From: an uncultured Clostridia bacterium | GTDB lineage: Bacteria > Bacillota > Clostridia > TANB77 > CAG-508 | Direction: 5' to 3' | Assembly: GCA_944392805.1 (NCBI GenBank) | Contig: CALXXZ010000001.1 | Span: 253,977-285,976, forward strand | Length of the DNA stretch: 32,000 nucleotides | Part shown: piece by piece, positions 1 through 32,000 of the stretch | How the letters are laid out: the number at the start of each line of letters is the position of its first letter | Numbering within the stretch: position 1 is the first letter of the stretch | Made by a program: the position numbers and the translations under genes | The notes under the pieces: generated by a model | Seen by the model: only the letters and a program-made list of their open reading frames with translations | Told to the model about the DNA's origin: nothing | Database searches by the model: none

Positions 1-178
1 CATACACATAATATATTCTTATCGCCGACATATATTGATCTATAAAAATAAACCAATATACATCTTTGCTCGAATATTAATGAACTAAATTTTAATCCAT
101 TAATACTCTTCACTCAACTGATATTAACCTTATACAAATATTATGTACAATTTTTTTTATTTTATTCAAAAAAATTTC

Positions 179-207
179 TTGACAAAAGAAAAAAATGATA
201 GTAGAAT
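179..207 (+). promoter_or_regulatory. Candidate sigma-A-type promoter for the virB4-like operon
   Basis: TTGACA (179-184), 17-nt spacer, TAGAAT (202-207). It lies about 40 nt upstream of the SD GGAGG at 244-248. Confidence 0.45.
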
Positions 208-253
208 ATTTTCAATGTAAGAGTTGTTTTCATAAATTAGAAAGGAGGAAAAA

Positions 254-790
254 ATTAAATCAATACAAAAATGGATACCAATAGAAAAAATTTTTGAAAG
301 AGGAATTATTAAATTAAATAAAAATAAATATGTAAAAATATTAAAAATAATTCCAATAAATTTTAATTTAAAAACACAATTAGAAAAAGAAGCAATTTTA
401 AATGCTTATAAAATTTTTTTAAAATCATGTAATTTTGATATTCAAATATTAATTCAAAGTAAAAAAGAAAATTTAAATCAACACATTAGCAATATTAAAA
501 ATTCCAAAGAAAATTTAGATATTATAAAAAAATATAAAGAAGATTATATTAATTTTATTCAAGAAAAAAATAATAAAAATAAATCTTCATCAAAAAACAT
601 TTATTTAATAATAAATAATAATAAAATAAAATCAGAAGAAGAAAATATATTTCAAGAATTAAATGAAAAATATTTTAAAATAAAAGAAAATTTATCAAGA
701 TGTGGAAATATAGTATTAGAATGTTCAAAAGAAGAAACAAAAGAAATAATATATTCTTTTTTAAATTCAAAAAAATTTTTAAAATATTAA
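254..790 (+). CDS. N-terminal fragment of a Gram-positive-type VirB4 (TrsE/TcpF/Orf16-like) T4SS ATPase; no canonical start, probable ATT start
   Basis: The frame is open 236-787 with stop TAA 788-790. It is absent from the ORF track because it has no in-frame ATG/GTG/TTG near the start. The translation ..IKSIQKWIPIEKIFERGIIKLNKNKYVKILKIIPINFNLKTQLEKEAILNAYKIFLKSCNFDIQILIQ.. fits the N-terminal domain pattern of Firmicutes conjugative VirB4 proteins. GGAGG 244-248 is followed after 5 nt by ATT 254. Confidence 0.6.
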   Translation: MKSIQKWIPIEKIFERGIIKLNKNKYVKILKIIPINFNLKTQLEKEAILNAYKIFLKSCNFDIQILIQSKKENLNQHISNIKNSKENLDIIKKYKEDYINFIQEKNNKNKSSSKNIYLIINNNKIKSEEENIFQELNEKYFKIKENLSRCGNIVLECSKEETKEIIYSFLNSKKFLKY

Positions 791-794
791 AGGA

Positions 795-2555
795 GTGATA
801 TTAATTTTAGAAAAAGGAAAATTCACGGAAAAAGATTATGTAAGTCCATCTTATTTGAATTTAAATAATCCAAAATATTTAGAAATAGATGAGATTTATT
901 ATTCAGGATTAATTATAGTAAATTATTATAGAGAATATGATGAATTAATATTAAAAACATTAATGGAAACAAATGTAAATATTAATATATCAATATTTTA
1001 TGAAAAAATAAATAATTTAAATGCAATAAAAGAATTAACATATAATATTGGTAATGTGGGATTCGAATTAAAAGAAGGAAAAGAAAATAGACAAGATATA
1101 GATATTGCACTTTTTTCATATAATGATGCAAAATATATTAGAAAAGAAATTCAAATAAATGGTGAAGAAATTTATTATTTATATATTTATTTAAATATTT
1201 TTTCAGAAACTAAAGAGGAATTAGAAAAAAATTTAGATAAAATAGAAGCTTTATTACAAAGTAAAGGACTACAAACAAGAAGGGCAAATTTTAGGCAAGA
1301 ACAATTATTTTTATCATGTTTACCATTAGCAGAAAATAATAAAGATTTAAAAAGTGTTGCTAAAAGAAATATTTTAACAAGTGGATTAGTAAGTACATAT
1401 CCATTTATTTCATCATCTATATTTGAAGAAAGCGGAATTTATTTTGGAAATAATATATATAATAATTCATTAGTATTAATTGATAGATATAATACAGATA
1501 AATATAAAAATGCAAATATGTGTATTTTTGGAACAAGTGGTGCAGGAAAATCTTTTTATACTAAATTATTAATATTAAGAAATACTTTATTAGGAATTGA
1601 ACAATATATAATTGACCCAGAAAAAGAGTATAATAAATTAGCAAAAAATTTAAATGGTACAATTATAAAAATAGGACCAACATCTAATAATTATATAAAT
1701 ATTTTTGATATTAGAAAAGAAAGTATAGAAGAAAATGAGCATGGATATTTGGCAACGAAAATAGGAAAATTAATTGGATTTTTTAATTTAGTTTTTGGAG
1801 AAATTAATGAAGAAGAAAAAGGAATATTAGAAGAAAAAATAATTGAAGTTTATAAAAATAAAGGAATTAATTTTAATGATAAATCTTTATATAAAAAAAG
1901 ACAATTTAAAACTAGTAAAGACATGCCAATACTTGAAGATTTTTATAATATATTAAATGATGAAAAAACAAAAAAATTTAAAATAAAATTAATTCCATTT
2001 ATAAAAGGTTCATTAAAATTTTTTAATAATTATACAAATATTAAATTAAATAATAAATTAATTATTGCAGATGTATATGAATTAGGTGAAGATAATTTAA
2101 AATATGGAATGTATTTATTTACAGATTTATTTTGGGATAAAATAAAAATAAATAGAAAAATAAAAAAAGCAATTTATTTAGATGAAATTTGGAGATTAAT
2201 TGGTGTAACATCTTCAAAAGAAGTTGCAAAATTTATTTATAAAATTTTTAAAACAATAAGAAAATATGGAGGAAGTAGTGTAGCAATTACACAAGATATT
2301 AGTGATTTATTCAGCTTAGATAATGGGACATATGGAAAAAGTATTTTAAATAATTCTAGTATAAAAACATTTTTTTCATTAGAAGAAGAAAATATAAATT
2401 TATTATCTCAATTTTCAAATATTTCAGAAAAAGAAAAAATAGAAATAAAATCTTTAAGAAGAGGGGAGTGTTTAATGTTTGTTGGAAATGAACATATTTT
2501 AATTAATATTGAAGCAAGCGATTTAGAAAAAGAATTAATAGAAGGAGAGGTTTAA
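795..2555 (+). CDS. virB4: VirB4-family T4SS ATPase, main (ATPase) part
   Basis: 586-aa ORF with Walker A GTSGAGKSF, Walker-B-like AIYLDEIW and ITQDISD, typical of VirB4/TrsE. The GTG at 795 overlaps the SD AAGGAG (790-795), so in-frame ATT 804 (8-nt spacing) is a more plausible start. Confidence 0.85.
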   Translation: MILILEKGKFTEKDYVSPSYLNLNNPKYLEIDEIYYSGLIIVNYYREYDELILKTLMETNVNINISIFYEKINNLNAIKELTYNIGNVGFELKEGKENRQDIDIALFSYNDAKYIRKEIQINGEEIYYLYIYLNIFSETKEELEKNLDKIEALLQSKGLQTRRANFRQEQLFLSCLPLAENNKDLKSVAKRNILTSGLVSTYPFISSSIFEESGIYFGNNIYNNSLVLIDRYNTDKYKNANMCIFGTSGAGKSFYTKLLILRNTLLGIEQYIIDPEKEYNKLAKNLNGTIIKIGPTSNNYINIFDIRKESIEENEHGYLATKIGKLIGFFNLVFGEINEEEKGILEEKIIEVYKNKGINFNDKSLYKKRQFKTSKDMPILEDFYNILNDEKTKKFKIKLIPFIKGSLKFFNNYTNIKLNNKLIIADVYELGEDNLKYGMYLFTDLFWDKIKINRKIKKAIYLDEIWRLIGVTSSKEVAKFIYKIFKTIRKYGGSSVAITQDISDLFSLDNGTYGKSILNNSSIKTFFSLEEENINLLSQFSNISEKEKIEIKSLRRGECLMFVGNEHILINIEASDLEKELIEGEV

Positions 2556-2557
2556 TT

Positions 2558-3013
2558 ATTGAAAAAAATAAAATAATATTTTTATTTAATATTAAAAAAA
2601 ATAATATAAATAAAATAATTAAAAAATATAAAAATAAAAAAATATTAAAAATAAATAATTTTTTAAATTTAGAAAAAATAAAAAAATTAAATAAAAAATA
2701 TAATTTAATAATAATTAATAATGAAAAAAATAAAATTAATAATATAAAAAAATATTTTTTAATTAGTGATGAAATAATTATTTATATAAAATCACAAATT
2801 TATTATATTAAAAAAATATATTTTTTAATAAATAAAATGGAAAATGAATTAAAAATAAATAAAAATAAAATAATATTAATAATAGAAAAAAATAACAAAA
2901 AAAATGGAATCTATTATTTGGTAATAAAAGAAATTTTTAGAAGATATGAAAAAAGGATAGATAAAAAAGAAAATAGAATTGGGAAAATTTTTAAAAGTAG
3001 AAGGGAAAAATAA
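2558..3013 (+). CDS. Hypothetical K/N/I-rich basic protein (~151 aa) with a non-canonical start
   Basis: The frame is open 2513-3010 with stop TAA 3011-3013, in sequence that is mostly A and T, where TAA should recur every few codons by chance. SD GGAGAGG 2544-2550 is followed by ATT 2555/2558. TTG 2559 is one nt out of frame and is followed by an A7 run. The ORF track missed it because the first ATG is late. Confidence 0.5.
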   Translation: MEKNKIIFLFNIKKNNINKIIKKYKNKKILKINNFLNLEKIKKLNKKYNLIIINNEKNKINNIKKYFLISDEIIIYIKSQIYYIKKIYFLINKMENELKINKNKIILIIEKNNKKNGIYYLVIKEIFRRYEKRIDKKENRIGKIFKSRREK

Positions 3014-3030
3014 CACTATTTTTGTTCTGA

Positions 3031-3420
3031 TGTATATCATTAAAAAAATGAGAAAGATAACGGAAATAAAGAGATTGAGGCTATAAAAGTTGAAGAAAAC
3101 TTTACAAAAACATTTGTTAAAAATTCAATCGAGATGGAAAACTATAGTCATTAAACACATCTATGTTTTAAAAAACTTGATAATTAGGCATTTTATAGAT
3201 AAGAAAGAAATATAAAAATACATAAAACTGGTAATAAATGTAATAAAAATAACAGGAAGTGATTAAAAAAGGCCATGTAGAACTCTAGGGGCAGGCTAAA
3301 AGTGTAAAAAAAGTAACTGAATTGAATTTTTGATTGAGATGATACCAGTTAAGACGTATTCAGCAGAGAAATCAGAGGAGTTATTAAAAGTAGAAAATAT
3401 ATACCAAAAGTAAATATGGA
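3031..3420 (+). repeat. Copy 1 (most diverged) of the conserved mixed-composition segment of the tandem array
   Basis: Shares AACGGAAATAAAG (3059-3071), ..AAAAACTTGA.AA.TAGG.. and AACTCTAGGGGCAGGCTAAAAGTGT (CTAGGG at 3285) with copies at 4681-5165 and 5641-6130. No ORF. Confidence 0.55.
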
Positions 3421-3904
3421 AAAATTAAAAAATAAAAATACCATAAAAATGAAAAAATATTTTTTAAATTGATGGAAAAAAAGATTAATTAAAAAAATAT
3501 ATATAATTAAAAATAAAATATTTAAATATTATTTTAAAAAATAAATTAAAAATATTTGTAAAAAAAATAATTAAATAAAATTATTAAAAAAATTATGAAA
3601 TTAAAAAATATTTTTCAAGAATTAATTAATAAAATTATTATTATAATAAAATAAAAAATTGGTTAAATAAAAAATTTAATTAAATAAAGTTTTATTTAAT
3701 TAAAAATAAAAAAAATAATCTTTATAATAAAAAAATAATTTTAATAAAAAGAATAATTAAATAAATAATAAAATTAAATAATATTAAAATAATATTAAAA
3801 TAATAAAATTATTTATAAAAAATTAGTAAAAAAATAAAGCAAAATAAAAAATAGTAATAAATTAAAAAAATATAAAAGATTTTTTTATAAAGATATAATA
3901 CTGA

Positions 3905-4235
3905 AACAATAAAAAAAGCAGATGGATTTTTTGTATGAGAAACTTAGAAAAAAGAGAGGAGCAAATATAATGAAAAATAAAAGATACAGAAGATATTAAA
4001 AAAAGAAGATAAGACTAAATATGTAAATATATGTAAAAAAATAGTTGAGATTTGGTAAAAAATAGGTCTCAACTTACTAGGGACAAGAGAAAACTTTCAA
4101 AATCTTAGATAATTTCATAATATATTAAAAAAGTAAATAGTATCTCTGGGAAAATTTAGTTTTATGATATTAAAAAACGAACTCCCAAAAAAAGCTTTAA
4201 ACTTTTTTTAGGAAAATTTAAAATAAAAATTTAGA
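3905..4235 (+). repeat. Copy 2 of the conserved segment (carries a ~200-nt internal deletion relative to copies 3 and 4)
   Basis: AAAAAAAGCAGATGGATTTTTTGTATGAGAAA.. and the core ATGTAAATATATGTAAAAAAA..TTACTAGGGACAAGAGAAAACTTTCAAAATCTTAG (4021-4108) align with copies 3 and 4. No ORF. Confidence 0.7.
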
Positions 4236-4680
4236 AAAAAGTTTTTTTAAAAAAATTTAATTAAATGAAAAAACAAAAAAATAAAAAAGAATTTAATAAA
4301 AAAATTTTAAATAATATTAAAAAAATAAATAATTAAAAAAATAAATTTAATTTATTAATAAAAATAAAATATTATAGTTTATAAAAAAATAAAATAATAA
4401 ATAAACAAATAATAAATAAATAAAAATTAATAATAAAAAATAAATTTAATCAAAAAAAAAATAAAATTAAATTAAAATAAAAAAATCAAATAATATTAAA
4501 TTAAATAATATTATTTAATTTTAAAATAAAAAAATGGAAAAAAGATTTTTTTTAATTTTAATTAAATGAAAAAAACAAAAAATTATTAAATAAAATAAAA
4601 AATTATTAAAAATATAATTTTAATTTATTAATAAAAATGAAATATATAAAATAAAAAAATAATTTTAAAAAATTTGAAAT

Positions 4681-5170
4681 AAAAAAAGCTGATAAATTTT
4701 TTATATGAGAAAATTAGAAAAAAGTAAGAGACAGAGATAATGAAAAATGAGTATATTTATATTACTAAAATTAAGAATGTTAAAATATGAAATATAGCGG
4801 AAATAGAGGGTTATAGCTTGAAAATATGGAAGCAAAATCAATAAAAATTTGTGTAAGAATAACGCTAACAAAAAGAAAATTAAAGGGGAAAGAATTGCTT
4901 TTTTATGGAAAACCTTGAAAAATGAGGAAATACAGAGGATCATAGTATAAAAAGCAAAAGAAAGTAGATGTAAATATATGTAAAAAATAGTTGGATTTTT
5001 GCCAAAAAGAGAACGCAATTTACTAGGGACAAGCGAAAACTTTTAAAATCTTAGAAATTTCATATTATATAAAAAATAAAATAGACTTTCAGAAAGAATA
5101 TAATGATATGTTATTCAAAAATAGACTTACAAAAAGTGGTCAAATTTTTATAAAAAAATGCAAAATAAAA
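4681..5170 (+). repeat. Copy 3 of the conserved segment
   Basis: Collinear by eye with 5641-6130 over ~490 nt at roughly three quarters identity. Core at 4968-5054, CTAGGG at 5023. Confidence 0.75.
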
Positions 5171-5640
5171 AATTAAAAGAAAATTTTAATTAAAAATAAT
5201 AAAATAAAAATTTTTCATAAATAAATAATTTAAAAAATATAATTTAATTTTATTAATAAAAATAAATTATTATAGTTAATAAAAAATAAATAATAAATAA
5301 AACATAAAAATAATAAAAAAGAAATTAAAATAATAAATAAAATATAAAAAAATAATGAATAAATAATAAATAAAATTTAATAGTAAAAAAATAAATTTAT
5401 TTTCAAAAGAAAATTAAATAATAATAAAATAAAAAACAAATAAAATTAATTATAAAAATTTAATATAAAAATAAAAATTAAAAATACATCAAAAAATAAA
5501 TAGAAAAATGGTAAAAAAAATTAAAAATAAAATATGGAAAATAAAAAATAATTATTAAATTTTTTTAAATTAAAAAAGGATAAAAAATTTCCAAAATAAA
5601 ATCTAAAGAAAATTTCCAAAAATGGAAAGTTAAGGAGAGA

Positions 5641-6130
5641 GCAAAAAAAGCTAAAGAATTTTTGGTATGAGAAAAATGGAAAAAAGTAAGAGGCATAGAT
5701 GATGAAAAATGAAGGTATTTATATCACTAAAATATAGAATGTTAAAATATAAAATATAGCGGAAATAAAGGCTTATGGTCCAAAATTATAGAAGCAAAAC
5801 TAATAAAAATTTATGTAATACCAGTCCTAACAAAAAGGAAATTTTACAAAAGAAATTAGATGTTTCGTGGAAAAACTTGAAAAATAGGGGTATACAGAAG
5901 ATAGTAAAATAAAAACAGAAGAACATAGATGTAAATATATGTAAAAAAAACTTAGAAATTTACAAAAAAGAGAGCACAACTTACTAGGGGCAAGCGAAAA
6001 CTTTTAAAATCTTATAAATTTAATATTACATTAAAAAAGTAAAGAGTCTTTCAGAGAAAATTTAATGATATGATATTCAAAAACGTACTTACAAAAAATG
6101 GTCAAATTTTTATTGGAAAATGTAAAATAA
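5641..6130 (+). repeat. Copy 4 of the conserved segment
   Basis: Collinear with 4681-5170. Core at 5929-6015, CTAGGG at 5984. Confidence 0.75.
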
Positions 6131-6378
6131 AAAAATTTGGAAAAAAGTTTTAAAAAATTTTTTAATTAAATGGAAAAAAACAAAAAAATAAAAAAAATTA
6201 AATGGAAGAATTTTTTAATAAAACTATTTTTATAAATAATTAAAAAATAATATTTAATATTTTTAATTAAATTAAATATTTATAAATAATTAAAAATATT
6301 TAAAATAAAAAATAAAAATAAAAAACTTTTTAAATTAAAAAATAAATAATAAAAAATAAAATTTTAGGAGGAAAAATA

Positions 6379-7083
6379 ATGGAATTAGAAAATACAATAA
6401 ATAATAATATGGAAATAGAAAAAGAGCAAAATAAATTTTTAAATAGTACAATAGGAAAAGCAATAAATGCAGGAATAGATATTGGGCTAAGAGCAATATT
6501 ACCAGATTTAATTGAAAATCAGATTATAGATATAAAAGATGCTTTAATAGAAAATGGATTAAAAGGAGCAATAGATAGTGCAGTTGAAAATGCAATAAAC
6601 TTTGGAAAAAGTGTAACAGGAATATTTACTGGAGAATTTCAAAATATGTCTCAAGTAGAAACAGCAATAGGAAATGGAGGAATATTAGATACAATATCAA
6701 ATGTAGTAGAAAATGTACTTGATAAAGCATATGAAAATGGAAAAATAAATTATACTGTTAATAATTTAATTAGAAAAGGAAAAGATGTTATTTTAAATAA
6801 TGTATCAAATAATATAAAAAATGAATTAGATTATCAATCAAATTCCATAGAAAAATTAAATAAATATATAGATAATTGGAAAGATTATTATAATCAAAAA
6901 GATTTTTCTGGAATGGAAAAAGAATATAATAAAATGAAAATTCAAATAAAAAATATATTACCTATAGAAAATACAATAAAAGAAGTAAGAAAAGTTGAGA
7001 ATTTACACTTATTAATAAAAAATAACGGAAAAAATTTTGATGTAACTGATTCAGAACTTAAATTAGCAGAAAATTTAAGTTAA
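6379..7083 (+). CDS. Hypothetical protein (234 aa)
   Basis: Clean ORF with a strong SD (TAGGAGG 6365-6371) and ATG 6379. I recognise no motif. A hairpin terminator follows. Confidence 0.7.
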   Translation: MELENTINNNMEIEKEQNKFLNSTIGKAINAGIDIGLRAILPDLIENQIIDIKDALIENGLKGAIDSAVENAINFGKSVTGIFTGEFQNMSQVETAIGNGGILDTISNVVENVLDKAYENGKINYTVNNLIRKGKDVILNNVSNNIKNELDYQSNSIEKLNKYIDNWKDYYNQKDFSGMEKEYNKMKIQIKNILPIENTIKEVRKVENLHLLIKNNGKNFDVTDSELKLAENLS

Positions 7084-7086
7084 AAT

Positions 7087-7111
7087 AAAAGAGAATACTA
7101 GATTCTCTTTT
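7087..7111. terminator. Bidirectional hairpin terminator between convergent genes
   Basis: AAAGAGAAT (7088-7096) pairs with ATTCTCTTT (7102-7110) around loop ACTAG, with A/T runs on both sides. Confidence 0.6.
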
Positions 7112-7463
7112 ATACTATTTCTTCATTATCAAATTTTTTACAAAAATCACTTGAACATAACACTATATGGTAAATAAAATCAGATGTTGTTTGAGAGTTA
7201 AGTGATAAAATATTATTAATTTTCTGTATAGTCTCATTACCAGGTCCTTTTCCGAATAATAAATAATCAGCAGAAGCACCAGTATATCTAACAACTTTTC
7301 TTAATGTTCTAACACTAAGTGCACGTTCTCCTCTTTCTATTTGACCTAAAAAAGAATCAGTAATATCAATTTTTTCTGAAAATTCTTCTCTAGTCATTTT
7401 CATACTTTCACGTATACCGCGTAATCTTTCTCCAATATCAATATCGTCTTGATTATATTGCAT
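7110..7463 (-). CDS. XRE (Cro/C1)-family helix-turn-helix transcriptional regulator
   Basis: IGERLRGIRESMKMTREEFSEKIDITDSFLGQIERGERALSVRTLRKVVRYTGASADYLLFG is a typical HTH_3 domain. Confidence 0.8.
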   Translation of the reverse strand: MQYNQDDIDIGERLRGIRESMKMTREEFSEKIDITDSFLGQIERGERALSVRTLRKVVRYTGASADYLLFGKGPGNETIQKINNILSLNSQTTSDFIYHIVLCSSDFCKKFDNEEIV

Positions 7464-7555
7464 GCTACCACCTCTGAAAAATTTTTTACATTATATATCG
7501 AAATTTGTCAACATATAATGGGCGGAAAGCATATATTTTTTATATGCAACATATT

Positions 7556-8329
7556 TTAGACAGAATATTTGTTTAAAAAATCATTAGAAATTTCTAAAAT
7601 ATATTTAACTTGTTTTTTTACAGTATCATTTGAGAAATATTTATAAATTCTATTTGTAAAATTATCCAGATATTTTTTCTCTTTTAAAAATTTTAATGAA
7701 AAACCAAAATTCAAGTCAAAAATATATGCATAAAATATAGGAATTTGGTCAGAATTTGTTTTTATATTACTATAATTTATAAAATGATTAATTATAAAAT
7801 CATTCATTATAGAATCACTTATTGGTTCACAATTAAAATCAGAATACCAAAATATACTTGGAAAATCATATTCACATATTGTATAAAATATATCTAATTT
7901 ATCAGCATCTCTTATTATTTCTGAAAATAGCAGTTCATCATCATTTAAATTTTTATCAATTTTTCCTTTATTATGATTAAGAATTGCTAATTTAATAATT
8001 TTTTTATATTTTTCTTCTACATTAAAATTATCAATTAAATTTTCGTCAAATAATATTTTTACACTTAATTCAGCATGATTAATAGAAATTTTATCATTAA
8101 ATGTATTATACATTTCTGCTTGTTTAAATCTTCCTATATCATGAAATAATCCTATTAATTCAGCTAATTTTACTTGTTCTTCATTAAGATGTAAATTTTT
8201 AGCGATTTTTTTGCTCATTTCTGCAACTCTTTTTATATGATCTATTTTTAATTTTATTCTGCCTTCATTTGGATTAAATTGTGAAACATATTTATCAAAT
8301 TCAATATAAGCATTTTCAATATTTATCAT
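7556..8329 (-). CDS. HD-domain metal-dependent phosphohydrolase
   Basis: H..RV (DHIKRVAEM), LIGLFHDIGRF, INHAELS, ILNHN and IRDADKLD give the His/Asp pattern of the HD superfamily. Confidence 0.75.
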   Translation of the reverse strand: MINIENAYIEFDKYVSQFNPNEGRIKLKIDHIKRVAEMSKKIAKNLHLNEEQVKLAELIGLFHDIGRFKQAEMYNTFNDKISINHAELSVKILFDENLIDNFNVEEKYKKIIKLAILNHNKGKIDKNLNDDELLFSEIIRDADKLDIFYTICEYDFPSIFWYSDFNCEPISDSIMNDFIINHFINYSNIKTNSDQIPIFYAYIFDLNFGFSLKFLKEKKYLDNFTNRIYKYFSNDTVKKQVKYILEISNDFLNKYSV

Positions 8330-8469
8330 TTTTACCTCCGAATAATATTATAGGAGATAGTTAGAAAAATGTCAAAAAAATATAGTTAAAAACTTTTTTA
8401 AAATATTAATTTATTATTGCCATTTTTTTTCTTTTAGAGTACAATGAAATGGAAAGAGAGGTAATGAAA

Positions 8470-14913: not shown

Positions 14914-14948
14914 ACACATGTAAAAGAAAAAGGAAAGAGGTAGAAACA

Positions 14949-17396
14949 ATGGAAGAAAGACAAGATGGAAACATCATAAAAAGAGACATCGAACAAGAGA
15001 TGAGAACAGCCTATATAGACTATGCGATGAGTGTAATAGTATCAAGAGCACTACCAGATGTCAGAGATGGGCTAAAACCAGTACATAGAAGAATATTATA
15101 TGCAATGCATGAAGATGGTATTACCTCAGACAAGCCATACAGGAAATGTGCGAACACAGTAGGTTCAGTATTAGGAAGATATCATCCACATGGAGACAGT
15201 TCAGTATATGATGCAATGGTAAGAATGGCACAAGACTTTTCAATGAGATATATGCTAATAGATGGACATGGAAACTTTGGTTCAATTGATGGTGACGGAG
15301 CAGCAGCAATGAGGTACACAGAAGCAAGAATGTCAAAAATAGCAGAGCAAATGTTAGTAGACATAGAAAAAAATACAGTAGACTTTATGCCAAACTATGA
15401 TGACAGATTGCAAGAACCAACAGTACTACCAGCAAAAATACCAGCATTATTAATAAATGGTTCATCAGGAATTGCGGTAGGAATGGCAACAAATATACCA
15501 CCACATAATTTAACAGAAGTAATAAATGGAATTATAAAAATAATTGATGAAGATTATGTTTCAGATGAAGACTTAATGCAAATAATAAAAGGGCCTGATT
15601 TCCCAACAGAAGGAATGATACTTGGAATAGAAGGAATAAAAGAAGCCTATAAAACAGGTAAAGGCAAAATCATAATGAGAGCTGAAGCAGAAATAGAAGA
15701 AATGAGCGGAAACAAACAAAGAATTATAGTTTCATCATTACCATATCAAGTAAACAAAGCACGTCTATTGGAAAATATTGCAAAATTATGTAGAGAAAAA
15801 AGAATAGAAGGAATCTCAGAATTAAGAGACGAATCAGATAGAAATGATAAAGTAAGAATTGTAATAGAACTAAAAAGAGATGCAAACCCACAAGTTGTAT
15901 TAAATCAATTATATAAAAATACACAAATGCAAGACACATTTGGTGTAATAATGTTAGCATTAGTAGATGGAGAACCAAAAATATTAACATTAAGACAATG
16001 CTTAGACTATTACATAGATCATAGAAAAACAGTAATATTACGTAGAACACAATTTGACTTAGATAAAGCATTAGCAAGAGCTCATATATTAGAAGGATTA
16101 AGAATAGCAATAGACAATATAGACGAAGTAATAGCAATAATACGTAATTCATATGATGATGCAAAAGAAAGATTAATTGAAAGATTTGGATTAACAGATA
16201 TACAAGCACAAGCAATACTAGACATGAGATTAAAAACGCTATCAGGATTGCAACGTGAAAAAATCGAAGAAGAATATAAACAATTAATGGAATTAATAGA
16301 ACATTTAAGAGCAATCTTAAATAGTGAAAAACTAGTATTTGATATAATAAAAGAAGAATTAATCGAAATAAGAGATAAATTCGGAGATGAAAGAAAAACA
16401 AAAATAGTTGCAGCAGAAGGCGAAATAGATGTAGAAGACTTAATAAAAGAAGAACAAGCTGTAATTGCATTAACACACTTTGGCTATATAAAAAGAATGC
16501 CAATAGATACATATAAGAGTCAAAAACGTGGAGGAAAAGGAATAACAGGAATTGCTACAAGAGAAGAAGATTTCGTAAAACAAATATTTACAGCTTCAAC
16601 ACATGATACTATTCTTTTCTTCACAAATAAAGGAAAATTATACCATTTAAGAGGATATGAAGTACCAGAAGCAGGAAGAACAGCAAGAGGAACTGCAATA
16701 GTAAACTTATTAAGTTTAGATGCAGGAGAAAAAGTATCAGCAGTAATACCAATTCAAAACTTTGCAGAAGGTAAATACCTATTAATGGCAACAAAAAATG
16801 GTTTAATAAAGAAAACAGCTTTATCAGAATATAATTCTGCAAGAAAAACAGGATTACAAGGAATAACACTAAAAGATGAAGATGAATTAATTGCAGTAAG
16901 ATTAACTGATGGAGAAGATAATGTTGTACTTGTAACAAGAAATGGTATGTGTATAACATTTGATGAAAAAGAAGTTAGACCAATAGGTAGAGTTTCACAA
17001 GGTGTTATAGGAATCAGATTAGATGAAGATGATGAAGTAATTGGTATGGAATCTATAATATCAGGAGGAAAAGCTACATTGCTTGCAATAACTGAAAACG
17101 GATTTGGAAAGAGAACAGAACTTGATGAATATAGAGTACAACTTCGCGGAGGAAAAGGAGTTATAACATACAAAATAACTTCAAAAACAGGTAAATTAGT
17201 TGGAGTTAGAATTGCAACTGATGATGAAGATGTAATGCTTATAACAGATAAAGGAACAATTATTAGATTGAAAGTAAAAGATATAAGTGTTCTAGGACGT
17301 TCAACACAAGGAGTAACTTTAATGAGAACTACAGATGGCGGAAAAGTTGTAAGTATAGAAACATTAGTACCAGAAATTGCAGAAGTAGAAGAATAA
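14949..17396 (+). CDS. gyrA: DNA gyrase subunit A
   Basis: 815 aa with catalytic [27 protein letters not shown], and a GyrA-box-like QKRGGKG at the start of the C-terminal beta-pinwheel. Confidence 0.95.
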
Positions 17397-17402
17397 AAAC
17401 AA

Positions 17403-17443
17403 AATAAACCTTTATTAGTAAATCTAAATAAAGGTTTATTTTT
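17403..17443. terminator. Bidirectional terminator between gyrA and the dnaC-like gene
   Basis: AATAAACCTTTA (17403-17414) pairs with TAAAGGTTTATT (17429-17440), flanked by T-runs on either strand. Confidence 0.65.
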
Positions 17444-17452
17444 ATATTAAAT

Positions 17453-18463
17453 TTATATTTTTTTTCTAAATCTCAAATCATCACCAAAGAAATAATAAAT
17501 ATCATAAAAGCCTGCGATACGAGAACCAATACGTTCTTCATAACTTTTAAAAATATTATTTATATTCAAATTTGTAGAAATAATAGTTTTAGTAACTTTA
17601 TTATTTAGGTTAAGTAATCTAGTATTCAAAATAGTAAATAACTCACTTAATTTCATACTATTTAAGCACTCTGTGCCCAAATCATCAATAATAAGTAAAT
17701 CAGCTTCTAAGACATTTTTGTAAAAAGCCTCTTGATTAGCATTTTTATATTTATTCATTTTTTCATCAATAACAGTTTCTAGTAATACAGGAGCAGTTTG
17801 ATAAAGAACATTTTTGCCTTTTTTAATTAATTCATTAGCAATGCAATTAGACATAAAAGTTTTTCCAAGGCCAGTATTACCTGTAAACAATAAATTTTTA
17901 TGCTCGGGACTGTCAAAATTTTCCACAAATTCAATGCACTTTTGTTTAATTGCTAACATATTTTGTCGAGGAGAAATATTCATTTTATACTTTTCTGGTT
18001 CAGCCTTATCAGAAAAAATATTAGCATTAAAAGTATCAAAATTCTCATGTTTAAGATTAGAAATATTAGATTTATTATAAGAAATATCTAATAATTTTTG
18101 CTTTAAGCAAGGACAAAATGAAGAACCATGGCCTTCATTTTGAATATATCCTGTATCTTTACATATTTTACATTCATAATTAGGTTCTAAAAAATCATCA
18201 GGAATATTATTTTCCTTTAATATTTTAGTTTTTCTATTTTTTAATTCAATGACATTTTGATTTAGGCTATCTAATGAAGCTGAGCTTCCTTTTAAAATGC
18301 TTTTTACAGTATTTATAGCATCATTATTTAACTGATTTTCTATTTCTTGTAATTCAGGAAATTTTGCATATAAATCAGTTTTACGTTTTTCTAAATCAAG
18401 TTCAGCTTTACGTTTTTTTTGTTCATATTCTAATAATAAAGTTGATAAAATTTCATTAGCCAT
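17453..18463 (-). CDS. DnaC/DnaI-family AAA+ helicase loader
   Basis: Walker A LLFTGNTGLGKTF, Walker B LLIIDDLGTE, and an upstream CKICKDTGYI...CPC zinc-ribbon-like motif. Confidence 0.8.
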   Translation of the reverse strand: MANEILSTLLLEYEQKKRKAELDLEKRKTDLYAKFPELQEIENQLNNDAINTVKSILKGSSASLDSLNQNVIELKNRKTKILKENNIPDDFLEPNYECKICKDTGYIQNEGHGSSFCPCLKQKLLDISYNKSNISNLKHENFDTFNANIFSDKAEPEKYKMNISPRQNMLAIKQKCIEFVENFDSPEHKNLLFTGNTGLGKTFMSNCIANELIKKGKNVLYQTAPVLLETVIDEKMNKYKNANQEAFYKNVLEADLLIIDDLGTECLNSMKLSELFTILNTRLLNLNNKVTKTIISTNLNINNIFKSYEERIGSRIAGFYDIYYFFGDDLRFRKKI

Positions 18464-19451
18464 TAGAGTCTCCTTCTACATTAGGTTCAATTCCAGAATT
18501 TGCATATAAAAATGCTAAATTATCATAATTTCTTTGGTCAAAAGAAGCTTTCGCAACTTGTTTTTCCAATTGTTTTGTATCTTTCTTTTGTTTATTACGT
18601 TGCTCTATAAAAGCAAGAATTTCATTTGGAGTCTTAAGATTTCTATCATGCCAATCTGTAATAATATTATTTATATATTCAAATGTTGGATTAGCTTTAA
18701 AAGTAGTTCTTTTTAAAGCTATTTCTATTATATTTAACTCATATCCAAAATCAATAACCCATTTTTCAATATAAGCTTCTTCATATTGAGTAAGTGTTTG
18801 TTTTCCAAGTTTTTTTGCAATAGTTTTTTTGATTTTAACAAGTTTTTCTTGTTTTTGAGAATATAATTCTAAGTCATTCCATGTCTTTATATTGTTATTA
18901 CCCCAAGCTTCTGCAACTGTTTGAATATAATTTTTGTGTAATGCAGAACGACTGTAGCAATAATCAAAAAGAGCTATCATAACTTGGTCATCAAAATTAT
19001 ATTTTGTGAACCATAAATCTATATCATTATACCATGATGGCCCCATAATTCCTTGGAAATAAGAATTATTGATATGATCAATAACCTTTGCTCTAGCTTT
19101 ATTTTTTGCAATATCTGCAACTTTTTCAGGAGAAGCTGTTAGGTTTGGTTTATATAATTTATGAAGAGTTTGTTCTTGTAAATTTGTTATAATATATCCA
19201 TTTTCTTTTCTTACTATTAATCCATTAGATTCTAAGTATGATATTCCATCATTTATATCTTTTAATGGTAATTCTAATTTTTTTGATAAATCATTTATTC
19301 TTACATCTTTGTTATATTTTGATAAAAACATCAAATATAAATAAATTTTTACACTATTTGATGGCATATTTGATAAGTATTCTGCAAAAAAGATGTCAGG
19401 GACAACTGTTTCAGAGAATAATAAAGGTAATTCAGGTTGTTCTAATTTCAT
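18456..19451 (-). CDS. DnaD-domain (DnaB_2/DnaD-like) replication initiation protein
   Basis: N-terminal winged-helix-like region plus a C-terminal DnaD-type repeat (..YEEAYIEKWVIDFGYELNIIEIALKRT..NYINNIITDWH..). GGAGG 19464-19460, then ATG 19451; the ORF-track start 19466 contains the SD. It overlaps the dnaC-like start by 8 nt. Confidence 0.7.
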   Translation of the reverse strand: MKLEQPELPLLFSETVVPDIFFAEYLSNMPSNSVKIYLYLMFLSKYNKDVRINDLSKKLELPLKDINDGISYLESNGLIVRKENGYIITNLQEQTLHKLYKPNLTASPEKVADIAKNKARAKVIDHINNSYFQGIMGPSWYNDIDLWFTKYNFDDQVMIALFDYCYSRSALHKNYIQTVAEAWGNNNIKTWNDLELYSQKQEKLVKIKKTIAKKLGKQTLTQYEEAYIEKWVIDFGYELNIIEIALKRTTFKANPTFEYINNIITDWHDRNLKTPNEILAFIEQRNKQKKDTKQLEKQVAKASFDQRNYDNLAFLYANSGIEPNVEGDSNG

Positions 19452-19474
19452 TTTACTTTCCTCCATTTTGTCAA

Positions 19475-19502
19475 ATTATATCATTATGTGGAAAAAAATC
19501 AA
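19475..19502 (-). promoter_or_regulatory. Candidate extended -10 promoter for the dnaD-like/dnaC-like pair
   Basis: On the minus strand: TTGATT (19502-19497), 16-nt spacer ending in TGA, TATAAT (19480-19475). Confidence 0.45.
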
Positions 19503-19509
19503 GTCAATT

Positions 19510-19794
19510 TTAATATTTTTTAAACAAATAAATTTTTGTGCTAAATATATATTTTAACACATATTTTAGTACATCAATAAAAGGTTCGCCATTAAGACCT
19601 AAAATACTTAATAAAGTAATAGGGAAGGCAAGGGATATTAGTATAAATATTTTGATATTCCAATCATCTAAAAATAGATTTAGAGTGGAAAAAATTACAA
19701 AATACCATACGATATTAAAAATTAAAGTTGAATAAGGAATAAAGCCAAAAATTTTATTTTTAAAACTATAATTTTGTGGAATTATAAATTTCAT
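19510..19794 (-). CDS. PrgI/VirB3-like small T4SS membrane protein
   Basis: 94 aa. MKFIIPQNYSFKNKIFGF.. is followed by two hydrophobic helices. It sits next to a VirB6-like gene. Confidence 0.5.
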   Translation of the reverse strand: MKFIIPQNYSFKNKIFGFIPYSTLIFNIVWYFVIFSTLNLFLDDWNIKIFILISLAFPITLLSILGLNGEPFIDVLKYVLKYIFSTKIYLFKKY

Positions 19795-19805
19795 GTCGCT
19801 CCTTT

Positions 19806-20678
19806 CTATTTTTTAAAAAAGTTATTCACATTTTGAGTAAAAGTTGTGGAAACTCCACCGATAAATTCGCGTACAAAAGAATTTGCTTTTATAAGTGAAT
19901 GAATTGCACCTATGTAAATAAATTTTGTAAGTAAATTTTCAGAAGAATAGTCCATAGAAAACATAATTAGTAAAACAATAGAAACAATAATTTGTATAAA
20001 AAGTAAAGAAAATATATTGCGTACCCATGCTTTAAAAAACCAAGAAGTATTTTGTAAAAGTAATGATAAAAATGCAAAAGGTGTTAATAAAACAAAAATT
20101 TTTATCATAACATATCTAAATGAATATGTAAAAACAAGATTAAGTAAAGACATAGTTAATGTTGCTTTAATTATACCATCTAAAGAAAATACATCAATCG
20201 AGGCAGTATCTATAGCTAGGAAATTGTTTATATTTAAAATTAATTCAGAAAAACAAATATTTTTATGAAATAATATTTCTCCAATTTCTCTTATCGCAAG
20301 AGAAATAATAGATACAATGTTTAATAATTGCTCAATTATAAAATAAGAAAAATTTATACATATACAAAAAATTATACACTTAAAAACAAATTGAGTAGGA
20401 GATTCAACTTGATTATATGTGAAATGTGAAAACAAATATTTTATTGCATAATATAAAATAAAACCGAATAATAAAGAATTTGCAATTAAAAGTAGTCCAT
20501 TTGAAGCAGAAGTACCTAGAATTTTTTCAAAATAAGAATCATTTATAATATCAGAACTTATAAAAGTAATATCATCAAGAACTTCATATAATTTATTATC
20601 GATAGATGCAAATAAATTTCCTAAAATAGTATTAATAGTATCTATTATAGTAGAAGTTATATTTGAATTATTTTCCAT
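19806..20678 (-). CDS. VirB6/TrbL-like polytopic T4SS membrane protein
   Basis: ~290 aa with at least six predicted TM helices, positioned between VirB2-like and VirB3-like genes. ATG 20678 follows AGGTG. Confidence 0.5.
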   Translation of the reverse strand: MENNSNITSTIIDTINTILGNLFASIDNKLYEVLDDITFISSDIINDSYFEKILGTSASNGLLLIANSLLFGFILYYAIKYLFSHFTYNQVESPTQFVFKCIIFCICINFSYFIIEQLLNIVSIISLAIREIGEILFHKNICFSELILNINNFLAIDTASIDVFSLDGIIKATLTMSLLNLVFTYSFRYVMIKIFVLLTPFAFLSLLLQNTSWFFKAWVRNIFSLLFIQIIVSIVLLIMFSMDYSSENLLTKFIYIGAIHSLIKANSFVREFIGGVSTTFTQNVNNFFKK

Positions 20679-20687
20679 AAAAAACAC

Positions 20688-21005
20688 CTAACCAATTAAT
20701 GATTGAATAGCTGATAGAATAAGGTCAACAGCTAATATAAAACCATAAGAAAACAAAGAACCTGTTATCAACTTTTTTCCAACTCTAATTTTTTCTTCAT
20801 CTCCAAAACTAAATTTTCTCATAAGAGCTCCTGTACAAACAGCAACTGCAGCAGCAGGAGTGGAAATTTTTATTATCCAACTTTCTATATCTTCAAAAGC
20901 ATCATTTAATTTATTAACAAGTTTTGGAGTTGCTGCAAAAGACATATTAGTAAATATTAATAAAATAGACAAAAACAAAATAGTAGTAAATAAAATTTTT
21001 TTCAT
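20688..21005 (-). CDS. TrbC/VirB2-like pilin-type protein
   Basis: Signal peptide (..TNMSFA/A), then a ~75-aa mature part with two TM helices separated by a basic loop (RKFSFGDEEKIRVGKK). This is the VirB2 topology. Confidence 0.55.
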   Translation of the reverse strand: MKKILFTTILFLSILLIFTNMSFAATPKLVNKLNDAFEDIESWIIKISTPAAAVAVCTGALMRKFSFGDEEKIRVGKKLITGSLFSYGFILAVDLILSAIQSLIG

Positions 21006-22684
21006 AAATCCTCCTTTTTGAAATATGGAAACATTTTTAATTTTGATGGTTTTAGTATTTTTGAACCATCTGATAAGAATGAAAGACAGGTAAATGTTTC
21101 CAATTGTTGTGTGAAAAAATTTGTGTCAAAAACATAATCTTTTTGAACGTAAGTATTTAAACTTTCTGTAATATTTGAATCTTTTGAATTTAAAGAATTT
21201 GTAATATAATTAAATCTAGTTTCTCTAGAATTCTCAGAAATGCTAGTAGAAGTCTGTAACTTTTCTTCTTTTCCTAATTGTTTTTGAGCTTCTTCAATTG
21301 TAAAAATATCATCAGTTCTAAACCAAAGTTTATTAATTAAATTCTGGGTAATAACCTTAACTGCAGTTTCATCTTTTAAAGTATTTTTTAAAGAGGAATA
21401 ACTTTGGGTACATACAATATTAATACATTTGGCTTCACGGCTTAGTGAGAAAAAATCAGCATCTGTTTTTGTAACATATTCCGCATATTCATCGCAAATA
21501 AATGCAGAAGGTTTTACCTTATTATGAGATAAATTGTACATAACTTCTGATTGAAAATCTAATTTCAAATATGCAGCAATTATTTTTGAAAGATTTTTAT
21601 ATTCAGCAATATTCATATTTAAGACAACGATTTTTCCGTTAGATAACATTGAAGAAAAACCTTTAAAATTTAAGTCCTCTTTTTTGGGACAAAAAGTTTG
21701 TGAAATATAATAATCTGAAATAAAAACATTTGTAATTCTAGTAATTTCTGATTTTAAAATTGCTAAAGTACGTGAATCTAAAGAATTAAATTCTTTTTCA
21801 AAAAATTCCAAGGCGGTGTTTAAATCATAAATTTCACTATGTGAAAATTTAGAATTATAAAATAAATTTCGTAGTTTTTCTATTTTCAATTTATAATAAT
21901 TAGGTTCAGTAATTAATTTATGAAGTTCAGTAAATGTAACATATCCATCATTATATAATCTGCAAAGCTTTATACATTCTACTAAAATTTGTTCGGCTTT
22001 ATCGAGCCAATATGATTCAGAATTATTTTCAGAAAATAGTAGTAGAATAGTTTTTAACCTATTTGCTAAAATGCTAGGTGAGAGATGTGGTTTATGAAGC
22101 GGATTATATCTGATTTTTGATTTAAGACTTATTTCAATAATATCTTTTTCTAATCCATATTTGGAGGCAATTTTCTTTACTTGATTGAAATAATTTCCTT
22201 TTACATCTAAAATTAAAATTGCAATTTTATCTGAATGCTGAGAATTATATTTTAAAATCTGTTCAGTAAATGGATACATTGCAGAACTTGTTTTTCCAGT
22301 ACCAATTGTTCCAGTTATTAAAAAGTTTTGATATAGACCTATTTCTGGCAAATAAATAGGTAGTTGGGAAGAAAACTCTTGTCCGATCAATAATTTAAAA
22401 TTCGAGTTGTAAGGAGTAATAAATGAACGATTTTTAGTATTTCTGGGGAATACATTTAATCTGGAAAAAATGGTATTAATCAAAATAAAATTGGAAAAGA
22501 TATAAGTAATAATAAAAGAAATTTTTATATATTTCCATAATAAAGGATTATCGGAGCAAATATCGAATATATGTATTCCATAAGGAATAACAACTTCTTC
22601 TGCATTAAAAATTGGATTAAAAATTTTGTACGCGCAAAAACAAGAAATACATGTGTACAAAAATGTGAAAAATAACTTTTTTAT
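21002..22684 (-). CDS. virD4: VirD4/TraG/TcpA-type type IV coupling protein
   Basis: Walker A GTIGTGKTSS, ILDVKGNY, and FICDEYAEY (Walker B-like). The frame stays open upstream of the ORF-track TTG (22660) back to GGAGG 22696-22692. ATA 22684 or ATT 22687 at SD spacing would add an N-terminal TM helix (KKLFFTFLYTCISCFCAYKIF). Confidence 0.8.
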   Translation of the reverse strand: MKKLFFTFLYTCISCFCAYKIFNPIFNAEEVVIPYGIHIFDICSDNPLLWKYIKISFIITYIFSNFILINTIFSRLNVFPRNTKNRSFITPYNSNFKLLIGQEFSSQLPIYLPEIGLYQNFLITGTIGTGKTSSAMYPFTEQILKYNSQHSDKIAILILDVKGNYFNQVKKIASKYGLEKDIIEISLKSKIRYNPLHKPHLSPSILANRLKTILLLFSENNSESYWLDKAEQILVECIKLCRLYNDGYVTFTELHKLITEPNYYKLKIEKLRNLFYNSKFSHSEIYDLNTALEFFEKEFNSLDSRTLAILKSEITRITNVFISDYYISQTFCPKKEDLNFKGFSSMLSNGKIVVLNMNIAEYKNLSKIIAAYLKLDFQSEVMYNLSHNKVKPSAFICDEYAEYVTKTDADFFSLSREAKCINIVCTQSYSSLKNTLKDETAVKVITQNLINKLWFRTDDIFTIEEAQKQLGKEEKLQTSTSISENSRETRFNYITNSLNSKDSNITESLNTYVQKDYVFDTNFFTQQLETFTCLSFLSDGSKILKPSKLKMFPYFKKEDL

Positions 22685-22686
22685 AA

Positions 22687-22881
22687 TTATACCTCCGTTT
22701 TATCTGATAATTGTTTTTTTAGATTTAATTTAGAACCTTGTAAATTATGAAATAAATGTATTTCAAAAAATGTATAAATTGAATATAAAGTAACTAAAAT
22801 ATTAATGATATAAATAATAAAAAATAAATTTGTTATCTTATTTATGTTACCACCACCTTGTTGATAAACATAATACAACAT
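22687..22881 (-). CDS. Possible small membrane protein upstream of the coupling protein
   Basis: 64-aa ORF with one hydrophobic helix (ITNLFFIIYIINILVTLYSIYTFF). The start is unclear. Confidence 0.3.
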   Translation of the reverse strand: MLYYVYQQGGGNINKITNLFFIIYIINILVTLYSIYTFFEIHLFHNLQGSKLNLKKQLSDKTEV

Positions 22882-22956
22882 TTTTTTGATTTTGTCTATA
22901 CTTTTTTGAAAAAATGTGTTAAAATATTTTTGACAATAAATTTAGGAGGGAAGAAT

Positions 22957-23145
22957 ATGAAATTTAATAAAGATACAAAAATAGGAGAAATATTACAAGT
23001 TGCTCCAGAAAAAGCAGAAATTTTAATGGATTGTGGAATGCATTGCATTGGATGTCCAGCTTCACAAATGGAAACATTAGAAGAAGCTTGCGAAGTTCAT
23101 GGAATAGATGTAGAAGAAGTTGTAGAAAAATTAAATGCAGAATAA
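22957..23145 (+). CDS. DUF1858-like small redox-disulfide protein (hybrid-cluster-protein-associated type)
   Basis: MKFNKDTKIGEILQVAPEKAEILMDCGMHCIGCPASQMETLEEACEVHGIDVEEVVEKLN. TAGGAGGG SD, then ATG 22957. Confidence 0.75.
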   Translation: MKFNKDTKIGEILQVAPEKAEILMDCGMHCIGCPASQMETLEEACEVHGIDVEEVVEKLNAE

Positions 23146-23159
23146 GAATAAATAATATA

Positions 23160-23199
23160 AATATTGGAATATTAATATAAAAATATTCCAATATTTTAT
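23160..23199 (+). terminator. Hairpin terminator
   Basis: AATATTGGAATATT (23160-23173) pairs with AATATTCCAATATT (23182-23195), followed by TTTTAT. Confidence 0.55.
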
Positions 23200-23200
23200 A

Positions 23201-23276
23201 TAAATTTAAAAAAATTTAAAAAAATTTAAAAAATTTTAAAAAATGTATTGACAATCGACAAAAAATAGTGTAATAT
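23201..23276 (+). promoter_or_regulatory. tRNA operon promoter with upstream phased A/T tracts
   Basis: TTGACA (23248-23253), 17-nt spacer ending in TG, TAATAT (23271-23276). It is preceded by four A4-6T3-4 blocks with ~10-bp periodicity (T-blocks start at 23205, 23215, 23225, 23234). Confidence 0.6.
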
Positions 23277-23302
23277 AAATAAGCGTTATGCAGTTCGCAT
23301 AT

Positions 23303-23378
23303 GGGCTATTAGCTCAGGTGGTAGAGCACTTGACTTTTAATCAAGTTGTCCCGCGTTCGAGTCGCGGATAGCTCACCA
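23303..23378 (+). tRNA. tRNA-Lys (anticodon UUU)
   Basis: Cloverleaf read by hand: acceptor GGGCTAT/ATAGCTC, anticodon arm CTTGA-CTTTTAA-TCAAG, T arm CCGCG-TTCGAGT-CGCGG, encoded CCA. Confidence 0.9.
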
Positions 23379-23379
23379 A

Positions 23380-23407
23380 GAATTCTAATTGGAAACAATT
23401 AGAATTC
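23380..23407 (+). other. Perfect 12-bp hairpin with a GAAA loop between tRNA genes
   Basis: GAATTCTAATTG-GAAA-CAATTAGAATTC. Confidence 0.7.
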
Positions 23408-23416
23408 AATATTTAA

Positions 23417-23491
23417 GGCCCCGTGGTCAAGAGGTTAAGACACCGCCCTTTCACGGCGGAGTCATGGGTTCGATTCCCGTCGGGGTCACCA
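23417..23491 (+). tRNA. tRNA-Glu (anticodon UUC)
   Basis: Acceptor GGCCCCG/CGGGGTC, anticodon arm CCGCC-CTTTCAC-GGCGG, T loop TTCGATT, encoded CCA. Confidence 0.9.
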
Positions 23492-23495
23492 CAAC

Positions 23496-23572
23496 GCCAC
23501 TTTAGCTCAGCTGGCCAGAGCACCGCACTTGTAATGCGGGGGTCCCCAGTTCGAATCTGGGAAGTGGCTCCA
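23496..23572 (+). tRNA. tRNA-Thr (anticodon UGU)
   Basis: Acceptor GCCACTT/AAGTGGC, anticodon arm CCGCA-CTTGTAA-TGCGG, T arm CCCAG-TTCGAAT-CTGGG, encoded CCA. Confidence 0.9.
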
Positions 23573-23576
23573 GAAG

Positions 23577-23618
23577 GTCATTAGTCTTGCAAAGAGCTTG
23601 ATTATTGGCTTTTTTTTT
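23577..23618 (+). terminator. Intrinsic terminator of the tRNA operon
   Basis: Imperfect 13-bp stem (GTCATTAGTCTTG / CTTGATTATTGGC) followed by T9. Confidence 0.6.
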
Positions 23619-23698
23619 ATGTTAAAAATTAATTTTAGAATCTTTTATTACTATTAAAAAATTAAAAAGTATGATAAAATAAAAAAAAGAGGGAAGGA

Positions 23699-24430
23699 AT
23701 GATAGTAGATATGGAAAAAATAGTATTAGTAACAGGAGCATCAAGAGGAATAGGAAGAGAAATAGCAAAAGGATTAGCACAAAAGGGATACAGAGTAATT
23801 GCAAATTACAATAAATCTAGAGAAGAAGCGGAAAAATTACAACAAGAAAATGAAAATATAGAAATATATAAAGCAGATGTATCAAAAAGAGAAGAAGTAT
23901 CAAAAATGGTACAAGAGGTAATAAAAAAATACGGGAAAATAGATATTTTGATAAACAACGCAGGAATTTCACAAGAAAAGTTATTTACAGATGTAACTGA
24001 TGAAGATTGGAATACAATGATAAACAATAATTTATATTCAGTATTTTGTGTAACACAAGAAGTATTACCAAATATGATAAGTAGAAAACAAGGGTGCATA
24101 ATAAATATTTCTTCAATATGGGGAATGGTAGGAGCATCATGTGAAACCATTTATTCTGTAGCAAAAGCAGGAATAGATGGAATGACAAAATCATTAGCAA
24201 AAGAATTAGGACCATCAAATATACGAATTAATTCAATTGCACCAGGATGTATAGATACAGATATGAATAAAAATTTAACAGAACAAGAAATACAAGAATT
24301 AGAGCAAGAAATTCCACTTGGAAAAATTGGAAAAACAATAGATATTGCTAAATGTGTAAATTGGTTAATAGAAGATGAATATACTACAGGTCAAGTAATT
24401 TCAATAAATGGTGGATGGGTAATAATATAA
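23699..24430 (+). CDS. Short-chain dehydrogenase/reductase, FabG-like (3-oxoacyl-ACP reductase family)
   Basis: VTGASRGIG, NNAG and the S...YSVAKAG catalytic pattern. ATG 23711 is an alternative start. Confidence 0.8.
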   Translation: MIVDMEKIVLVTGASRGIGREIAKGLAQKGYRVIANYNKSREEAEKLQQENENIEIYKADVSKREEVSKMVQEVIKKYGKIDILINNAGISQEKLFTDVTDEDWNTMINNNLYSVFCVTQEVLPNMISRKQGCIINISSIWGMVGASCETIYSVAKAGIDGMTKSLAKELGPSNIRINSIAPGCIDTDMNKNLTEQEIQELEQEIPLGKIGKTIDIAKCVNWLIEDEYTTGQVISINGGWVII

Positions 24431-24433
24431 AAA

Positions 24434-24457
24434 ACGGATATTGCTATCCGTTTTTTT
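24434..24457. terminator. Bidirectional terminator
   Basis: ACGGATA-TTGC-TATCCGT followed by T7, between convergent genes. Confidence 0.65.
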
Positions 24458-24926
24458 ATTGCTCATTTGATGCTTTTTTCTTATAATTACCTGAAATCAA
24501 TTTTGGAAGATATGTAATAATTTTATATACAGCTAATCTTATTTTTTTACTCCAAATATATGATTTTCTTAATTTTCTAGCGGTTCCCAAAGAAACAGGT
24601 TCATCATCTAACACAATTAAATCTACCTGTTTTTTTTCAATTGGAAATATGTAGTTATTTCCAAAATTATTATCCCATTCACCTTTTTCATTACAGAAAC
24701 AGAAATTAAAAGTATCTCCATCGCCTAAATCTATTTCAGCTTGGAAACCTAATTCTGTTTTTTCCATATTTAAATCATTAACTCCGTTCCAATTATTCCC
24801 AAATCCATAATGAATAAAGACTGATTCTGAAGAATTTTGAAACAATTCTCCAGTATATGAAATTTTTATTCTACTATTTTCAACTAATTTGTCAGTATTA
24901 AAAAAAATATTTTTTGTTAACTCCAT
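24456..24926 (-). CDS. Carbohydrate-binding-module-like protein (CBM25/53-like pattern)
   Basis: ..VFIHYGFGNNWNGVND..FNFCFCNEKGEWDNNFGNNYIF.. has the W...WDNN.G.NY pattern of starch-binding-type modules. GAGGGAG SD, then ATG 24926. The ORF-track N-terminal extension to 25046 is unlikely. Confidence 0.55.
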   Translation of the reverse strand: MELTKNIFFNTDKLVENSRIKISYTGELFQNSSESVFIHYGFGNNWNGVNDLNMEKTELGFQAEIDLGDGDTFNFCFCNEKGEWDNNFGNNYIFPIEKKQVDLIVLDDEPVSLGTARKLRKSYIWSKKIRLAVYKIITYLPKLISGNYKKKASNEQ

Positions 24927-25131
24927 TTTTAATTCTCCCTCATCTTTTGTTAGCACAATTATAATATTAAATTTTACAATATTCAAGTATTTTTTCAAAA
25001 AAAATGTAAATTTTTTTGAAAAGTCATAAAATATTAAAAAAAACATATATATTATAAGAAAAGTTTTGAAAAAAAATTGTCAAAAAAACAATTTTGTGGT
25101 ATGATATAAATAGAGGGAAAAGGAGTAAAAC

Positions 25132-26934
25132 ATGGAAGAAATAAAAAATGAAACAAAAGAACAGAAAAACGAGGCAGTTCAAGTATTAGAGAAGACAGAA
25201 GATATAAATAAAACTGAACAAAAAACAGAGGTAGAAAATACAGATAAAACTGAACCAAAAACAGAAACAGAAAATATAGATAAAACTAAAGATAAAAATG
25301 AAGAAAAAGTTGAGACAGAAAATAATGAAAAAGAAGAAAAAAGTACTGAACTAATACCAGAAGAAAAAATAGAAGAAGAAAAGCCTCAAAAAAAACGAAA
25401 AAAAAGTATTATACTTTTAATAATATCAATAGCTCTAATAGTCATTATAGGAATATTATCAACAATATTTGCAGTAATAAACCTAGGAAATACAAAAATA
25501 ATGAAGGGAGTAACAATAGGAAAAATAGATGTATCCAATATGACTAAAGAAGAAGCCAAGCAGACACTAAATGAAATTTATTCAGCTAAAGCTAAAAATG
25601 AGATATATTTAAAATACGGTGAAAATGAAACAGCAATAACATATGAGGCTCTGGAGGTTGAGTATCAGATTGACAATGCAATAAAAGAAGCATATGAAGT
25701 AGGAAGACAAGGAAATATATTTAAAGACAATATAGAAATTTTAAAAACATGGATAAAAGGAAAAAATATAGAATTAGAACCAACAATAGATACAGAGATG
25801 GTAAGTCAGATATCTCAAAATATAAATAACAGTTTAGAAGGAGCAGTTGTTCAACCAAGTTATTATATTGAAAATGGAAAACTAATAATAACATCAGGAA
25901 AAACAGGAAATCAAGTAGATGAAAAAGAATTACTAAGACAAATATATATGTTATTAAAAAGTGATGACCAAAGTGAACAAACTATAATAATACCAACTGT
26001 AACAGTAGAGCCACAAGAAATAGATATAGAAAAAATACATGAAGAAGTCTATAAACAAGTACAAGATGCATATTACACACAAAACCCATTTACAATATAT
26101 CCAGAATCAGATGGAATAGACTTTGATGTAGAAAATGCAAAAACAATATTAGCAGAACCAAAAGAAGAATATGAAATACCATTAATAATAACAAAACCAA
26201 CTAAAACAGTAAAAGAAATAGGAACAGAAGCATTTCCTGATAGATTAGGCACGTGTTCAACAAATTACAATGCAGGAAATAAAAATAGAACAACAAATTT
26301 AATATTAGCAACACAAAAAATAAATGGAACAGTCTTATTACCAGGAGAAGAATTCTCTTTTAACAAAACAGTAGGAGAAAGAACAATAAAAGCAGGATTC
26401 AAAGAAGCAGCAACATACTCAAATGGTGAAGTAGTAGATGGATTAGGTGGAGGCATTTGTCAGATATCATCAACACTATATGATGCAGTAATATATGCTA
26501 ATTTAAAAGTGACAGAAAGAAGGAATCATCAATTTGTAACATCATACTTACCAGCAGGAAAAGATGCAACAGTAGTATGGGGATCTCAAGATTTTAAATT
26601 TGTAAACACAAGAAAATACCCTATAAGAATTGAAGCAACAGTAAGTGGAGGAGTTGCAACAATTACAATATGGGGAGTAAAAGAGGATGTTGAATATGAC
26701 ATATCAATAGAAACTAAAAAAACAGCAACAATAGCATATACAACACAATATATTCAAGATCCAAACTTACCAGTAGGAAAAGAAGTTGTACAACAAGCAG
26801 GAAGCAATGGTAGAAAAGTAGAAGCATATAAAGTAGTAAAATTAAATGGTAAAGTAGTTTCAACAACATTACTATCAAAAGATACATATAATGCAATGAA
26901 AAGAATAGTAAGAGTTGGAACTAAACCACAATAA
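25132..26934 (+). CDS. VanW-family protein with N-terminal K/E/T-rich repeats, a TM anchor and a C-terminal G5 domain
   Basis: GGGICQISSTLYDA VanW core. The G5-like C-terminus is ..PNLPVGKEVVQQAGSNGRKVEAYKVVKLNGKVVSTTLLSKDTY..RIVRVGTK. TM helix SIILLIISIALIVIIGILSTIFAVI. There are ~36-nt repeats (DKTE.KTE.EN.D) around 25207-25290. Confidence 0.8.
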   Translation: MEEIKNETKEQKNEAVQVLEKTEDINKTEQKTEVENTDKTEPKTETENIDKTKDKNEEKVETENNEKEEKSTELIPEEKIEEEKPQKKRKKSIILLIISIALIVIIGILSTIFAVINLGNTKIMKGVTIGKIDVSNMTKEEAKQTLNEIYSAKAKNEIYLKYGENETAITYEALEVEYQIDNAIKEAYEVGRQGNIFKDNIEILKTWIKGKNIELEPTIDTEMVSQISQNINNSLEGAVVQPSYYIENGKLIITSGKTGNQVDEKELLRQIYMLLKSDDQSEQTIIIPTVTVEPQEIDIEKIHEEVYKQVQDAYYTQNPFTIYPESDGIDFDVENAKTILAEPKEEYEIPLIITKPTKTVKEIGTEAFPDRLGTCSTNYNAGNKNRTTNLILATQKINGTVLLPGEEFSFNKTVGERTIKAGFKEAATYSNGEVVDGLGGGICQISSTLYDAVIYANLKVTERRNHQFVTSYLPAGKDATVVWGSQDFKFVNTRKYPIRIEATVSGGVATITIWGVKEDVEYDISIETKKTATIAYTTQYIQDPNLPVGKEVVQQAGSNGRKVEAYKVVKLNGKVVSTTLLSKDTYNAMKRIVRVGTKPQ

Positions 26935-26951
26935 AAAATAAGGAGGTAAAT

Positions 26952-29900
26952 ATGGAAAGGAAGATTTTAAAAAAGTTATTAGTAATAATTCTTATAATTA
27001 TGCTAACAGCAACTGATTTTTTCTGGTTAGGGTCAGGAATAATAAGCTATGCAGCAAATTCAGATAATTCTACAAATAACGAAAATATTGAATTTTCTAC
27101 ATATTTCAAAAATGAAAAAGGAGAAAAAATAGACACATTAACAGAAAGTATAAAGAAACAAGACTTAAAATTATATGCACAAATAACTGTAAAAAATGAA
27201 GGATACTTTAATGGGTCTATAGAGATAGTTAATAGTAATTTCAACATAAAAAACAATATACTATCAGATTCAATATTAAGTATAGAAGGAAATAAAGTAA
27301 ACCTAAATCAAATAAATGCAGGAAGTACTGTAGAAATTGAATTAGATATTGAACCAATAGTATCAGATAAAGTACAATTATCTAAAGAATCAATAGTTAA
27401 ATTAACAGGACAATATGTAAAAACACAACAAAAATTATTATCAACAGATATTGGTTCTGTAGAAATTGGAGCAGAGAAAACAGTTACATTAAATTTACAA
27501 CCATCAGAAGACATAAATGCAGAATTAGTAACAGATATAATAACAAATAAAGTATTATCAGTAAATGGAACAAATAAAAGAGTAGTACAATTATTGATAA
27601 ATTCTAGATTAACTGAAAATGCATATCCAATAAAACAAACAACAATAAATGTTGAAGTGCCACAATTAGGAGGAAAAGCTCCAGAAGAGGTACAAGTTTT
27701 ATCATTAGGAACAATGGCTACAAATGGAAGTACAAATACAAACATAGATGGATGGACAAATAAAGATGGCGTAGTTCAAATGGTTATAAAAAATGAAGCA
27801 AACGAAAATAATGAAGTAACATGGAACAAAAACGCTTATGACAAAATAATAGTAACATTCATATATGATGAAACAGTAGATGCAAGTAGAGTTGAAATAA
27901 ATACAAACTCAGAAATATTAATACATAATTCAGAAAATAAATATACAGCAAAATATACTAAAGGTATAGAAAACAAAGAACCAAATAGTACTATAACAAA
28001 TAAAGTTGAGGCAATAACAGGAGAATTATATAAAGGTCAACTATATGCAAATGCAAAATCAGAAAATAAAAAAGATATTGAATATAAAATAAAAGATATA
28101 TTAGAAGTTACAACAACAGGAATTGCAGACAAAATAGTAGTAAGAGACGGACAAAGTGTATTTGCAACAGATTCAACAGACTTACCAGTAAATACTAAAT
28201 ATTTAAGAACAGAAATAAACAAAGAAAAAATGTTAGCAATATTAGGACAAGATGGAAATATATCAATAAAATTTGGAGAAAACACAATAAATATTACAAA
28301 AGATAGTGAAGCAGATGAAAATGGAAACATAGTAATAAATTATGAAAATTTACCAGACACATTAGAAATAACAACAAGTAAGCCAGTAAATGTAGGACAA
28401 TTAGAAATACAACATACAAAAGTAATTACAGGAAATACTTATACAACTCAACAAATAAAAACAATAAAAAACATGAAAATAACAAGTACAGTAGAAGGTG
28501 TATTAGGAGATAGTAAAGTAGTAGAAAATTCTACGGAAACAAGCATTGAGATGAAAGAAACATATTCAGAAGCAGAACTAACAGTAAACAAAGAAAACTT
28601 ATCAACAATGGCAGTAAACAATGAATTAATAATAGGAGTTAAATTAAACACAGCAGATACAAAATATGATTTATATAAAAATCCAAAAATAAAAATACAA
28701 TTACCAAAACAAGTAGAAGAAATAACAATAAATGCATTTGATAAATTATATGGTGATGAATTCGAAATAGAGAGAGCCGTATATAATAAAGTAGAAAAGA
28801 CAATAGAAATAGATCTAAAAGGAGAACAACTAGAATTCGCAGAAAGCCAAGCAACTCAATTATATTTACAAATAAATATAAATGCAAGATTAAGCGAAAC
28901 TGCACCAAGTACAACAGAAAAAATAACAATGGAATTCACAAATGAAAATGCAACAAAATACATGGGTGATAGAACAGACAAAGGAGTAGTAGAAAAAACA
29001 ATAGGAATATCATCACCAAGTGGATTAGTAACAATAAATAATATAGAGACAAGCAATATAAAAGGAATAATAGGAGTAAACGAAGATAAACAATTAGAAA
29101 AATTAGATATAAATACTGCAAGAGGAACAGACAGAGAATTTAAAATAGCATTAATAAATAATACAAAAACAAATATACAAAATGTAAACATATTAGGAAG
29201 ATTTCCAACAGATGGAGAATTCACAATAAAAGGTGAAAAAATAATAAATACATTAGGAGCAACATTAAAAGGAACAATAAATGCAACAAATTGTGCAATA
29301 TATTATAGTGAAAAAACAGATGCAACAAATGATCTAACAGATGCAAACAATGGTTGGACACAAGATGTAAATACATTAAATAATGCAAAATCATATTTAA
29401 TAGTAATAAATGAAATGCCAGCAGAAACAAACTTTGAAGCAAGATATATAATGACATTACCACAAACATTAGAATATGATAAACAATCATATACAGGATA
29501 TGAAGTAACTTATAATGGGAGTGATACAGCAAGTTCACTATTAGTAGGAATGACAACAGGAGAAACAGTAAAACTAGAAGCAGGTATAAGTGGAACAGTA
29601 GGAAATGATACATTAAAAAATGGAGACATTATAAAAAATGGAGAAGTAATAAAATATAGAACAAGAGTAAAAAATACTGGAACACAAACATTAACAAATA
29701 TAAATGTAAAATCAATAGTGCCAGAAGGAACAGTATATGTAGAACCAGAAGAAGACTATGTATATACAGGACCATCATATTATGTAGAAAAACCAGAAGT
29801 GAAAGAAGTAAGTAAAATAGTAGAAAGTTTAGAAGCAGGACAAGAATATACATTTGAATATGAAGTAAGAGTAAAAACTGATACTGCAGAAGGAACTGTA

Positions 29901-31793
29901 ATAACAAATAAAGCAACATCAACATATGGAGAATATAGTTTCGAGAGTGAAGAATTAAGCAATACAATAGGAAAAGCTAATTTAAGAGTTACTATAAAAA
30001 GAGCAAAAGATTTGAATTCAGAAGTAATGCCAGAAGGTATAATGGAATATCAATTCTTTGTAGAGAACTTATCAGATGAAGACATAACAAATTTAAAAGT
30101 TGAAGTAATAGTTCAAAATCAAGAAATACTACAAATAGACTTGATAGAAGAAACATTAACAACAGTAGCTAAAGGAAGCAATACATTTACAATAGACAAA
30201 ATACCAGCAAAAGGTTTAGCAAATTATTCTGTTGTAACAAAAATTGCAAATAATGGTTCTTCAGAATCTACAGCATATGTAAAAGTAACAGATAGTAATA
30301 ATGAAAGTTATAGATCAAACTTTGATGTTCAAACAATTGACAAAATGGGAGCAGAAATTACTGTAACTTCACCTACAGCAGGACAAGAAGTAAATGTTGG
30401 AGAGGAAATAGAATATAAAATAACAGTTAAAAACACAGGTACAGTATCAACATTCTTTAGAATATTAGATGATTTTCCAACATATGTAAAACTAGAAAAA
30501 ATATATTTGAATGGAGAATTAGTATTACAATGTGTAGATATGGACTCATTAGAAAACTTTGTAGCAAATATATCAAATAATTATAATAGTCTTATAGGGA
30601 TAGGACCAGGAGAAGTACAAGAAATAACAGTAATTGCAAGAGCAATAGATAATGGAGAAGATTTTGAAGTAAAACAAATAAGTAATTATGCAACAGTGGA
30701 AATAGAAGGACGTGAATTAGCAAAATCAGCAGAAGTTATACATACTATTAAAAAAGCATCATCAGAGGAAACAAAATCAATAGTAAGTGGATTAGCTTGG
30801 TTAGATTCTGATCAAAATGGACAAAAAGATGTTGGAGAACAATTATTATCAGATATAACAGTAAAATTATTTGATGTTGCAACAAATAATATTGCAACAA
30901 ATAAAGATGGAAATGTAGCTGAAACAAAAACAGATGCAAATGGAGAATATATCTTTACACGAATGAATGAAGGTCAATATATAGTTATATTTGAATATGA
31001 TATGTCTAATTATGAACCAACAACATACATGAAAGAAGGAGTATCAGATTCTTTAAATTCAAAAGCAGTAGTTAAAACAATTACTATAAACGGTGAAGAA
31101 AAAACATGTGCAGTAACAGATACAATAGAATTAAAAGAAAATGTTTATAACATAAACATAGGATTGAAAGAAAACTTAGCATTTGATTTAGAATTAGATA
31201 AATATGTAACAAAAGTATCAGTACAAAATAGTAAAGGAACTAAATCATATGACTATAATGGACAAGATAAAACATTTGTACAAGTACAAATACCAAGAAA
31301 ACAAGTAGATGGAACATTAGTAGTAGTAGAATATACAATAAAAGCCAAAAATACAGGAAGATTAGCAGGAACAATAACAAATTTAATAGATTATATGCCA
31401 AGTGGAATGACATTTAGTTCTGAATTAAATTCAGATTGGTATCTATCAGGAAATAATCTATATTCAAATAGTTTATCAAATACAAGAATAGAACCAGGAG
31501 AAACAAAAGAAATAAAATTAATATTAACTAAGACAATGACTGGTGACAATGTAGGTGTAGTAAACAACAGAGCAGAAATAGTAGAAGTATATAATGAATA
31601 TGGAAAAACAGATATAGATTCAACACCAAATAATCAAATAGCAAACGAAGATGATTTAGGCTCAGCAGATGTAATGATAGCTATAGCAACAGGTGCAAGA
31701 ACAGTAATATTTACAATATTAATAATAATAAATACAGTATTAATAGGTGTAGCAATATATCTAATATTCATAAAAAATAGGATGAAGAAATAA
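26952..31793 (+). CDS. Very large (1613 aa) secreted, membrane-anchored surface protein with DUF11-like and SdrD/Cna-B-like repeats
   Basis: N-terminal signal/TM helix. Repeated ..VKNTGT.. beta-sandwich motifs (RVKNTGTQTLTNINV, TVKNTGTVSTFF, KAKNTGRLAGTITNL). SGLAWLDSDQNGQKD...DANGEYIF is typical of SD-repeat B/Cna-B folds. The C-terminal TM helix plus basic tail (..IGVAIYLIFIKNRMKK) has no LPXTG motif. Confidence 0.8.
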   Translation: MERKILKKLLVIILIIMLTATDFFWLGSGIISYAANSDNSTNNENIEFSTYFKNEKGEKIDTLTESIKKQDLKLYAQITVKNEGYFNGSIEIVNSNFNIKNNILSDSILSIEGNKVNLNQINAGSTVEIELDIEPIVSDKVQLSKESIVKLTGQYVKTQQKLLSTDIGSVEIGAEKTVTLNLQPSEDINAELVTDIITNKVLSVNGTNKRVVQLLINSRLTENAYPIKQTTINVEVPQLGGKAPEEVQVLSLGTMATNGSTNTNIDGWTNKDGVVQMVIKNEANENNEVTWNKNAYDKIIVTFIYDETVDASRVEINTNSEILIHNSENKYTAKYTKGIENKEPNSTITNKVEAITGELYKGQLYANAKSENKKDIEYKIKDILEVTTTGIADKIVVRDGQSVFATDSTDLPVNTKYLRTEINKEKMLAILGQDGNISIKFGENTINITKDSEADENGNIVINYENLPDTLEITTSKPVNVGQLEIQHTKVITGNTYTTQQIKTIKNMKITSTVEGVLGDSKVVENSTETSIEMKETYSEAELTVNKENLSTMAVNNELIIGVKLNTADTKYDLYKNPKIKIQLPKQVEEITINAFDKLYGDEFEIERAVYNKVEKTIEIDLKGEQLEFAESQATQLYLQININARLSETAPSTTEKITMEFTNENATKYMGDRTDKGVVEKTIGISSPSGLVTINNIETSNIKGIIGVNEDKQLEKLDINTARGTDREFKIALINNTKTNIQNVNILGRFPTDGEFTIKGEKIINTLGATLKGTINATNCAIYYSEKTDATNDLTDANNGWTQDVNTLNNAKSYLIVINEMPAETNFEARYIMTLPQTLEYDKQSYTGYEVTYNGSDTASSLLVGMTTGETVKLEAGISGTVGNDTLKNGDIIKNGEVIKYRTRVKNTGTQTLTNINVKSIVPEGTVYVEPEEDYVYTGPSYYVEKPEVKEVSKIVESLEAGQEYTFEYEVRVKTDTAEGTVITNKATSTYGEYSFESEELSNTIGKANLRVTIKRAKDLNSEVMPEGIMEYQFFVENLSDEDITNLKVEVIVQNQEILQIDLIEETLTTVAKGSNTFTIDKIPAKGLANYSVVTKIANNGSSESTAYVKVTDSNNESYRSNFDVQTIDKMGAEITVTSPTAGQEVNVGEEIEYKITVKNTGTVSTFFRILDDFPTYVKLEKIYLNGELVLQCVDMDSLENFVANISNNYNSLIGIGPGEVQEITVIARAIDNGEDFEVKQISNYATVEIEGRELAKSAEVIHTIKKASSEETKSIVSGLAWLDSDQNGQKDVGEQLLSDITVKLFDVATNNIATNKDGNVAETKTDANGEYIFTRMNEGQYIVIFEYDMSNYEPTTYMKEGVSDSLNSKAVVKTITINGEEKTCAVTDTIELKENVYNINIGLKENLAFDLELDKYVTKVSVQNSKGTKSYDYNGQDKTFVQVQIPRKQVDGTLVVVEYTIKAKNTGRLAGTITNLIDYMPSGMTFSSELNSDWYLSGNNLYSNSLSNTRIEPGETKEIKLILTKTMTGDNVGVVNNRAEIVEVYNEYGKTDIDSTPNNQIANEDDLGSADVMIAIATGARTVIFTILIIINTVLIGVAIYLIFIKNRMKK

Positions 31794-31816
31794 AGGATAG
31801 AAAGGAGGGAGAGAAA

Positions 31817-32000
31817 ATGAAGAAATTAAAAATATTTGCGACAATATTTATAGCAATATTACTAGTATTTATGTTTAAGAATATAAGTTATGGTGTAGGA
31901 GAAGCACAACTTAAAATAAATAGAAGTTATATTGAAAATAATCCAAATAGGTATTGTGGAGACCATGATGGTGGTTTCCCAAAACCAGGAGAAGGTAAAT
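31817..32000 (+). CDS. Secreted hypothetical protein, 5' partial (runs off the window)
   Basis: AAAGGAGGGAG SD, then ATG 31817. MKKLKIFATIFIAILLVFMFKNISYG looks like a signal peptide. Confidence 0.6.
   Translation, partial: MKKLKIFATIFIAILLVFMFKNISYGVGEAQLKINRSYIENNPNRYCGDHDGGFPKPGEGK

Follow-up and report, generated by a model that had tools for sequence, protein, structure and literature searches.

A gene-free tandem array beside a VirB4-like gene in gut Clostridia: probable decayed copies of a MinD/ParA-like ATPase gene

What fills the 3.4 kb of gene-free DNA found in a conserved T4SS-like gene set near the replication origin? The window, by which we mean the whole 32-kb stretch of DNA that was analysed, is part of a low-GC gut Clostridia chromosome, and positions 3014-6378 are its longest non-coding stretch. 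In relatives, this locus lies between gyrB and gyrA and carries, in order, a VirB4-like ATPase gene, a MinD/ParA-like ATPase gene and the gene for a 234-aa protein (p234); the order of VirB4-like gene, gap and p234 is kept in ~60 loci. In the window, the place of the middle gene is taken by an apparent remnant ORF (2558-3013), followed by the gene-free stretch. On the left, the VirB4-like conjugation ATPase is split into an N-terminal part (254-790, plus strand), which opens the operon with an ATT start after AAAGGAGG and is an open frame matching positions 2-173 of NCBIfam conju_CD1110 (E = 1e-11), and a main gene of the CD1110 family (795-2555, plus strand; Pfam AAA_10, P-loop_TraG and CagE_TrbE_VirB; NCBIfam E = 3e-90), which forms a conserved flank with 70-96% identity across 80 related loci. 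The right flank, p234 (6379-7083, plus strand), is a conserved all-alpha protein that diverges far faster than VirB4. A preliminary description of the stretch, made from its sequence, had proposed either a family of noncoding RNAs or cis-elements or a set of decayed gene duplicates.

That the 3.4-kb gene-free stretch is built of tandem repeats was confirmed. It has a GC content of 14-16%, stop codons saturate all six frames and the only ORF of at least 60 aa lies on the minus strand at 4701-5018. Four head-to-tail units, all read on the plus strand, each join an island of ~23% GC to an A/T spacer of 4% GC. Units 3 and 4 represent the full-length form (islands at 4675-5164 and 5575-6143, the latter nearest p234) and are 78-85% identical to each other when compared over 4675-5208 and 5636-6170. 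Unit 2 (island at 3878-4237) shares their core but has lost ~180-200 nt relative to both, and unit 1 (3014-3432) is the most diverged copy, recovered at 3224-3328 with an E of 1.3e-8 by a profile (R1) from whose training set it was absent. The spacers lie at 3433-3877 (~4% GC), 4238-4674, 5165-5574 and 6144-6378, the last closing with AGGAGG, the ribosome-binding site of p234. The A/T halves of units 2-4 are mutually homologous, with none of 200 shuffles scoring as well, and the array skews towards A over T and G over C, as in plus-strand coding DNA. The outline given in the preliminary description (a region without ORFs other than 4701-5018, four head-to-tail copies with mixed and A/T halves, and ~200 nt missing from the second) was borne out, as were its anchor motifs CTAGGG (3285, 4077, 5023 and 5984) and GGAAATA(A/G)A (3062, 4799 and 5761); the repeat that it placed at 4257, 4558 and 6162 is a 27-nt, start-like motif at 4255, 4556 and 6160, the first two being TTAATTAAATGAAAAAA motifs in spacer 2 that read as a stop followed by ATG AAA AAA. 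Mis-assembly, which it had named as a way in which the array might dissolve, can be set aside because window positions 2428-9663 are reproduced at 100% identity by a contig of a separate Logan assembly and related strains have the same architecture.

The gap between the VirB4-like gene and p234 takes several forms among relatives. In most of those in the 70-75% identity range, it is a single ORF of 300-480 aa (9-17% GC) that combines a receiver-like N-terminus with a MinD/ParA P-loop domain, and in most of those at 80-84% it measures 0-40 nt. It reaches 3-6 kb with no ORFs in the window, L002, L003, L110, L114 and L118, and 3-6 kb behind an intact gene in L024, L037, L043 and L067. Arrays of the window type are those of the window, L110, L114/L002, L118, L003, L010 and L019; the repeat period is 600-950 bp and the number of units varies among close relatives (4, 5-6, 5 and 4). 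The ORF at 2558-3013 (plus strand, 151 codons, ATT start) appears to be what is left of the MinD/ParA-like gene: it matches positions 240-374 of a 414-position profile of 38 intact genes (hmmsearch E = 3e-7, with a composition bias of 66 bits), a profile built from this locus's own genes in relatives. It has no match in Pfam or NCBIfam, and the Walker A motif GxxGxGK[ST] is absent from its 151-aa sequence. Its nucleotide sequence is 94.5% identical to that of L110, the differences being mostly non-synonymous.

The origin of the arrays that stand behind an intact gene can be read from two conserved boxes in their units. A search of 1.5 Mb of loci for YTAGG[CG]-N-GTTNACATA located the pattern in the array units of L024, L037, L043 and L067 and also, in frame, in the intact gene just upstream of each of these four arrays, where TTA GGC ATT AAA reads L-G-I-K and AGT TTA CAT reads S-L-H; the boxes are in-frame ATPase codons (LLGIK...SLHI). 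Beyond these places, the pattern is present only in two array-less loci, L036 (in frame, in an intact gene) and L046. A profile (R2) trained exclusively on array units matched the coding regions of L037 (E = 9e-9), L024 (2e-6), L036 (3e-6), L043 (2e-5) and L067 (2e-4), of which L036 was outside the training set, and the distance from the gene motif to the first unit approximates the array period. The spacing between the boxes in these distant arrays (55-56 versus 66-67 bp), first read as helical phasing and a signal of DNA geometry, amounts to an 11-nt indel between decayed copies since the boxes are codons. Judged by these sequence matches, the four arrays are demonstrably decayed copies of the MinD/ParA-like gene.

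For the window's own unit type, profile R1 aligned without gaps over 79 nt to the intact gene of L071 (18.5 bits, E = 0.002 in 1 Mb), in a segment that encodes F-D-I-L-N-N-S-L-H-T-I-L-G-V-K-K-Y-S-E-K-I and includes the DFDILNNSLHTILGVKKY coding segment; the same DFDILNNSLHTILGVKKY segment was matched in L065 (E = 0.5). A match of similar strength inside the p234 gene of L071 (E = 0.009), absent from all other p234 genes and taken to be probably fortuitous, indicates that an E of ~0.002 is marginal. Motifs within the window units follow the order of the gene, namely ATG AAA AA(T/A) after an GAGAGGAG-like ribosome-binding site, a Walker-A-like motif (AGC GGA AAT AGA GGG) and CTA GGG, and unit 1 contains GTA AAA AAA GTA ACT GAA (VKKVTE), comparable with VKKYSE. 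When the window array was scanned blind with codon-block matrices derived from 37 intact genes, nothing scored above shuffles, and searching it in six frames at the protein-profile level also gave a negative result. Chained alignments that took composition into account, made between the four window units and the 37 genes, did only marginally better in the forward direction (mean z of 0.5-0.7) than as the reverse complement (0-0.3); local alignments, uniform or composition-aware, had low power even on positive controls. Profile R2 did not match the window-type arrays, so that the two array types have no detectable segment in common, and the 5' ends of the islands resemble the VirB4 3' end and the gene junction over 11-12 nt only. 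At 20-23% GC, the islands contain more G+C than the intact parent genes do overall (9-17%). From one profile match, the position of the array, colinear motifs and analogy with the other array type, we infer that the window units also derive from the gene.

The array is therefore best described, in our estimation, as probable tandem, decayed and internally deleted copies of the MinD/ParA-like ATPase gene. The head-to-tail copies could have arisen when an extremely A/T-rich, low-complexity gene underwent unequal crossing-over or slippage, and would then have lost their reading frames; the K/N/I-rich parts would have drifted to nearly pure A/T, forming the spacers, and segments that once encoded conserved motifs may survive as the mixed-composition islands. 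In the window lineage, the parent gene itself would have been reduced to the 151-codon remnant at 2558-3013. Decayed gene duplicates are hence the better supported of the readings offered in the preliminary description, firmly so for the arrays of relatives and with weaker support for the window type. Its more specific proposal, a unit made of a small ORF and a downstream segment, does not hold in that form because the similarity of the A/T halves to ORF 2558-3013, on which it drew, does not rise above composition (10-110 of 200 shuffles score equally); the coding motifs are recognizable in the mixed-composition islands instead.

One feature counts against simple decay. Each unit holds a core of 67 nt consisting of a 17-mer, 37-39 nt and YTAGGG: TGGTAATAAATGTAATA, 39 nt and CTAGGGGCAGGC in unit 1 (3229-3296), TGTAAATATATGTAAAA, 38 nt and CTAGGGACAAGA in unit 2 (4022-4088), and TGTAAATATATGTAAAA and 37 nt followed by CTAGGGACAAGC in unit 3 (4969-5034) and by CTAGGGGCAAGC in unit 4 (5930-5995), all on the plus strand. 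The 17-mer stands 37-39 nt upstream of YTAGGG at 24 of 26 sites in six array haplotypes (2.8% for random anchors), and YTAGGG occurs in 24 of 25 GC-defined islands, with ~0.07 expected per island, in units that elsewhere approach random identity. The core, already seen to be conserved among the copies in the preliminary description, is thus also kept beyond this genome, including in L003, L010 and L019, where VirB4 identity is down to 80-84%. A perfect TGTAAATATATGTAAAAAA followed by ...AAGCNAAAANTTTTAAAAT is shared by the window, L114, L118 and L010; in the first three it belongs to the unit closest to p234, the L010 contig being cut. Simple neutral decay does not predict such a core, since it is kept despite the A/T-ward mutation bias of the genome, and its conservation exceeds expectation for dead DNA.

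These regularities suggest that the units might be cis-acting DNA elements, by origin or by later acquisition, a reading that we consider unlikely. The core would be a putative composite protein-binding site with two TG(T/G)WAA half-sites 10 bp, or one helical turn, apart and YTAGGG at 37-39 bp, and the array a candidate centromere-like or anchoring site for a ParA-type/T4SS module, or regulatory or promoter DNA of p234. The direct repeat is restricted to the array within the 32-kb window, and the locus adjoins a ParA-type gene near the origin, as such a role would have it. However, most genomes with an intact ParA-like gene lack the array, as do most genomes without the gene; sigma-70 geometry is missing and shuffles have more promoter-like sites; and the boxes of the other array type are simply conserved codons. 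As a DNA-binding protein, p234 is unsupported, since its fold is all-alpha, is not of a DNA-binding type and has no PDB match, and the nearby HTH regulator gene does not co-occur with arrays. Over short divergence, the islands evolve at about the synonymous-site rate, close to neutrality: those of the window and L110 are 89-95% identical compared with 88.6% at VirB4 third codon positions, a point that also favours decayed gene copies. An oriC-type replication origin consists of a cluster of DnaA boxes beside an A/T-rich unwinding element; DnaA boxes are absent from 2556-6378, where TTATCCACA has no match at up to one mismatch, and the 13 matches elsewhere in the window are at chance level, which removes this candidate. 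The core might have been inherited from ATPase coding sequence and exapted as a repeated sequence-specific DNA element, a proposal that we advance tentatively and hold to be doubtful. If it is true, the exapted core would be a binding-site array or an upstream regulatory region for p234 and the origin-proximal T4SS/ParA-like module, and its constancy in seven or more array haplotypes from a widespread uncultured group of gut Clostridia would be due to selection.

Fixed internal spacing within a conserved core, a purine-rich plus strand and the single orientation of all units are also what might be expected if each island encoded a noncoding RNA, the array being a tandem sRNA family or one large RNA. 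Structured RNAs have helices that are conserved across homologs with compensatory changes and folding energies below those of composition-matched shuffles. The hairpin that the preliminary description noticed in unit 2 (4043-4074) is real (-18.1 kcal/mol, z = -4.4), but it is idiosyncratic: of 15 cores, the other 14 fall in a z range of -1.3 to +1.5, and in the unit-2 ortholog the value drops to -1.1, which extends the earlier remark that the stem is not maintained in other copies. A two-helix model pairs 59.5% of cells compared with 51.7% in shuffles, a figure that includes the sequence from which the model was derived, and its named helices are paired at 55% and 66%, far under a real helix. 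RNAalifold predicts 0 pairs on five cores and on 15 cores, and the 500-nt islands fold at z of +0.1, +1.8 and +0.25. The Rfam 15 covariance models (including ROOL, GOLLD, OLE and raiA), a scan proposed at the outset, give no match to 2500-6450, whether the gathering threshold is applied or E values up to 5 are allowed; plus-strand terminators are absent and neither sigma-70 promoters nor terminators are enriched in the array. The array is not a structured RNA, no support for one having been found, and a noncoding RNA of any kind is very improbable here.

Both the array and p234 are hypervariable between strains whose VirB4 genes are 99.3% identical in nucleotide sequence; L114 and L118 have p234 genes of 88% nucleotide identity and arrays that differ in unit number and sequence. 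On this account, the units could feed variation into the fast-evolving p234, either as silent cassettes or as a recombination substrate, as happens in the MgPa and pilS systems. However, tblastn, blastn and profile searches revealed no similarity between islands and p234 (nor did the islands show homology to VirB4, ORF-N or the HTH gene), and the lone R1 match in the L071 p234 gene was not reproduced in others, so we find such a role extremely improbable. We give even less credence to an origin of the units from tandem insertions of small mobile elements or of Xer/dif-type integration modules, of which they would be remnants. A dif/Xer site spans 28-31 bp, with two inverted recombinase arms around a centre of 6-8 bp. 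The box AGTTTACATAT matches, at 10 of 11 positions, the reverse complement of the XerD arm TTATGTAAACT of Bacillus subtilis dif (PMC3025954), but it consists of in-frame codons of the ATPase gene that read S-L-H-I, the second arm is not conserved and the window encodes no recombinase, leaving a dif/Xer site or IMEX array largely refuted. The element was found only at this locus: searches with a three-unit nhmmer profile gave no matches outside the window/L002 clade, plasmid BLAST gave compositional matches only, and a metagenome scan for the core (28 matches) and two viral scans produced chance matches only.

Reading the array as decayed copies of the ATPase gene removes a tempting false lead, in that no new large RNA occupies the longest non-coding stretch of the window. 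It points instead to a large, uncultured lineage of low-GC gut Clostridia in which this locus is a recurrent hotspot, a very A/T-rich MinD/ParA-like gene there having apparently been retained, deleted or amplified into kilobases of decaying tandem copies, repeatedly and independently. Short-read assemblies are broken by these arrays, and most p234 contigs measure only 1-3 kb. The arrays lie within a conserved gene set, and their well-kept core is a candidate for coding sequence exapted into a cis-element.

Several known systems resemble the array in part. Like ROOL, GOLLD, OLE, raiA and the tandem LhrC/Qrr RNAs, it runs for a long distance without ORFs among densely packed genes and has repeated units that share a conserved core; unlike them, it lacks an Rfam match, covarying helices, a thermodynamic signal and terminators. 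Silent cassettes, such as those of Mycoplasma genitalium MgPa and Neisseria pilS, likewise form a non-coding repeat array beside a rapidly diverging gene, but the units described here are not homologous to the variable gene next to them. Partition centromeres (sopC of F, parC of R1, parS clusters) are made of short iterated sites, the targets of a centromere-binding protein whose gene adjoins parA; they share with the array direct repeats beside a ParA/MinD-type ATPase gene, proximity to a replication origin and sites in one orientation, and differ in a period of tens of bp rather than 600-950 bp, while most genomes with this ATPase gene have no array and its boxes are readable as former codons. 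Tandem segmental duplication with pseudogene decay, the birth and death of paralogs seen in A/T-biased reduced bacterial genomes, differs in that bacteria usually delete dead DNA fast, whereas an array of 3-6 kb persists here in several lineages with a 67-nt core far better kept than its surroundings. It is matched, on the other hand, by the head-to-tail arrangement of the units, in the same orientation and beside the parent gene, and by their frameshifts, stops, internal deletions, drift towards A/T and variable copy number between close relatives.

Window 2556–6378, which lies between the VirB4-like conjugation ATPase and the gene for p234, a conserved 234-aa protein (6379–7083), spans 3.8 kb, has a G+C content of 14% and is interrupted by stop codons in every reading frame of both strands. 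A repeat finder and a MAFFT alignment resolve four head-to-tail units, bearing out the four-copy, ORF-free array of the preliminary description, every one of whose anchor motifs was recovered in place. In each unit an island of ∼23% G+C precedes a spacer of ∼4% G+C. Units 3 and 4 (4675–5208 and 5636–6170) are 78–85% identical to each other; unit 2 ends as they do and, as had been noticed, is shortened, missing ∼180–200 nt; unit 1 is diverged but is recovered at E = 1.3e-8 by a profile trained without it. The possibility of mis-assembly raised earlier does not hold: an independent Logan contig, assembled from run ERR4096597, matches window 2428–9663 with 100% identity, and the layout recurs in related strains, so that the array is no artefact of assembly.

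A scan with one genome per species gave 80 related loci from MAGs of low-GC uncultured gut Clostridia, in which VirB4 is 70–96% identical. In the complete genome OZ007016.1 the gene order is dnaA, dnaN, recF, gyrB, VirB4-like, MinD/ParA-like ATPase, p234, gyrA. The order VirB4–gap–p234 is constant throughout the loci and the content of the gap varies. Most relatives at 70–75% identity carry a single K/N/I-rich ORF of 300–480 aa, whose product combines a receiver-like N-terminus with a MinD/ParA P-loop domain, and in most at 80–84% the gap is 0–40 nt. It is 3–6 kb long and ORF-free in the window and in loci L002, L003, L110, L114 and L118, while in L024, L037, L043 and L067, which bear a second type of array, 3–6 kb of gap lies downstream of an intact gene.

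TTAGGCAT(T)AAA and GTTTACATAT are the two boxes of this second type of unit, their spacing being constant at 55–56 or 66–67 nt. Across 1.5 Mb of loci, the composite of both boxes was found in the array units, in the intact MinD/ParA-like gene that immediately precedes them, where it is in frame, and otherwise only in L036 (in frame inside an intact gene) and L046, neither of which has an array. Read in frame, TTA GGC ATT AAA gives L-G-I-K and AGT TTA CAT gives S-L-H, in the protein context ...NLLGIKDL...(17 aa)...NSLHIVGNK.... A profile built from these array units only (R2) matches coding regions in L037 (E = 9e-9), L024 (2e-6), L036 (3e-6), L043 (2e-5) and L067 (2e-4), and the distance from the gene motif to the first unit is near the array period. 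Together, the in-frame composite, the R2 matches and the period-like spacing identify these arrays as tandem copies, since decayed, of the gene's 3′ part and its A/T-rich downstream tail. One of the boxes looks like the XerD arm of dif from B. subtilis (PMC3025954), a likeness accounted for by the box being a codon run of the ATPase gene.

Decayed gene duplicates, one of the options in the preliminary description, are thereby demonstrated for the sister arrays; for the window array the same origin is the best reading, inferred on weaker evidence, and we lean towards it. The window array shares position, orientation and island/spacer layout with the arrays of its relatives, has a probable gene remnant immediately 5′ and shows coding-type plus-strand skews (A>T and G>C). 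The profile of the window-type core (R1) aligns gaplessly over 79 nt to the intact gene of locus L071 (18.5 bits, E = 0.002 in 1 Mb), in a segment encoding F-D-I-L-N-N-S-L-H-T-I-L-G-V-K-K-Y-S-E-K-I; the corresponding L065 segment gave E = 0.5. By direct reading, the long units contain, colinearly, a GAGAGGAG-type ribosome-binding site with ATG AAA AAT, the Walker-A-like AGC GGA AAT AGA GGG, and CTA GGG, and unit 1 has GTA AAA AAA GTA ACT GAA, comparable to V-K-K-Y-S-E. However, a six-frame profile search of the window array and a blind scan with codon-block matrices of 37 genes were negative, and chained composition-aware alignments scored only marginally higher forward than in reverse complement, a method of low power even with positive controls. 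R1 also matches the L071 p234 gene at similar strength (13832–13926; nearly the whole core profile, 16.5 bits, E = 0.009 in 1 Mb), which no other p234 gene does and which we treated as chance. R2 has no match in window-type arrays; if both types are gene-derived, they therefore come from different gene segments.

The ORF at 2558–3013 matches positions 240–374 of a 414-position profile of 38 intact gap genes (E = 3e-7, the composition bias being large). It has no Walker A motif and is probably what truncation has left of the ATPase gene; its changes relative to the L110 ortholog are mostly non-synonymous. The proposed homology of the A/T halves to this ORF did not hold up, as between 10 and 110 out of 200 dinucleotide shuffles scored as high in local alignment; halves 2, 3 and 4 are similar to one another (0/200 shuffles scoring as well). 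The apparent starts of two operon genes, at 2558 and 254, are ATT codons with good ribosome-binding sites directly upstream, suggesting that the organism regularly uses non-canonical start codons.

The suggestion that the array encodes a noncoding RNA was not supported. No Rfam family matched the array, even with the E-value limit relaxed to 5. Folding of the 500-nt islands is no more stable than that of shuffles (z = +0.1, +1.8 and +0.25), and RNAalifold, run on alignments of 5 and of 15 cores drawn from four or five arrays, predicted no base pair. Promoter-like sites are rarer than expected in the array, and a search for plus-strand terminators there found none. Of 15 cores folded one by one, only that of window unit 2, which holds the stem described in copy 2, stands out (z = −4.4); its L110 ortholog has z = −1.1 and the remaining cores −1.3 to +1.5. 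In the 15-core alignment this stem and a second candidate show 55% and 66% of cells paired, little above shuffles and with the sequence from which the model was derived included.

The 67-nt core of window-type units comprises the 17-mer TGKHAATAWWTGTAAAA, 37–39 nt and YTAGGG. In six array haplotypes (window, L110, L114/L002, L118, L010 and L003), the 17-mer occurs at this spacing at 24 of 26 YTAGGG sites, usually with 0–2 mismatches, whereas random anchors drawn from these arrays have it in just 2.8% of cases. YTAGGG marks 24 of the 25 GC-defined islands and is nearly absent outside them; L019 has two further units with the core. A perfect core, TGTAAATATATGTAAAAAA, is found in the window, L114, L118 and L010, in the first three within the unit nearest to p234. 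Within the 32-kb window, TGTAAA-N4-TGTAAA direct repeats occur in the array alone. Retention of both elements in nearly every unit, with spacing constant to within 1 nt, is odd for dead DNA, since drift of unconstrained sequence to 4–8% G+C should remove G-runs first; it could reflect gene conversion, a divergence estimate inflated by indels, or selection for a secondary DNA-level role. We consider exaptation of the core as a cis-element unlikely. Searches for particular functions gave negative results throughout: the array has neither DnaA boxes nor sigma-70 geometry, arrays show no co-occurrence with the HTH gene, p234 is predicted to lack a DNA-binding fold, and the islands have no homology to p234. 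Scans of metagenome and viral collections gave chance matches only.

Compared with L110, the window shows 88.6% identity at third codon positions of VirB4, 89–95% in islands and 93–94% in spacers, where indels are commoner; over short times the array evolves about neutrally. On a longer time scale its evolution is uneven. L114 and L118 share 99.3% nucleotide and 100% protein identity in VirB4 but only 88% nucleotide identity in p234, and their arrays differ in both unit number and sequence. The window and L002 are 90% identical at VirB4 third positions but 71–75% in the islands, near the 69% shuffle level. These comparisons mark the array and p234 as a hypervariable segment between conserved flanks, probably through recombination and fast indel turnover in A/T tracts. 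There are four units in the window and L002/L114, five and a variant in L110, and five in L118. Independent expansions of the locus, reaching at most seven units and 5.8 kb, occur in L003 (11750–16090), L019 (6400–7150), L037 (12821–16752) and L043 (12908–17557). Most public contigs with p234 homologs are only 1–3 kb long, suggesting that arrays regularly interrupt short-read assembly.

The p234 protein has >2000 homologs, no match in Pfam, NCBIfam or PADLOC, and a predicted all-alpha fold (pLDDT 80) without a PDB neighbour; it far outpaces its flanks in divergence (79–84% amino-acid identity, against 96–97% for VirB4 and 96.5% for the HTH protein). Between the HTH gene and gyrA, ∼7.5 kb (7556–14900) are missing from the close relatives L110 and L118–L121 and are therefore probably an inserted island. 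It encodes an HD-domain protein with Cas3-HD-like matches, a predicted AAA-ATPase carrying a PD-(D/E)XK domain, and an FGE-sulfatase-like protein that bears a pilin-type N-methylation motif; it also holds a reverse-transcriptase region (ORFs 12265–12702, 12695–13051 and 13029–13706). There a 145-aa MutS domain-I fragment lies just 5′ of the reverse-transcriptase gene (RVT_1), apparently split into two overlapping ORFs, and an RT-14 RNA (RF02921; 14186–14328, plus strand; full-length Rfam match, 118 bits) lies ∼480 nt 3′ of it. A tRNA cluster, Lys(TTT), Glu(TTC) and Thr(TGT), occupies 23303–23572.

The flanking genes include a T4SS-like set. Its VirB4-like ATPase is split in two ORFs of the CD1110 family (254–2555), ORF-N (254–790, with an ATT start) and a second part (795–2555); beyond gyrA, on the minus strand at 17453–22660, are genes for a VirB2-like pilin and a VirD4-like coupling protein with DnaD-like and DnaC-like genes. 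In many species the set keeps its synteny with gyrA; a complete relative has it between gyrB and gyrA, at a distance of ∼6 kb from dnaA. It has the look of a system for secretion or transfer that has been domesticated close to the origin.
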